Positions 1 through 64,000 are shown, counted from the stretch's first letter. The stretch: 64,000 nt of DNA from Acidobacteriota bacterium (GCA_965263035.1 OZ253580.1:4960001-5024000), one strand, 5' to 3'. Made by a program: numbers and translations. Notes: generated from the letters alone by a model not told the origin.

Positions 1-1302
1 GTGCAAGTCCCCCAGAACGAACATCGCATGGCGCTCCGGGGCGCTCTCCAGTCGTGTGATTCGATTCGAGAGCAGAATCGAGCTGACTGATAGCTCAGAC
101 CGGTGAGGCGGTGGAATCAATACCACACGGCGTACACCCACGCGCCCACTGATGAGATCCTTGATGATCAGGTCCAGCTTGTAGCGGCCCTTTCGTTCCA
201 GCACCAAAACTCTTTGATAGACGGAGCGGGCGGTCCGGGCCCGATAATCGCTCACCAGATCCGCTTCGAATTCGTCCACAATCCGATTCGACAAATTGGT
301 TACGATTCCATAGACCGCCATGCGGGCCCGCCTTCCATGCTCTTCCTCACCGAAAGTGAGTTCACGATCGTGGATTTCGACACTTACGGGTACGAGGGCG
401 CGCGTCTCGTCGAGGCCGAAATAATCGACCCGGTGAGAAAAGGGAAGGTCCTGGTAAGTGACGTCGATCTCCACGAGGCGTTTCAGATCACGATGCTTGA
501 GGGGTTTGGCGTGCCGGATTTTAGTAAACGTTTCATAGCGGTCGAAGGCGGTGTCCCGGGATCGAAAGCTTCGGAGATTGGCGTTTCCGGGCGACGTAAA
601 GGTCGTCCCTTCCAGGGATTCGTCGCGCTGAATCATCTCAGCGATCGTATTACCTGCGCCGGCCACATTGAGCAGGGCGTCCTTCTCGTCGGGGTTGAGG
701 GCGAGCCTGTACTCCCCACTCCAAGAAGAGTCTACGAACTCCAGGATGACATCGGAACCAAGGCCTTCTACGAAGCGGTACCTCCAGACTTCGAACGGAT
801 GAGCTACGGTCGTTCCTCCTCCCTCTTCAAGGGGCCGCTCATACCTCCCGCCGGAAGGATGCGCCTCGATCTCGTCGGGTGGCCCGTGAATGATGTAGAT
901 GCGGCCTCGATCATTCATCCATCCGGGAAAGCCGCTCGCGAATCTCTCGTTGGCATAGGCGATCCGGCGATAGTGTTCCTCCTTGAACTCGTTGGCGGCA
1001 CTGCGCGGATCCGGATCTCTTTGAAACCAGAACTGTTCGATGAACTGCTCCTTTTCTTCCGGGGCGGTCAGACTCTCGAAGACTGCGCGCTCTGCCTTGG
1101 AGATTACGTAGACGACGTCCTCGTCCAACCAGCGTCGAAAGTAGTCTTCCGCCTCCTCTTTGAGCTGACCTTGAGACGGGGACTTCCCGGACTTGTTCTC
1201 CTGGGCTCCAGCCTGGATCGGAACCTTCAGCAAAGAGGACAAGAGGAAAGCAATCAGTAACCGACGGAGAATCCTTTCGAAAGAAAGAATGGGGGGGCTC
1301 AC
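1..1302 (-). CDS. GWxTD domain-containing protein (3' end outside window)
   Basis: Not in the ORF track because it runs off the edge. Manual translation from GTG 1302 gives a signal-like N-terminus then YFRRWLDEDVVYVIS...FIEQFWFQRDP...NEFKEEHYRRIAYANERFASGFPGWMNDRGRIYIIHGPPDEI; still in frame at position 1. Confidence 0.9.
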   Translation of the reverse strand, partial: MSPPILSFERILRRLLIAFLLSSLLKVPIQAGAQENKSGKSPSQGQLKEEAEDYFRRWLDEDVVYVISKAERAVFESLTAPEEKEQFIEQFWFQRDPDPRSAANEFKEEHYRRIAYANERFASGFPGWMNDRGRIYIIHGPPDEIEAHPSGGRYERPLEEGGGTTVAHPFEVWRYRFVEGLGSDVILEFVDSSWSGEYRLALNPDEKDALLNVAGAGNTIAEMIQRDESLEGTTFTSPGNANLRSFRSRDTAFDRYETFTKIRHAKPLKHRDLKRLVEIDVTYQDLPFSHRVDYFGLDETRALVPVSVEIHDRELTFGEEEHGRRARMAVYGIVTNLSNRIVDEFEADLVSDYRARTARSVYQRVLVLERKGRYKLDLIIKDLISGRVGVRRVVLIPPPHRSELSVSSILLSNRITRLESAPERHAMFVLGDLH

Positions 1303-1374
1303 TTCCTGATTCTACACAAAGCCTGAAGGTACTGGAACGGCTACCGTCCGGTTCGAGGACCGCCTTGAAGATAT

Positions 1375-1534
1375 CAGTCCGTGGTGAAAGTCGCGCGAGC
1401 ACCGAGACCGGTCCTGCGCCCGCCGGACCAGGCGCTTCGGAGGGAGCATACCGGGAGTATGTGAGCCGATAGCAACGCAGTCCGCGCACGATGCAGGGAC
1501 GGTCGAATGCCGTGACGACTTTCGCCACGGGCCG
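1375..1534 (+). mobile_element. MITE-like repeat family A, copy 1
   Basis: Imperfect terminal inverted repeats CAGTCCGTGGTGAAAGTC...GACTTTCGCCACGGGCCG; ATAT on both flanks (4-bp target site duplication, TSD). Confidence 0.85.
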
Positions 1535-1772
1535 ATATGGTTCGGTGGCCGTCGGCCGAATGGCCGGCTTTTCCTGTTCTCGAAAACCGGTGTCGATCGG
1601 CCCGTCGAAAAAAGCCCCATTTCGCCCGTTAATGCTAACGTTGAGGCGGTCTAACGATAGATTCCAGGAGTGTAAATCAGAGGATCGGGCCAGCGTAGAG
1701 AAGATCCGTAATTGACATAAAGAGGGCCGTGGTTTTCTCCCCTATTCGAGATCCCGGGGCGTTTGCCTTGTT

Positions 1773-4571
1773 CTACTTCAAACTAAATGAATAGAGCTTG
1801 GGGGATCCCCCTGTGGCGGCCAGATGGAACTTGATCTGGAACGAATCCCGCTTCAGCCCATCGAGGCTTCTTCCTTGCTCCCATTCGACTCTCCAAGCCA
1901 CCGAGTCCCCCTCAAACCGGGGACTCTCCTCTCTGGAATACCCCGGCAGGGGCCGTCCGGAGGCGGGATCGATCAGCTCGAATTGCAGAGAGCCGCCCTC
2001 GCTGCAGTCGGCGTTCACGTAAAGTTCAGAAGCCGTGCCGGGGCCGATGGGAATGGTGGTGAGACTCCCTCGAGCCCGGTCCTTCACCAACTCCAGATGG
2101 GTAAAACCGTCCAGTCTCAGTGTAGCCACGCCCCCTGAGGGCTGTCCTTCCGCCCAGGGCGAACTGCGCCAGCCTCCGTAGTACAGCTTGATATCTTTGC
2201 CATCCACCAGGGGCACGGACGGTGCGACCATGTCCGAGTCCCAGGCGTCCGGAGCGCCGCGAGTGATCACCTTCTCGCCGGGCTGGATGAATACGAAGTA
2301 CTCTCCGTCACGGCTCGCGGCCAGTTCCACATCCATGTTCGTACCGCTGTGCTGGTATTGATACAGGGCCAAGTAGTAGCCGTGGTGCTTCCACACCACC
2401 ACATCATGGATCTGTTCCACCTTGCCACTTCTCACGACCGGTATGCTTCGGGCAAAGGGGTCAAAAATGGGGTTCTGAGGATGCCCCGTCCAGTGAACGG
2501 CATCCGGACTGTAGCCGTAGGCTCCCCCGCGGCGGCTGATATTCAGAGAAGTAAAACCGTAAGCCTTGTACCTCTTTCCCGGATCTTGTTCCGCCTCGTC
2601 GAAGAAAAGGGACATCGGCACGAAAGAACTGGGCTGGCCGGCAGGAAAGGAGATGTTCCCTGCCACCTGCTCCCTCCACTGGATTCCGTCGGGTGAGGTG
2701 AACAGGGTCCAGCGCTGCTGCTCCGGCAGCTGCGGCGCACTCGATTCTTGGAGGGGATCCCGGTCCCACTTAAGCAATTTATACCTCTTCGCCGGGTCCG
2801 CCTCGTGGGTGTCACGATGGATGCCCCCCGCAAAAATGGGCTTGTAAACCGGGGCCGGGGGAAGTCCCGGAACCAGATTCGTACGCTCCCGGCCTCCGAA
2901 GGGAACCATCCCCAGATCGACTTTCTTGAAATCGTAACCGTCCTGACTCTCCGCGTAACCGATCCGCCGCATTGGTACGGGGCCCGACTCAGGCCACTTG
3001 GACCCGGGCTCGCGGAAGACCCCCGAATACCACATTCGATACACGCCGTTCTCTTTCAGGACGCCCAATTGCGAGGCTCCCCCGGCATCAAAATCGCCGG
3101 CTGCTCCCCTCCCGATCACCGGGTTTCCCTCGTATTTCGTGGCCTCGTTGACCTTCAGTCGCAGACCGTCCAGGGCTTGCAACTCCTTCAGATCCAAAAA
3201 CAAAACTGTCGTTCCGGATGTGGCCGTTAGAGATGGGACCGGCATCGTGTGATAGGCCGTCGTGGGAAACCGGCTTTCATGGGTGATGGAGACACCGATC
3301 CCTTCAGCCTCCTCAGCCATCCTCTCCTCCACCGCCAGCCGCTCGATGGAGAGATGATTTTCATCCATTCTGGGCGTATTGCGCGTGAGCCAGTAGGCGT
3401 TCAAGATCGGACTCCACTGCTTTTCCAGCCAGCGGGCGTAAAACACGTGCTGGCGGGTGCCGTTGACGAAGAAAACCCAGGGGATGCCGTAGCGGTCGAC
3501 GGCAAACCTGGGCGAGTGACAGAAATCCCACGCGAATCTTTCGTCCTCACCGGTGAGAGGAAAGTTTTTCTTGTTTTTGTCCCCTGGAAACACGGATCTC
3601 AACTCCGCTGTTCCGGACTCATGGACAGCCAGTATTCCAGCGGGTGTCTCCACCAGGGCCGGCCGATACGCCCAGAGCTTCCAGGGTCCGGCGGGCACGG
3701 AAGAGGAGGTCCGGGTTTCTGCAGCAGACCCTTCGAGCGTCTCTTGCAGATCTGAAGGCTCTTTGCTGAGATAGAAACCACGCCCTTCCCGGTTATGCCA
3801 CGCCAGGTGAAAGCGTCCGACGCTGTCAATGAGGAGAGCGGGCGGAGAATGGCTGTCTCCGGCCGCGACCTCGAAAGATTCCCATTTTCCTCCCCTTGTG
3901 CTCCCCAGGTGCAGGGAAACGTCGTCCCCCGCCCCGGCGGTCCATGCCAGCCAGACGTCTCCGTTGGGCGCCTGCCTGACGTCACCCACCAGCGAATCCG
4001 CCTCAGCCAGAATCAGCGCTCCCCGCCTCCCATCGGCCGGATTCACCCAGGGTAGTTCCTCTCCGGCCTGCAGACGCTTCTTGAGTCGATCCAGTCTCAT
4101 CAAGCTGTAACCGGAAAGGCCCTTTTCAGTGCTCCAGACAAAATGAAGACGTCCGGCGCCATCAAGCGCCATGCCGGCGCCGCCCATCGATTCTCGGGCA
4201 CTCCGGGGAGGGACGAGGTCGGCCGGGGGAAGAAAGTCCTCGAGTGATCGAGGTCTGGTGTTTTTTGAGATTCGAAGTGCGAAGCCGGCCCGTCCCTCAG
4301 GTCCCCTCCTGGCCGTCAGGAGGTAGCGGATCCCCTCGCTGTCTCGCACCACCCACCTGCTGATGGCCCGATCGAACTCTCGAAGCAACAGCCTGCTGGG
4401 GCCGGCGAGAAGGGGAGAACATAGGTGTAAGAGCGCCGGAATCGCGAGCAGCAAAAGGGAGCGGACTTTCGGCATGGAGAATTTCAGATTCCTGTCCCTT
4501 CGATCCTCCCCAGGGCAGCCTTTTCTCAGCCGGGCAGCACTGAGCTTTGTTCTGGTACAATCTGAGTTCAT
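1773..4571 (-). CDS. Secreted multidomain protein with C-terminal GH32/GH130-like beta-propeller and beta-sandwich (likely start ATG 4475)
   Basis: Signal peptide MPKVRSLLLLAIPALL; KYEGNPVI, YRMWYSG, IGYAESQDG, SPDGIQW, LRLDGFT...LYSF motifs shared with three paralogs in this window. Confidence 0.7.
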   Translation of the reverse strand: MNSDCTRTKLSAARLRKGCPGEDRRDRNLKFSMPKVRSLLLLAIPALLHLCSPLLAGPSRLLLREFDRAISRWVVRDSEGIRYLLTARRGPEGRAGFALRISKNTRPRSLEDFLPPADLVPPRSARESMGGAGMALDGAGRLHFVWSTEKGLSGYSLMRLDRLKKRLQAGEELPWVNPADGRRGALILAEADSLVGDVRQAPNGDVWLAWTAGAGDDVSLHLGSTRGGKWESFEVAAGDSHSPPALLIDSVGRFHLAWHNREGRGFYLSKEPSDLQETLEGSAAETRTSSSVPAGPWKLWAYRPALVETPAGILAVHESGTAELRSVFPGDKNKKNFPLTGEDERFAWDFCHSPRFAVDRYGIPWVFFVNGTRQHVFYARWLEKQWSPILNAYWLTRNTPRMDENHLSIERLAVEERMAEEAEGIGVSITHESRFPTTAYHTMPVPSLTATSGTTVLFLDLKELQALDGLRLKVNEATKYEGNPVIGRGAAGDFDAGGASQLGVLKENGVYRMWYSGVFREPGSKWPESGPVPMRRIGYAESQDGYDFKKVDLGMVPFGGRERTNLVPGLPPAPVYKPIFAGGIHRDTHEADPAKRYKLLKWDRDPLQESSAPQLPEQQRWTLFTSPDGIQWREQVAGNISFPAGQPSSFVPMSLFFDEAEQDPGKRYKAYGFTSLNISRRGGAYGYSPDAVHWTGHPQNPIFDPFARSIPVVRSGKVEQIHDVVVWKHHGYYLALYQYQHSGTNMDVELAASRDGEYFVFIQPGEKVITRGAPDAWDSDMVAPSVPLVDGKDIKLYYGGWRSSPWAEGQPSGGVATLRLDGFTHLELVKDRARGSLTTIPIGPGTASELYVNADCSEGGSLQFELIDPASGRPLPGYSREESPRFEGDSVAWRVEWEQGRSLDGLKRDSFQIKFHLAATGGSPKLYSFSLK

Positions 4572-4740
4572 AAGCCCGTGCTCCCGTGATTCCGTAAGTC
4601 GTTGTTAAAAAAGAACTTATAGCACAGAACCCGGCATATATCCAGGTTTCCGGCGAGAACTGCGGGCAAGGAGGCTGGACTCGACGTTCCGAAGAGCGTT
4701 TCAGGACCGAAGATTGTCATCATCGCAGAGGAGATGGAGA

Positions 4741-6306
4741 GTGAACGGGACCACCAATCGTCGCACCTTTTTGAATCAGATCCCCTTGATAACGGCAGTT
4801 GCTGCCATGCGTCCGGCCTTACGGGCCAGCCCGGGTCGGGAGAGCACCGATGAGGTCATTCCCATGGGGTCGCGTCGCGAGTTGTTCCTGGACGACTTCA
4901 TGATCGAGCAGCTCTCAGGCAAAGCCCAGCTTCGACTTCATCATCCGATCTTTCGTGAGGTCGTGATCGAACATGACGCACCTTGGGAAGGAAACGCCAG
5001 CGGGTGCCACACCGTACTCCAGGATGGCGACGGCTACCGCATGTACTATCGCGGTTGGAACTTCAACACCCTCCCGGGCAAACTCGTATTCGACGGCAAA
5101 CCGGTCACCTGTGTTGCCCAGAGCCAGGATGGAATTCACTGGGTCAAGCCCGAACTCGGCATTGTCGAATACGAGGGATCGAAACAAAACAACATCATTG
5201 TGGATGGAATTGGCACTCATAATTTCATGCCCGTGATCGACGAGAACCCCGCCTGCCCGAGGGAGGAACGGTACAAGGCATTGGCCGGAATCAAGAGAGA
5301 GGGCGGACTGTTCGCCTATAAGTCCCCGGATGGCATCCACTGGTCCTTGATGCACGAAGAACCCGTAATCACCAGCGGTGCGTTTGATTCTGCCAACCTT
5401 GGCTTCTGGGATCCCACCATCGGCCTGTACCGTGCCTATTGGCGAACCTTCACCGGCGGAGTCACCGAAAAGGACAATTGGAAACCGGCTGGATACCGAG
5501 CCATTCGAACCGCCACTTCCGGAGATTTCCTTGACTGGGACGACTACGCCGATTTGACCTATGTCGATTCTCCCGAAGAGCATATGTATATAAACAACGT
5601 GGCGCCCTACGACCGGGCCCCCCACATCCTGGTGGGAACACCGCAACGATATATCGAACGAGGTTGGTCAGCTTCGATGAAAGCTCTTCCGGACCTCGAG
5701 AAACGAGAATTGAGAGCCAGCTCGCATCAGCGCTTCGGGACTGCTTTGACCGAAACCCTGATCATGGCAAGTCGTGATGGTGTGAAGTTCAAGCGCTGGA
5801 ATGAAGGGTTTATTCGACCTGGCATTCAACGTGATGATTCGTGGTACTACGCACACCAGACAGTGGCCTGGAAGATGCTGGAAACGAAAGCGGCCCGAGC
5901 CGGAGCCCCCAATGAATTGTCCTTTTATGCCTCCTCGGCCTATTGGCACGGCAAAGGTGGAAAGATGAGCCGCTATACACTGCGCCTGGATGGTTTTGTC
6001 TCAGCCTCGGCGCCGATGCAGGGTGGCGAGTTGCTGACCCGAGTCTTGAAGTTTGAAGGAAGCAAGTTGAAGGTGAACTTTGCCAGCTCGGCGGCGGGCA
6101 CACTCAAGGTTGAAATCCAGGACGCCAAGGGCCGTCCAATCCCCGGCTACTCGCTGCCGGAAGCGGATGAGACCTTCGGGGATGAGATCGACCGAACGGT
6201 TTCCTGGAGCGGTTCCACGGATGTCAGCAGGATTGCGGGTCAGGCTGTACGTCTGCGCTTTACCTTGCAGGATACGGACCTGTATGCGTTTCAGTTTGTG
6301 GAATGA
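4741..6306 (+). CDS. Tat-exported GH32-like five-bladed beta-propeller protein (paralog 2)
   Basis: GTG 4741 after GGAGA; NRRTFL twin-arginine motif; RELFLDD, YRMYYRG, SPDGIHW, FDSANLGFWD, LRLDGFVS, LYAFQF. Confidence 0.75.
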   Translation: MNGTTNRRTFLNQIPLITAVAAMRPALRASPGRESTDEVIPMGSRRELFLDDFMIEQLSGKAQLRLHHPIFREVVIEHDAPWEGNASGCHTVLQDGDGYRMYYRGWNFNTLPGKLVFDGKPVTCVAQSQDGIHWVKPELGIVEYEGSKQNNIIVDGIGTHNFMPVIDENPACPREERYKALAGIKREGGLFAYKSPDGIHWSLMHEEPVITSGAFDSANLGFWDPTIGLYRAYWRTFTGGVTEKDNWKPAGYRAIRTATSGDFLDWDDYADLTYVDSPEEHMYINNVAPYDRAPHILVGTPQRYIERGWSASMKALPDLEKRELRASSHQRFGTALTETLIMASRDGVKFKRWNEGFIRPGIQRDDSWYYAHQTVAWKMLETKAARAGAPNELSFYASSAYWHGKGGKMSRYTLRLDGFVSASAPMQGGELLTRVLKFEGSKLKVNFASSAAGTLKVEIQDAKGRPIPGYSLPEADETFGDEIDRTVSWSGSTDVSRIAGQAVRLRFTLQDTDLYAFQFVE

Positions 6307-8065
6307 GTTCCGGATCCAACGTTGATCTCACCCATTGAGTTTTAGAACCCACTTGGACCGGAACTGTTGCCGCGGCTGCTGTCACTGAATGGTTGGTGCT
6401 TCCTTCCTCCAGCACGACAACCTGCCGAGGTTGAAGCTCTCGGAGATAGTCTCGGATTCCACTTGGCCAGTGAACCGCGATCTCAACCTTGCCCTGGTAA
6501 TCTCCCAGGCCAAAATGAACTCGATAGTCGCTGGCCGAGAGATAGCTGCCGGCCGAGGTGACCTGGGAGACCAGGCGTTTCTCGCCATATTTGAGCTCCA
6601 CAAGAGCCCCGAATCCGTTTCGGTTGGATTTTTTGCCGACCAGTCTCAATTGCAGCCAGGCGTTTTCGTTGCCTCCCTCGTTGCGCAGAAGCACCGGGCT
6701 TCCGCCGCAATTGCTGACCAGCACGTCCAGGTCTCCGTCATTGTCGTAATCGGCCCAGGCCAGACCCCGGCTGACCTGAGGAACCGCCAAGACTTCGCCA
6801 CGCTCGGAAGTGACGTCCTCGAACCGGCCGCCAACGTTCTCCAGTAGAAGTTTGGGTTGCCGGTAGGTTGCCCCTGCTCTCAGTTGGGCCGCGTTGTCCA
6901 TAACGTGTCCATTAGCGACAACCAGGTCCGGATCGGAATCATTGTCCACATCGATCAAACCCAGGCCAAAGCCCACAAAGGGTCGGCTGGGAGCCAGAAC
7001 ACCGGCACGGGAGCTCATGTCTTCAAAAAAGCCGTCACTCTTGTTCTTGTAAAGCGCCAGGTATTCCAAGTCCAGATTGGTCACCGCCAGATCGAGAAGC
7101 CCGTCCCCGTCGTAGTCTTCAGCTACGACTCCCATGCCTGCCTGCGGCTCCCCGTTCTCGTCAAGAGCGGTTCCGGTCAACAGCCCCACTTCGGAAAAAG
7201 ATCCATCTCCTTCGTTCTTGAAGAGAAAATTGTCGACTCCGTCGTTGGCCACGTAAATGTCGACCAGGCCGTCCCGATCATAATCCAATGGCACCACCCC
7301 CAGACCCTTTCCTGCAAACTGAGCGACGCGGGTTTTTTGACTCACCTCGGCAAAGGTGCCGTCGCCATTGTTCCGATAGAGGACATCCGGGACACCGTTG
7401 AAGGCCTCGGGACCACAGGTGGCCACGATGGGCCCGTGTTTACAGATCGGATTGTTGTTATCAAGTGAATGATCTGTGTAACTGGCCACATAGAGATCCA
7501 AGAACCCGTCATTGTCGTAATCGAAGAAGGCTGCACTCGAGCTCCATCGGCCATCGCCTCCTACACCCGCCGCCATGGACCTGTTGCGAAAGGTGCCGTT
7601 TCCGTTATTGCGATAAAGGAGATCGGGACCGGAAAAATTGGTTATAAAGATATCGTCGAACCCGTCATTGTCATAATCGCCGACGGCGACGCCCATTCCA
7701 TAATACTGATTGGATTCAATTCCGGCCCGGGTGGTCACCTCCTGGAAGCTGCCGTCTCCCCGATTTCGATAAAGGGAGTGATCGAAGGAGAGATTCTTGT
7801 CGGTACCCGGAGTCCAACCGCCGTTGATGAGCAAAATGTCCTGGTAGCCATCTTTGTCAAAGTCGATAAATCCGCATCCTGATCCCACCGTTGCCACGGC
7901 GTATCTCTTGGGAGTAGGCGAATTCCGGTGCAAGAAACTGATACCGGCTTGTTCGGTCACATCCTGAAAGGTTACTGAGGAGCCGGGATCGGGAGATTCA
8001 ACCAGGGCCCAAGCTTCGACGGCAAGTAGCGGGAAAAGCACCGCGGTCGAGAGTCGACGCCGCAT
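6260..8065 (-). CDS. CRTAC1-family FG-GAP repeat / ASPIC-UnbV protein
   Basis: Repeated DxDxDGxxD motifs (DFDKDGYQD, DYDNDGFDD, DYDGDGLLD); C-terminal SNRNGFGA...SYLSASDYRVHFGLG...WPSG. Confidence 0.9.
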   Translation of the reverse strand: MRRRLSTAVLFPLLAVEAWALVESPDPGSSVTFQDVTEQAGISFLHRNSPTPKRYAVATVGSGCGFIDFDKDGYQDILLINGGWTPGTDKNLSFDHSLYRNRGDGSFQEVTTRAGIESNQYYGMGVAVGDYDNDGFDDIFITNFSGPDLLYRNNGNGTFRNRSMAAGVGGDGRWSSSAAFFDYDNDGFLDLYVASYTDHSLDNNNPICKHGPIVATCGPEAFNGVPDVLYRNNGDGTFAEVSQKTRVAQFAGKGLGVVPLDYDRDGLVDIYVANDGVDNFLFKNEGDGSFSEVGLLTGTALDENGEPQAGMGVVAEDYDGDGLLDLAVTNLDLEYLALYKNKSDGFFEDMSSRAGVLAPSRPFVGFGLGLIDVDNDSDPDLVVANGHVMDNAAQLRAGATYRQPKLLLENVGGRFEDVTSERGEVLAVPQVSRGLAWADYDNDGDLDVLVSNCGGSPVLLRNEGGNENAWLQLRLVGKKSNRNGFGALVELKYGEKRLVSQVTSAGSYLSASDYRVHFGLGDYQGKVEIAVHWPSGIRDYLRELQPRQVVVLEEGSTNHSVTAAAATVPVQVGSKTQWVRSTLDPELIPQTETHTGPYPAR

Positions 8066-9583
8066 CTACTCGGGATTCCTTCCGCGGGTCAGTCGGAAGT
8101 AGATCTCTCTTTCTCTTTCGGCTTCCTGAACGGCTCCAATTCTAGGCAGCGCAGTGGCAAGATTCAGGTGAGGGATGGGTTCATCCGGGTCCATTTCTAT
8201 GGCCCGGCGATAAGATCGGACAGCACCCTGAAAGTCATTCTGTTTGAAGAGCAGACTGCCCAGGAGGTTGTGGTAATCCGCATTCGCCGGGTTCAAGTCG
8301 ATGGCCGTCCTGACGGCGTCGAGGGAGCCCGCGACATGCGTCTGCTCCAAGAGTCTGGCGAGCACGAAGTGGTATCGTGCGTCAAGCGGATACACCTGAA
8401 TCGCCTGGCGAATCCAATCGGCCGCACGTTGGCGGTTACCCCTCTTGTAATCGATTTGGGCCAGGCGATAGAAACCCAGATCCATGTCGGGGGAAGCCTC
8501 AACGGATTGAAGAAAGGCCGCATAGGCCTGCTCCGGCGCAGCTTGCTTGGACAAGAGGTCCATTCCCTGCGCGTAAAGCCTCGGGCCTCTGTTTTCCAGA
8601 GCCAGCCTTTCCCGGGCTGCTGTCCTCAGGGATTGGAATCGTTTCAGAGCGGCGGCCGCTTTCTCCCTCATCCCCAGTTTTCGGAATGCATCAGCCAGCA
8701 GATAATGGGGTTCCACGTAGTCCGGGCTGCCTTGCAAAGCCAGCTCCAACTGTTCAACCGCTTTCTCATGCTCTCCCAGTTTGAGGAGCACAAAGCCCAG
8801 GTTCTTGTGAACATCGGGCCGAACCAATCCTGACGAGAGAGCCAGCTTCAGATTCTCAACGGCCAGGCCGAAGGTCTTGTGATCGGCGCTGTAAAGCAAA
8901 CCCAATTCCAAGTGGGCCTCGGCGTACGAGGGAGCCAGGGCAACGGCTTGCTCCAATGCATCTTTCGCTTCCTCGAATTGCATCAGTCCCTTATGGCTGA
9001 CTCCCAAGAGGTAATGTCCGTAGCTGTCGCCGGGGTCCAGCACCAGGCCTTTCTGCGCTGAAGCCAGTGCTTGATCATGCTGGCCCTCCTGGATGTATAT
9101 CCGGCACAGGAAGCGAATACCGGGGAGAGACTTCGGATGTCGTTCCAGAAAGGTCTGCAGCACTTGAATGGCTTCTCTACGTTGCTTACAGTGAAACAAA
9201 ACCGAGGCCAGGGCCAGCGAATAAAGATCTGAGTCCTGATCCAGGCTCCTGCTTTTCCAATACTGGGCGATGGCTTTCCGGAACTGATTTTGGGCCTGGT
9301 AGAGGATTCCCAGTTGATAGTTGAGCATGGGATCTTGAGGGTTCGAGCGGAGACGATCCTGCAACAGCCGCACAGCCTGCTCTGGTGATTCCTGCTCAAA
9401 CGCCCACCTGGGGAGCGTCCGGTTCGCCGCGCCGCAGATTTCTGGTGAGCGGATGGCAAAGGAATCGCCCGGTCGATTCTCCTGAGACCAGGCCCCGGGC
9501 CCAGCCTGAACGAGGAAGACCAGCAGGCTGGACACGACTACAGGCCGTATCGAATATCTCCGGCTCTGCAGGTATCGTCGCAT
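8066..9583 (-). CDS. Tetratricopeptide repeat protein
   Basis: Many TPR units (AEAHLELGLLY, DVHKNLGFVL, ADYHNLLGSLL); abuts the CRTAC1 gene; start trimmed from 9754, which lies inside a MITE. Confidence 0.85.
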   Translation of the reverse strand: MRRYLQSRRYSIRPVVVSSLLVFLVQAGPGAWSQENRPGDSFAIRSPEICGAANRTLPRWAFEQESPEQAVRLLQDRLRSNPQDPMLNYQLGILYQAQNQFRKAIAQYWKSRSLDQDSDLYSLALASVLFHCKQRREAIQVLQTFLERHPKSLPGIRFLCRIYIQEGQHDQALASAQKGLVLDPGDSYGHYLLGVSHKGLMQFEEAKDALEQAVALAPSYAEAHLELGLLYSADHKTFGLAVENLKLALSSGLVRPDVHKNLGFVLLKLGEHEKAVEQLELALQGSPDYVEPHYLLADAFRKLGMREKAAAALKRFQSLRTAARERLALENRGPRLYAQGMDLLSKQAAPEQAYAAFLQSVEASPDMDLGFYRLAQIDYKRGNRQRAADWIRQAIQVYPLDARYHFVLARLLEQTHVAGSLDAVRTAIDLNPANADYHNLLGSLLFKQNDFQGAVRSYRRAIEMDPDEPIPHLNLATALPRIGAVQEAEREREIYFRLTRGRNPE

Positions 9584-9684
9584 CAGCCCTTTTCGTTCGA
9601 GGCTGCCAGTGACTGAATTCCAGGGCGAGAATAGAGTGCTCGCGAAGGACGGGTTTCCCCCCATCATATGTTGACAATATCTAG

Positions 9685-9737
9685 AAGGCTGGCGGTGAAA
9701 GCCCCGAGACCGCACGCGGCTTTCACCACGCACTGCG
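9685..9737. repeat. Internally deleted, degenerate family A remnant
   Basis: GGTGAAAGCC...GGCTTTCACCACGCACTG hairpin with family A terminal motifs; bounded by CTAG on both sides and abutting copy 2. Confidence 0.5.
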
Positions 9738-9741
9738 CTAG

Positions 9742-9899
9742 CAGCCCGTGGCAAAAGTCGTCACGGCATTCGACCGTCCCTGCATCCCGGCGGACTGCGT
9801 TGCGACTCGGTCACATACTCCCGGTATGCTCCCTCATCGCGCCTTGTCCGGCGGGCGCAGGACCGGTCTCGGTGCTCGCGGGACTTTCACCACGGACTG
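9742..9899 (-). mobile_element. MITE-like repeat family A, copy 2
   Basis: Reverse-complement copy; CTAG duplicated on both flanks. Confidence 0.9.
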
Positions 9900-10029
9900 C
9901 TAGCATACAACCGTGGCGGTCGATTTAGCCATAAATTCGGGTAGTGCCAGCGCTGTCGATTTGTTCGACCAACAAGTTATTCATCACCACACCGGGAGAC
10001 CGTCTTCCACCACCAGGAGGGATCATCAC

Positions 10030-12156
10030 ATGAAGTCGAATGCAGCACCTCTTCTGTTTTGCGTCATGTCGGTTATGACGACGGTAGACGCTTCGGCTGA
10101 GTTCAAGGCTGGGGCGGCGGTCGTGGACGTGACACCCCTGCAGCTCCCTGTTGTCGTCAACGGCGGTCTTGTCAGCCGCACCGTCGACGAGGTGAAAACC
10201 CCATTGAATTCACGGGCGATCGTGCTCGACGATGGCCGAGTGCGTCTCGGTATTGTGGTTGTCGATAGTTGCTTGATGCAGCGTCCGTTCTTGGATGAGG
10301 TGAAGCAACTGGCGGCGCGGCGAACCAAGATCCGAGCCGATCGAATGCTGATCTCGGCGACGCATACGCACTCCGCGCCGTCGGTCGCGGATAGCATGGT
10401 GCACCCGGAGCCGACTTATTTGCCGTATCTTCCGGGGAGGATCGCTCGAGCTCTGGCCGAGGCGGAAGCGAACCTCGAACCCGCTCAAGTGGGCTGGGCC
10501 GTCGTGAACGCCGAGAAATTCACGGCCTTGCGGCGCTGGATTCGCCGGCCGGATCGAATTGCCAACGACGTGTTCGGCAACCCCACCGTGCGCGCGAACA
10601 TGCACGCCGCCAGCAACTGGGACGACGTAACGGGCCCCTCCGGGCCGGAGGATCCCGAGCTGTCGCTGATTTCGTTTCAATCGCTCGAGGGCCGCCCGAT
10701 CGCGGTGCTGGCCAACTTTTCCATGCACTACTTTTCGGGTGAGCAGGGTCTCAGCGCGGACTACTTCGGATTGTTCTGCGAAGGGCTGAAGTCCCGTCTT
10801 GCCGACCACCATGGCGACAGCGATCCGCCCTTCGTCGGGATCATGTCACACGGCTGCAGCGGCGATATCTGGCGACGCGACTACGCAAGACCCCCGTCCT
10901 CCAGGTATGAGCCTACGATCGAAGGTTACTCGGCGGAGATGGTGGACATCGTCCTGGGTGCCTATGGCACGATCGAATATCGCGAGGATGTGGACTTGGC
11001 CATGGCTGAGAGGCGACTGGAACTCAAGTATCGTGTCCCGGACGAACAGCGCCTGGAGTGGGCCCGTCGGATCGTGGAAGCGATGGGAGATCGGATACCC
11101 AAGGTGAGCGTGGAAGCCTACGCCCGTGAGCAAATCGTAATGCACGAACGGCAGTCGACCGAAATCGTGGTCCAGGCCCTCCGCATCGGCGACATCGCAG
11201 TCGCAACGACTCCCACTGAAACCTATGCCCTCACAGGCTTGAAGCTGAAGCTGCAAAGCCCGCTGCCGAAGACCATGGTCATGGACTTGGCCAACGGCGC
11301 GGATGGCTACATTCCGCCACCCGAACAGCATGTTCTTGGAGGCTACAACACCTGGGCGAAACGCGGGGCCGGACTGGAGATCGAGGCCGAGCCGAAAATC
11401 ACCGAAGTCGCCCTCCAGCTGTTGGAAAAAGTGGCCGCGCGGCCCCGGCATCCGTACCAACAGAGCCGAGGTCCCGCCTTCGACGTCCTCCTGAAAGCCG
11501 GTCCGGCGGCCTACTGGCGACTCGATGAATTCACTGGTTCCCGTGCCCTGGATTCGTCCGGTCAGGATCGTGACGCGCTGTACGAGCCGGGTGTGGCGTT
11601 CTTCCTCGAGGGTCCGCGTTCGGAGACCTTCTGCAGGGAAAATGAGCAGAATCGAGCGGCCCACTTTGCGGGAGGACGGCTGCGGGCACGAATTGCCGAC
11701 CTGGGTGAACAGTATTCCGTGGCCCTCTGGTTCTGGAATGGCATGCCGGCAGATGCTCGCAAGATCACCGGCTGGATGTTCTCGCGTGGCCGCGACCATG
11801 GTCTGGAAGGCGACCACCTCGGCCTGGGAGGCACGAGTCAGCCGGGAAAACTTATCTACCTCCGCGGTGAGAACGGCGAGGGAGGAAAGCTGGTGGCGGG
11901 TCGTACGGAGATTCAGCGCTGGAGTTGGAATCAGGTTGTGTTCGTACGCGACGATGAAACAGTGCGGGTTCATTTGAATGGCAGGCGCCAGCCCGAGATC
12001 GAGACCGAGTCACCCGCAGATTTTCCCGTCCCGTTTGACCACTTGTTCTTCGGCGGCCGCTGCGACAATCAGTCCAATTGGGAAGGCCGCCTGGATGAGG
12101 TGGCGGTGTTCGACCGGGCACTGTCGGCGGAAGAAATAGAGATAATGGCTCATTGA
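10030..12156 (+). CDS. Neutral/alkaline ceramidase-like hydrolase fused to a LamG (ConA-like) domain
   Basis: AGGAGG RBS before ATG 10030; ISATHTHSAP, LANFSMHY, GCSGD, LANGADGYIPP; C-terminal AYWRLDE...GRLDEVAVFDRALSAEEI. Confidence 0.8.
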   Translation: MKSNAAPLLFCVMSVMTTVDASAEFKAGAAVVDVTPLQLPVVVNGGLVSRTVDEVKTPLNSRAIVLDDGRVRLGIVVVDSCLMQRPFLDEVKQLAARRTKIRADRMLISATHTHSAPSVADSMVHPEPTYLPYLPGRIARALAEAEANLEPAQVGWAVVNAEKFTALRRWIRRPDRIANDVFGNPTVRANMHAASNWDDVTGPSGPEDPELSLISFQSLEGRPIAVLANFSMHYFSGEQGLSADYFGLFCEGLKSRLADHHGDSDPPFVGIMSHGCSGDIWRRDYARPPSSRYEPTIEGYSAEMVDIVLGAYGTIEYREDVDLAMAERRLELKYRVPDEQRLEWARRIVEAMGDRIPKVSVEAYAREQIVMHERQSTEIVVQALRIGDIAVATTPTETYALTGLKLKLQSPLPKTMVMDLANGADGYIPPPEQHVLGGYNTWAKRGAGLEIEAEPKITEVALQLLEKVAARPRHPYQQSRGPAFDVLLKAGPAAYWRLDEFTGSRALDSSGQDRDALYEPGVAFFLEGPRSETFCRENEQNRAAHFAGGRLRARIADLGEQYSVALWFWNGMPADARKITGWMFSRGRDHGLEGDHLGLGGTSQPGKLIYLRGENGEGGKLVAGRTEIQRWSWNQVVFVRDDETVRVHLNGRRQPEIETESPADFPVPFDHLFFGGRCDNQSNWEGRLDEVAVFDRALSAEEIEIMAH

Positions 12157-12237
12157 TCGCCAACCGGACCGTGTCTTCACTCCTCCACCAACTGGAAGGC
12201 GAAGAGCCTGGCCTCGTCCGGATGGGATTTCAGTTGA

Positions 12238-13806
12238 ATGGATTTGCCAATGAACCAGATAAGAAGAAGAGAGTTCCTACAATCTACGGCACTGGGGCTC
12301 ACAGCCCTGGCTCCCTCGACTTCCTTCGCCGGAAAGCGACAGCAGAAAACCTTGATCGACATCGGCTCGCGGCGAGAGCTGTTTGTCGATAACTTTCTGA
12401 TCGAACGATTGGAGGGGAAGGCCGAACCGCGGCTGCACCACCCAATTCCGCGTGAGATCGCACTTGTCCACGATGCGCCTTGGGAAGGCACCAGCAGTGG
12501 TTACCATACCGTTTTTCAGGATGGCGACCTCTACCGGATGTACTATCGCGGGTCACAGCTCGAAGTGAAAGACGGCCGGCTCATCACGGATCGCCACAAA
12601 ACGGTCTATTGCTATGCGGAGAGCCGGGACGGAATCGGTTGGACGAAACCGATCCTCGGTCTGATTGAGTTCAACGGTTCGAAGCAGAACAACATCGTGT
12701 GGGACGGTGTGGGCATTCATAACTTCACACCGTTCAAGGACATTCGCCCGAACTGTCCTGCCGAGGCCCGCTACAAGGCGCTGGGCGGACTCCGAGCCGA
12801 AGGCGGCCTGTTTGCGTTCAAGTCGCCCGACGGCATCCACTGGTCGCTGATCAGCGACAAACCGGTCATTACCAACGGAGCGTTCGATTCACAGAATCTG
12901 GCTTTCTGGGATCCGACACTGGGGAAGTACCGGGCTTACTGGCGGACTTTCACGGCGGGGATCACCACGGAAAAGGTCTGGAAGCCGGCCGGGCACCGAG
13001 CCATCCGCACGGGATCATCCAGCGACTTCCTCAACTGGGGTGACGAAGCCGACCTGACCTACGAGGACTCGCCCGACGAGCATCTCTACACGAATCAAAT
13101 CAAACCCTATTACCGGGCACCGCACATCCTGATTGGCTTTCCAGTGCGTTATACGGAACGTGGCTGGTCCGATTCGATGCGTGCCTTGCCGGAGCGTGAA
13201 CACCGCGAACTGCGAGCCAAGGCCCACCTGCGATACGGTACGGCGATCACGGAAGGGCTGCTCATGGCCAGCCGGGACGGCGTCAGATTCAAACGGTGGA
13301 ACGAAGCCTTCCTGCGTCCCGGAATCGAGCGGCAGGACACCTGGAACTATAGCCATCAATTCACGGCTTGGCATGTCGTCGAAACGAAGTCGGCACTCAA
13401 AGGAGCGCCGAACGAACTGTCTCTGTACGCGAAGGAGGGTGGCTGGACCGGGACCAGCAGTGCGATGCGGCGTTACACGCTTCGCCTCGACGGCTTCGTC
13501 TCGGTGAGTGCCTCCATGAGCGGCGGCCAACTGGTGACGAAACCGCTGACCTTCTCAGGAAAAGAACTTCACCTGAACTTCGCCACCTCCGGAGCTGGAA
13601 GTATCCGCGTCGCTCTGCGACATCCCGATGGATCGCCGCTACCAGGATTCTCGATGGCGGACTGCAATGAAGTCTTCGGTGACACGCATGACCGTGCTGT
13701 CACCTGGAAATCCGGCAGGGATGTCGGCAGGTTGGCCGAAAAGCCGGTCCGGCTGCATTTCCAACTGAAAGATGCGGATCTGTATGCGTTTCAGTTTGTG
13801 GATTGA
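12238..13806 (+). CDS. Tat-exported GH32-like beta-propeller protein (paralog 3; close paralog of 4741-6306)
   Basis: RRREFL twin-arginine motif; long blocks shared with paralog 2 (KSPDGIHWSL, FWDPT, YRAYWRTFT, FKRWNE, LRLDGFVS, LYAFQFV). Confidence 0.75.
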   Translation: MDLPMNQIRRREFLQSTALGLTALAPSTSFAGKRQQKTLIDIGSRRELFVDNFLIERLEGKAEPRLHHPIPREIALVHDAPWEGTSSGYHTVFQDGDLYRMYYRGSQLEVKDGRLITDRHKTVYCYAESRDGIGWTKPILGLIEFNGSKQNNIVWDGVGIHNFTPFKDIRPNCPAEARYKALGGLRAEGGLFAFKSPDGIHWSLISDKPVITNGAFDSQNLAFWDPTLGKYRAYWRTFTAGITTEKVWKPAGHRAIRTGSSSDFLNWGDEADLTYEDSPDEHLYTNQIKPYYRAPHILIGFPVRYTERGWSDSMRALPEREHRELRAKAHLRYGTAITEGLLMASRDGVRFKRWNEAFLRPGIERQDTWNYSHQFTAWHVVETKSALKGAPNELSLYAKEGGWTGTSSAMRRYTLRLDGFVSVSASMSGGQLVTKPLTFSGKELHLNFATSGAGSIRVALRHPDGSPLPGFSMADCNEVFGDTHDRAVTWKSGRDVGRLAEKPVRLHFQLKDADLYAFQFVD

Positions 13807-13824
13807 CGAGCTCCATGCCCTTGA

Positions 13825-14904
13825 TCAGGGCGTTTGTTTTTCCAGGCGCCATCCCGATCCGTCAACGCTGAGGGCGCGGTGGCCCTTATAGCGGTCATTC
13901 AGGGCGTGCATTTCCTCGATGCTGTCAAAGTAGCCGACGATGAAGGCAGCGCTGAAGGATTCGCCGGCCTTGATCGGCCGGCCCCCAATCTCCTCGATGA
14001 AGATCACAATCCCGGGCCGCTGGTTGCACCACGCCTCGTAGACGACGGAGGGTTCGAGCGTGATACCTGCCAGCCACGGACCCTGTTTGCCCGTTTTCGG
14101 GTCGCGCAAGCGGTAGGCGCGGATGAAATGCTCCGGCATTTCGTGCGTGTCTCGCCGGTAGTTGAATTTTTCATCGGGCGGGAAGACGTCGTAGAACTCG
14201 CTGGGCGGGATACGGAGCCCGTCCGAACCACCCAGGTAACTGAGGTAGATCTCGCTGAACGTCTCGCCGCGCTGGTGGCGGACACAGCCCGGCAGGTCGA
14301 TGCGGAGGAACATTTCGTCCGAGTCGTTGACGCTGTCGATTCTGTCCATCGAGAAGAAGTAGCGCTTGCCTTTCGGGAACACCAGTAGCTGAGTCCATTG
14401 CGATCCGGCGTTGTAGCCGGGAGCGGCGTACTCGTAGCGGTAGGTCGTCTTTACGGCGACGAAATCCTTGCCCCGGATCACCTGGGGTTGGACCGGCTTC
14501 ATCCTGTGGCAGAGCTGGGGCCCCTCGATGATGCGCTTGGCCCGCTTACCGTGGTTGTCGTTGTTGTACAGATAACGAACCGTCTTTGTACCTTGCTCCT
14601 GCCAGGCCTCGTCGCTGCCGGGCTCCATGATCCAGTCCACAATGCAGAGCCCGTCGCCGGCTTCGCGGAAGCCGGTGCTCTTATCGAGAAACGATCCCTT
14701 TTCGATGCCGGTCATCCACTGCTTGGGGTTCTTCTTGGGGATGACGGCTTCGAGTTTGCCGGTCTCGATCTTGATGGTGTTGTCGTCCTCGGTAATGCGC
14801 GCCCACGGCCCCATGCCCGCCGGTTCGGCCAGCAGCGTTCCGGCGCTGGCCAGCGCCATGAGAGTCAGGACAATCAGTGGTTTGGATGAGCGATGGGTTG
14901 GCAT
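13825..14904 (-). CDS. Exported hypothetical protein
   Basis: Signal peptide after ATG 14904; long ORF with natural composition; no family recognised. Confidence 0.7.
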   Translation of the reverse strand: MPTHRSSKPLIVLTLMALASAGTLLAEPAGMGPWARITEDDNTIKIETGKLEAVIPKKNPKQWMTGIEKGSFLDKSTGFREAGDGLCIVDWIMEPGSDEAWQEQGTKTVRYLYNNDNHGKRAKRIIEGPQLCHRMKPVQPQVIRGKDFVAVKTTYRYEYAAPGYNAGSQWTQLLVFPKGKRYFFSMDRIDSVNDSDEMFLRIDLPGCVRHQRGETFSEIYLSYLGGSDGLRIPPSEFYDVFPPDEKFNYRRDTHEMPEHFIRAYRLRDPKTGKQGPWLAGITLEPSVVYEAWCNQRPGIVIFIEEIGGRPIKAGESFSAAFIVGYFDSIEEMHALNDRYKGHRALSVDGSGWRLEKQTP

Positions 14905-15061
14905 GGATGTTTCCCTTGTAGTTTTGGCAGGCGTCACGCGGACCCGTCAAGCTGCCTGAGCACTTGTTTCAAAACCGGACGGTCACCATCTGGTTCATAT
15001 CCTCGTCGAAAGAGCAACTGCTTCGACGGAACTTCTGATCCGGAGTTCGGGACCGGACAGG

Positions 15062-16768
15062 GTGGTGAGGTATACTGTCGATAATCCAACGGTCGAAATG
15101 GAAGTCCTGTTGAAGGCCGCGCTAAGTTCCATGTCTCTTCCGGGTCGGCGGCTGGTCTGTGCAGCGCTTTTTGTGCTCGGCCTCATTTATTGTGCTCACT
15201 CGAGCCGCGAGGCCTCCCTTTCAGTTCGCATCCTCGATGCCGGCACCGGTCAACCCACGCCGGTGCGGGTCTTGCTGACGGACTCGGACGGCAACACTCC
15301 CCGGGTCACGGGCGCCTTGGCGGTCTCGGAATCTGCGCTCCCCATCCCGGACGCCGCCATTCCGGTCATGTACGGGCGCTACGATCGCGCGGAAGGGTAT
15401 CTGCTTCAGCCCGACGGCTCCTTCTATGTCGACGGGTCCTTCGAGGCGCAACTGCCCGCGGGGTCCTATTCGCTCAAGCTGTCCAAGGGATATGAGTTCG
15501 TTGCGCAAACCGTGAAGCTCGATCTCGACCCGGGCGAGAGCCTTTCCCGAGAGTACAAGCTGGAGCGATGGATCGACATGCCCGGGCGTGGCTGGTACTC
15601 GGGGGACGATCACATTCACCTGCGGCGGTCGCCGCGCGACGATCCGGCCATTCTTCGCTGGACGGCGGCAGAGGATGTGCACGTGGCGCATCTTCTCCAA
15701 ATGGGGGATTTCTGGGCGACTTATTACTCTCAATATGCTTGGGGCGGCAGGGGCCGCTACCGCGAAGGGGACTACATCCTCTCGCCCGGTCAGGAAGGCC
15801 CCCGGACGCCCGAGATCGGTCACACGATTTCGCTCGGCGCGGAAGAGTTCGTTCGATTTCGGGACGATTACTATAACTACGGCCGTGTTTTCGACCAGGT
15901 ACACGAACTGGGAGGCATTACCGGCTTCGCCCATCAAGCGATGACCTTTCACGGTTATCGTGGAATGACACTCAACGTATTGCGAGGGAAGCTCGACTTT
16001 CTCGAGGTGATGCAGTTCTGTCCACAGGAAGGGCCGCTGGCGCTGCAGCACTATTATCATTTCCTGGATCTTGGATATCAGCTTACGGCGTTAGGTGGCT
16101 CGGACTTTCCCTGGTGTGGGCGAGGACCTCGCTTCGGCCTGGAAGAGGGGTGTTCGCAGATCGGCGACGCCCGGTTTTATACCTATACCGGCGACAGCCT
16201 CTCGTTTGACCGCTGGCTGCAGGGCGTAAAGGCAGGCCGCACCTTCGTTACCAGCGGACCGATGCTGGAGTTTACGGTGAACGGCCGGCTTCCCGGCGAG
16301 ACGCTGGATGTCGAATCGGGCACTGGTATAAGGATCTCAGCCAAAGCCTACGGGCAGGCGTCTCAAATCCCCTTACGTCAACTGGAAATCGTAGGACATT
16401 CCAAAACGCTGAAGAAAGTCTCTGCAGGGGAGCCGGGCCAGAGTGAAGAGTTGCTTTCTATCGAGATGGAGCTGCCGGTGCAACGTGGGATCTGGGTCGC
16501 CGCCCGGACCGATGCCGCCCACACCCAAGTCGCCCATACGACGCCAGTCTACGTCAGAGTGAACGGAGCGAGCTTCCACAACCCGGCAACGGCTGATCGC
16601 TACCTCGAGCTTTGTCGCAGCTACCTGAAGGAGTTGGAAGAGGATCTGGCCCATCCGGAGGAAAGAAACGGCAACCAAGCCGTCCGACACAAACAGAACC
16701 TGGAACGGCAGATCATTGAAACCAGAACCGCGCTCAAGCACTTGGCTTCGCGTCTGGGCCGGGAATGA
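15062..16768 (+). CDS. CehA/McbA family metallohydrolase (PHP-like); start uncertain
   Basis: GWYSGDDHIH, GFAH, ALGGSDFP, GRTFVTSGPML, AHTTPVYV motifs. Confidence 0.8.
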   Translation: MVRYTVDNPTVEMEVLLKAALSSMSLPGRRLVCAALFVLGLIYCAHSSREASLSVRILDAGTGQPTPVRVLLTDSDGNTPRVTGALAVSESALPIPDAAIPVMYGRYDRAEGYLLQPDGSFYVDGSFEAQLPAGSYSLKLSKGYEFVAQTVKLDLDPGESLSREYKLERWIDMPGRGWYSGDDHIHLRRSPRDDPAILRWTAAEDVHVAHLLQMGDFWATYYSQYAWGGRGRYREGDYILSPGQEGPRTPEIGHTISLGAEEFVRFRDDYYNYGRVFDQVHELGGITGFAHQAMTFHGYRGMTLNVLRGKLDFLEVMQFCPQEGPLALQHYYHFLDLGYQLTALGGSDFPWCGRGPRFGLEEGCSQIGDARFYTYTGDSLSFDRWLQGVKAGRTFVTSGPMLEFTVNGRLPGETLDVESGTGIRISAKAYGQASQIPLRQLEIVGHSKTLKKVSAGEPGQSEELLSIEMELPVQRGIWVAARTDAAHTQVAHTTPVYVRVNGASFHNPATADRYLELCRSYLKELEEDLAHPEERNGNQAVRHKQNLERQIIETRTALKHLASRLGRE

Positions 16769-16828
16769 CTTTGCTCGGGGCTTTGAACGCAATGCACCTA
16801 CCGCTCGGACTTCTTGCCGGAGGCCCTT

Positions 16829-18505
16829 TCACTGCCTGAACTGGAAGGCGTACAGGTCGGTATCATTCATGACGAACCGGAGTCGGATCGGCTTTCCGGC
16901 GAGACGACTCAGGTCCGACTGCCGGTGCCAGGTGACGATCCGGTTCATCTCGTTGGTGGTGTGAATACGGTCGCAGTCCGCCAGTCGAAAACCTTCCAGG
17001 GGATTGTCGAACTCGTCCAGTATTTCTACCCTGAGCGTGCCTAAGGCTGAGGTGTCGACGTTTAAGACCAGCTCCCTACCCTCAAATTTCAGGAGGGGGG
17101 TGGTAAACTGCCCTCCCGGGTACGATGCTCGAACGGAGATAAACCCGTCCCTCCGCAGAACCAGCCGACTGAGGGCTCGAATATTCTGAACGGGACCCAG
17201 CCCCTCCCTTCGAACCGCTTCGCTTTGAGGCTGAAAGCCCCAGGCATGTATCTGATCGCTGCCGCTGTAGTACATGTACATCTCGCGCCCGTTGAGAGCG
17301 GGAACCAGGCCGAGAATCATGTAATTGGACTTTGAATCGAATTCGCCTTTCATGCCCAAGTCCACAAAGGCGCGGCGGTCGTATCGGTGCCAGTCAATGC
17401 CATCCCGACTTGCTGCAAAACGGATGTCCAGTGGTCCCGTGTTGGCAGCCGTCTGACCTTCCCGAGGCATGGTCTCTCCTTTCTTGTCCCAGAAAGATTC
17501 GAAATCGAAGACTGAATCGTTTTCGAATTCGCGGAGGAACCTGCTGTGGTAGTGGTAATAGGCCGAGGGGAACATGTAGTAAGCATCCTGGGCCCAGGGA
17601 TACTTCACAGTGGCATTCGTATACAAATCCATGACCTGGACATTACGGTCTTCCCTCGAATCGTAGTGGTGGGGATCCAAGTGATCGACAGCCAGTACGA
17701 CGGGCGTAACCTCGGCATTCATGAACCGTTCGAGATGGTCCGATTCGCTGCGGGCCACGGCCCTGCCCTGTGATCCGGGAGGACGCAGATTTCGGCGGAT
17801 GTAGGCTGCATATTTGTGGATGCGATCATCCCAAAAGATCACATTTGGGGAATCCAGGTGGTGCTTCTTCGACTCGAAAACGATGACGGATTTGCGGGTG
17901 AGGCTCCAGTGGATTCCGTCTGGGGAAGAAAACAGGTGCAGGGCGGAAGCGGGGAGCGCAGGGGGGTTTCTGACGTAAGCCAACTGGCGAAATCTCTCTT
18001 CGGCAACTGCGTTGGGGTCCAGAAACACAGTGGTGCCGATGAGTCCCTCTTTGACGCCTCCGGCACCGTAGCCAAGAACGATGTTGTTCTCCGTGCTTCC
18101 GAAGATCTCAGCCAGACCCAGCATGGGCTTTTCCCAGTGAATCCCGTCCTGGGAGCGTGCATAAGCCAGACTCTGAAACCTCCCTTTATTCCACATCGGT
18201 TCGCCGGTGTCGGGATCCCTCTTCTTGGGAGCCCTGGCGCTGTACCAGAGGTGGTAGACATCCCCTGCCTTGATGACGGTGGAGGAGCCGGAAATTACGG
18301 TTTCCCAGGGGTGTTCCGGCGCAATCGTGATCTGGTTCGTCTTGATCGGCTGGTGAACGACCAACTCGACGCCCTCCGAAACCTCCAGCAAGCGCCCGTC
18401 GATGAACACCTGCCTTCGGCTGGCGACATCCAGAAGGTTGTTCCGGGCAGGCAGAACCGTCTGAGCCATCAGCATGGCCAGCAGTGCAAACCATATTGTT
18501 CGCAT
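16829..18505 (-). CDS. Secreted GH32-like beta-propeller protein (paralog 4)
   Basis: ATG 18505 with GGAAGGAG upstream and a signal peptide; RQVFID, YARSQDGIHWEKP, LRRDGFIS, LYAFQF. The ORF-track extension to 18757 is MITE sequence. Confidence 0.75.
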   Translation of the reverse strand: MRTIWFALLAMLMAQTVLPARNNLLDVASRRQVFIDGRLLEVSEGVELVVHQPIKTNQITIAPEHPWETVISGSSTVIKAGDVYHLWYSARAPKKRDPDTGEPMWNKGRFQSLAYARSQDGIHWEKPMLGLAEIFGSTENNIVLGYGAGGVKEGLIGTTVFLDPNAVAEERFRQLAYVRNPPALPASALHLFSSPDGIHWSLTRKSVIVFESKKHHLDSPNVIFWDDRIHKYAAYIRRNLRPPGSQGRAVARSESDHLERFMNAEVTPVVLAVDHLDPHHYDSREDRNVQVMDLYTNATVKYPWAQDAYYMFPSAYYHYHSRFLREFENDSVFDFESFWDKKGETMPREGQTAANTGPLDIRFAASRDGIDWHRYDRRAFVDLGMKGEFDSKSNYMILGLVPALNGREMYMYYSGSDQIHAWGFQPQSEAVRREGLGPVQNIRALSRLVLRRDGFISVRASYPGGQFTTPLLKFEGRELVLNVDTSALGTLRVEILDEFDNPLEGFRLADCDRIHTTNEMNRIVTWHRQSDLSRLAGKPIRLRFVMNDTDLYAFQFRQ

Positions 18506-18552
18506 TCCAAGTCTCCTTCCAATCCCAGGGAGCAAACCTGTCGGGGCGCACC

Positions 18553-18592
18553 AAAAAAAGCCGGCCATCAGATCTGACAGCCGGCTTTTTTC
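18553..18592. terminator. Putative bidirectional intrinsic terminator downstream of the TonB receptor
   Basis: AAAAAAAGCCGGC-loop-GCCGGCTTTTTT. Confidence 0.55.
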
Positions 18593-18605
18593 TTGCCGGT
18601 TATAA

Positions 18606-18763
18606 CAGCCCGTGGTGAAAGTCCCGCGAGCACCGAGACCGTTCCTGCGCCCGCCGGACAAGGCGCGACGAGGGAGCATACCGGGAGTATGTGACCGAGT
18701 CGCAACGCAGTCCGCCGGGATGCAGGGACGGTCGAATGCCGTGACGACTTTTGCCACGGGCTG
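18606..18763 (+). mobile_element. MITE-like repeat family A, copy 3
   Basis: CAGCCCGTGGTGAAAGTC...GACTTTTGCCACGGGCTG; flanks ATAA/TTAA. Confidence 0.9.
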
Positions 18764-18781
18764 TTAACCTTGTGTCCCCGA

Positions 18782-21700
18782 TCAGAAAATGAACTTCACA
18801 CCAAACTGGACGATTCGCGGGCCCGAGGAGAAGCCCTGCGTCCCAAACCCGCTGCTCCTGGGGTTGGTATTGACCGCGTTGCGGTAGCCGCCCCAGAAGT
18901 AGTGCGAATTGAGGAGATTATAGGCTTCCAACCGAAACTGGGCTTGAAACCGTTCACCGATGAAAGTGTTCTTGACAAGAGTCAACCCCACGTCCGTGGG
19001 CGCCATATCCCGGACCCCGGAAAGACGAAGGGGAAAGGTGCGCAGATTGAAGGCGGGCTGTTTGGCGGAGCTCCTCTCAAACCCGGCATTCTGGTTGAAC
19101 ATTCGCGTCGCCTCATGCTGGCCGACCGGGATTTTCTTGATGTCGCCCCGGAAAATAATATTCCCCCATTTCATGGGGATTCCACTTTGCGCGAACCCAA
19201 TGAAGGTTGCACTCCACCCACTGATCAGGTGACTGGCAAGGCCCGAATTGGGTCCAAAGCGCTGGCCCTTGCCGAAGGGGAAGCTGAAGGTGCCCGCAAA
19301 GCGAAGGACATGGGGACGGTCGTTAATGCCGATCGTCCTTTCCGGCGCCGGGTCAATTCCGAAACCGTTGAGGAACTGCAGTTCCTCCATGGTCTTACCC
19401 CAGGTGTAACTGCTCTGAACGTCCCAGCCCCAAAGGTCCTGTGCCCGGAATTCCATCTGCAGGGCGTTGTAGTCAGTCGAGCCGACCTTGTCGGCCCACG
19501 AGCGAAGCCCCGTAATATGGGGAAAAGGTCGCAGCAGAGCCTGCCGTTGGATTGTCGACGCCACTCCCAGAGAACCACCCACACCCTCAACTCCCTGGAA
19601 CGGGTTCGGGACCCGCGCCGTCATGTAGTCGATATGGGCCTGATCCCGCTCTATCGATCTGGTCAAGTACTGCCCCGGCAGCCGGTTATGGTCGTTATTG
19701 GCAATGCCGAAGTCCCTCGTCCGGTTCCCCACATAGCGCACTTCCAGGGTGGCGTTGGGCGACAATCTGCGCTGGATGCCCAACTGAAACTGGTGAGCAT
19801 AGGGGTTTGTGGTACTTCGATCGAGCCCGTGGTTCATCCAGATGAGCTGGCCCAGATTGGTCATCAGTCCATTGCTGGACCCCCTGGGTTGGTTTAAGCC
19901 ACCCGGGAAGAGATCGTCCAGAGAGCCTGAAAAGGTCAAGCCTCCGTCGGTGCTGGAAAAGGCGAATGTGCTCGTGTCGAATCCGGCAATCGGAAAACGG
20001 GCAGCGAAGTGACGCTGGTTCAGGGGGATGAAAGTACGCGAGTAGCCGCCTTTCAGGACCGTGTTGTCATTCAAACGGTAGGCCGCGCCGATCCGCGGAG
20101 AAAAGTTGTTATTGTCAGAGTCGTAGACGGTGCGGGGTTCTCCATCAACTCCGGCAAAGAGCACGCCTCCCATCAGCCGAAACTGATCCGCCGGGATTTC
20201 CCGAATCGGGTTCTTGGCATAATTTGCCTGGACCGCTGCCGAGATAGGATTCTCCACGTCAGCCGCCCATCGTGTCAGTGCCTGGTCATGCATCTCGGTG
20301 GGGGGACCTTCGCGCTCCCACCGGAGCCCGAGGTTCAAGGTGAGTCTGGGTGTGACTTTCCAGTCATCTTGGAGATAGATGCCTGTATAGGTGGAATAAT
20401 TCGCATAATCGGCACGTACGTTCCTGTTGGTGGAGGAATGGAGGCCCAACAGAAAGTCTGCCAGACCGTGGCCCCGCGGAGGGGGCGGGGAGTTGTCGAA
20501 GGGACCACTGGAAAATTGACCGGTGAAGAAAGTTCGGGCTTGATCGCTTCGAACGGAGTTGTAGACATAGCCCCTCCATTCGGCCCCAAACCTGAAACTG
20601 TGGTTCCCCGAAATCTGGGTGAAGTGGGCGGAGGCGCTTCGAATCTCATCAACCTGCAGGCCCGGATCGAAATTCGTAAACCCGTTGTGGCCACCGGGAA
20701 GGTTACTCAGCTTGGGGTAACCGGTGATTGAAACATAGGGAAAACCCGTAAACTCGACGTCGACGAACTGGGACATGTTTGTGGGGAGATCCGCCCAGGT
20801 CAGTCCCCCCGCGTTGTTCCGAGCCCTTGAGGTATGCCGATTGTTCGTGGCGCGAAAGTCAGCCACGAAAGTGGGGTTGATGGTCCAAACGTCGCCGACC
20901 GAGAAATTCCAAATCTGGTGTCGCGTACCGTGCACGTCGACGCACTCGCAGCCCGGACCTCCCGGGTGATTGTCGAACATGGTCCACCCGCTGGAAGGAC
21001 CGTCTGAATTGAGATACCTGCCAAACAGTGTGTGCGAATCGTTCAAGTCATGGTCGATTCGAAGAACCGTGTGCCGGTCCGTTCTGGGAAGCGGGGTATA
21101 GCCTTTGTCGTAAAGATAGTTGCGAAAGCCGTCCGGACTCGCCCCACTCGCATTGTTGGGGGCAAGGAAGAACCCGAGGAGGGGTGCCGAAATCGGGTGG
21201 ATGCGACTGGATGGAATGATATTGTTGGGGAAGGGTTGGCGCTCGACTCGCCCCTCCGCGTTCAGAACCGCGGTCATTGGGTCGTAGAGCTGATACTCCG
21301 GGTCCAGTGCCAGCAGGTCCGAAAAGTCGCCGGACTTATGTGCCGCTCTGGGTACGGTTGCCTGAGAGTCACCGAACCTGACCTGTTCCCAATGGGTCCA
21401 GCCCAGAAAGAAGAAGGTCTTGTCCTTGATGACCGGACCTCCTCCTGTAAAACCGTAACGCTTGTAGGGAAAACTGCTTCTATTCTGTCCAGCCCTGTTG
21501 CGGACCCAGCTGTTCGCGTTGAACATGTCATGGCGCCCGAAGTAAAAGGCCTCACCGTGATAGTCATTGGTGCCCGTTTTCATGATGACGTCAACGGTCG
21601 TGCTGCCGGTATGCCCCACACTGGCATCGAAGGTGGTGGTTTGGATGCGCACTTCCTTCACCAGTTCCGTGGTCGCATTGAAGGAAACGGCACCGCCGTC

Positions 21701-22348
21701 GACCGCATTGTTCCGCTGGGTGTTGGGAGTTCCGTCCATCGTAAACTCTGCAGTTCCCGTGGGCATTCCGTTGAACCGGACCAGACCGGATCCAGCCCGC
21801 TGATAGGGCTCCTGGTTCATACTGAAGTTGCCGTACCCTGCAGCTGAGTCGGCCGAGGGTGAAAGCAGGAAAAGATAAGTGGGGTTTCCCTGGCCGATGG
21901 GCAGCGAGGTGAGCGGCTTCTGCCCAAAGGCGACGCCCAGATCGGCATCCGCCGACTGGAGAAGCGTGGGATCAGAGGTCACCGTCACGCTGTCTTCGAC
22001 CTCCCCTACGTCGAGACTGAGGTCAACCCGCACCCGCTCGTTGCTGGCGACGGGTATGTCCTCGACCACAGCGGTTTTGAAGCCCTCGAGTGCGGCCTCA
22101 ATCCGGTACTGGCCGGGCAGCAGTCCCGGGGCCTCGTAGTAACCGCTGTCGCTGGTAATCGTATTGTGGGCAATGTTGGTGGATTGATGGATGACCCTCA
22201 CCTCGGTTCCCGGAACACTGGCGCCACTCGCGTCGACGACCAGGCCCGAGATAATGGCCCGATGCCCCTGAGCCAACAACGCCGAGCCGGCACCCATCAG
22301 GCAAAACACACAGATTGCGATCACGGTCCTGTAATTTGCGGTCCACAT
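18782..22348 (-). CDS. TonB-dependent receptor, Oar-like, with N-terminal carboxypeptidase-regulatory-like domain
   Basis: ISGLVVDASGASVPG N-domain, KTGTNDYHG, YLQDDWKVTPRLTLNLGLRWE, C-terminal PRIVQFGVKFIF; GGAGG RBS. Confidence 0.92.
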   Translation of the reverse strand: MWTANYRTVIAICVFCLMGAGSALLAQGHRAIISGLVVDASGASVPGTEVRVIHQSTNIAHNTITSDSGYYEAPGLLPGQYRIEAALEGFKTAVVEDIPVASNERVRVDLSLDVGEVEDSVTVTSDPTLLQSADADLGVAFGQKPLTSLPIGQGNPTYLFLLSPSADSAAGYGNFSMNQEPYQRAGSGLVRFNGMPTGTAEFTMDGTPNTQRNNAVDGGAVSFNATTELVKEVRIQTTTFDASVGHTGSTTVDVIMKTGTNDYHGEAFYFGRHDMFNANSWVRNRAGQNRSSFPYKRYGFTGGGPVIKDKTFFFLGWTHWEQVRFGDSQATVPRAAHKSGDFSDLLALDPEYQLYDPMTAVLNAEGRVERQPFPNNIIPSSRIHPISAPLLGFFLAPNNASGASPDGFRNYLYDKGYTPLPRTDRHTVLRIDHDLNDSHTLFGRYLNSDGPSSGWTMFDNHPGGPGCECVDVHGTRHQIWNFSVGDVWTINPTFVADFRATNNRHTSRARNNAGGLTWADLPTNMSQFVDVEFTGFPYVSITGYPKLSNLPGGHNGFTNFDPGLQVDEIRSASAHFTQISGNHSFRFGAEWRGYVYNSVRSDQARTFFTGQFSSGPFDNSPPPPRGHGLADFLLGLHSSTNRNVRADYANYSTYTGIYLQDDWKVTPRLTLNLGLRWEREGPPTEMHDQALTRWAADVENPISAAVQANYAKNPIREIPADQFRLMGGVLFAGVDGEPRTVYDSDNNNFSPRIGAAYRLNDNTVLKGGYSRTFIPLNQRHFAARFPIAGFDTSTFAFSSTDGGLTFSGSLDDLFPGGLNQPRGSSNGLMTNLGQLIWMNHGLDRSTTNPYAHQFQLGIQRRLSPNATLEVRYVGNRTRDFGIANNDHNRLPGQYLTRSIERDQAHIDYMTARVPNPFQGVEGVGGSLGVASTIQRQALLRPFPHITGLRSWADKVGSTDYNALQMEFRAQDLWGWDVQSSYTWGKTMEELQFLNGFGIDPAPERTIGINDRPHVLRFAGTFSFPFGKGQRFGPNSGLASHLISGWSATFIGFAQSGIPMKWGNIIFRGDIKKIPVGQHEATRMFNQNAGFERSSAKQPAFNLRTFPLRLSGVRDMAPTDVGLTLVKNTFIGERFQAQFRLEAYNLLNSHYFWGGYRNAVNTNPRSSGFGTQGFSSGPRIVQFGVKFIF

Positions 22349-22451
22349 CTCTGCATCCTCCCTTTGGCGGATTAATATGTCCGCCCAGATGGCAAAATCA
22401 CGCTCCTGACAGACTCAGTCAGACAACGAGACGATTTTTGCCTTGTTCTTG

Positions 22452-22612
22452 CAGTCTGTGGTGATAGTCCCGCGTAGCACCGAGACGGGGGCTGTGAGCG
22501 CCGGACAAGGCGCGGCCAGGCAGCATACTTGACCGTATGTGATCAAGGAGTTAATGGAGTGCGCCGGGATGCAGTCCCGACCGAATGCCGTGCCGACTTT
22601 TACCACGGGCTG
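22452..22612 (+). mobile_element. MITE-like repeat family A, diverged copy 4
   Basis: Same termini and internal motif order (GGACAAGGCGC, GCATAC..GTATGTGA, GAATGCCGTG) with many substitutions; TSD not recognisable. Confidence 0.8.
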
Positions 22613-22849
22613 TTGGAAAAGAAATTGCTAGGTTACTAACAGTTAATAATTATCTAATTATCGTTGAGTTTAGCAAGAATGGTGCCACGTTACTCAAGAA
22701 GCTGACTAAGTGGAGGCATTTCTTTACTTATGTCAACTGGGCAGCCCCCGCGATCAACCCTCTTGATCCAATAAATTGAATTTCCAAGAGGCAAAAAAGG
22801 AAAAAACCAAAAACTTGGATTTTTCGAGTGCTTTTGCCGCCCTCCCTGT
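22613..22849. promoter_or_regulatory. AT-rich intergenic region upstream of the TonB receptor (probable promoter region)
   Basis: Sharp AT enrichment against the GC-rich flanks; bracketed by MITEs. Confidence 0.4.
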
Positions 22850-22999
22850 CGGCCTGTGGCAAAAAGTCTGGGGGAGTCGGTCCGGTGTGTTGAATCGTGC
22901 CCTGCCGATGGGAAAGAAACCGTCCGCAGGACGGCAGCGGAAGAAGTGCGTGGCGACCGAGAAACTGCCGCGCAGCCCCGGGCTTTTTTCCACGGGCTG
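22850..22999. mobile_element. MITE with family A-like termini but unrelated interior (subfamily A')
   Basis: CGGCCTGTGGCAAAAAGTCTGGGG...CCCCGGGCTTTTTTCCACGGGCTG, an imperfect 24-bp inverted repeat. Confidence 0.7.
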
Positions 23000-23009
23000 C
23001 TATGGTAAA

Positions 23010-23171
23010 CAGCCCGTGGCAACAGTCGTCACGGCATTCGACCGTCCCTGCGTCCTGCCGCTGCTGTGCGTTGCGACTCGGTCACATACTCCCGGTATGC
23101 TCCCTCCGAAGCGTCTTGTCCGGCGGGCGCAGGAACGGTCTCGGTGCTCGCGCGACTTTCACCACGGACTG
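23010..23171 (-). mobile_element. MITE-like repeat family A, copy 5
   Basis: Reverse-complement copy; TAAA duplicated on both flanks. Confidence 0.9.
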
Positions 23172-23219
23172 TAAAGACCGCTACCTCAATCAGACAGACT
23201 TTCCCTGTGTCAACGGGCC

Positions 23220-23468
23220 TTGGAAAATTTGATGTACAATTTCCCACCGAACACCTATGGGGGGCTTTGGTTCCGGATCGGAGAGGCGTTTCTGGAGGTC
23301 TCGGGGGTTCCTCACCGGGGCTGCAAGAAATTCTCGAGCCGTTACGGCGCCGACGCCCTGAAGTTCGTCAACGGACCCGGGTCGAAGGACCTCCGGCTGC
23401 GCGGATGCTTCGTCTTCGTGGTGGAGGCCGGACCTGTCCGGGTCGGCGATCCCGTCCGGAAGCTGTAG
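23220..23468 (+). pseudogene. 5'-truncated MOSC domain gene
   Basis: Only the C-terminal half is present (RIGEAFLEVSGVPHRGCKKF..GADALKFVN..LRLRG..VVEAGPVRVGD); no N-terminal half is visible upstream, where the MITE cluster lies. Confidence 0.7.
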
Positions 23469-23480
23469 CCGAGGAAGACC

Positions 23481-24620
23481 ATGAAGATCATCGATGTCCA
23501 GACCTTTGGCGTGAACCTGGGGGACGGCAACCACGTCTTCGTCAAGATCCTGACCGACGAGCATCTGCACGGGATCGGGGAAGCCTACCGTGTCGGTCCG
23601 GACCATGCCGTGGAGCAGACGATCCACTACTTCAAGGACTGGATCCTGGGTCTGGATCCAACCCGGATCGAGTACATCTGGCGCCTCCTCTACAACGGCT
23701 CCAGGTTCCCGGGCGGCTCCATCCTGAACGCCGCCATCAGCGGCATCGAGATCGCCTGCTGGGACCTGAAGGGCAAGGCCCTGGGGGTGCCCGTTTATGA
23801 ACTGATCGGCGGCCGCTGCCGGGATCGGGTCCGGGTCTATCTGGGCATCGGCGGCAGCACTCCGCGCCAGGTGGCCAACGCGGCACGACGGGCCGTGGAC
23901 CAGGGGTTCACCGCCGTCAAGATGGCTCCGCAACCACCCAACGCCGAGAAGCTCCCCTGGGACCAGGTGCTCCGGGGGACGGCGGCCAGGCTGGAGGCGG
24001 TTCGCAAGGCCGCAGGCGACGACCTGGACGTGGGCCTGGATCCCCATGCCCGCATCTTCGAACCGGTCCGGGCCCTGCAGATGGCCGAAGCGGTCGAGCC
24101 CTATCGGCCCATGTTTTTCGAGGAGCCGCTCCGGCCCGAGAACATCGAGGCCATGGGGAAGCTGCACCGGAAGATCCCCATCCCCATCGCCACCGGAGAG
24201 ATGCTCTACACCAAATACGAGTTCCGGGACGTGATCGCGGCCGATGCCGCCGACATTCTGCAACCGGACCTGCTGCTGTGCGGCGGGCTCATGGAGGCCA
24301 AGAAGATCGCCGCCATGGCCGAGGCCGAGTACCTGACCATCGCACCGCACAGCCCGCTGGGTCCCGTTTCTACGGCCGTGTCGACCCACTTCGCCGCCTC
24401 GACGCCCAACTTCATCGTCCTGGAGTACCGGGACGACAGCCGGGGTCCCATGCGAAACCTGGTATTGGAGCCCATGAAACGGGTGGGCGGCTACCTGGAA
24501 TTGCCCCAGGATCCAGGCCTGGGAATCGAACTCAACGAGAAGGCCTTTGCCGGCAATCCGCTCAAGAAATGGCATCGGCCGTTCGTCATCGAGCCCGACG
24601 GCAACATCGCCTACCAATGA
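23481..24620 (+). CDS. Mandelate racemase/muconate lactonizing family dehydratase (galactonate dehydratase-like)
   Basis: AISGIEIACWDLKGKALGVPVYELIGG, DPHAR, FFEEP, IATGE, ILQPD, PGLGIELNE. Confidence 0.9.
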   Translation: MKIIDVQTFGVNLGDGNHVFVKILTDEHLHGIGEAYRVGPDHAVEQTIHYFKDWILGLDPTRIEYIWRLLYNGSRFPGGSILNAAISGIEIACWDLKGKALGVPVYELIGGRCRDRVRVYLGIGGSTPRQVANAARRAVDQGFTAVKMAPQPPNAEKLPWDQVLRGTAARLEAVRKAAGDDLDVGLDPHARIFEPVRALQMAEAVEPYRPMFFEEPLRPENIEAMGKLHRKIPIPIATGEMLYTKYEFRDVIAADAADILQPDLLLCGGLMEAKKIAAMAEAEYLTIAPHSPLGPVSTAVSTHFAASTPNFIVLEYRDDSRGPMRNLVLEPMKRVGGYLELPQDPGLGIELNEKAFAGNPLKKWHRPFVIEPDGNIAYQ

Positions 24621-24705
24621 GCGAGAGTCCGGCTCCCAATCCCCAATCTATTCACACCTGCCTCCGGTTCAGGCCGGAGGGCATTCACCAAAAGCGAGGT
24701 CCATC

Positions 24706-25755
24706 GTGAGCCGAATCTACCTGATCTGCATCCTGGTCTGTGGCATGTTCACCCTTCTTCCGGCCGAGCCGCTGGAACGGTACGTGGCGGTGGACAACGT
24801 ATGCGCCTGGCCCAACCTGACGCTGCTCAAGGACGGCACCCTGACGGCCACCATCTTCAACCAGCCCCATCACGGCAAGGGGGCGGGAGACGTGGAGTCG
24901 TGGGTCAGCACCGACGGGGGCCGCATGTGGGAACTGGGAGGTGTCGCGGCCTCACGCGCCCCCGGCTCGAACCGTATGAACGTGGCCGCCGGCGCGGCCC
25001 ACGACGGTTCGGTGGTGGTGCTGGCCTCGGGCTGGGGGGGCGCCGGCTTCCGGGAGCGGATTCTGCCTTCACTGGTGTGCCGTTCCAGCGACGGTGGGCG
25101 GACCTGGGAGCAGAGTTCCGGCGTCACGCTGCCCGACGGGGTCCAAAACCTCATCCCCTTTGGAGACATCGTCCAGGCGCCAGGGAACATCCTGGTCGCT
25201 CCCGGCTACTCCTGGAGACTGCCTCATGTCCCGCCCGCCGGTTCTACCGCCTACGTGATCTTCAGCCGCGACGACGGGCGGACCTGGACGGAGAACGCCG
25301 TCATCGCCGAGGATGACTACAACGAAACGGCCCTGATCCGTCTCAGGAGCGGCCGCTGGCTGGCGGCGATCCGGACTCATCGAGACGGTCACCTGGAACT
25401 CTTCGGCTCGGAAGACGAGGCCAGGAGCTGGGCGCCTGGAGGAACGCTGACGCCGTCGCGTCACCACCCGGCTCATCTGGTGCAGCTCCACGACGGACGC
25501 GTGATCCTGACCTACGGGATCCGGGAGGCAGGCCACAAGGGAGTCGGCTACCGTGTCAGCTCCGATGACGGCAGGACCTGGGGGGCCCCCGAGCATCTGA
25601 TCCATCTGGAGGGAACCGGAGACGGCGGTTATCCCGCTACGGTCCAGTTGGCGGATGAAATGTTGGTGACGGCGTACTACAGCGACGGAATTCATGACCA
25701 CCGCCGCTACCATATGGGGGTGGTCCGGTGGCTGCCGCCCAAGAAACGACGCTGA
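24706..25755 (+). CDS. BNR/Asp-box sialidase-family protein
   Basis: Asp boxes STDGGRMW, SSDGGRTW, SRDDGRTW, SSDDGRTW; DGGYP; signal peptide after GTG 24706. Confidence 0.85.
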   Translation: MSRIYLICILVCGMFTLLPAEPLERYVAVDNVCAWPNLTLLKDGTLTATIFNQPHHGKGAGDVESWVSTDGGRMWELGGVAASRAPGSNRMNVAAGAAHDGSVVVLASGWGGAGFRERILPSLVCRSSDGGRTWEQSSGVTLPDGVQNLIPFGDIVQAPGNILVAPGYSWRLPHVPPAGSTAYVIFSRDDGRTWTENAVIAEDDYNETALIRLRSGRWLAAIRTHRDGHLELFGSEDEARSWAPGGTLTPSRHHPAHLVQLHDGRVILTYGIREAGHKGVGYRVSSDDGRTWGAPEHLIHLEGTGDGGYPATVQLADEMLVTAYYSDGIHDHRRYHMGVVRWLPPKKRR

Positions 25756-25794
25756 CGGTCCCGGAGTCGAGTCCGTTCGAGCCGCTAGGAATCC

Positions 25795-26841
25795 GTGAAG
25801 GCCATCCCAAGTTGTAAGTTGAAGAGCGGTGAAACGCTCTCGGTCGAGTATTTCGAGCCGGGACCCCAGGTTCCCGCCTCCCTGGCGGAGGAAATCACCC
25901 GATTCGTGATCCAGGTGGAGACCCTGGACTCGTGGGCCTCGGTGGCCGAGTCCCTCTACCTGAAGCGGTGCCTCCAGGGCCGGTTCGCCGAAACCGGCTT
26001 GGATCCCCTCTTCCTGGGGCGCCTCGACGGGAGGATCGTCGGGGATGTCGGCTGCCAAGTCTCCCGGGACTGTCCCGAGGTGGGGAGCCTCGGCTGGGTC
26101 TTCACCGATCCGGCGCAGCGGGGGAAGGGAATCAGCTCGCATCTGACCCGGCTGGCAGTGGAGTGGTTCCAGGATCGGGGCGGAGTCTGCATGCTGCTGG
26201 GGACGGGGAATCCCATCGCCCATCACGTCTACGAGAAATACGGGTTTGGGGATTACAATGGACACGTGATGCGGCGTCTGAGTCCCGGCGCCGAGGCGAA
26301 GGATTTCGAAGAGAGGCTGTTTGCCTGCACCGGACCCGCCGCCGTTCGGCCGGCCGTCTGGGGAGACGCCTCGCGGGTCGCGGCCCTGTACGCCGCCCCC
26401 CATCCCTGGCTCGTCCAGGACCACCAGGAAGGCCTCATCACTCATCCCTCCCTGAAGAAGGTCCGGTATTTCTCCATCTTCCCCGCGCTCATGCTCCGGG
26501 CGGAGCGCCCGGGCGGTTCCGTGCAGGTGCTGGAGACGAGCCGGAAGCGAATCGTGGGGCTGGCCGCTCTGTTTCCCGAACCCGGGCCGTTCCAGGCGCA
26601 CGTGGGCCGTCTCGACTTCCTGATCCGGCCCGAGTTTCTGGATCAGGGGCGTGACCTGCTGGCGGCGGTATTGAACCAGGGCAGCGCAGGAGGCGTCCGG
26701 TTGGTAGAAGCCCGCTTCGCCTCCTGCGATGTAGAGAAGGTGAAGTTGGCCCGTGAAGCCGGATTCCGGCGGGTCGCCCGGTTCCCGGACCGGTTCCGGA
26801 TCGGCGCCGAGAGTGTCGATCTGGAGCTTTACGTCTCGTAA
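25795..26841 (+). CDS. Tandem GNAT acetyltransferase
   Basis: VFTDPAQRGKGIS acetyl-CoA motif, AHHVYEKYGF; second degenerate GNAT domain (LIRPEFLDQG, AGFRRVAR). Confidence 0.8.
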   Translation: MKAIPSCKLKSGETLSVEYFEPGPQVPASLAEEITRFVIQVETLDSWASVAESLYLKRCLQGRFAETGLDPLFLGRLDGRIVGDVGCQVSRDCPEVGSLGWVFTDPAQRGKGISSHLTRLAVEWFQDRGGVCMLLGTGNPIAHHVYEKYGFGDYNGHVMRRLSPGAEAKDFEERLFACTGPAAVRPAVWGDASRVAALYAAPHPWLVQDHQEGLITHPSLKKVRYFSIFPALMLRAERPGGSVQVLETSRKRIVGLAALFPEPGPFQAHVGRLDFLIRPEFLDQGRDLLAAVLNQGSAGGVRLVEARFASCDVEKVKLAREAGFRRVARFPDRFRIGAESVDLELYVS

Positions 26842-26884
26842 CGAACTTGAAGCTGGGGCGCGGTTGCCCAAGAGGAGATTTTCC

Positions 26885-29728
26885 ATGATCTGCAGGTCGC
26901 GGCGCATCGTCTGGATTCTGGCGTTCTGGCTGCTGGCGGGAGGCCTGGGTTCCGCACCCGTACTGGCCCTGGAATCACATCAAACACCGTCCTCCGACGC
27001 GCTGCCCCTGGACCCGGCCGTCACCAAGGGGCGTCTGGACAACGGCCTGAGCTATTTCCTCCGGGTCCACCGGCAGCCGGAGAAGCGGATGGCCCTCTGG
27101 CTGGCGGTCAACGCCGGGTCCATGCAGGAAGACGACGATCAGCAGGGTTTGGCCCACTTCCTGGAGCACATGGCCTTCAACGGCACGCGCCGGTTCCAGA
27201 AACAGGAGATCGTGGACTACCTGGAGACCATCGGGATGCGTTTTGGCCCCGACGTCAACGCCTACACCTCGTTCGACGAGACGGTCTACATGCTGGAGGT
27301 CCCCACGGACAACCCTGAATACATGGAGAAGGCCTTTCTGATTCTCCATGAATGGGCCCAGGGGATCGTCCTGGACCCGGAGGAGGTGGAGAAGGAGCGA
27401 GGTGTGGTCCTGGAGGAGAGGCGCGCCAGCCTGGGGGCCCAGTCGCGGATCCGCGACCAGCAGTTTCCCGTTATCTTCAAGGGGTCCCGGTATGCAACTC
27501 GGCTCCCGATCGGGACCGAGGAGATCCTGAAGGCGGCCCAGCCCGAGACCCTGAAGCGCTTCTACCGAGACTGGTACCGGCCCGGCCTGATGGCGGTCAT
27601 CGCGGTGGGTGACTTCGACGGAAAAGAGGTGGAAAAAGCGATCCGGGAGCGTTTCAGCGATCTGAAGGGGCCGGAGAATCCTCGTCCCCGGGTCGTGCAT
27701 CCGGTTCCGCCCCATGAGGAGACCCTGGTCAGCATCGTCACCGACCCGGAGGTTCCCGGCACCTCCGTCTCTCTTCTCAAGAAGCTTCCTGCGCTGCCCC
27801 AGAACAGCCGGGCCGCCTACCGGCAGATGGTGATCGAACGCCTGTTCCACGCCATGCTCAATGCCCGCTTGGAGGAAAAACGGCGCACCGCCGCCGCCCC
27901 GTTCCGCTTTTCCATGTCTCAGACCGTTCGTTCCATGGTCCGGTCCGCCGACATCCTGGTCCAGGCGGCCATGGCCAAGCAGGACCGGATCGCCGAGAGC
28001 ATGGAGACCCTCCTGACCGAGGTGGAGCGGGCCACCGTCCATGGTTTCCAGCCCTCGGAGCTGGACCGGGTCAAGAAGGAGATGCTGCGCGGCTACGAGA
28101 CCAGCGCCCGGGAGAAGGACAAGGTCCGGTCGCGGCGCTACACCTCGGAGATTCTGCGCCACTTCCTGGTGGGCGAGGGAATGCCCGGGATCGACTATGA
28201 GCTGAAGTTGCTGAAGGAGCTCCTTCCCGGAATCGACGCCGATGCCCTGAATGCAGTGGCTCGTGAGTGGGGCCGGCCGGGAAACCGGGTCGTCACCGTC
28301 ACCGCCCTGGAGGGGACGCAGGTTCCGAAACAGGAGGCGCTGCTGGCCCTGATGGACCGCGGCGACCGGAAGGTCGAGGCCTATCAGGACCAAGCCAAGG
28401 CCGGGCCTCTGGTGCCCGAACCGCCCGCGGACGGCCGCATCGCCGAGGAATCCCGGATCCCGGAGCTGGGGATCACCGTCTGGAAGCTCTCCAACGGGGT
28501 TCAGGTGATCCTGAAGCCCACCGACTTCAAGAACGACGAGGTACTTCTCTCCGGCTTCAGCCCGGGAGGCCATTCCCTGGCCTCCGACCAGGACTACCCG
28601 TCGGCCCTTTATGCCGACTCGGTGGTCGGGACGGGCGGAGCGGGAGGCTTCAGCGCGGTGGAGCTGGGAAAAGCCCTGGCCGGCAAGGTGGTCCAGGTCT
28701 CCACCTCCATCTTCGAGCTGGAGGAAACGGTGCGGGGGCGGGCATCGCCCCAGGACCTGGAGACCATGCTCCAACTGGTCTACCTCCGGCTGACCGCTCC
28801 CCGTCTGGACCCGGATGCGATCGCCGCGTGGAAGGCCAACGCCCTGGAATCGGTGCGCAACCGCCTGGTCATGCCCCAGGCCGTTTTCGGCGACCGGCTC
28901 CAGGAAGTGTTGAGCCGGAATCATCTCCGGCGCCGGCCCCCCACCGAAGAGAGCCTGGGCCGGATGGACCCGGAGAAGGCGCTGGAGATCTACCGGGAGC
29001 GGTTTCAGGACGCCAGCGACTTCACCTTCGTACTGGTGGGGAACCTGGATCTGAAAGCTCTCCGGGGACCGCTGCTCACTTATCTGGGCGGGCTGCCCTC
29101 CAGCCGGCGTGACGAGAAATGGCGGGACGTGGGCGTCCAATCCCCGAAGGAAGTGGTCCGTTTCGAAGTGAAGAAGGGGCTCGAGCCCCAGAGCCGGGTC
29201 CACCTCCAGTTCCTGGGTGAAGCCGGCTGGAGCCGCCAGAGCCGGCACGACCTCACGTCCCTGGCGCGGGTCTTGAGCATCCGCCTGCGAGAGGTGCTCC
29301 GAGAGGATATGGGAGGCACCTACGGCGTCCGGGTGCGGAGCCGACTCCGCCGCCGGCCCACCGAGTCGTACTCCTTCACCATCTCCTTCGGCTGCGCCCC
29401 GGAGAACGTGGATCAGCTGGTGAAGGCTGCCCTCGACGAGATCGAGAAGCTCCGCGAGCACGGCGTGGACGACGAGATCCTGGTCAAGGTCCGCGAAGGC
29501 CAGCTCCGATCCCGGGAAGTGTCCCTCAGACGCAACGGCTTCTGGTTGAACCGGTTGGCCGGTCACTACCGTTACGGTACCGATCCGCGCCTGGTCCTGG
29601 AATACCAGCCATTGGTCGAGAGCGTGACTTCCGACCGCATGCGGGACACGCTGAGTCGATATCTGAACCCCGAGCGCTACGTGATGGGCGTGTTGAATCC
29701 GGAAAAGACCGCTCCGGCTGCGGATTAG
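26885..29728 (+). CDS. M16 family zinc protease (PqqL-like insulinase)
   Basis: GLAHFLEHMAFNG (HxxEH), NAYTSFDETVY, second half LSNGVQVILKPTDFKNDEV. Confidence 0.93.
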   Translation: MICRSRRIVWILAFWLLAGGLGSAPVLALESHQTPSSDALPLDPAVTKGRLDNGLSYFLRVHRQPEKRMALWLAVNAGSMQEDDDQQGLAHFLEHMAFNGTRRFQKQEIVDYLETIGMRFGPDVNAYTSFDETVYMLEVPTDNPEYMEKAFLILHEWAQGIVLDPEEVEKERGVVLEERRASLGAQSRIRDQQFPVIFKGSRYATRLPIGTEEILKAAQPETLKRFYRDWYRPGLMAVIAVGDFDGKEVEKAIRERFSDLKGPENPRPRVVHPVPPHEETLVSIVTDPEVPGTSVSLLKKLPALPQNSRAAYRQMVIERLFHAMLNARLEEKRRTAAAPFRFSMSQTVRSMVRSADILVQAAMAKQDRIAESMETLLTEVERATVHGFQPSELDRVKKEMLRGYETSAREKDKVRSRRYTSEILRHFLVGEGMPGIDYELKLLKELLPGIDADALNAVAREWGRPGNRVVTVTALEGTQVPKQEALLALMDRGDRKVEAYQDQAKAGPLVPEPPADGRIAEESRIPELGITVWKLSNGVQVILKPTDFKNDEVLLSGFSPGGHSLASDQDYPSALYADSVVGTGGAGGFSAVELGKALAGKVVQVSTSIFELEETVRGRASPQDLETMLQLVYLRLTAPRLDPDAIAAWKANALESVRNRLVMPQAVFGDRLQEVLSRNHLRRRPPTEESLGRMDPEKALEIYRERFQDASDFTFVLVGNLDLKALRGPLLTYLGGLPSSRRDEKWRDVGVQSPKEVVRFEVKKGLEPQSRVHLQFLGEAGWSRQSRHDLTSLARVLSIRLREVLREDMGGTYGVRVRSRLRRRPTESYSFTISFGCAPENVDQLVKAALDEIEKLREHGVDDEILVKVREGQLRSREVSLRRNGFWLNRLAGHYRYGTDPRLVLEYQPLVESVTSDRMRDTLSRYLNPERYVMGVLNPEKTAPAAD

Positions 29729-29813
29729 CAAGGAAAGAGAATGTTCTTCGAATAGCGGAGAGGAGACCGGGATGGGGTCGTGTATGGAATGCGCAATTCA
29801 ATCCGTCTCGCCA

Positions 29814-29974
29814 GGAGTCTGCGCGGTAGAAATGATCGTAGCGAGAAAGTGGGGAATCGAGGCCAGATTTTCTCGATTTTGAGGTGCATAGTTGTTCTAT
29901 TCGCCGAGAAATCGGGGAAATATGGACCGATTCTACCGCTTTCGCAGTAGATCAATTTCTGCGGCGCAGGCTCC
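29814..29974 (+). mobile_element. MITE-like repeat family B, copy 1 (161 bp)
   Basis: Inverted repeats GGAGTCTGCGCGGTAGAAAT / ATTTCTGCGGCGCAGGCTCC (17/20 match); CTAG-like junctions; near-identical copies at 40375 and 44250. Confidence 0.88.
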
Positions 29975-30123
29975 TAGGCAGTTCCTACCATGAAATAAGC
30001 GGTCTCCCGCTGGTGGAATAACTCCTCATCTTCACGCTTTTCTTTTTCCTCATTTCCTCTTTCCTGGTCCAGCCTTTCTTGACCCCCGCACAACCCTCAT
30101 CCTATGATGGCGGAACGCGCGAA

Positions 30124-31503
30124 ATGACTCGTTTGATTGCCGTTCTGAGCATTGCCGTCCTGTCGGTGCCCGGCCTCTTCGGAGGGGGCGAGGCAGGGGA
30201 GAAAGCGGCTGCGGGGGTGAGTTACTCCCAGGAAATCCAACCCCTGCTGCAACGCAGCTGCCAGGGTTGCCACCAGCCTTCCAGCCGTCAGGGCGCACTG
30301 GACGTCACCAATTTCGAGAGTCTTCGAACCGGGGGCCAACATGGAGAGGCCTTCGTCGCGGGCGCCCCGGACAGGAGCCTTCTCCTGGCGCACCTCACCG
30401 GGGACCGGGAACCGCGGATGCCGCTGGGTCAGCCGCCCCTGGATGCTTCCGATATCGAACTCTTCCGGAAATGGATCGCTTCGGGGGCCCGGGACGACTC
30501 CTCGGAGATGGCCACCCGGCTGGCCGGCGGGGAGCCGCCCGTGTACCGGCAGCCACCCGTCATCACCGCGCTGGCCTACTCTCCGGATGGCGGCACCCTG
30601 GCGGTTTCGGGCTACCGTGAAGTGCTGTTGCACCGGGATTCGGACCCGGAACCCGATGCCCGGCTGGTGGGGACCGCCGATCGGATCCAGTCGCTGGGCT
30701 TCACCGCCGACGGCAAGACCCTCATGGCGGCAGGGGGCAGGCCGGCCAGCTTCGGAGAGGTCCAATTCTGGGACCTGGACTCCGGACGCCTCCTGAGGGC
30801 AGTGCGGAGCTGCCACGACACCCTCTTCGGGGCGTCGCTTTCTCCAGACGGGACCCGCGTGGCCTTTGGTTGCGCCGATCACACGGTCCGGATCGTGGAA
30901 GTGGCCACGGGCAAAGAACTGCTGAAGATGAGTCATCACGAGAACTGGGTCCTGGGGACCGTCTTCGGAGTGGACGGAAAGCGGATCATCTCGGTGGGCC
31001 GGGACCGGGCGGCCAAGCTGGCGGATGCCACCAGCGGTGCCTTTATCGAGAACGTCAATCTGCTGAAGGGAGAGTTGACGGCTATTGCCCGGCATCCCAG
31101 CCGCGAGACCGTCGCCATCGGCGGCGAGGACCGGACGCCCTTTCTCTACCGGGTGGACAAGGCCGCCAAGATGTTGATCGCGGACAACACGAACCTGCTG
31201 CATGAGTTGGAGAAGCAGGACGGCGAGATCTTCGATCTGGCCTTCAGTCCGGACGGCAGGACGCTGGCCGTGTCCGGCGCCACGAGCCGCGTGTCTCTAT
31301 ACGACGTGGAGAGCGGAACCGCCTCGGGAGTCTGCGACGCCGGCTACCAAGGGGTCTACGCCGTCGCCTTCCAACCGCAGGGTGGCCGGCTGGCCATGGG
31401 CGGTTTTGACGGCAACGTGAGAATCTGCGAGTTGGACTCGGGCCGGACCGTCTCCGAGTTCATCCCGGTGCCCATCCAGGAGCCGCTGGTCTCGTCCCGG
31501 TAG
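30124..31503 (+). CDS. Planctomycete cytochrome c domain + WD40 repeat protein
   Basis: IQPLLQRSCQGCH heme motif, RMPLG..WIASGA; WD40 blades (LAYSPDG, FWD, LAFSPDG). Confidence 0.88.
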   Translation: MTRLIAVLSIAVLSVPGLFGGGEAGEKAAAGVSYSQEIQPLLQRSCQGCHQPSSRQGALDVTNFESLRTGGQHGEAFVAGAPDRSLLLAHLTGDREPRMPLGQPPLDASDIELFRKWIASGARDDSSEMATRLAGGEPPVYRQPPVITALAYSPDGGTLAVSGYREVLLHRDSDPEPDARLVGTADRIQSLGFTADGKTLMAAGGRPASFGEVQFWDLDSGRLLRAVRSCHDTLFGASLSPDGTRVAFGCADHTVRIVEVATGKELLKMSHHENWVLGTVFGVDGKRIISVGRDRAAKLADATSGAFIENVNLLKGELTAIARHPSRETVAIGGEDRTPFLYRVDKAAKMLIADNTNLLHELEKQDGEIFDLAFSPDGRTLAVSGATSRVSLYDVESGTASGVCDAGYQGVYAVAFQPQGGRLAMGGFDGNVRICELDSGRTVSEFIPVPIQEPLVSSR

Positions 31504-31562
31504 CGCGGGATTCTGACACTCGTCCGTAGTAAACTGGGAGCTACCATCTTTAATCCAAGTCC

Positions 31563-34061
31563 ATGGATCCAACCATGATCGACTCTTGCCTCCATTTCCC
31601 GGCAGGGCGGCGATCCCGCAGTATGACGGCGTTGCTGGCCCTGGTCTGTGGGTCTTTGCTGGGGGCCGAGGCACCGTTGCTGGAACAGATGCATCCCCCG
31701 GGCGCCCAAAAGGGGTCGGCCGTGACCCTGACCATGTCGGGAACGGGGCTGGGCGGGAATCTGAAGGTCCTCTCATCGCTTCCGGCAAGTTTCACCCCGC
31801 TGGCGGCGCAGGCCCCGGACGCCCCAGCCCAGGACGTGGACTCGGCGGCCTTTCTGCTGGAGGTCCGAAAAAACGTGGCTCCCGGCCTCTACCCCATTCG
31901 CGTCCACAGCGACCGGGGACTCTCCAACGTCCTGCTCTTCTCCGTGGGTGAGTTTCCCGAAGTCAATGAGAAGAAGGGAGGATCCAACGACACCCCTGCG
32001 GGAAGTCAGCCGGTCCCGGTTCCGGTGACGGTGAACGGGACCTTGGAGGGACCGGACCGGGACGTCTATCGGTTCCGGACCCGGGAAGGGGAGAGGGTCG
32101 TGCTGGAGGTGGAGGGCCGCCGGGTCGCATCGGCTCTGGACCCCGTGCTTCTGGTCCTCGATTCCCAGGGGAAACAGGTGGCCAGAAACGATGACGCCCC
32201 CGGAATCGGCGTCGATTCGCGTCTCGACCTTTCGCTGCCCGAGGGCGACTACTATGCGGTGGTTCACGACGCCCGGTTCAGCCGCCAGGACCGGAATTTC
32301 TATCGGCTCAAGATCGGCGCCTTCGACTACACCGAAGGGGTCTTTCCCCTCGGTTGGCAAAGAGGCGACAGAGTCCGGGTCGAAATGGTGGGGGGGCATT
32401 CCGCCGGTCCCCGGGAGATCCCTCTGGACCTGTCGGGAGTGGACCGGGAATTCGTGATGCTGCGGGTTCCGGGGACCCCGGGCGCGCTACCGTTGCCCTT
32501 CGTGGTAGGCGACCTTCCCGAGCGTCTGGAGCTGGAAGACCAGTCTTTGGGAGTGCTGGAGCCCTCCACGGTGGTCAACGGGCGAATCTCGGCACCCGGC
32601 GAAGTCGACCGCTACCGTCTCGACGTCTCGCCAGGAGAGGAATGGTCGGTTCATTTGGCTGGATCCCGGTTGGGCACGACCCGCCTCTTCGGCAGGGTCT
32701 CGGTCCTGGATTCCCAGGGAAAACTCCTGGCCTCGGGAGGCGATCAGGTGCCCTTGAGGAACGACTCGTTCCGGACTCACGGGGATGTCAGCCGCGACCC
32801 CCATCTGAGTTTCAAGGCCCCCGACGGGGCGCGAGAAGTGACCGTCACCGTGGAAGATCTGGTGGGCCGCGGCGGTCCGGACTACGCCTACCGGCTTTCG
32901 GCTTGGCGGGGTTCGGCCGATTTCACCATTTCCTTGTTGACTCCGTACCTGAACGTCCCTCGAAACGGAACCGTATGGATCGAAGCCAGGATCGAAAGAC
33001 GGGGATATACCGGCGCCGTCCGGTTGGAGATCCCGGATGCGGGAGAGGATCTGCTGGTGGAGGGGGGTGACGTTCCCCCCGAGTTGGTGTCTCCCGAGAG
33101 TCCCTTCCGCTCCGCCCCCGGGATTCTGACCGTCACGGCCAAGAGCGGAGCGTCCCTGGGAGTACGCCGGATCTCGGTCCGGGGAACGGCCGTGTTGCCC
33201 GACGGCACCCGGATCGAACGTTGGGCCCGGGCGCCGGGTCTCGTCACCGAGGTGAAGCCCGGAACGGGTTTGCCGGAACCCTCCATGCGGATGCGTGAAG
33301 AGCCCTTTACGGCCCCCTGGTTGGGTCTTGGAGTGCCGGTGAACGTGAGCCCTGAGGTTCCCGTTCGCCTGGAATTGGCGGGAGTATCTTCGGAGCGCCT
33401 GCTGCCCGGCATGGATCAGCGTGTGACTTGGCGCATGGTGGCCGCCGATCCCGCGGTGACCCTGCCCCGGAAGCTCAAGACGAACAGGGCAGTAACCCGC
33501 GAACTGCGGATTCGGGCTGTCAAAGGCAGCGGCCAGGACGAACCGGGCACCGGCGCCATTGTCGTGGCCACCACCATGGGCACGGTCCATGGAAAGTTCA
33601 ACTTCCTGGCGGAGGGGGAAGTGGAGATCCGGGGACGCAAGCAGACGATCCGGAGCCGCGCCCTTACCTTCGATGTGGTGCAGGGCTACCACATCCGGGT
33701 CGAGGAAACGGGTCTGACGCTCCAGCCGGGGGGGAGCGGGTATTTTCGGGGCCGGGTCGAACGCGATCCACTTTTCGACCGGCCGGTGAACGTTCAACCC
33801 GAGAATTTCCCCAACGGCGTTCTGTGCGAGTCGGTTCAGGTGGGCCTGGATCAGGAGGAGTTTCAGATCCCTTGCACGGCCGGGCAATCGGTTCAGCCGG
33901 GTGAGTACGCTATGGAGTTGTCCTCGTCCTCCACTCTGGCGACCCGGACGGAAACGCAGGTCCCCTATCGGATTCCATCGGTGGCCACCCGTTTGATTGT
34001 CGCCGGCAAGGAGTCGCAGGAGGACGATACGGGCGTGGCTTCTCTCCGGACGAGGGAATGA
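31563..34061 (+). CDS. Pre-peptidase C-terminal (PPC) domain protein
   Basis: PPGAQKG, VTVNGTL..DRDVYRF, LDPVLLVLD..ARNDD..DSRL, VVNGRISAPGEVDRYR. Confidence 0.8.
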   Translation: MDPTMIDSCLHFPAGRRSRSMTALLALVCGSLLGAEAPLLEQMHPPGAQKGSAVTLTMSGTGLGGNLKVLSSLPASFTPLAAQAPDAPAQDVDSAAFLLEVRKNVAPGLYPIRVHSDRGLSNVLLFSVGEFPEVNEKKGGSNDTPAGSQPVPVPVTVNGTLEGPDRDVYRFRTREGERVVLEVEGRRVASALDPVLLVLDSQGKQVARNDDAPGIGVDSRLDLSLPEGDYYAVVHDARFSRQDRNFYRLKIGAFDYTEGVFPLGWQRGDRVRVEMVGGHSAGPREIPLDLSGVDREFVMLRVPGTPGALPLPFVVGDLPERLELEDQSLGVLEPSTVVNGRISAPGEVDRYRLDVSPGEEWSVHLAGSRLGTTRLFGRVSVLDSQGKLLASGGDQVPLRNDSFRTHGDVSRDPHLSFKAPDGAREVTVTVEDLVGRGGPDYAYRLSAWRGSADFTISLLTPYLNVPRNGTVWIEARIERRGYTGAVRLEIPDAGEDLLVEGGDVPPELVSPESPFRSAPGILTVTAKSGASLGVRRISVRGTAVLPDGTRIERWARAPGLVTEVKPGTGLPEPSMRMREEPFTAPWLGLGVPVNVSPEVPVRLELAGVSSERLLPGMDQRVTWRMVAADPAVTLPRKLKTNRAVTRELRIRAVKGSGQDEPGTGAIVVATTMGTVHGKFNFLAEGEVEIRGRKQTIRSRALTFDVVQGYHIRVEETGLTLQPGGSGYFRGRVERDPLFDRPVNVQPENFPNGVLCESVQVGLDQEEFQIPCTAGQSVQPGEYAMELSSSSTLATRTETQVPYRIPSVATRLIVAGKESQEDDTGVASLRTRE

Positions 34062-36574
34062 TGAATGGATTGGGGGCGTCTATGTTCACGGTACGCGTAT
34101 CGATGCAGTTGAACCCGAACAGGACGGTGTTGGCAGTCGTTTTCGGGGCAATAGCTATTGCGGCGGTGCTCGCCGCCGGGCCTCTCGTGGCAGCCGGCGA
34201 AGCCTTCCGTGAGATTCGGGTCGAGCCCTCTCCTCTGGTCTTTTCCGGCCCGGGTTCCGTTAGACGAATTCTGGTCACGGGGATCACGGTTTCGGGAGAA
34301 CGGCGGGACCTGACGGCGAAGGCCCGATATGAGGATTCGGCCGGTTTGGTGGAGGTTCAGGGCCAGGGCTTTCTACACCCCAGGGAGTCGGGAGAAACGA
34401 CGCTCCAGGTCACGGCCGAAGCACTCAGGGTGGACGTTCCCGTTCGGATCGAGCCGGCCCGGGAACGGCCGACCACCTTCCTGAAGGACGTCCTGCCGGT
34501 CATCAACAAGGTGGGTTGCACCCAGGGCGTCTGCCACGGCGCGGCCAAGGGGAAGAACGGCTTCAAGCTCTCGTTGCGGGGCTACGATCCCCGCTTCGAC
34601 TACCAGGCGCTCCTCTACGACATGTCGGGCCGCCGCTTCAATCGCGCCGATCCGGCCCGCAGCCTGATGCTGGCCAAGCCCGCCCAGCAGGTGGCCCATG
34701 GGGGCGGCCTGAGGCTGCAACCGGACTCCCCCTACTACGACACCCTCCTCCAATGGATCACCGACGGAGTGCCCTTCGGCGAAGAGTCGACGGATCGTGT
34801 CCGGCGGTTGGAGGTTCTTCCGGAAGAGGTCTTCCTGACCGCGCCCGGCCGGAAGCAGAGCGTGGTCGTGCTGGCTGAATATGAGGACGGCAGTCTCCGG
34901 GACGTCACCCGGGAAGCTCATCTCGGCAGCAGCAACACCGAGGCCATCGCCGTGACGGACCCAGCGGTGGTGGAGGGAGAGCGGGTCGGAGAAGGGGCCC
35001 TGCTGGTCCGTTACGAGGGAAAGTTCGTGACGGTCCCGGTCACGGTTCTGAATCCCAGCTCCGGTTTCGAGTGGCGGCCGCTGCCTCAGCACAACTACAT
35101 CGACCGCCTGGTGGACGGGAAGCTGGAGCGGATCCGGGTGCAGCCGTCGCTCCCGGCGTCCGGCAGCGATTTCCTGCGCCGTGTCTCTCTGGACCTGACG
35201 GGGCGGCTTCCCCGGCCCCAGGAGGTCCGCGCGTTTCTGGAGGATCCGGCCGATCCGAAGGAGAAACGCCGGGAGGCCATCGACCGGCTCATGGGCAGTG
35301 ACGCCTACGTCGACCACTGGACCCTGAAGTGGGGCGATCTCCTGCGCAACAACCGGAAGTTCCTGGGCCACAAGGGCATCTGGTCTTTCCGGGAATGGAT
35401 CCGGCAGTCGGTGGCCGAGAACAAGCCCTACGACCGGCTGGTCCGGGAACTGCTGGCCTCCAAGGGAAGCACGGTAGAGAACCCCGCCGTCAACTACTTC
35501 CGCGTGGCACGGACTCCCCAGGACGCCATGGAGACCACCACGCAACTGTTTCTGGGAGTCCGCATGGTCTGCGCCCAGTGTCACGACCATCCCTTCGAGA
35601 GATGGACCCAGGACCAGTACTTTCAGATGGCGGCCTTCTTTTCCGCCATCGGAATCCGGCCCGGGTTCAGAAGTGGAGAGGAGATCGTCTACGAGAAGCG
35701 CCAGGACACCCGGATGAAGCATCCTAAAGATGGACGGGTGATGGAGCCCAGGTATCTGGTTCCTGTCGAGGGAGCTCCCGCGCTGGAGGGTGAGGGTGAC
35801 CAGCGTCCGTCCCTGGTGGACTGGCTGACCTCCAAGGACAATCCCTTCTTTGCCCGGGCGGTGGCCAACCGAGTCTGGAGCTACTTCTTCGGCCGGGGCA
35901 TCATCGAACCGGTGGATGACATCCGGGCCTCCAATCCGGCGGTCAACGTTCCCCTGTTGGATGCCTTGGCGCAGGATCTGAAGGACCACCATTACGATCT
36001 TCAGCATCTCATGCGGACCATCGTCGAGTCCCGGACCTACCAGGCGTCGATCCGGACCAACTCCTGGAACGAGAACGACGGGATCAACTTCTCCCGCCGG
36101 ATTCCCCGGCGCCTGAGCGCGGAGCAGCTGGCCGACGCCATCTCCGCGGCGACGGGCTCGCGGGTCGAGTTCGAGACCGTTCCCGACGACTCCCGCGCGG
36201 CGCAATTGCCCGATCCCCACGTGGAGAACGGCGAGTTTCTGGACCTCTTCGGGCGGCCTCAGCGGGACCAGCCCTGCGAGTGCGAGCGCAGGAGCGACAT
36301 GAGCCTTTCCCAGGCGCTGAATCTGGTCAACGGCCCCACCGTGGGCAGGGCCGTGGCGGATCCCGAGGGGCGGATCGCGTCCCTGATTCTGGAAGGCGTT
36401 TCGGATCGCAAGTTGATCGAGGATCTCTACCTGTCCACCCTGAGCCGGCCGCCCACAGCTCCCGAATTCGCCTCGGCTGCGCATCTGTTCGAAGGGCGGG
36501 AGAGCCGGGCCGGAACGGCCCAGGATCTGCTCTGGGCGCTGCTGAACAGCAACGCCTTTCTGTTCAATCGGTGA
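34058..36574 (+). CDS. DUF1549/DUF1553 (PSD1) protein with Ig-like domains
   Basis: GCTQGVCHG, FLRRVSLDLTG, CAQCHDHPFERWTQ, NRVWSYFFGRGIIEPVDD, CECER, LWALLNS. Confidence 0.92.
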   Translation: MMNGLGASMFTVRVSMQLNPNRTVLAVVFGAIAIAAVLAAGPLVAAGEAFREIRVEPSPLVFSGPGSVRRILVTGITVSGERRDLTAKARYEDSAGLVEVQGQGFLHPRESGETTLQVTAEALRVDVPVRIEPARERPTTFLKDVLPVINKVGCTQGVCHGAAKGKNGFKLSLRGYDPRFDYQALLYDMSGRRFNRADPARSLMLAKPAQQVAHGGGLRLQPDSPYYDTLLQWITDGVPFGEESTDRVRRLEVLPEEVFLTAPGRKQSVVVLAEYEDGSLRDVTREAHLGSSNTEAIAVTDPAVVEGERVGEGALLVRYEGKFVTVPVTVLNPSSGFEWRPLPQHNYIDRLVDGKLERIRVQPSLPASGSDFLRRVSLDLTGRLPRPQEVRAFLEDPADPKEKRREAIDRLMGSDAYVDHWTLKWGDLLRNNRKFLGHKGIWSFREWIRQSVAENKPYDRLVRELLASKGSTVENPAVNYFRVARTPQDAMETTTQLFLGVRMVCAQCHDHPFERWTQDQYFQMAAFFSAIGIRPGFRSGEEIVYEKRQDTRMKHPKDGRVMEPRYLVPVEGAPALEGEGDQRPSLVDWLTSKDNPFFARAVANRVWSYFFGRGIIEPVDDIRASNPAVNVPLLDALAQDLKDHHYDLQHLMRTIVESRTYQASIRTNSWNENDGINFSRRIPRRLSAEQLADAISAATGSRVEFETVPDDSRAAQLPDPHVENGEFLDLFGRPQRDQPCECERRSDMSLSQALNLVNGPTVGRAVADPEGRIASLILEGVSDRKLIEDLYLSTLSRPPTAPEFASAAHLFEGRESRAGTAQDLLWALLNSNAFLFNR

Positions 36575-36679
36575 GTGGACGGGCGTGAGGTTGCAAGACG
36601 GGGTCCGAGAGTGGAGAATGGGCCGCAACGGCCGGTTCCCCACCGTCCGTCTGGCGGAAGTTTTTGAAGGAGGTATCGA

Positions 36680-38140
36680 ATGCTAGTCGTACCAGGTCAT
36701 CGCGCGTTTCTTTGTGACGGTCCGACGCGCCGGGAGTTTCTCAGGGTCGGCTCCATCGGCCTTTTCGGTCTCGGCCTTCCCAATTTCCTCTCCTGGCAGG
36801 CCGCCCAAGCCGCCTCCACGCCGTCGGTTGCCGGCGACCTGGTGGCCAGCAAAGGCTTCGGCTCCGCCAAGAGCGTGATCCTCCTCTTTCTCCAAGGCGG
36901 ACCCAGCCACATCGATATCTGGGATCCCAAGCCGGACGCCCCGGCCAACATTCGGGGCGAGTTCAAAGCCATCAAGAGCAAGGTCCCCGGAATCTGGCTC
37001 AGCGAGACCATGCCCAAGCTGGCCCAGCAGGTGGACAAGTGCACCTTGATCCGCTCCATGAGCTACACGCCCAAGGGACTGTTCAACCACACCGCGGCCA
37101 TCTACCAGATGCTGACCGGATATCCACCTGATCGGGTCTCGCCGTCGGGACAGTTGGAACCCCCGTCGCCTGCCGATTTCCCTACGGCGGGATCGCACAT
37201 CTCCAAGATGCTTCCTCTCGACGATCCGGTGCTGCCTTTCGTGGAGATGCCGCGACCGCTGCAGGAATCCAACGTGGTGGGGAAGGGAGGGGCCGCCGGG
37301 TTCCTGGGCAAGGCCTACGATCCCTATCGGCTCTATCAGGATCCCAACAAGCCGATCCGGCTGGAGGACCTGTCGTTGCGCCAGGAAGTCCCGCCCCAGC
37401 GGTTGAAGGACCGCTTCGCCCTGCTGAAGGGGATCAACAAGTCCATGCCCGATCTGGAGAAGGCCGTGGGCCAGTACGCGGTCGACGAGTACTACGAGCG
37501 GGCCTACGACCTGGTCCTCTCGGGCAAGGCCCGGGCCGCCTTCGACCTGGAGCAGGAGCCGGTCGCCGTGCGGGAGCGCTATGGGCGCACCACCTTCGGA
37601 CAGGGAGCGCTGATGGCCCGCCGCCTGGTGGAGGCCGGAACCCGCTTCGTTCAGCTCAACTGGCCTTCCGTGGCCAACGGGAACCCGGAAACCACGGCCT
37701 GGGACACCCACGCCGCCAATTTCGGTCCCCTGAAGAACCTGCATTGTCCGGTTCTGGATCAGGCTCTATCCGCGCTTCTGGAGGATATGGACGACCGGGG
37801 GTTGCTGGAGGAGACTCTGGTGGTGACGGTGGGAGAGTTCGGCCGATCGCCTCGGCTGGGCGTGAGCACCTCGGGGAACACCAACTCTCCCGACGGCCGG
37901 GATCACTGGCCCTACTGCTACACGGCGCTGGTGGCGGGCGCAGGCATCGCTCGCGGGGCACTCTACGGAGAGTCGGACGAGACCGGATCCTCACCCAGGG
38001 AGAAGCCGGTGCATCCCAACGATCTGCTGGCCAGCGTCTACTTCAGCCTGGGCATCGATCCGCACATGGAGGTCCTCAACCACCTGGATCAGCCTCGTGA
38101 GCTGGTGAAGGGGACCCCCTTGCTGGATCTGTGGGGGTAG
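36680..38140 (+). CDS. DUF1501 domain protein (Tat-like signal)
   Basis: [44 protein letters not shown]. Confidence 0.92.
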
Positions 38141-38220
38141 TTCCACCGGAATCGGTTGGACGAAAGGAATTTCGGCGCCGGACAACCCGCGGCGGGTCGT
38201 ATCCCGCATGTGTGCCTACC

Positions 38221-38327
38221 CGTCGAATCCGCACCACTCCAGGATGGTCAGCGCGTAGATCGTGAGTCCTTCCACGATCTGATCCAGTTTCAGATACTCG
38301 TCGTAGCAGTGGACCCGGCGGTAGTCC
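38221..38327 (-). repeat. 107-bp direct repeat of the M20 peptidase 3' region (partner at 40615-40721)
   Basis: 4 mismatches in 107 bp by manual alignment; encodes DYRRVHCYDEYLKLDQIVEGLTIYALTILEWCGFD. Confidence 0.9.
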
Positions 38328-38456
38328 GCCGCCCCCAGCTCGGTCGGGACCGGCTGCGCAAATTACATCCCTGCCGATGCAAGGCACGCGCTCCGATGCA
38401 CCGGCTCGGAGCCGCGCCATCCTGTACGTCGCCGAGGGATGCACGTGGCGGGTTAA

Positions 38457-38618
38457 CAGTCCGTGGTGAAAGTCCCGCGTAAGCACCGAGACCGGGGCTG
38501 CGCCCGCCGGACAAGGCGCGGTGAGGGAGCATATTCGACCCTATGTGACCGAGGCGCAACGCAGTCCGCGCACGATGCAGGGACGGTCGAATGCCGCGAC
38601 GACTTTTGCCACGGGCTG
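38457..38618 (+). mobile_element. MITE-like repeat family A, copy 6
   Basis: TTAA duplicated on both flanks; the right TTAA contains the BCCT stop codon. Confidence 0.9.
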
Positions 38619-40175
38619 TTAACGGACCCTGCCCGCGGTGCTCGCGCGCAGGCCCTTCCAGGTGCTGTAGCACATGGCGACCAGCACCAGCGCGAAGGGG
38701 AGAGCGGCGGCGAGCGTGGCCGCCTGCGCCGCCACAAGGCCGCCGCCGAGCAGCAGCGCGATGGCGGTCAGCCCCTCGAAGACGCACCAGAACACGCGCT
38801 GGGCAACCGGCGCATCCAGCTTGCCGCCGGCGGTGATGGTGTCGATGACCAGTGATCCGGAGTCGGAGGAGGTGACGAAGAACACCACCACCAGCACGAG
38901 GCCGATGAACGAGGTGACGGTCGCAAGTGGCAGCGTCTCCAGCAGCGCGAACAGGGCGATCTCCGGCTGCTGCGCCTGCACCGCCGCGATCACGGCGGGA
39001 TGGCCGCGGTCGACGTACTGCGACACCGCGGTCCCGCCGAAGGCATTCATCCAGATCGTGGCAGTCAGCGTCGGGATGACCATCATGCAGGCGACCAGTT
39101 CGCGCACCGTCCGGCCACGCGAGACCCGGGCGATGAACAGGCCGACGAAGGGGGACCACGAGAGCCACCAGGCCCAGAAGAAGGTCGTCCAGCCGTGCAT
39201 GAAGTCGAGATCCTCGCGTCCTACCCAGTTGCTGAGCGGTCCGATCGATGCGAGATACTGGCCGAGGCTGGTGACGGCGCCGGTGGCGATGGCGCGCGTC
39301 GGCCCGACCGTCAGCACGAAAACCAGCAGCAACAGGGCCAGTAGCAGGTTGGCCTCGCTCAGCCGCTTGACCCCCTTCTCCATGCCGCTGATAACCGACG
39401 CCAGCGCCATGCCGGTGATACCGACGATCAGCAATACCTGGGTGGTGTCGGTCGCCGGCGTGCCCCACAGGCGGGCCAGCCCCGCCGCCAACTGCTCGGC
39501 GCCCAGGCCGAGCGATGTGGCCAGCCCAAAGAGCGTGGCGAAGACGGCAAGGGTGTCGAGGCCGTGGCCGAACCAGCCCCACACGGCCTTCCCCATGAGC
39601 GGATAGAACGCCGACCGCAGCGCCAGCGGCAGGCCGAGGTTATACGACGCGAAGGCGATCGCCACCGCCACCACCGCGTACATGGCCCATCCATGGATTC
39701 CCCAGTGGTAGATGGCGCTGGCCATGCCGAGGCGCGCCGCCGCCGCCGTGTCGGCCGCATCGAGACCGAGCGGCGGTTGCAGGAAATGCTCCACCGGTTC
39801 CGCCACCCCGAAGAACATCAGGCCGATGCCCGTCCCGGCGGCGAACAGCATGGCGAACCAGGTCGATCGGGAGTAGTCCGGCCGGGCATCCGCGCCGCCC
39901 AGGCGCACACGGCCAGGCGGGGTCACCAGCAATAGCAGGCAGAAGAGCACGAAGAGGTTGCCCGCGCCCATCAACACCCAGTCGAAGGTCGACATGAGCC
40001 ACGCGCGCAGCGCCCCGAAGGCGACCGCCGCCTCAGCCTGGAACGCCAGCACCCCGGCGACGAATACGATGATGGTGACGCTGGAGACGACGAAAACCGG
40101 ATTATGGATGTCGAGGCCGAAGAACTGGACGTTGTCCCGACCCAGCTTGTAGTCGATCTCCGAGATCTCAGCCAT
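38619..40175 (-). CDS. BCCT family betaine/choline/carnitine transporter
   Basis: WFAMLFAAGTGIGLMFFGVAEP, HWGIHGWAMY, WTTFFWAWWLSWSPFVGLFIARVSRGRT, FFVTSSDSGS. Confidence 0.95.
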   Translation of the reverse strand: MAEISEIDYKLGRDNVQFFGLDIHNPVFVVSSVTIIVFVAGVLAFQAEAAVAFGALRAWLMSTFDWVLMGAGNLFVLFCLLLLVTPPGRVRLGGADARPDYSRSTWFAMLFAAGTGIGLMFFGVAEPVEHFLQPPLGLDAADTAAAARLGMASAIYHWGIHGWAMYAVVAVAIAFASYNLGLPLALRSAFYPLMGKAVWGWFGHGLDTLAVFATLFGLATSLGLGAEQLAAGLARLWGTPATDTTQVLLIVGITGMALASVISGMEKGVKRLSEANLLLALLLLVFVLTVGPTRAIATGAVTSLGQYLASIGPLSNWVGREDLDFMHGWTTFFWAWWLSWSPFVGLFIARVSRGRTVRELVACMMVIPTLTATIWMNAFGGTAVSQYVDRGHPAVIAAVQAQQPEIALFALLETLPLATVTSFIGLVLVVVFFVTSSDSGSLVIDTITAGGKLDAPVAQRVFWCVFEGLTAIALLLGGGLVAAQAATLAAALPFALVLVAMCYSTWKGLRASTAGRVR

Positions 40176-40374
40176 GGGGTTTCTTCAGCGGTGTTGCAGC
40201 ACCGCCGTTCCACCGCCACCACGGCGGTAAACAGCGGGGCAATGACGTGCGGCGTGCACGTCTGATACTGCCGCTGGCCAAAGGTCGGTCATTCTTCGCG
40301 AGCCGGGAAGCTTCGGCGAATACTAGGGTGCACAACCGCTCCTTGGTGCAACCTGCCGGCAGTGTTTATCATTA

Positions 40375-40535
40375 GGAGTCTGCGCGGTAGAAATGATCGT
40401 AGCGAGAAAGTGGGGAATCGAGGCCAGATTTTCTCGATTTTGAGGTGCATAGTTGTTCTATTCGCCGAGAAATCGGGGAAATATGGACCGATTCTACCGC
40501 TTTCGCAGTAGATCAATTTCTGCGGCGCAGGCTCC
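40375..40535 (+). mobile_element. MITE-like repeat family B, copy 2
   Basis: Essentially identical to 29814-29974. Confidence 0.88.
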
Positions 40536-40588
40536 TTGGTGAAGCTGGAAGGATTGCGCGTGGCCACGACCGGACGAGTCGCTGCCGG

Positions 40589-41977
40589 CTAACAGCTTGG
40601 TACAGCACTCTGCGCGTCGAATTCGCACCACTCCAGGATGGTCAGCGCGTAGATCGTGAGTCCTTCCACGATCTGATCCAGCTCCAGATACTCGTCGTAG
40701 CAGTGGGCCCGGCGGTAGTCCCCCGGCCCCATGAGCAGTGAGGGCACCCCGCATTCCTGGTAGAAGCGGGCGTCGCTCACCGGCTGCCAGGTCATGTAGC
40801 GCGGTTCCTGCCCCAGCGCGGTTTCGTACGCACGGCCGGCGGCGGTGACCAACGGGTGGTCCTGCTCGATCCGAAACGGCGGCCAGTCCAGACGCCATTG
40901 CACGTCGGGAGGATGCTCCCGGAGCCAGGGGTCCATCTGGCAGATGGCCTGAATCCGGTCGTCGACTTCCTTCCGGACGCGCTCGTAACTGTCCTGCGGG
41001 TCCCGCCACACGGCGGCTCCCAACTCGCAGTGATCCGCCACGAAGAAGGGGATCTCGATCCCCTTGGGATGGCCGTGGATCCAGGCCGTGATGATGGACG
41101 GGTACCCCATGGGGGTGAGGCCCCGCGGGTCGAGCTTGCTGGCAGCCCACTCCTCGTCCAGCTCGGCCAGGCCCCGGTAGATCTTCAGGGCCTTGCCGAT
41201 GGCGTCCATGCCCACGTCTCCCCCTTCGTAGCCCATGCGGTAGGTGCGGTACCCCATGGCGGCGTGAACCGGTTTACCCGTGACCTCGATGTGCAGCCAT
41301 GAGGCCCCGCCGGAAGCCAGGCAGATACCGTGGCGGTGAGGCGGCGCCGACGATTCACACACCAGGCAGGCGTCGGTGACGCAACGGGGGTTCCGGGGAA
41401 GGAAATATCCCGGGCCGTGCGTCTTCCCGTCCATGGTCTCCTCGCCCACCGTGGCGTGAAGCTGCAGCTCGCCCCGGAGACGAAAACCGGCCCGCTGGAT
41501 CACCTCCACGGCCTTGATCATGCAGGCCAGGGGACCCTTGTCATCGGTGGAACCGCGGCCCCAGAGCTTCCCTTCTTCGAGACGCGCGCTGAACGGATCT
41601 CCCCAGCGCCACTCCTCGTGGGGGCCGGTGGGGACGGTGTCGGTGTGGGCGTTGAGCGCCAGGGACCGACCACCGCCGCTGCCGGGGAGAATACCGATGA
41701 GGTTGGGCCGAAGCGGTTCCTTGGCCTCCATGAAGGTCTCCGCGCCCAGTGTGGAAAAGACCGGCTGCAGGTGCTCGGCCACCTTCTTCTCGCCGCCGAG
41801 GGTCACGGGAGCGTCGTACAGCTTGGTGTAACCCCGCTCCTGGTAGATCTTGGCGTAGGCGTAATTGGGGCTCTCGCTGGGAATCCGCACCAGCTCCCGG
41901 ATGAGTTGGACGGTCTCGTCGTAGAGCCCCTCGGCGGCAGCGGAGACTCGCGCGTGGACCTCTGGGTCGATGCTCAT
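40589..41977 (-). CDS. M20 family metallopeptidase (ArgE/DapE-like)
   Basis: LNAHTDTVP, GRGSTDDKG, GEE, GKPVHA, SDAR, GPGD..AH..DE. Confidence 0.92.
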   Translation of the reverse strand: MSIDPEVHARVSAAAEGLYDETVQLIRELVRIPSESPNYAYAKIYQERGYTKLYDAPVTLGGEKKVAEHLQPVFSTLGAETFMEAKEPLRPNLIGILPGSGGGRSLALNAHTDTVPTGPHEEWRWGDPFSARLEEGKLWGRGSTDDKGPLACMIKAVEVIQRAGFRLRGELQLHATVGEETMDGKTHGPGYFLPRNPRCVTDACLVCESSAPPHRHGICLASGGASWLHIEVTGKPVHAAMGYRTYRMGYEGGDVGMDAIGKALKIYRGLAELDEEWAASKLDPRGLTPMGYPSIITAWIHGHPKGIEIPFFVADHCELGAAVWRDPQDSYERVRKEVDDRIQAICQMDPWLREHPPDVQWRLDWPPFRIEQDHPLVTAAGRAYETALGQEPRYMTWQPVSDARFYQECGVPSLLMGPGDYRRAHCYDEYLELDQIVEGLTIYALTILEWCEFDAQSAVPSC

Positions 41978-41998
41978 TTCGCGCTCCTGTCAGGAGTT

Positions 41999-43558
41999 CT
42001 ATTGGTGAAACCGAAGGGCTCGGCCCGGCAACGGACTTTCCAGATCTCCGACCGGTTCCGAGTTCCGGAGGATGGGAACGCCGTTGACCACCACGTGATC
42101 GATTCCCAGGGGGAGCTGATGGGGGTTTTTGTAGGTGGCTCGATCCTGGACCGTGTCCGGGTCGAAGACCACCAGATCCGCGAAGTTCCCCTCTTTCAGG
42201 ACCCCCCGATCCCGTAGCCCGAAACGGCGGGCCGGGTAGCCGCTCAGCTTGTGAACCGCAGCTTCCAGGGAGAAGAGTTTCCGGTCCCGGACACAGGGAC
42301 CCAGGAGGCGTGGCCCCGATCCGTAATGCCGGGGATGGATGAGGCCCCCCTCATGGTAGATCCCGTCGCTGCCCATCATGTAGTGGCTGTGGCTCAGAAA
42401 GGGCTCCACCATCGAATCGTCCCCCCGGTGAAACACCAGCAGGATCGACAGGTTCTCCTCGATCAGCAGGTCGGCGACCGCGTCGGCCGGGGGGAGTCCG
42501 CGCCGGGAGATGTATTCGCCCATGGACAGGCCTTGCAGGTGGTGGTTGCCCTTGCTGGAGGTCCAGGCGATGATCGCCCGATCCAAGGGCGGGACGTCCA
42601 GGATCGAGGCCAACCGATCCCGAAACCTGCGGGTCCGGAGCTGATCCAGAGCCGCCAGCGGTCCCTGGTCCCAGATCTCGTAGGGCACGAGGAAATTGAG
42701 CATGGTGGACCCGGGCAGGTAGGGGTAGACGTCGAAGGAGAAGTCCACCTCTTGAGTGGCCACTTGGTCGACATAGTTCAGGATCTCTTCAGCCGTGGGT
42801 TCGTTGGCGGCCTTCAGGTGGGAGATGTGCACCGGGACCCCGGCTCTCCGGCCGATCTCCACGGCCTCCTTGAGGGCCTCCAAGGTTCCCATCTTGTAGC
42901 GCATGTGGGTCGCATACAGACCCTGGGGAGCCATGACCCGGCAGGCCCGGACCAGTTCGTCGGTGGAGGCGTGGCACTGGGAGATGTAGTCCAGCCCGGT
43001 GGAGATTCCCACGGCGCCCGCCTCCATCCCCTTTTCGATCTCCCTCAGGATCTGAGCCATCTGGACATCGTCCGGCGCCTGCCGTCGGAACCCGCAGGCG
43101 AGGGAACGGACGTTGGCGTAGGGGATGTGAGGGATGCTGTTCTGTACGGTCCGGCCATCCAGGAGCGACATGTATTCGGCGAGACTCTCCCAGCCTTCGT
43201 ACTCCTCCAGCCGGAGTCCGTTGAGCGACCGCAGGTAGTAGATCCAGGAGTGGGCCGTCTCCCGGTCGACGGGGGCGTAGGAGATCCCGTCGGCCATGAT
43301 CACCTCGGTGGTGAATCCCTGGGCCGTCTTGGACAGGAAGTTGGGGTTCGTGAGCAGCCACGAATCGGAGTGATTGTGAACGTCCACGAAACCCGGCGCC
43401 ACGACCCGCCCCCCGGCGTCGATCCGATCGCCGGCCTCCTTGCCGGTCAGGTCTCCGATCTGTTGAATCCGGTCCCCGCTAATGCCGAGATCCGTCCTGA
43501 AGCGAGGATTGCCGGTGCCGTCGATGAGAATTCCGCCCTGAACGATGAGATCCAACAT
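41999..43558 (-). CDS. N-acyl-D-amino-acid deacylase (amidohydrolase)
   Basis: IDGTG, APGFVDVHNHSD, GISTGLDY, YATHMR, HISHLK, GSDG, HPR, ADLVVFDP; start ATG 43558. Confidence 0.92.
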   Translation of the reverse strand: MLDLIVQGGILIDGTGNPRFRTDLGISGDRIQQIGDLTGKEAGDRIDAGGRVVAPGFVDVHNHSDSWLLTNPNFLSKTAQGFTTEVIMADGISYAPVDRETAHSWIYYLRSLNGLRLEEYEGWESLAEYMSLLDGRTVQNSIPHIPYANVRSLACGFRRQAPDDVQMAQILREIEKGMEAGAVGISTGLDYISQCHASTDELVRACRVMAPQGLYATHMRYKMGTLEALKEAVEIGRRAGVPVHISHLKAANEPTAEEILNYVDQVATQEVDFSFDVYPYLPGSTMLNFLVPYEIWDQGPLAALDQLRTRRFRDRLASILDVPPLDRAIIAWTSSKGNHHLQGLSMGEYISRRGLPPADAVADLLIEENLSILLVFHRGDDSMVEPFLSHSHYMMGSDGIYHEGGLIHPRHYGSGPRLLGPCVRDRKLFSLEAAVHKLSGYPARRFGLRDRGVLKEGNFADLVVFDPDTVQDRATYKNPHQLPLGIDHVVVNGVPILRNSEPVGDLESPLPGRALRFHQ

Positions 43559-43676
43559 GGGGCCCGATTCTAACATTCGCCGGATAAGGAAATTAGGAAA
43601 CCAGAAAAGAGAGAAGAGACGTGCACCCGCTGGCCCGAGGTTGAGGCGGCCGTATCTGCTAGAATCTGGACCCCGT

Positions 43677-44216
43677 ATGACCGCCCGGGAGTTGGATCCT
43701 CTGGCTGAAGCGTATTCCAGGCGGGGACTCCGTTTGCCTGCCATCGAGCGGGTCGAGGGTTCGGTGATCCCCCAACCGTACCGGGACCTGCTGGTCCACG
43801 ACCGGGACATGACTCCCACCTTGGAAGCGTTCCACGGAGAGCTGATTCATCTCCGGGTGATGAGCCGTGACGCCCCGTCCGGAATTCTCTTCCGGGAAGT
43901 CGTCCTGGTCACTACGGCAAGCGCCAAGCCGGTGGAGTTCGGAGCGATCCGAATCCGGCTCGACGGTTTCGGGGCATCGGCCCGGGAAATGATCCGGGAA
44001 GGCCTGCTCCCGCTGGGGACCATCTTGAAGCGGGAGAACGTCCCTCACCTGAGCGACCCTCAGCGCTATCTCCGAGTCGAACCGGACCAGGTCGTCGCCC
44101 AGGCCCTGGAACTGGACGGCCGCGAACCGCTATATGGGCGGCACAATCTGATATCCGGTGAGGACGGCCGGGTCCTGGCCGAGATGGTGGAGATTCTTCC
44201 TCCCTGGTCCGAGTAG
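43677..44216 (+). CDS. Chorismate lyase-like (UbiC/DUF98 fold) protein
   Basis: LLVHDRDMTPTLEAFHG, REVVL, PLGTIL, YGR, EILPP pattern. Confidence 0.65.
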   Translation: MTARELDPLAEAYSRRGLRLPAIERVEGSVIPQPYRDLLVHDRDMTPTLEAFHGELIHLRVMSRDAPSGILFREVVLVTTASAKPVEFGAIRIRLDGFGASAREMIREGLLPLGTILKRENVPHLSDPQRYLRVEPDQVVAQALELDGREPLYGRHNLISGEDGRVLAEMVEILPPWSE

Positions 44217-44249
44217 GGTCTACGCGGAACCGCTCCGTCCCGGAGCCTA

Positions 44250-44410
44250 GGAGTTTGCGCGGTAGAAATGATCGTAGCGAGAAAGTGGGGAATCGAGGCC
44301 AGATTTTCTCGATTTGGAGGTGCATAGTTGTTCTATTCGCCGAGAAATCGAGGAAATATGGACCGATTCTACCGCTTTCGCAGTAGATCAATTTCTGCGG
44401 CGCAGGCTCC
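44250..44410 (+). mobile_element. MITE-like repeat family B, copy 3
   Basis: A few substitutions relative to the other copies; lies between convergent genes; CTAG/CTGG junctions. Confidence 0.88.
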
Positions 44411-44445
44411 TGGTCCGAAAGAGGCCCCTCCGAGAGAACGCCAAA

Positions 44446-45804
44446 TCAATTTTCGGCGGTGCTCGACCGGTGATTTTCGAAGAGGCGTTCCAGGATGGTC
44501 TGTAGGCGTCCGTGGACGGGAGTCTTCGCTTCCTCGGGGACGGGTCGTGTCTCGTCCGGGTCGGCCGTCAGGTCAAAGAAGCGGCCGTCCCGGTACAGCT
44601 TCCAATCCCGGGTCCGAACCCAACTCTTGCCCCGATGCTCCGCAAAAATCCAATCTCGTCCCGGGCCCGGTTCCCCTCTCAGTAGTGCCGCGAAACTGGT
44701 CCCGTCCAGGGTCTCCCCCGGGGGGGCCTGGGCGCCGCCCAGCTCCGCCAGCGTGGGCAGCAGGTCGCTGAAGTCCATCAAGGCTGGTGTCGATTTACCC
44801 TGGGGCAGCGTTCCCTTCCAGTTTGCGATTGTGGGGACCCGGGTGCCGGCGTCGGTGAGGTCTCCCTTGCCTCCAGGAATCGTGCGCTCTCCCATCCGGC
44901 TCGATACCGGTTCCCGGACGAGCTTTCCGCCCTGAGCTGTGATGATGGACTGTTTGGGTGTCCCATTGTCGGTCGTGAAGAAGATCAACGTCTTTTCCCG
45001 CAATCCGAGGCGGTCCAGAGCTCCCACCAGACGCCCGACCCGCTGGTCCATGGCCTCCACCATCTCCCCAAAATTGTCGTAGCGCCCTCGGGGACCGAAG
45101 GGGACCGGTGCTTCCAGATCATCGGTGACGTCGTGGCAGAGCGCCATGGAATAGAAGGCGAAGAAGGGGCCCGCCCGGTGCCGTTCCATGAATTCCGTGA
45201 GGAACCGGACGTAGGCGTCGGGACCGTACTGGTCGCGGACGTCGGATCGAATCCGGCCGTTTTCCCAGATGAGAGGTTGGTAATAACGGGGACCTTCGTG
45301 CCAGCCAAAGAGGCAATATTGGTCGAAACCCAGGCGAAACGGATGCTCGGGATCTTCCCGGAGGAGCGCGAGCTGCCACTTGCCGGCAATGGCAGTGGCG
45401 TATCCGGCCCGTTTCAGGACCTGAGGCAGAGTCCTCTCCTCCCACCTTTCCGGAAAGGTTCCCCAGACCGGATGTCCCAGCCGGAACGGGTAGCGCCCGG
45501 TCATGAGACAGATCCGGGAGGGGTGGCAGACGGGCATGCTGTAGGCGTGCTCGAAGCGCAGCCCGGTTCGGGCCAACTGGTCCAGGTGGGGAGTGGGGTA
45601 GGAGGTGCCGCCGTAGCTGCCCAGCACCTCGCGTCCCACGTCGTCGGCCAGGATCAGAAGGATGTTGGGTTGCTCTGGTTTCGCAGGGACTTCCCGGCGC
45701 TGCTCGCAGGAGAAGGCGGCCGCCAGCAGGAGGGCGAATAGCAGGGTCGGACCATGAATTTTCAATGAATTGTGAGAATAGTCGAATAATTCGATGCGGT
45801 CCAT
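44446..45804 (-). CDS. Sulfatase (arylsulfatase-like); start uncertain
   Basis: PNILLILADD, CHPSR (CxPxR formylglycine motif), AGKWQL, TTDNG. Confidence 0.9.
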   Translation of the reverse strand: MDRIELFDYSHNSLKIHGPTLLFALLLAAAFSCEQRREVPAKPEQPNILLILADDVGREVLGSYGGTSYPTPHLDQLARTGLRFEHAYSMPVCHPSRICLMTGRYPFRLGHPVWGTFPERWEERTLPQVLKRAGYATAIAGKWQLALLREDPEHPFRLGFDQYCLFGWHEGPRYYQPLIWENGRIRSDVRDQYGPDAYVRFLTEFMERHRAGPFFAFYSMALCHDVTDDLEAPVPFGPRGRYDNFGEMVEAMDQRVGRLVGALDRLGLREKTLIFFTTDNGTPKQSIITAQGGKLVREPVSSRMGERTIPGGKGDLTDAGTRVPTIANWKGTLPQGKSTPALMDFSDLLPTLAELGGAQAPPGETLDGTSFAALLRGEPGPGRDWIFAEHRGKSWVRTRDWKLYRDGRFFDLTADPDETRPVPEEAKTPVHGRLQTILERLFENHRSSTAEN

Positions 45805-45893
45805 GGTCCTGGGAGAGATTCGATCTGGCCTTGTTTCAGTCCCCCATAGTAAGCTGAACTCCACAGCGCTCCCAAACACGGTCCAACCCCCAA

Positions 45894-47333
45894 ATGGTTT
45901 TCTCCAGCAGGAACCGGCCCCGAACCAAGATCGTCTGTACTCTCGGCCCATCGGTGCAGTCCCGGTCCAGCATTCGGCAGCTGGTCGAGGCGGGAATGAA
46001 CGTGGCCCGCCTCAACATGGCCCACGGGACACTGGAGGACCACACGACGGCGTTCGGCCACGTTCGCTCCATCGCCGAGGAACTCAAACAACCCGTGGGG
46101 ATCATGGTGGACGTGCCCGGATCCAAGTACCGGACGGGTGAAATTCCGTCGGGATCACTCTCCTTCAAAGAAGGTCAAGAAATCACGCTCACCAGCCGGC
46201 AGAGCGGGACGGGCGGGGAAGACCTCGTGGTACCGGTGAAACCTGCGGGAATCCACCGGGACGCCCGGGCTGGAAAACGGATTCTTCTGAACGACGGAAT
46301 GATTACCCTGGAGATCCGGGAGGTTCAGGGCGAGGATGTTCTTTGCGAGGCTCTGACCGCGGGTCGAATCACTTCCGGTCGGGGAGTCACGACTCCGGGC
46401 GTCGAACCCTCCCAGCCTTTTCCCGACGCAAAAGCAACGGCCGCAATGGGATTTGCCGCTCGGCACCAGGCGGACTTCGTCGCACTCTCCACGGTGACCA
46501 CATCCGATGGCGTGGCGAAAGCCCGCGAGATCCTGTGGGCAATGGGGTTCTCCGGGGGGATCTATTCCAAGATCGAACGCGCCCGTGCCGTCACCAATCA
46601 GGCGTCCATCATCGACGTGAGCGACGGTATCATCGTCGCCCGGGGAGACCTGGGAACGGAGATCCGGCTGGCCCGGGTTCCCATCGTTCAGAAGGAGCTA
46701 ATCGGCCTCTGCAACGAGCTGGGAAGACCGGTGATCACGGCCACGCAGATGCTCGAGTCCATGATTTCCCTGCCGGTTCCGACTCGGGCCGAGGTGGCGG
46801 ACGTGGCCAACGCCGTGTTCGACGGCACCGACGCCGTCATGCTCTCAGGCGAGACTTCCATTGGACGGTATCCCTTGGAAGCGGTCCGGGTCATGGCGGA
46901 GGTATCGATGGAGGCCGAAAAAGCCCTTCCCTACGATGCCATGCTGGTGGACAAGCGAAAACATCTGGAGCCCCTGACCGACGACGCCATCGCCTATAAT
47001 GCCTGTCAGACTGCCCATCATCTGGGCGCCTCCCTGATCGTGGCGTTCACCGAATCGGGGGGCACCGCGAAACGGGTCTCCAAGTACCGGCCACGGACGC
47101 CTGTCATGGCTCTGGTCCACAACGAGCGGACGCGCCGTTCCCTGACCGTTACCTGGGGAGTCCAACCGGTGACCACCGGGAGCCTGGAGCGCACCGACGA
47201 CTTCTTCGACCGGGCTCGGGAGGAAGCCGTGCGTCGCGCCGGTCTGAAAAAGGGCAGGCTGGTGGTGCTGGTGGCCGGCGTTCCCATCGGCCTTCCCGGA
47301 GGCACCGACCTGCTCCGGGTCCTGACTATCTGA
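45894..47333 (+). CDS. pyk: Pyruvate kinase
   Basis: RTKIVCTLGP, ARLNMAHG, KIE, VARGDLG, ATQMLESM, DGTDAVMLSGET. Confidence 0.97.
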   Translation: MVFSSRNRPRTKIVCTLGPSVQSRSSIRQLVEAGMNVARLNMAHGTLEDHTTAFGHVRSIAEELKQPVGIMVDVPGSKYRTGEIPSGSLSFKEGQEITLTSRQSGTGGEDLVVPVKPAGIHRDARAGKRILLNDGMITLEIREVQGEDVLCEALTAGRITSGRGVTTPGVEPSQPFPDAKATAAMGFAARHQADFVALSTVTTSDGVAKAREILWAMGFSGGIYSKIERARAVTNQASIIDVSDGIIVARGDLGTEIRLARVPIVQKELIGLCNELGRPVITATQMLESMISLPVPTRAEVADVANAVFDGTDAVMLSGETSIGRYPLEAVRVMAEVSMEAEKALPYDAMLVDKRKHLEPLTDDAIAYNACQTAHHLGASLIVAFTESGGTAKRVSKYRPRTPVMALVHNERTRRSLTVTWGVQPVTTGSLERTDDFFDRAREEAVRRAGLKKGRLVVLVAGVPIGLPGGTDLLRVLTI

Positions 47334-47392
47334 ACATTTTCTGAGAGGATGTGCGGGTCCTGCTTCCCGGGGACCGATGGGAAGAGAAGCAC

Positions 47393-49348
47393 ATGATTCT
47401 GGCTCAATCCGTCTGGCTGGGACTGCATTGGGTGGACTGGATCGTCCTGATGGTCTACCTGCTAGCCGTCTCCTTCATCGGATTCTGGTCCTACCGGAAG
47501 GTGCGGGATCTCACCGACTTCTTCATGGGGGGACGCCGCTTCGGCAAGGTCTTCATGATGTTCTTCGCCTTCGGGGTCGGAACCAGCAGCGAGCAGGCTC
47601 TCAGCGTCGCCGCCGGGTCCTTCCGCTATGGTCTGGCCGGAATCTGGTACCAGTTTCTATGGCTCTGGGCCACACCCTTCTACTGGATCATCGCTCCCGT
47701 CTTTCGCCGCATGCGGGCCTTGACCACCAGCGACTTCTTCCAGGCCCGTTACGATTCTTCCACCGCCACGCTCTATTCGTGCCTGGGGATCGCCATGTCC
47801 GTGGTCTTCATGGCGGGAGCCCTGTACGGCAGCGGGGAGATGATCGAAGGCCTTGCGGGAGGCACCGACCCGGCGACGGGAGAGCCTTATTTCCCAATGG
47901 AATATGCCGTCGCCGGGATGACGGTTCTCTTCGTCCTCTATGGGATGGCCGGAGGTCTGGGCGCCGCCATCATCACCGACTTCATCCAGGGTGTCCTGAC
48001 CATCGTCTTCTCGTTCCTGCTCCTCCCCTTCGCCTTTCACGCCGCGGCCCGGGTGGCCGGAACCTCCAGCGGATTCTCGGCGCTACAACAGGGGGTTCCA
48101 GGCCGGAGCGGCTCCGAGCTGTTGAGCCTCACGATCACGGAGGAGGTCAGCAGCCTGATGGGGCAGGAGCCCATCACCCTCTTCTATGTGGTGATGCTCT
48201 CTCTCACCGGGCTCATCGGAATCGTGGTCCAGCCTCACATCATGGGAGTCTGCGGGGCCGGCCGGACCGAGTTCGAGGGGCGGTTCGGCTTCACCGTAGG
48301 CAACTTCATCAAGCGGTTCTGCACCATCGCCTGGACCTTCACCGGGCTGGCCTGCATCATCATCTATCTGACGCCCGAGAACGGGTACCTGTCGGCGGCC
48401 GAGATCCAGCGGGTCCAGTCGGATCCCGGTGCGCTGGCCGCCTTCGCCAACCAGGTTTTCGGGCGGGCCGCGCACGACATTCTTCCCACCATATCGGTCG
48501 GCCTCGTGGGACTGCTTATGGCTTCACTGCTGGCGGCGGTGATGAGCACCTGCGATGCCCAGATGGTGGTGGGGTCCGGACTCTTCACCGAGAACATATA
48601 CAAACGCTTCATCCATCCCCGGGGCAGTGGGCATCACTATCTGTGGGTCGGACGCCTGAGCGGCCTGGGGATCGTTTGCCTGGCGCTGCTGATGCTGACC
48701 CAGTTCGACAACGTGATTCAGGTCCTGACTCGTTACATCCAGCCCATCCCCACCTTCATGGGCCTGGCCTTCTGGTTCGGTATCACCTGGCGAGGCTACA
48801 CGGCCATGGCGGTCTGGGCCTCCACCATTACCACAGCTCTGGCCTGGTACCTGACCCAGATTCACAATCCGTTCGAGATCATCGCCGCCCTGGGCAGCTC
48901 CCAGTTCTTCCAACTCAACATCGACTACCTTCCCGGCCTGGTTCGAGGCTGGCTCTACGAGCAGGTCCCCGGAATCATGCAGGTGGCGCAGGGGGCGGGA
49001 GGCGAAGTAGCCTACCGGACCCGCCTTCCCTACCAGATTCTCGTCTATCTCTCATTCGGCGCGGCGGCCGGTCTGGGCACCAGCTTTCTGACCCGGCCCG
49101 TCGCCCGGGCCAAGTTGGACCGTTTCTTCCGTCTCATCCACACTCCGGTCCGGGAGGGCGAAAAGATCGACGAGCCTTGTACCCTCCCGGAGAACCCCTT
49201 GCCGCCTGAGACCGAAAAGTTGATTTCCGCGGGCGGACTGGAGATTCCTCGTCCGGGCGTGGTGGGGCTGGTCGGATTCGGACTGGCCTGGGTCGCGGTG
49301 GGAGGCTTGATCTGGCTCACCGTAACGCTGGCCGGGATCGGCGGGTAG
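47393..49348 (+). CDS. Sodium:solute symporter family protein
   Basis: Many transmembrane segments; DFFMGGRRFG, GGLGAAIITDFIQG, LLAAVMST. Confidence 0.9.
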   Translation: MILAQSVWLGLHWVDWIVLMVYLLAVSFIGFWSYRKVRDLTDFFMGGRRFGKVFMMFFAFGVGTSSEQALSVAAGSFRYGLAGIWYQFLWLWATPFYWIIAPVFRRMRALTTSDFFQARYDSSTATLYSCLGIAMSVVFMAGALYGSGEMIEGLAGGTDPATGEPYFPMEYAVAGMTVLFVLYGMAGGLGAAIITDFIQGVLTIVFSFLLLPFAFHAAARVAGTSSGFSALQQGVPGRSGSELLSLTITEEVSSLMGQEPITLFYVVMLSLTGLIGIVVQPHIMGVCGAGRTEFEGRFGFTVGNFIKRFCTIAWTFTGLACIIIYLTPENGYLSAAEIQRVQSDPGALAAFANQVFGRAAHDILPTISVGLVGLLMASLLAAVMSTCDAQMVVGSGLFTENIYKRFIHPRGSGHHYLWVGRLSGLGIVCLALLMLTQFDNVIQVLTRYIQPIPTFMGLAFWFGITWRGYTAMAVWASTITTALAWYLTQIHNPFEIIAALGSSQFFQLNIDYLPGLVRGWLYEQVPGIMQVAQGAGGEVAYRTRLPYQILVYLSFGAAAGLGTSFLTRPVARAKLDRFFRLIHTPVREGEKIDEPCTLPENPLPPETEKLISAGGLEIPRPGVVGLVGFGLAWVAVGGLIWLTVTLAGIGG

Positions 49349-49355
49349 GCTGCCT

Positions 49356-49374
49356 GGAGGGGCGATTTCCAATC
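49356..49374 (+). repeat. Left half of a split REP hairpin with att core GATTTCCAATC (49364-49374)
   Basis: GGAGGGGC-GATTTCCAATC; joined to GCCC after 55625 it gives the perfect hairpin GGGCGATT-TCC-AATCGCCC. Confidence 0.8.
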
Positions 49375-49480
49375 CCAACTGTCCCTCAGTCAATAACTAC
49401 TAAACATTAACGTTTTCAGTCATTTACCGGGTTCTTCGCCGAATCGGTAAAGTGGTTGACTCCCCATGTTTGGCGTGCTG

Positions 49481-49499
49481 AACAGGCAACAAACAGGCA
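49481..49499 (+). promoter_or_regulatory. Putative integrase arm-type site pair (left)
   Basis: AACAGGCA-ACA-AACAGGCA, identical to 55499-55517. Confidence 0.7.
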
Positions 49500-49907
49500 G
49501 CAGAATTCGCGCCTGAAGGCCAATGCACTCTTCTCATCTTCTTTTGTTCCCCTTTCGAAAATCTACCAGAGATTCGACTCATCGATCCGATGGCCAGACC
49601 CATAACCTGAATCATGGGATTTTCGGAGGCATCTTCCGAGTCAAGAGTATCTTCCCTATCCGCTGCCGTGTGGTCCCCTGGATATGGCCTGGAGATTGAA
49701 CCGATGGATTACGGTGTACCACCCCGAAGAAGCACTTTATCCGCCGCCCGGGGTTTACATGGGCAACAGCAAGCGTGCTCGGGAGAGATTCCGGGCCGCG
49801 TTGTTGGACCAGTCGCGCCTCTGCCGTAGACTCGCCAGCATCGCTCATGGTCCGCAACTCCGTAAGAGGGTATGCTATACGGAAGAGAACCCATGCAAAA
49901 CTAATTC

Positions 49908-50120
49908 ATGGCGGTCACCGTTCCAATCGGCATTGCCATCATCATGGCTACCATCGCCCTCGCCGGCCTCATCCAGGTCCAATCCCGCGCCTTCCGTTCT
50001 GAGCTTCGGGAGTCGGCCCAGCACCGCGCCGAGCTCCGGGATCGAATGGGACGGATCGAAGGGACGCTCGACGTCCTTCGAGATTCCTTCGTCCGGTCCG
50101 GTCGCGACACTGCGGGGTGA
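49908..50120 (+). CDS. Small membrane-anchored coiled-coil protein
   Basis: N-terminal hydrophobic helix followed by ELRDRMGRIEGTLDVL. Confidence 0.6.
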   Translation: MAVTVPIGIAIIMATIALAGLIQVQSRAFRSELRESAQHRAELRDRMGRIEGTLDVLRDSFVRSGRDTAG

Positions 50121-50537
50121 TCCACAACGCTGAACCATGGAAGAAGCGAACGGCCCCCAGCCGGTGGCGACAAGCGAGACACAAATGAGCTGGTTGCGGA
50201 GAATATGGAGCACGATAACGGTCCTGATTCGACTAAGTGACCTTGACGCACGAGTCGGAAAGCTCGATAGGCAACTCAGAGAAGCGTCCCGGGGGACTCA
50301 GGAGACTCTCAACATTGGCTCAATTGGTACGCTGGACATCGACATCGAAAACATCACCCGTGAAACGATCACTCAGCAGGCCAAATTGGAGGTAACGAGG
50401 CGTCACATCTATACATCAAACGTCGCCCATACGGGACACGCTGTCGGGTTGTCATTGGCGTTGTGCTACAGCTTTGAAGATGAACCGGAACGACTTGAGC
50501 GAGTTGCGGACCGGCTTGAAGAGTGGGCCAATAGCTA

Positions 50538-52187
50538 GTTCTCATCCAGAAAGTCGGGTTTGGGGGGATTGGGTAGCCCGAGGAAGGCCGGAGAAACTGC
50601 AATAAACCGGCTCGATGGGGGCCGAAAGCAGGAAATTCAAGTCCGTTGAGAGCCGATCCCGGATTTTGAAGACACGAGTCCCTGACGGGGCATCGGCAAT
50701 GGATTCAAGCTGCGCTTACAGCAGCAGGCGGGCCAGCACCAGCAGGTTGAAGCTGACGATCGAGAGGTACACATATTGCTGGAAGTGGGGCCAGCCCTTC
50801 CAGGTGCAGCGTCCGAGTCCGAACACTCGCTTGAGCCACGAGATGCACCCTTCGATGCCGGCCCGGAAGCGTCGCAGTTGCCGGTAGACCCAACTGGAGC
50901 GCACCATCTCAGGGACCTTCAGTCCGCGTTTCTTGGCAAAGGCGACATCCTGGACGCCTTGCTTTTTGGCCCACTCCAGATTGGAGCGGCTGGCAAAGCA
51001 TCCGTCACAACTGACCTGTCGAGGCCAACGGCCGTACAGATCATACTGGCGCCGCATCCAGGGCTGGAACTGACCGGCATCGTTAGGGTTCCCCCGCACC
51101 ACCTCAGCATCCAGCATCAGGCCGGAGACGCCGCCGGTCAGAAACAGCTTGTGCCCAAAGACCGTTTCCCGGCGCTTCTTTTTGATGATGTCGGTGTGCT
51201 CCTCAAACAAGGAGAGGACTTTCTCGGCGGCCGGAACCGTCTCTCCCCGCAGCACACGCCGCTCGGTCTGGTCGATGATCTTCTTCGTCAAATCCAAGTA
51301 ATGGCGCAGTTGACCGGCGATGACCAGACTGGGCAGGTCGGTGAACCGATCCGCTTGCCGCAGCGCCCTCTCGGCGTCATGAGCGGTCTTGCGAGCGACC
51401 TTCAACAGATCCCGATAGGCTCGCAGACGACGCTTGCCCCGGTGGTTGGCGATGTTCGCAACAGCGTCGCTTGGCCCGGCGCCGGTGATCCGAAAAGACG
51501 ATCTTGTGAGGTCGGGCCAAGCGGCGCAGCCAGCGGGTGAGGACTCGAACCGAGTCGGACAACATCTGGGAATCCCGCGGATAGGGGATGGGGCTTTCCA
51601 CGGCCGTGGCATCGGCTCGGATCTTCCGTCCCCGTTCCAGTCCCTGGCCCTCCGCCCATTGCACCAGGAGCCGGTTGATCTGCTGCCAGGTTCCGGCTTG
51701 AATCCGGCTGATGTTGTCCTGGAGGCAGGAGGCACTGGGGGTCCATTGCCAAGGGAGTCGAGCGAAGCGACGAAAGCTCTGAGAGTCGCTCCAGAGGAAC
51801 GCCAACTTGGTGTAGGGCAGCTGATGCCAGTTCTTGAGGATGGCCGCGCGCAGGACCTGCTCTGCGGAGAGACCCGGAGCCCCCTGGCCTGAACCGGCGG
51901 TGTCACACAGATCGTGTAGAACCAGACCCAGGATCGAGGGGTTGTCATCCAAGATCTTGGAAACAGCTTTCAATTCCTGGGCGAGTCGGTGACCGGGCCA
52001 GAGCCCGGAGAGCGGAAGCTGGTTTTCCCGTTTTCGACGCATTGTTCAAGCCCCCGGTTTTGTGTAAGTCATTTGGTTGCTTTTATTTAGCACCAATAGA
52101 CTACCAAACGACTATGACAGAATCGGGGCTTGAAAATGCCTCCTTAGTCCTTATTTCCCAATAACTTACGGCTTTCCGGATGAGAAC
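50538..52187 (-). mobile_element. IS element (ISNCY/IS5-like DDE), 1650 bp
   Basis: Inverted repeats GTTCTCATCCAGAAAG / CTTTCCGGATGAGAAC; 6-bp TSD TAGCTA at 50532-50537 and 52188-52193. Confidence 0.92.
50716..52042 (-). pseudogene. Frameshifted DDE transposase
   Basis: N-terminal half (MRRKRENQ...RADATAVESPIPYPRDS) and C-terminal half (EKVLSLFEEHTDII, FGHK, DGCF, FRAGIEGCIS.LKR) are in different frames, switching near 51460. Confidence 0.85.
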
Positions 52188-52403
52188 TAGCTACACTACG
52201 CTTTGGCGGGAGACGGAAACGACTCCCGCGTTTGAGAAAATGGGATTGTCAGAGGAGTCCAAGCAGAGATTGCGTGACCAGAGGTTAGTGCATGAGATGG
52301 GAGTCCGGTCTGTGTCCGCGTGGATTCGAGGCTGGGTACGCGCTCAGCAGAAATAACGCACCGAGATCCGCGAGGATCCGCCTCGCGAAGATAGTGAGAT
52401 CCT

Positions 52404-52769
52404 TCAGAGGAACGAGGTCAGGTCTTGCCCCAACTTTCGGGCCAGTGCTTCGGCATCGTCAAAAGGCCAGAGAAGTTTCTGGTCTCCATCCCGGTCGCGT
52501 TTCTCATGCAGAACCCAGCCGCGACTTTCCAAGTCCAGGCCGGGAGGTACCATGACATGAACACCCTGCGTCTTGCGGACAAACATCTTGACCAGTTTTG
52601 CTGATTCCGATTTCGTGATGAGAGGGTAAAAAGGAGCAGGAACGTCCATGCTCACTCTCGCCTTGATGGGAGTGATCCAGACTCCCCTGCACCTTGGTGG
52701 CAGTTCTGCCCGGACAATCTTCATCAGTTCCTCCAGTTGACTGAGCACGTTGTTCCAGTCCAGTTTCAT
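52404..52769 (-). CDS. Hypothetical protein
   Basis: AAGGAGG RBS before ATG 52769; 121 aa. Confidence 0.6.
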   Translation of the reverse strand: MKLDWNNVLSQLEELMKIVRAELPPRCRGVWITPIKARVSMDVPAPFYPLITKSESAKLVKMFVRKTQGVHVMVPPGLDLESRGWVLHEKRDRDGDQKLLWPFDDAEALARKLGQDLTSFL

Positions 52770-52849
52770 GGGGCCTCCTTACGGCTTATGATGGAGTGAA
52801 TCCGCCCGGCTCGTGATGCCTCCAGAGCCGGTGGGTCCGAGTCGCCACA

Positions 52850-53428
52850 ATGACGCTCAGCCGGGAGCCGAACTCAGGAGGGCATCATCATCTCGGTGGT
52901 CCTCCCGGCAGCATATCGCCGGCAAGGTTCCAGCTTCAAGGACCGTGGCCTCAGAACATAGAGGTGATGTACACCGCTCCGGACGCCTCGGGACTGGTCG
53001 AGCAGCTTGCCACGTTCGATTCAGGCACTGTGGATTACGATTACAACAACGTCATGATCCAAGGTCTGGTCGAATTGACCGGGAATGCTCATATCAAGAT
53101 CATTCACAATGACCCATACCATCCGAAGGTCCACTACGGAACTCCGGCTATGCTGCAAGGCATCAGGGAGCTGGCCAAGGCTTTCTTCAACACGTACAAC
53201 AAGAAGGTCGAGGTCAACGACATGAGCCTCCCAAGAGGTGGGCTGTTCGACTACAACGGCAACTGGGTGCCACCGCATCAAACGCACCGCACCGGCATAA
53301 ATGCGGACATCCAAACTCGCAACGTGAGCGAGACGGAGAGGGCGTATCTCAAGGCGAAAGGAGAGGAGCTTGGATTCAGGATGCTCCACGAAGATGATCC
53401 GCCTCATTTTCACGTCACCCTTTTGTGA
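52850..53428 (+). CDS. MepA-like (LAS-type) murein endopeptidase domain protein, possibly 5'-truncated
   Basis: YGTP, NDMSLPRGG, HQTHRTGINAD (Hx6D) and terminal HFH zinc ligands. Confidence 0.75.
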   Translation: MTLSREPNSGGHHHLGGPPGSISPARFQLQGPWPQNIEVMYTAPDASGLVEQLATFDSGTVDYDYNNVMIQGLVELTGNAHIKIIHNDPYHPKVHYGTPAMLQGIRELAKAFFNTYNKKVEVNDMSLPRGGLFDYNGNWVPPHQTHRTGINADIQTRNVSETERAYLKAKGEELGFRMLHEDDPPHFHVTLL

Positions 53429-53457
53429 CTGAGAGCTGAACCGTAGGATGTGAGACT

Positions 53458-53946
53458 ATGAAACTGCTGCCGCTGTTGACACTATTACTGCTGCCGGTGC
53501 ACCAAGATGACGTCGTGCTCCTGTCACCAATGGAGTTCGAACACGCGCCCTTGGAAGTTCGCGAACAACTCACCGAAATGGGCTGCTCCATACCCCAAGT
53601 CTCCGATTTGTATGAGGAGAGAGAACACAACATCATCTCCGGTCAGTTCGCTACACCAGAGCAAACAGACTGGGCCGCGATCTGTTACAAAGACGGAAAA
53701 TCGGCAGTTGTCGTGTTGTGGGGCGGCCCGGTGAATTGCAGGTCGTGGATAAATGCTCCACGGAAAGGCTTCTGGATAGTGTTCGATCGCGTACTCTATA
53801 AATACCCGGCTTCGCGTAAGAGTCGGTATGGAGATGTTCCTGTAGTGCGAACACATGATGCAGTAAACTACGCTATCTGGGGGAGAGGAGCGATTGCTTA
53901 CTACTGCCACGAAGGAGAGTGGCTGGAGTTCATTACGTCGGACTAG
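53458..53946 (+). CDS. Exported hypothetical protein
   Basis: Signal peptide MKLLPLLTLLLLPVH; four Cys; AGGA upstream. Confidence 0.7.
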   Translation: MKLLPLLTLLLLPVHQDDVVLLSPMEFEHAPLEVREQLTEMGCSIPQVSDLYEEREHNIISGQFATPEQTDWAAICYKDGKSAVVVLWGGPVNCRSWINAPRKGFWIVFDRVLYKYPASRKSRYGDVPVVRTHDAVNYAIWGRGAIAYYCHEGEWLEFITSD

Positions 53947-53969
53947 CAACCAGCAGCAAGCAACACAAG

Positions 53970-54000
53970 AAAGGGTCGGCAGAAATGCCGGCCCTTTTTT
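53970..54000 (+). terminator. Intrinsic terminator
   Basis: AAAGGGTCGGC-AGAAAT-GCCGGCCCTTTTTT directly after the 52850-53946 gene pair. Confidence 0.8.
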
Positions 54001-54242
54001 GTCTGCGTAAAACCCATAAACTCAAGGGTTTACGAGCAGGAATATGTCATGGTCCGCTGTCCGCTCGTCCCCCGTTCCGCTGCACGGTTGCATCCCCTGT
54101 CCGCTGAAACGCTGGTCGGCTATGAAAACCACCCAGTCCTCCATCAACTGCCGGCCGCGCCTCCCTTGACCGCTTAGGGGGCGTCCGTGCATTCGGCCGC
54201 CCAGTCACCCTGATCCAGGTACCCAACCGGAGGCTTTTCAGC

Positions 54243-54470
54243 GTGGCCGCCGCAGCCCAGTATCTGGGCAAGGCCATCGGCACGATTCGCAAATTGGCCG
54301 TTCTGAACGTCATCCAAGCCAGAGCCGAACTGGACACTGCCGGGCGCCGCCGCCGCGTCTTCGCACTGGAGGTCTTGAACGCCTACATCGATTCCCTGGA
54401 GCCGTGGTACGATTCGCCCCACGGCGAAGAACCCGGATCCAGAAAGGAGGAGATGCATGGGCATCTATAA
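54243..54470 (+). CDS. Excisionase-like helix-turn-helix protein (true start probably further upstream)
   Basis: Frame is open upstream: RRLFSVAAAAQYLGKAIGTIRKL...RRVF..LNAYID; overlaps the integrase start. Confidence 0.7.
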   Translation: MAAAAQYLGKAIGTIRKLAVLNVIQARAELDTAGRRRRVFALEVLNAYIDSLEPWYDSPHGEEPGSRKEEMHGHL

Positions 54471-55542
54471 GGTGAAGGATCGCCGGGGGAGGAGACGATA
54501 CGTCGTCAGCAAGTACTGGCCGAACGGATCCGGTCGGCTCCGAATGTACGCCCCCAACTACCGGAGCGCACAGGCGCTTCAAACACGAATCGAGTCCAGC
54601 ATCCTGGACGGCACCTGGAAGCGGCTCAAGCAGGAACTCGCCGGCGGGAAACGCACCATCTGGACGGTGCACAGCTTCTACAAGCGTTTTCTCGAGGAGT
54701 ATTGCAAACCTCGTATGCGCTCCTGGCGGAGCTATGAGGGTTCGTTCAAGAGCCTCAATGCCATGCTCGGGAACATTCCCCTGAAGGAGTTCCAACGCAA
54801 AGACCTGCACCGCTACGTCGCCCAGAGGAAGAAACAGGTCAAACCGGCCACGGTGAACCGTGCCATCGCCGCTATCAGCAAGCTGTTTTCCTACGCGCTG
54901 GAGTGCGGGGAAGTGGACACGCACCCGCTGGTGCGGTTTCCCAAACTGAAGGAGCCGAAGAAGGTCTTCCGGCCTTTGACGGTTCAACAGTTCCGCGACC
55001 TGGTCGAGGCGGTGGACAATCCGTACCTGCAAGCCATGATCGCGGTGATCGGCGAGACGGGGATTCGGAAAGGCGAGGCTTTGTCGCTCACCTGGAAACG
55101 GGTGGATTTGGGTCGCGGACTACTCTGGGTGGAACTCACCAAGAACGACGAGACGAGGGAGATTCCCCTGTCGAAGTACGCCACCGAATACCTGGCCGGG
55201 CTGGTTCGCTACCTGAACATCCCATACGTCTTCGTCAACAGCCGGACGGGGACGAGATGGGTGAATCCCGACAAGCCTCTGCGCCGGGCCGCCGAGAGGG
55301 TGGGGCTGAAGGTCGGATTTCACGATCTGAGGCGATTCCGCTGCAGCCACTGGTTGATGCAGGGTGTGGACGTGAGAACCGTCCAGAAGCTGATGGGTCA
55401 CTCGGCCATCAGCACGACGATGCGCTACGCGGGGTACGTCAGTTCGCATGCGCTTGCCAGCATTCGGGAGGCACAGGCTCACGAAGACTCACAAACGCAA
55501 CAGGCAACAAACAGGCAATGGGTAGGAAACAAGGGGCAATGA
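54457..55542 (+). CDS. Tyrosine recombinase / phage integrase
   Basis: AAGGAGG RBS; KPATVNR; catalytic residues in TGIRKGE, TKN, FHDLRR, LMGH, TMRY. Confidence 0.95.
   Translation: MGIYKVKDRRGRRRYVVSKYWPNGSGRLRMYAPNYRSAQALQTRIESSILDGTWKRLKQELAGGKRTIWTVHSFYKRFLEEYCKPRMRSWRSYEGSFKSLNAMLGNIPLKEFQRKDLHRYVAQRKKQVKPATVNRAIAAISKLFSYALECGEVDTHPLVRFPKLKEPKKVFRPLTVQQFRDLVEAVDNPYLQAMIAVIGETGIRKGEALSLTWKRVDLGRGLLWVELTKNDETREIPLSKYATEYLAGLVRYLNIPYVFVNSRTGTRWVNPDKPLRRAAERVGLKVGFHDLRRFRCSHWLMQGVDVRTVQKLMGHSAISTTMRYAGYVSSHALASIREAQAHEDSQTQQATNRQWVGNKGQ
55499..55517 (+). promoter_or_regulatory. Putative integrase arm-type site pair (right)
   Basis: Identical to 49481-49499; an IHF-like site (TAACCTGTTGAAA, 55562-55574) lies between it and the core. 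Confidence 0.7.
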
Positions 55543-55614
55543 TTAGAGGGAATAATTGGGATAACCTGTTGAAACAAAAGGGCTGATCCCCTGTATTATC
55601 TAGACAGAGCAACG

Positions 55615-55692
55615 GATTTCCAATCGCCCATTCCTTCCCCGGTGGGCTCATGGACGCGATTTCGGAGTTCGGCGGTTGGAAACCGCCGCTCC
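55615..55692. repeat. Right att core plus remainder of a REP doublet (REPIN/BIME-like)
   Basis: GATTTCCAATC-GCCC, then an inverted partner at 55670-55692 reading GGAGCGGCGGTTTCCAACCGCCG on the minus strand, with the same GGAG foot and TTTCCAA apex. Confidence 0.8.
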
Positions 55693-56961
55693 TCAGGCGG
55701 CGATTCTTTCCGAATGGGCGTCCGATCCGGGACCGGTATCCGGCTCCCGGAAGACTCGCCAGAACACAAGGGCACACAGGGCCGTAATGACCGCGGGGAC
55801 GGCGAAGACGACATCGTAACGAGTCGTTTCGCCCACCGTAGCCACTTCCTTGAGCCAGCCCGAGAACAGGCTCCCGAGAAAGAGGCCGATGCCCAGGACC
55901 GCCACGTTGATCAGCGACTGGGCCGAAGCGCGGATGTCGGCCGGCGCCACCATGTCCGTGTAGATGAACGCCACCACAAAGAAGAAGACGTAGCAGAATC
56001 CGTGCAGGCTCAGTGAGCCCACGACGACCCAGACCAGCACCGGAGCGCTCTCGTACAGCGGCCAGGCGGCCGCGAAGATGACATACCGGACGGGCCAGGC
56101 CAGGATGCCCACCAGCATGGAGACTCGCACGCCCCAGCGGGAGAGGGCGTAGGGGAGGATCAGAGCCATGGTGAAGATCTCGGCGATCTGTCCGATGGTC
56201 ATCCAGGCAGGCAAATTCTCGGAGGTGATGCCCACCGCGGGACCGATGGTCTGAAGGTAGGGGAAGGTGAGGATGTAGTAGAGCTGGAGCTCGGTGGCCA
56301 CGACGAAGGCAATGATGAAAAAGCTGAGGTAGTTCCGGTCCTTGAGCAGCGCGAACGACTTTCGGAAGGCCAGGGGGTCCGGAGCCTCCCGAGAGGGAGG
56401 CGTGTGGGGAAGCGCCAGAGAGAAGAGGCCCAGGATCAGGGAAAAACCGGCCGCCAGGACGAAGGTGTCGATATAGCCGGCCGCCTCGGTGTCGAACAGG
56501 ACCCGCATCCCGGTCAGAGCCCAGTTGGCGCCGATCCAACCCAATGTGCCCCAGACTCGGATGGGACCGAAGTCCCGCTGTCCGTCGGCCAGATGCTGAA
56601 AGGCCAGTGCATTGGTCAGGGCCAGGGTGGGTGCGAAGACCAGACAGTACAGGAGCATCATGATCAACATGGCGCTCAGGGTCTCGGTGTAGGCCATCCA
56701 AAGCAGAAATCCCGCGCCCAGCAGATGAAAGATGGACAACGCCACCTGGGTAGGAAGCCAGCGGTCCGCCACCTGCCCTCCGGTGAACGGAGCCACCAGG
56801 TTGGCCAAGGGAAAGGCGGCGTAGATCAGTCCCAGACCCCATCCCGAGAACCCCAGTTGCACTTCCAGATACCCGGCCAGAGCCGGAGCCCAAGCCCCCC
56901 AGATGGCGTACTGCAGGAACATCATCAGGCCGAGCCGGGGATGGCTGAACATCCTTCTCAT
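55693..56961 (-). CDS. MFS nucleoside:H+ symporter family (NupG/XapB-like)
   Basis: LMMFLQYAIWGAW, GQVADRW, FGPIRVWGTLGWI, LPHTPP, IGQIAE, LHGFCYVFFFV, IRASAQ. Confidence 0.9.
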   Translation of the reverse strand: MRRMFSHPRLGLMMFLQYAIWGAWAPALAGYLEVQLGFSGWGLGLIYAAFPLANLVAPFTGGQVADRWLPTQVALSIFHLLGAGFLLWMAYTETLSAMLIMMLLYCLVFAPTLALTNALAFQHLADGQRDFGPIRVWGTLGWIGANWALTGMRVLFDTEAAGYIDTFVLAAGFSLILGLFSLALPHTPPSREAPDPLAFRKSFALLKDRNYLSFFIIAFVVATELQLYYILTFPYLQTIGPAVGITSENLPAWMTIGQIAEIFTMALILPYALSRWGVRVSMLVGILAWPVRYVIFAAAWPLYESAPVLVWVVVGSLSLHGFCYVFFFVVAFIYTDMVAPADIRASAQSLINVAVLGIGLFLGSLFSGWLKEVATVGETTRYDVVFAVPAVITALCALVFWRVFREPDTGPGSDAHSERIAA

Positions 56962-57006
56962 TGATCCCTCTCCTTCTTCCGAGTCAGTCGATCAGATCAT
57001 TGACGG

Positions 57007-58170
57007 TCAGGGCAGGGACCCCACCTCGACGGTCAGGCTCCTGGGTTGGTCATCGCGACGTTCCCGGATGTGGAGTTCGGCGCCATCGTATTCCGCGGAC
57101 TCCACCCCCTGGAAATCGCCGGGGATCCGCGCCAGAAAAAGGATGTAGCTCCTGGTGTCCGTTTCCCCCGCATCCAGGTACTCGTAGACTCCTCTGTCCA
57201 GCACTTTGCCCAGTTGGAGCAGGGTTGGGAACGGTTGGTGGATCCCCGTGGTCCCGAACTCGAGCCCGCGAGCGCTCACTTTTCCCTGGTGCCGGTAACG
57301 CCACATGTTCAGCCACGGGTACTCGGAGATCTTCCAGAGATACCCCACCAGAAGGCCGGCGGAAGGCGTCGCGGCCGTCACCCAGCCGTACTCGACTCCG
57401 GGGTCGAAGATGAAGGCGGTGACATCGTGGCCCGAGGCGCCGTCTTCGGTGCCGCGGAAGAAACGAAGGTTCGCCGGCGTCCCCCCGATGGAGATCCGGG
57501 GCCAGCGGTCGGCGTCCTCCACCGATTCCGGTACCGGTTCTTCCTGGACCAGTCCATGGGAGGCGTTGCAGTCCACGATGGTGGTGTCGTCCAGGAAAGG
57601 AGGGGCGATGCTGGGATGTTGCACCAGGTTGTAGACTCGTCCCGCCGCCCGGATGTTGGTGACCTCTTCGGTCACCGTGAGGGACGCCTCCTTTTCCTGG
57701 AGCCGGACGGTTCGCTTCACTTCCATACCCGCCAGGGGAAGGGTGCATCCCATGCGGAGCCCATGGCCTGCGGGTTCATCGGCGGAAGGGTCGAGCCGTT
57801 CCCAGACCACTCGCGGGGCCTCTCCGTGGTAGGGCATCCCCATCTTCTCCTCGGCTGGAGATGGGGCGCCCCAGCGATCGAAGCAGACGAAATGCCCCTG
57901 CAGGTTCGGTCCGTCCGAATTCAACGGTTCGATGTCCTCCGTGGCTCGCCAGCTCAGCGGATTGACCGGGTGGTCCAGGAAGTGGATGTCGATGATGCCG
58001 CCGCCCCAGCGGTCCAGCGCGACCTGGGAAAGTCCATTCTTCAGGACCAACAACCGGGGTGCGGGCGCCGGCTCTTCCGGGGGAGGCGTGCAACTGGACA
58101 GTCCGGCCAGAATCACCAAGACCAGTCCCAGCCATAGAGGGTCGAGAAATTCCAGTGTCTTCAAGATCAT
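57007..58170 (-). CDS. Lipoprotein-like hypothetical, possible galactose-mutarotase/aldose-epimerase fold
   Basis: LSSC lipobox-like; GHFVCFD, HGEA, QHPSI, YPWLNMW, RGLEFG pattern. Confidence 0.55.
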   Translation of the reverse strand: MILKTLEFLDPLWLGLVLVILAGLSSCTPPPEEPAPAPRLLVLKNGLSQVALDRWGGGIIDIHFLDHPVNPLSWRATEDIEPLNSDGPNLQGHFVCFDRWGAPSPAEEKMGMPYHGEAPRVVWERLDPSADEPAGHGLRMGCTLPLAGMEVKRTVRLQEKEASLTVTEEVTNIRAAGRVYNLVQHPSIAPPFLDDTTIVDCNASHGLVQEEPVPESVEDADRWPRISIGGTPANLRFFRGTEDGASGHDVTAFIFDPGVEYGWVTAATPSAGLLVGYLWKISEYPWLNMWRYRHQGKVSARGLEFGTTGIHQPFPTLLQLGKVLDRGVYEYLDAGETDTRSYILFLARIPGDFQGVESAEYDGAELHIRERRDDQPRSLTVEVGSLP

Positions 58171-58252
58171 GGTCGTGCTCTCCTGGCAGCAGCCTGCGGC
58201 CGATATCGCCGCCGAACTCGGCCGGCGCTGCATCCCGGCCGGATACGGGACA

Positions 58253-58277
58253 GGATGGCGACAAGGGCCACCCCTAT
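58253..58277 (-). repeat. Degenerate GTAG-type REP-like hairpin
   Basis: Minus strand ATAGGGGTGGCCCTTGTCGCCATCC, overlapping the kinase stop codon. Confidence 0.35.
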
Positions 58278-59320
58278 AAAGTTTGCCCCTCGTTCTGTTC
58301 CTTCCAAAGCACCAGCCGCCGGGACAGTTGACGGCGCGTCGCCGTGCCGGTCACGGACAGTTGCCGGATCGTGACCGAAGCCGCCAGATTGCCCACCAGG
58401 GCAGCTTCAGGGAGGCTCGCGCCGCTGCACAGCGCCAACACCGCGCCGGCGGTGAAGCTGTCGCCCGCGCCGGTCACGTCCAGCGGTCCTTCGACCTGGA
58501 CGGCCGGCACCCGCGCTATCTCCGGGTCGGTCACCAGGGCTCCCGCATCACCCAAGGTCACGCAGATGGGGGCGCCGGCCCTTCTCCGGAACCGGGGCAG
58601 GATCCGCCGGATGGATTCGACGGGGACCTTCTCTCCGGGTCCGGGGCTGGCGCACCGGATCGCCTCGAACTGATTCGGCTTCAGGATCATCCGGCGGAAG
58701 CGGTGGATCTGGGCCCGGCTGTCGGCCCAGAAGACGACCCGAGGGTGACGATGGGCCAGATCCGCCAAGCCGTCGCGGACCCTTTCGGTCACGACGCCCA
58801 ACTCCGGTTCTTCCACCTGATCCTCGATGATGACCGCGTCGACGCGATCCAGCAAACCTTCCAGATCAGCCAACATCTCCTGCAGGAGATCCGGGGAGGT
58901 GGGGGCTCGGTTCCGGATGTCATAGCGCTCGTGTTCTCCGGAAAGACCCGTCCGGGACGAGTCCCTCGGCTTCAGGTAGGTGGGAGTCAGGTATGCCTTC
59001 CGGCGCCGCAATCCCCGGGTCGTGCAACCGATACGGTCCAGACATTGTCTCAACTCGAATCCGTGGCCGTCATCTCCCGTGATTCCCAGCGCGTGGATCC
59101 GGTCGCAGCCCAGCGACGCCAGGTTGTTCACCGCCGTTCCGGCGGCGCCGGGACTGGAGCGTACGGCGGCAACTTGGTGGGCTCTCTTTCCCGTCTCCAG
59201 ACTTCGCTCCTCCAAGGCCGGGTCGACGTCCAGATACTGGTCCAGAAAGAAATCCCCCAAGACGGCGACCCGACAGGAGGGGAACCGGTCCGTCAGTTCT
59301 GCCAGCCTCGAACTCCTCAT
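58274..59320 (-). CDS. PfkB/HldE(RfaE)-like carbohydrate kinase
   Basis: VAVLGDFFLDQY, PGAAGTAVNNL, KPNQFE, VTLGDAG, DVTGAGDSF; start ATG 59320 is coupled to the upstream stop. Confidence 0.88.
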   Translation of the reverse strand: MRSSRLAELTDRFPSCRVAVLGDFFLDQYLDVDPALEERSLETGKRAHQVAAVRSSPGAAGTAVNNLASLGCDRIHALGITGDDGHGFELRQCLDRIGCTTRGLRRRKAYLTPTYLKPRDSSRTGLSGEHERYDIRNRAPTSPDLLQEMLADLEGLLDRVDAVIIEDQVEEPELGVVTERVRDGLADLAHRHPRVVFWADSRAQIHRFRRMILKPNQFEAIRCASPGPGEKVPVESIRRILPRFRRRAGAPICVTLGDAGALVTDPEIARVPAVQVEGPLDVTGAGDSFTAGAVLALCSGASLPEAALVGNLAASVTIRQLSVTGTATRRQLSRRLVLWKEQNEGQTL

Positions 59321-60321
59321 GACTCCGAGTAGCGACCGCGTCGGGCAAGCTCGCCGGCCTGGAGCCGGTCGAGGACCAGATCGTAAAGGGCAGGAACCGT
59401 CGCCGCATGGTTCCCTTGCACGTAGAAGCTCTCCCCGCCGTCGGCCACGGTTCGTACCAGGATGGTCTTGAAAGGCCGGAAGTAGTATCTGGGGTCCGAC
59501 TTGCCGGCCTCCCGGGAGGTGTCCCCCAGAGGGACCAGGTCGAAGACGGCAGTGGTGAAGTTGGCGATGCGCCGGCCTTCCCGGTGAGCGACGTTTCGGG
59601 CCATGGCCAGGGCCTTCAGGTAGATCTCCGGTCCCATGACGGCGGACCCGATGTTGAGGAAGATTCCCCCCTCCAGTTGGGCCACCGATTCGGCGAAGAT
59701 CAGGAAGTCGGTATAGGAGGCCGCCCCGGTGGCGGCTCCATCGAATCCCGGATGCTGGTGGACGATGTCCTGGCCGATGGAGACATGGACCGTGGCCGGG
59801 ACCCCGAGCCGGTAGGCCGCGGCCAAAACGCTCTGGTTCCGGTAGGGGAGGGACTCCTCCTGGATCATTCGTCCCACCGCCTCCCCCAAGCCGATTCGTT
59901 CTCGCGCCGCAGCCGACGCAGCCTCGTTGATGCGCCCGGTCTCCTGCCAGAGTCCGAACTGCCCTTCGGCTACGTAACGGGCCACACTCTCGCAGGTCTC
60001 GTCCACCAGCGCCAGTTCGAAGTCGTGAATGGCTCCGGCGCCATTGAGGGCCAAATGACCGAGGACTCCCCGCTCCATGAGATCGATGAGCAGCGGAGCG
60101 TTGCCCTCCCGCAGGACATGGGCGCCGCAGGCGAAGATGACGGATCGGCCCGCTTGTGAGGCGTCCACCATGCGCCGGGCCAGTGTGGGCAGTGCCGGAT
60201 GCTCGAAGGGCTCTCGATCCCCTCCCGGAGTCTTCAGCACGTCCTCTGCCTTCAGGTCGTGGGTACGCCGGCTCAGGGGGAGAAGCCGCAGGCGGCTGCG
60301 GTCGAACTGGGGGAAGGGCAA
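59317..60321 (-). CDS. Conserved hypothetical protein, deoxyhypusine-synthase-like fold
   Basis: GAHV, LALNGAGAIHDFELAL, GQFG..ET, PATVHVSIGQDIVHQHP, NIGSAVMGPEIYLKAL. Confidence 0.65.
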   Translation of the reverse strand: MPFPQFDRSRLRLLPLSRRTHDLKAEDVLKTPGGDREPFEHPALPTLARRMVDASQAGRSVIFACGAHVLREGNAPLLIDLMERGVLGHLALNGAGAIHDFELALVDETCESVARYVAEGQFGLWQETGRINEAASAAARERIGLGEAVGRMIQEESLPYRNQSVLAAAYRLGVPATVHVSIGQDIVHQHPGFDGAATGAASYTDFLIFAESVAQLEGGIFLNIGSAVMGPEIYLKALAMARNVAHREGRRIANFTTAVFDLVPLGDTSREAGKSDPRYYFRPFKTILVRTVADGGESFYVQGNHAATVPALYDLVLDRLQAGELARRGRYSES

Positions 60322-60324
60322 TCT

Positions 60325-61182
60325 TCACGCTCGCTGGAAGAGGCAGCGGATGAGGACTCTCCAGTCCCGGAAGTCGGGAACCAAGAGGTCGGCGCCCGCC
60401 GCGCTCAACCGGGTTCGTTTCCAAGGGTCGGGAGCGCCGCCGGGATTGGCTTCGTCGGTGGCTAGGGCAACGGCGATCCCGCCGCACGATTTCACGTTCT
60501 CGATCTCCACGTAGCCGTCCCCGAATCCCACCAGAGAGGCGCCGTCGATCCGGTGCTCCCGGAGGATTCGTTCGATGACCCTTCGCTTGGAGTGGTTCGC
60601 GTAGTCTTCCCGGGCGCCGTAGATGTGGTTTCCGAAGAATCCGTCCAACTCCAGGAGGCGAGCTTCTTCGCGGACGTACTGCTCATCGGTACCGCTGGCC
60701 AGGTAGAGTTGGACGTCCCGCTCCCGGAGGGCGCGCAACATCCGGACCGTTCCCGGAACCAGATAGTCGGCGGGGCGGGCCTTGCCGGTGCGCAGGCGCC
60801 GGCGCCGGTGGCGGATCTTCTCCATCAGAAGGTCCAGATACCGGCTCTTGTATTCCTGGGGATCAGCAGGTGTGCCCCCTCTTTTTTCCAACTCCTTCGC
60901 CAGCCGGATCATCTGATAGATGGTCTGCCGGCCCGTCAGCTCGGTGACGAAGTCGGTGACCACACGCTCCAACTCCTCATCGCTTTCGCCGGTGCCGCTC
61001 TGCTTCAGGATGGCCACCATCATGGGGGTCATGACCTGGGGCCAACCTTCGCGGATCAGGCTGAGGGTGCCGTCGAAGTCGAAAAGGGCGCAACGGGGGG
61101 GCTGGGTCCGGGAGACGTCCCGGAGCACCTCGACGGTGGACCCCTCCAGAAAACCCGGCGTCGCAGAAGTCGTCAGCGCCAT
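60325..61182 (-). CDS. HAD-superfamily hydrolase
   Basis: LFDFDGTLS, LASGT, SK, GFGDGYVEI motifs I-IV. Confidence 0.9.
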   Translation of the reverse strand: MALTTSATPGFLEGSTVEVLRDVSRTQPPRCALFDFDGTLSLIREGWPQVMTPMMVAILKQSGTGESDEELERVVTDFVTELTGRQTIYQMIRLAKELEKRGGTPADPQEYKSRYLDLLMEKIRHRRRRLRTGKARPADYLVPGTVRMLRALRERDVQLYLASGTDEQYVREEARLLELDGFFGNHIYGAREDYANHSKRRVIERILREHRIDGASLVGFGDGYVEIENVKSCGGIAVALATDEANPGGAPDPWKRTRLSAAGADLLVPDFRDWRVLIRCLFQRA

Positions 61183-61331
61183 GATGAAGAAAAGGATACC
61201 GTCAAAGATCAGCGGATGCGAACTTGTCCACCCCCGGTTTCGAGGCGGTGCGGGACGGGCGAATCCGTTGTGTTCCAGGGACCGGTGACGGCCTTGTGAG
61301 GCGCAGCCGACTGGGCTATGGTGATCCGGCG

Positions 61332-61829
61332 ATGTCTCGGGAACCGGACGAAGACCGAAGCTGGCGAGGGAAGGTGGGGAAGCTGTCCCTGGAGGAACTG
61401 GAGGAATTCCTTTCCGGAGACCCCATTTGCCGGCTCGGTTGTCTGGACCGGGAGGGGTGGCCCTACGTGGTGCCGTGCTGGTTCGAGTACCGGGACGGAG
61501 GCTTCTACATCATTCCACGAGCCCGTTCCGCCTGGGCCAGGCACATTCAGCGGGAGCCCCGGGTGTTTCTGTGCATCGATGACTCCACCCGTTACAATCG
61601 GAGGGTTCTGGTGCGGGGCGAGGCTGAGGTCATGGAAGAGCCCAACGTGGGGGGAAGATGGGTCGAGATCGCCCGCAGAATGTCGCTGCGCTATCTGGGA
61701 GACCGGGGCCCGGACTATCTGGTTCCGACTCTGAACGAGCCCAGATGGCTGTTGTTTGTCCTACCCCGCAAGCTCATGAGCTGGCAAGGGGTCGATTGGG
61801 CCAAACGATACAAGCACCGCGAATGGTAG
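61332..61829 (+). CDS. Pyridoxamine 5'-phosphate oxidase (split-barrel flavin/F420-binding) family protein
   Basis: EELEEFL, RLGC..GWPYVVPCWF, EPRVFLCID, VLVRGEAE. Confidence 0.85.
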   Translation: MSREPDEDRSWRGKVGKLSLEELEEFLSGDPICRLGCLDREGWPYVVPCWFEYRDGGFYIIPRARSAWARHIQREPRVFLCIDDSTRYNRRVLVRGEAEVMEEPNVGGRWVEIARRMSLRYLGDRGPDYLVPTLNEPRWLLFVLPRKLMSWQGVDWAKRYKHREW

Positions 61830-61863
61830 CGGCCTTCGGTCGCCACCGTTCGAGGAGGTTTTT

Positions 61864-62023
61864 CAGTCCGTGGTGAAAGTCCCGCGTAGCACCGAAACCG
61901 GGGCTGCGCCCGCCGGACAAGGCGCTCTGAGGGAGCATACCGGGAGTATGTGACCGAGGAGCAACGCAGTCCGCGCACGATGCAGACCCGGTCGAATGCC
62001 GCGCCGACTTTTGCCACGGGCTG
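61864..62023 (+). mobile_element. MITE-like repeat family A, copy 7
   Basis: CAGTCCGTGGTGAAAGTC...GACTTTTGCCACGGGCTG; flanks TTTT/ATAT. Confidence 0.88.
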
Positions 62024-62061
62024 ATATGTAGCTGATTGTTGGATTTTTTCAGGAGGACGCC

Positions 62062-62250
62062 GTGATGGCTGGACCCAAGGTCGAAGCGATTTATCAGTTG
62101 AATCCGAATCACGTGGACTGGCTCAAGCAGATGGCCGACAAGTACGATCTGGGAGATCAGGACAAGGCTCTGCGGGTGGTCATCGACTATGTGTTGACCG
62201 AGGCCGACGAGTCGACGGTCTTCGAAGACATCCGCTGTCTCTACTGTTAG
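62062..62250 (+). CDS. Small ribbon-helix-helix-like protein with C-terminal RCxxC
   Basis: AGGAGG RBS; WLKQMADKY..DKALRVVIDY..FEDIRCLYC. Confidence 0.7.
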   Translation: MMAGPKVEAIYQLNPNHVDWLKQMADKYDLGDQDKALRVVIDYVLTEADESTVFEDIRCLYC

Positions 62251-62321
62251 TCGTTGTCGGCCGGATCCGGAAGCTCTATTGTTCCGGCCCGGACTGAGCG
62301 GTCAGGCACGCCGCTCTTGAG

Positions 62322-64000
62322 TCATCTCTTCCGGGATTTCCGGATCTTGGCCCAAGCGTCCCGCAGGGTCACGGTGCGGTTGAAGACCAGACTGTCCGGG
62401 GACGAGTCCTCCGAATCCGCACAGAAGTAGCCCAACCGCTCGAACTGAACCCGTTGGCCGCCCTGGGCACACGCGAGGCTGGGCTCAATTTTGCAGTCAT
62501 CAAGGACCTTTAGAGAGTCGGGATTGAGAGTCGAGATGAAGTCCGATCCGGCGCCGGCGTCGTTGGGGTTGTCCCTCGTGAACAGGCTGTCGTAGAGACG
62601 AACCTGGGCGCTTACGGCGTGGGCGGCGGAGACCCAGTGCAGGGTGGCCTTGACCCGGCGCCCGTCGGGTGCGTCTCCTCCCCGCGTGGCCGGGTCGTAG
62701 GTGCAGCGCAACTCCACGACTCGTCCCGCTTCGTCCTTGACGACTCCCACGCAGGTGATGAAGTAGGCGTATCGCAGGCGGACCTCCCGTCCCGGCGCGA
62801 GCCGGTAGAACCTGCGGGGCGGATCCTCCATGAAGTCCTCCCGCTCCAGGTAGAGGACCCGGGAGAAGGGGACCTTCCGGACGCCCGCCTCGGGACATTC
62901 GGGATTGTTGATGGCCGTCAACTCCTCCACCTGGTTCGGGGGATAGTTTTCGATGACCACCCTGAGTGGACGGAGCACCCCCATGACCCGGGGAGAAGTC
63001 TGGTTCAGGTGTTGGCGGAGGCTGTGCTCCAGCATCTGCGATTCCACCACGCTGTCCTTCTTGGAGACCCCGACCCGGGTGCAGAAGTCCCGGATCGCTT
63101 CCGGCGTGTAACCCCGCCGGCGCAGCCCCGAAAGGGTCGGCATGCGGGGATCGTTCCAGCCGCTCACGTACCCCTCCTTCACCAGCCGGGAGAGTCTCCG
63201 CTTACTCAAGATGGTCTTGGTGATATTGAGACGAGCGAACTCGATCTGTTGGGAGCGATAGATTCCCAGGTTCTCCAGGAACCAGTCGTACAGGGGACGA
63301 TGATCTTCGAACTCCAGGGTGCAGATGGAATGAGTGACCTTCTCGATGGAGTCGGACTGGCCGTGGGCGAAGTCATAGGTGGGATAGATGCACCACCTGT
63401 CCCCGGTGCGCGGGTGGGAGGCGTGGAGGATCCGGTACATCACCGGGTCTCGAAGGTTCAGGTTGCCTGAGGCCATGTCGATGCGGGCCCGGAGGACATG
63501 GGCGCCGTTGGGGAACTCTCCCATTCTCATTCGTTCGAACAGGTCCAGGTTCTCTTCCACCGTCCGGTCCCGGTAGGGGCTGTTCCGGCCCGGTTCGGTG
63601 AGAGTGCCCCGGTATTCCCGGATCTGAGTGGCGCTGAGGCTGTCCACATATGCCTTTCCGGCTCGAATGAGCTGAAGGGCGTATTCGTATAGCTGCTCGA
63701 AATAGTCCGAGGCGTGGTAGAGGCGGTCGTCCCAATCGAAGCCGAGCCAGCGCACGTCTTCGAGGATGCTCACCATGTACTCCCGCTCCTCCTTGGTGGG
63801 ATTGGTGTCGTCGAAGCGCATGTTGCAGAGACCGCCGTACTCTTCGGCCAATCCGAAGTCGAGACAGATGGCCTTGGCGTGCCCGATGTGGAGGTATCCG
63901 TTGGGCTCGGGAGGGAATCGGGTTCGGACCCGGCCCTCAAAGCGCCCGGTCTTCAGGTCGTCCTCGAGGATGGCCCGGAGGAAGTCCAATGACCGGGGCG
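62322..64000 (-). CDS. glnS: Glutamine--tRNA ligase (5' end probably outside window)
   Basis: [43 protein letters not shown]. Confidence 0.97.

Follow-up and report, generated by a model that had tools for sequence, protein, structure and literature searches.

A small tyrosine-integrase island in the loop of a REP hairpin of an Acidobacteriota bacterium and its relatives at REP and tRNA-Arg sites

The window analysed here, a stretch of 64,000 nucleotides from the genome of an Acidobacteriota bacterium, carries an island with a tyrosine integrase gene between two convergent transporter genes, and the question that it raises is what this integrase takes as its chromosomal attachment site. An earlier, sequence-only reading of the window had placed the island in the loop of a REP hairpin and proposed that the integrase uses a multicopy REP as attB. 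We examined the junctions, the contents of the island, related elements in the same genus and the explanations that compete with this proposal.

Junctions and host site

The island is 6,251 bp long and is bounded by an 11-bp repeat, GATTTCCAATC, with copies at 49364-49374 and 55615-55625. The left copy is directly preceded by GGAG-GGGC (49356-49363) and the right copy directly followed by GCCC-ATTCC (55626-55634), and removal of the island together with one repeat copy restores GGAG-GGGCGATTTCCAATCGCCC-ATTCC, which corresponds letter for letter to the commonest type-A REP of this genome. The left junction, attL (49356-49374, plus strand), consists of the GGAG foot (49356-49359) and the 5' stem and loop of the REP, including the core copy, and equals the 5' half of the 20 intact type-A REPs; attR (55615-55634, plus strand) comprises the other core copy, the 3' stem GCCC and the ATTCC tail, and is the same as their 3' half. 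The island ends were the sole complementary pair of half-REPs seen among 286 RTTTCCAAY sites. The G+C content is 52–61% within the island versus 62–65% in the flanks. These data confirm that a small mobile island bearing an integrase occupies the loop of a REP hairpin exactly.

On the left, outside the element, lies a sodium:solute symporter gene (47351-49348, plus strand; PF00474, E 8.8e-30), which is kept with the same downstream REP in eight genomes of the genus. On the right, also outside the element, an intact type-B REP (55670-55692, minus strand; genome position 5015670) faces the interrupted one; it reads CGGCGGTTGGAAACCGCCG followed by CTCC, has 46 footed copies in the genome and stops one base short of the stop of a NupG-like nucleoside:H+ symporter gene (55693-56961, minus strand; PF03825, E 1.7e-98). 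The bounding repeat, the GGAG-footed hairpin restored by deletion and the inverted partner between the SSS and NupG-like stop codons had all been described in the sequence-only reading, and our coordinates agree with it; the same layout is found in the congeners G007 and G006.

The type-A REP of the island site is present in 20 perfect intact copies in this genome, 19 of them with a directly adjacent foot, and hairpins centred on TTTCCAA number 95. GGAG-footed perfect hairpins total 1,445, distributed over 1,040 sequence types, of which the top types have 19–46 copies each. The 17-mer GGCGATTTCCAATCGCC has 27, 79, 43, 27 and 58 exact copies in five genomes of the genus, and its reversed-pattern control has 0. 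Facing A/B REP pairs less than 100 bp apart occur eight times in the genome, not counting the interrupted pair. The doubt attached to the earlier proposal, that the hairpin might be unrepeated in the genome, is removed by these 20 further exact copies and by a GGAG-hairpin family numbering in the hundreds. The genome also contains a RAYT-like Y1_Tnp ORF of 127 aa with an HVH motif and, on either side of it, REP doublets of the GGGGGAC and CGGGGG types; we found no RAYT tied to the type-A and type-B REPs used by the island.

The empty site predicted for relatives was also recovered. The congeners G007 and G006 carry the intact restored hairpin between the same two genes (G007 with one base different in the partner REP), and since they have exactly the restored sequence at the same locus, the REP split by the island is not a matter of chance. 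In addition, a public contig joins 49363 to 55615, which is the empty site; because it differs from the window at 8 positions in 230 nt and so comes from another strain, it shows a presence/absence polymorphism and not excision. The same island was found at the same REP in sequencing runs of other studies. The circle junction (backward joint) was absent from the contigs of four runs, but contigs drop rare forms and are uninformative on excision.

Island contents and integrase

The left (P') arm (49375-49552, plus strand) is conserved, includes a palindrome-bearing block (49424-49450) and shows 80–92% identity to the left ends of 26 of 26 sister elements compared and also to the attL of an element at tRNA-Arg in G003. 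It contains candidate arm-type integrase sites (49481-49499, plus strand), two tandem 11-bp units of the AACAGGCA type that form a 19-bp exact direct repeat of 55499-55517 and are conserved in sister left arms; the island copy of run X12 has one 11-nt unit absent from this repeat. The right (P) arm counterpart (55499-55517, plus strand) lies inside the final codons of the integrase gene. The same 19-bp block of two 11-bp units stands about 115 bp from the core on either side and is conserved in the arms of all 26 aligned elements. At the end of the right arm is a relic of the 5' half of a tRNA-Arg, comprising the D arm and the 5' anticodon stem (55583-55616, plus strand).

Between the arms, the first block of variable cargo (49553-50531) has no recognisable gene; it matches no sister element, and its ORFs have no Pfam, NCBIfam or PHROG hit. 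It is followed by an ISNCY-type insertion sequence (50532-52193, minus strand) with 25-bp terminal inverted repeats and a transposase split in two frames (DUF772 and DDE_Tnp_1; NF033593, E 1.6e-74). This insertion sequence has three other genomic copies, more than 99% identical, and a contig of run X12 joins 50531 to 52188, so that it is absent from that island copy; it is a secondary, recent insertion into the cargo. The second block of variable cargo (52194-54342) holds three ORFs: one of no known family (52404-52769, minus strand; no Pfam, NCBIfam or PHROG match), one with a weak match to murein endopeptidase M74 (52850-53428; PF03411, E 2e-08; NF006947, E 2.8e-08, far under its cut-off) and one with a hydrophobic N-terminus (53458-53946; no Pfam, NCBIfam or PHROG match). 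The only stretch of this block matching a sister element, L073, is 52330-52849. A conserved region (54343-54456, plus strand) precedes the integrase gene, and within it the 15 bp at 54422-54436 repeat 49427-49441 of the left arm exactly, in inverted orientation. Searches with Pfam, NCBIfam and PHROG and the listing of ORFs recognised no replication, packaging or excisionase/Xis-like gene in the island or in the minimal 2.7-kb sister elements, and an Rfam scan of the island gave no match at E≤0.1.

The integrase gene (54457-55542, plus strand) encodes 361 aa in an intact reading frame. The protein matches PF00589 (Phage_integrase) over residues 174-325 with 94.9 bits against a cut-off of 27.1, and phrog_1 with E 1.7e-58. 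Across 20 homologues R204, K229, R292, H315 and Y324 are invariant and H289 nearly so, and these catalytic residues align with the motifs of the solved XerC-like recombinase 4a8e. As a Xer protein it was rejected (XerC 101.5 bits versus a cut-off of 335, XerD 91.9 versus 330, XerA 105.9 versus 220), as it was as an integron integrase (68 bits versus 265). The predicted model (pLDDT 85.7) has as its best PDB fold match the full-length lambda integrase 1z1b (351 aligned columns, E 5.9e-14), and its N-domain shows strands 2-7, 13-20 and 27-32 and a helix at 35-51 (pLDDT 82–89); no Pfam arm domain matched at E<0.01. The model predicts a lambda-type integrase with three domains, including an arm-binding N-domain. 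The tail encodes a conserved ATNRQ stretch although its final residues (352-361) have a pLDDT below 50, which would fit a constraint acting on the DNA. The integrase gene was covered in the RNA library X12, in which DNA may be present, and this coverage was not counted as expression.

Sister elements at REPs and at tRNA-Arg

Full-length copies of the integrase with 88–95% identity number 26 in one congener and eight in another. We fetched 40 integrase loci, of which four adjoin an intact tRNA-Arg and one runs off its contig, leaving 35; the sister genomes are metagenome-assembled, two with an estimated contamination of 8%. At all 35 visible non-tRNA loci the right junction has the same order, the tRNA relic, then the loop, then the REP 3' half. 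The left arm was detected within 14 kb in 28 of 36 non-tRNA loci and was not found in that range at L045, L047, L050, L061, L069, L075, L077 and L078. For all 28 fully mapped elements (27 sisters and the island of the window), removal of the element rebuilds a perfect REP palindrome, with stems of 5–11 bp overall (at least 5 bp in 28 and at least 6 bp in 26). The identity shared by attL and attR is 7–16 bp long, with individual lengths of 7, 10, 11, 12, 14 and 15 bp recorded, and always covers the 7-nt loop; in four elements only the seven nucleotides TTTCCTA are common to both. This variable length fits site-specific recombination and not a fixed target duplication. At least nine loop variants occur across the family, on three REP stem families, and near-identical elements with reverse-complement loops were found.

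The backbone common to all elements is limited to the integrase gene, a left arm of about 190 bp and a right arm of about 115 bp, and the cargo ranges from 1.2 to 13 kb. A structured non-coding module is present in 25 of 26 other elements compared, and the window's island is without it. In the minimal 2.7-kb elements the integrase gene is the only conserved ORF, and codon periodicity is lacking in the conserved inner module, whose variable columns number 51/53/51 by phase; one Rfam hit on a minimal element was discarded as chance level (27.4 bits versus a gathering score of 53.1). Two element copies, 100% identical over 2,782 bp, lie in different REPs, a sign of recent movement. The genome of the window has one REP of the island type occupied versus 20 intact, plus one decayed integrase remnant elsewhere. 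For two sister elements no exact empty site was found at the orthologous loci of sister species, where intergenic REP arrays are too divergent between species; the REPs at these loci belong to the same stem family, with loops that differ from the occupied ones, and this difference needs either fast REP turnover or a mismatch tolerance outside the present model. A third query of this kind matched mainly repeats.

No homologue of 88–95% identity sits in a tRNA gene, the case that had been named against the earlier proposal: all 35 visible right junctions and all 28 mapped elements are in REPs. Together with the repeat counts and the empty sites, the sister junctions support the view that the integrase uses a multicopy REP as attB, although recombination there is read from the arrangement of the sequences. 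The circle junction predicted beforehand matches the deduced attP.

Homologues adjoining tRNA genes are only those with identity of 85% or less, and relatives at 72–85% sit at tRNA-Arg. The element in G003, about 47 kb long with an integrase 85% identical, sits in the anticodon loop of a tRNA-Arg and has a 42-nt repeat of the tRNA 5' half, directly followed by a left arm homologous to that of the islets. This left arm lies about 47 kb away, and at all four tRNA-type loci the left arm was at first missed within 14 kb. The relic at 55583-55616 has 24 of 35 positions the same as the 5' half of the tRNA-Arg(TCT) of G003 (median of 25/35 over 33 REP-type elements) and is without acceptor-stem bases; ARAGORN found no tRNA in the window. 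The attP overlap corresponds to the REP loop TTTCCAA and not to the anticodon loops CTTCTAA or CTTCGAA. In the phylogenetic tree, the 35 rows at REPs form one clade (SH-aLRT 94), sister to the G003 element and nested within users of tRNA-Arg and tRNA-Leu, with three subclades that correspond to the three REP stem families. By these comparisons, the integrase family has exchanged an ancestral tRNA site for a harmless REP with many copies. Neither the tRNA-Arg ancestry nor the family-wide use of REPs with several loop specificities had been seen in the sequence-only reading.

Recombination at the REP and known systems

We consider it very probable that the island is an integrative islet, made up of a lambda-type tyrosine integrase, a pair of conserved att arms and cargo that can be exchanged, and that it attaches to the chromosome in the loop region of a REP hairpin. 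Considered as duplex DNA, the REP consists of two perfectly inverted halves with a short spacer between them, the layout of a recombinase core site with its two inverted binding sites and 7-bp overlap; the anticodon stem-loop of the tRNA, where the nearest relatives integrate, has this layout too. In the proposed mechanism, the N-terminal domain of the integrase would bind the 11-bp repeats of both arms and assemble on an attP of about 300 bp. The integrase would then capture a REP with a 7-nt loop identical to the attP overlap, and strand exchange at both borders of the loop would leave the REP 5' half at attL and the 3' half at attR. The gene and the catalytic residues of the integrase are intact, and it may be active at present.

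The same targeting would be expected if the integrase read the REP as a folded single strand or an extruded cruciform and not as a duplex palindrome, as integron integrases act on attC and XerCD on CTX-phage DNA. The target is a perfect hairpin with stems of 5–11 bp, the attP core is also an imperfect palindrome, and the genome has the RAYT-like gene, REPs being handled as single-stranded hairpins by their Y1 transposases. However, the direct repeats that the elements carry in long double-stranded arms to either side of the core, the prediction of a lambda-type three-domain integrase, the use of the anticodon-loop region, a classical duplex core site, by the relatives and a score far under the integron-integrase cut-off make a folded substrate unlikely, and a duplex one is what the islet probably uses. 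That a tRNA-Arg integrase slipped only once into a REP resembling an anticodon arm is much harder to sustain: it would agree with the tRNA-Arg sites of the relatives at 72–85% identity, the tRNA 5'-half relic still in the element and the single full copy in the genome of the window, but the clade at 88–100% identity has every visible junction and mapped element in REPs and 0 in tRNA genes, the overlap has the sequence of the REP loop, not that of the anticodon loop, the relic has lost its acceptor-stem bases, and the same island at the same REP was recovered in runs of other studies. We give hardly any credence to the idea that the half-palindromes belong to a target-duplicating transposon with terminal repeats and that genomic REPs are its solo footprints, for although a REP variant of G004, GGGGACTGTTAGTCCCC, has only eight intact versus about 16 occupied copies and is rare or absent in genomes without matching elements, an intact REP stands at the orthologous site of island-free genomes, REPs number hundreds versus one element in the genome of the window, none of the most abundant REP types corresponds to an element core, the length of the junction identity is variable, the one enzyme conserved throughout is a tyrosine recombinase, a kind not known to leave a footprint, and the REP-flanked RAYT-like gene offers the usual route for REP spread.

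With the REP-targeting islet as the preferred reading, its specificity appears to lie in the sequence of the attP overlap. A broader view, which we put forward tentatively and regard as rather doubtful, is that the 7-nt REP loop is both the overlap and the main determinant of specificity, and that the family represents a series of integrases retargeted in nature, in which new specificities may arise by swapping or inverting the attP overlap; the elements may also imprint their overlap on the REPs they visit, islets and REPs diversifying together. If true, an anticodon-arm integrase could be moved to any short palindrome with little change in the protein. The natural loop variants offer material for testing how overlap and core control integrase specificity, and for multi-site integration tools.

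A REP target provides tens of neutral intergenic landing sites per genome, and these many sites would explain why one chromosome holds 26 copies of a cargo-carrying integrase element, a count that is otherwise characteristic of insertion sequences. Islands are usually sought at tRNA genes, tmRNA genes and a few conserved genes, and finders built on that rule would miss the REP class. REPs are also indicated as hot spots of gene flux in an uncultured Acidobacteriota lineage. The change of attachment site is caught with both states in one genus, the same arms and integrases of 85–95% identity occurring once at a tRNA-Arg anticodon loop and otherwise at REP loops. Both states, together with the fossil tRNA half in attP, support the notion that these integrases read a small symmetric site shaped like a stem-loop and not the tRNA as such.

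Williams reportedly set out in 2002 a scheme of sublocations for integration sites in tRNA genes. The anticodon-loop and T-loop sublocations, with their flanking symmetry, are known integrase targets, and for ICEAfe1 19 bp around the anticodon loop sufficed, according to the accessible text of the source (10.1101/2020.11.02.365908). The islets resemble anticodon-loop islands and prophages in the lambda-type three-domain integrase, the arms with repeated sites and the short palindromic core around a 7-nt loop, and the G003 member of the family itself uses tRNA-Arg, with its 42-nt repeat. In contrast, the islets insert into a non-coding extragenic repeat that each genome has in tens of copies, they retain the tRNA part of attP only as a relic, and they reach up to 26 copies per genome. 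Islands of the tRNA class have attB in a tRNA or tmRNA gene and a partial tRNA repeat at the far end; the G003 relative belongs among them, and the window's island, with REP halves at its junctions, does not. The tycheposons of Prochlorococcus carry cargo and have tyrosine recombinases specific for tRNA genes, with seven tRNA/tmRNA target genes and an average of one to two elements per genome in the available account (10.1101/2020.12.28.424599). They share with the islets a small size, an integrase with exchangeable cargo and integrases that cluster by target, as the islet subclades do, but the islets use REP loops and not tRNA/tmRNA genes.

Insertion sequences that target REPs include IS1397 and ISKpn1 (IS3 family) and IS621, ISPpu9, ISPpu10 and ISPa11 (IS110 family), and the accessible part of a 2006 survey names five families (IS3, IS110, IS4, IS256, IS5), with no mention of a tyrosine recombinase (Tobes and Pareja 2006, PMC1525189). 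The two systems are alike in using REPs as harmless intergenic landing sites in many copies; those insertion sequences use DDE/DEDD transposases, whereas the islets use a tyrosine integrase and carry cargo of up to 13 kb. No DDE/DEDD transposase of the element's own was found as inserting enzyme, since the only gene common to all copies is the tyrosine integrase and the DDE transposase of the island belongs to the nested insertion sequence. The literature searched, with most subscription journals and supplementary files outside its coverage, yielded REP-targeting insertion sequences but no case in which a tyrosine integrase takes a REP for its attB. In integrons (attC sites) and in Acinetobacter plasmids (pdif modules), a tyrosine recombinase likewise works on several imperfect palindromes per replicon. 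There the sites are either parts of the cassettes or Xer sites, and recombination depends on IntI or on the XerCD of the host, whereas each islet brings its own integrase, which scores under all Xer and integron-integrase cut-offs, and finds its sites among the pre-existing REPs of the host.

Insertion site, empty sites and population variants

In the genome under study (G000, a single contig, C1, of 6.198 Mb with 62% G+C, with the window at 4960001-5024000), the island lies between the stop codon of a symporter gene on its left (49348) and that of a NupG-like gene on the minus strand on its right (55693). The 11-bp repeat GATTTCCAATC is found at its ends in two copies (49364-49374 and 55615-55625), flanked by GGAG and GGGC on the left and by GCCC and ATTCC on the right, and a second hairpin with a CTCC foot, the facing type-B partner REP, occupies 55670-55692. 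The G+C content is 62-65% in the flanks versus 52-61% within the island. The repeat, the hairpin halves, the partner hairpin and the convergent gene stops were all recovered where the sequence-only reading had placed them.

The exact type-A REP obtained by deleting the island, including the GGAG foot and the ATTCC tail, is present in 20 copies in G000, and five congeneric genomes contain its 17-mer core 27, 79, 43, 27 and 58 times (a reversed pattern, used as control, gave 0 occurrences), indicating that the hairpin is a real multicopy REP, as had been proposed. G000 also holds 95 TTTCCAA-centred hairpins with at least four further paired bases, 46 footed copies of the type-B REP and, besides the interrupted pair, eight facing A/B pairs less than 100 bp apart; a wider census of this genome revealed 1,445 perfect hairpins with a GGAG foot, in 1,040 sequence types. 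A RAYT-like Y1-transposase ORF of 127 aa with an HVH motif (genome positions 3478081-3478464; locus L132, 1447-1830) has on both sides REP doublets of a subtype other than A or B (GGGGGACATCCTTGTCCCCC facing CGGGGGTTTTYAACCCCCG), as is usual for RAYT genes and REPs. A further Y1_Tnp match, at genome positions 2482924-2483100, falls in a REP-dense region.

A search with the end of the symporter gene recovered it in all eight same-genus genomes. The predicted empty site does exist in relatives: G007 and G006 have, between the symporter and NupG-like genes, the sequence that the window would show if the island were taken out, with the type-A REP intact and, in G007, one base different in the partner REP. 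The same REP with a few changes occupies the site in G001, G002, G003 and G004; in G005 a REP is present but the downstream region differs, and the type-A REP is absent from the orthologous position in G008. In the public run X19, one contig joins 49363 to 55615 (11 bases fit either side), and since it shows 8 differences from the window in 230 nt it comes from another strain. Contigs of X12, a run from another study, cross both island junctions but join 50531 to 52188, so this population has the island without the nested insertion sequence. The X12 copy also lacks 11 nt at 49481-49491, exactly one unit of a tandem 11-bp arm repeat; the number of arm repeats therefore differs between populations.

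Sister elements at REP loops

Related integrases are abundant in G004, with 28 matches, of which 26 are full-length at 88-95% identity; G005 has 11, and G007, G003, G006 and G008 one or two each. Forty integrase loci were fetched for junction analysis. Four of them, in G003 (85% identity), G010 (73%) and twice in G035 (72%), pass directly into an intact tRNA-Arg gene (TCT or TCG) that points the same way as the integrase gene, and one ends at a contig edge, with its right junction out of view. Mapping of the att cores showed that the remaining 35 right junctions are built alike: a D-arm-like stretch comes first, then CGGA or CGGG, then a 7-nt loop and lastly the G+C-rich 3' half of a REP.

Among the 36 non-tRNA loci, 28 gave a conserved left arm at a distance of up to 14 kb upstream. 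Where both junctions are visible (27 sister elements and the window's island), a perfect palindrome is restored in all 28 cases when the flanks are joined, with a stem of at least 6 bp in 26. The GGAG foot or its complement was flagged by script in 21 of the 28 and is part of the printed stem in five more; it lies just upstream in L046 and is missing in L058. The identity between attL and attR always includes the loop and spans 7 bp (four elements), 10 (two), 11 (nine), 12 (one), 14 (five) or 15 bp (seven). Elements measure 2,684-15,122 bp and have in common only a left end of about 150-190 bp, the integrase gene together with the stretch upstream of it, and a right arm of about 115 bp. Two that are 100% identical over 2,782 bp are located in different REPs, which, judged by sequence, is recent movement. 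The circle junction was not found in the contigs of four public runs. The multicopy REP, the empty sites and the family-wide REP junctions support the earlier interpretation that the integrase uses a multicopy REP as attB, and REP loops are very probably the natural attachment site of this integrase family.

Orthologous REPs in sister species carry loops that differ from the occupied ones. One such locus is occupied in G005 with loop TTTCTAG (L071), has an element left end with TTTCCAA in G007 (L140) and is empty in G000 with a third loop, TTTCCAG (L141). The GGGGACTGTTAGTCCCC variant of G004 is intact in 8 copies and occupied in about 16, and near-identical elements can have reverse-complement loops (L062 and L066, 97% identity). 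Such observations may arise because REPs turn over fast or because the elements exchange overlaps.

A non-coding module of 340-435 bp, conserved in 25 of 26 other elements compared (in L052, element positions ~437-871), is absent from the window's island; G000 has partial copies of it elsewhere (genome positions 2699320-2699452 and 115616-115756). It has no codon periodicity (variable columns by phase 51/53/51) and contains a long nested hairpin of 40 predicted pairs (consensus energy -76.6), in which 3 pairs are changed at both partners and 19 of 960 cells are broken. Possible identities of the module are a transfer origin, a replication origin and an RNA.

Integrase, island contents and proposed integration

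The integrase gene (54457-55542) scores well over the PF00589 threshold, and its conserved catalytic residues line up with those of solved Xer recombinases. Identity as an Xer or integron integrase was ruled out by the NCBIfam cut-offs. An AlphaFold model built with 20 homologues (pLDDT 85.7) has an N-domain of three strands and a helix, and among PDB structures it matches full-length lambda integrase best (1z1b; 351 columns, E 5.9e-14, TM 0.62-0.64). The right-arm repeat falls within the last codons of the gene; the ATNRQ stretch encoded there is conserved, although the C-terminal tail that holds it ends in residues modelled as disordered (352-361), which fits a constraint on the DNA.

The candidate arm-type sites are a 19-bp exact direct repeat at 49481-49499 and 55499-55517. 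A 15-bp exact inverted repeat has one copy in the left arm (49427-49441), kept in all sister elements, and the other immediately before the integrase start codon (54422-54436); it may bind a regulator. An ISNCY-type insertion sequence with the transposase split over two frames lies at 50532-52193, and its insertion is recent because the X12 island copy is without it. Despite the split transposase, three copies more than 99% identical occur elsewhere in G000. The cargo includes an M74-peptidase-like ORF (weak match) and several ORFs without a family match in Pfam, NCBIfam or PHROG; no excisionase was recognised in island profile searches against these databases or among the ORFs of minimal sister elements. 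A second, decayed integrase copy (~90% identical; L002 and L003, genome positions 4175994-4176978) has a deletion of roughly 300 bp and an insertion of 163 bp, and since its right arm adjoins a half-hairpin with another loop, GACTTTCAGTC, it is what is left of an element that had a different REP specificity.

We propose that a lambda-type intasome would assemble on attP, which spans about 300 bp and carries arm repeats on both sides. Int would capture a REP palindrome that has the attP overlap as its loop, and strands would be exchanged at the loop borders. The overlap would be 7 bp, because the minimal attL/attR identity is exactly 7 bp in four elements. We infer this chemistry, the arm binding and action on duplex DNA instead of a folded strand.

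tRNA ancestry and known systems

The 35 nt preceding the loop resemble the 5' half of the G003 tRNA-Arg(TCT), with a median of 25 identical positions (range 19-28, n=33, four loci being omitted since the anchor pattern failed) and 24 in the window's island; mismatches cluster in acceptor-stem bases. In G003, tRNA positions 1-42 recur with 100% identity on the same strand at a distance of about 47 kb, and directly after this copy comes a homologue of the REP-type left arm, in which the TTACCGGGTTCTTCGCC block and the arm repeats are both present. This adjacency indicates that one element family occupies the tRNA-Arg anticodon arm in one species and REP loops in others. Distant homologues across the order (33-53% identity) also adjoin tRNA-Arg, tRNA-Leu or tRNA-Asp genes, with a tRNA within the flank in 19 of 25 scanned loci.

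A tree of 52 integrases (L033, L073 and L083 were omitted for stops or a length below 300 aa), built by a quick method with SH-aLRT support and without bootstraps, placed the 35 REP-type sequences in a single group (SH-aLRT 94), sister to the G003 element and then to those of G010 and G035, within users of tRNA-Arg and tRNA-Leu. Three REP subclades match the GGGCGA, GGGGGAC and GGGGGT stem families. Where the elements insert, how regular this is across the family, their arms and their ancestry are all shown by sequence. In G035, identical integrase proteins lie at two tRNA-Arg genes (TCT and TCG; L081 and L082) in opposite orientation, and partial copies of the tRNA 5' half far from their expected positions suggest an inversion between the two elements.

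Sublocations of integrase sites within tRNA genes were reportedly described by Williams in 2002. Symmetric tRNA sublocations are treated as integrase targets in the available part of 10.1101/2020.11.02.365908. No tyrosine integrase with a REP as attB was found in full-text searches of main articles, few of them from subscription journals, and in the accessible text of a 2006 survey of REP-targeting insertion sequences (PMC1525189) five IS families are listed and a tyrosine recombinase does not appear. The nearest described systems are tRNA islands at the anticodon loop, tycheposons, presented as cargo-carrying elements in the available part of their description (10.1101/2020.12.28.424599), and the REP-targeting insertion sequences.
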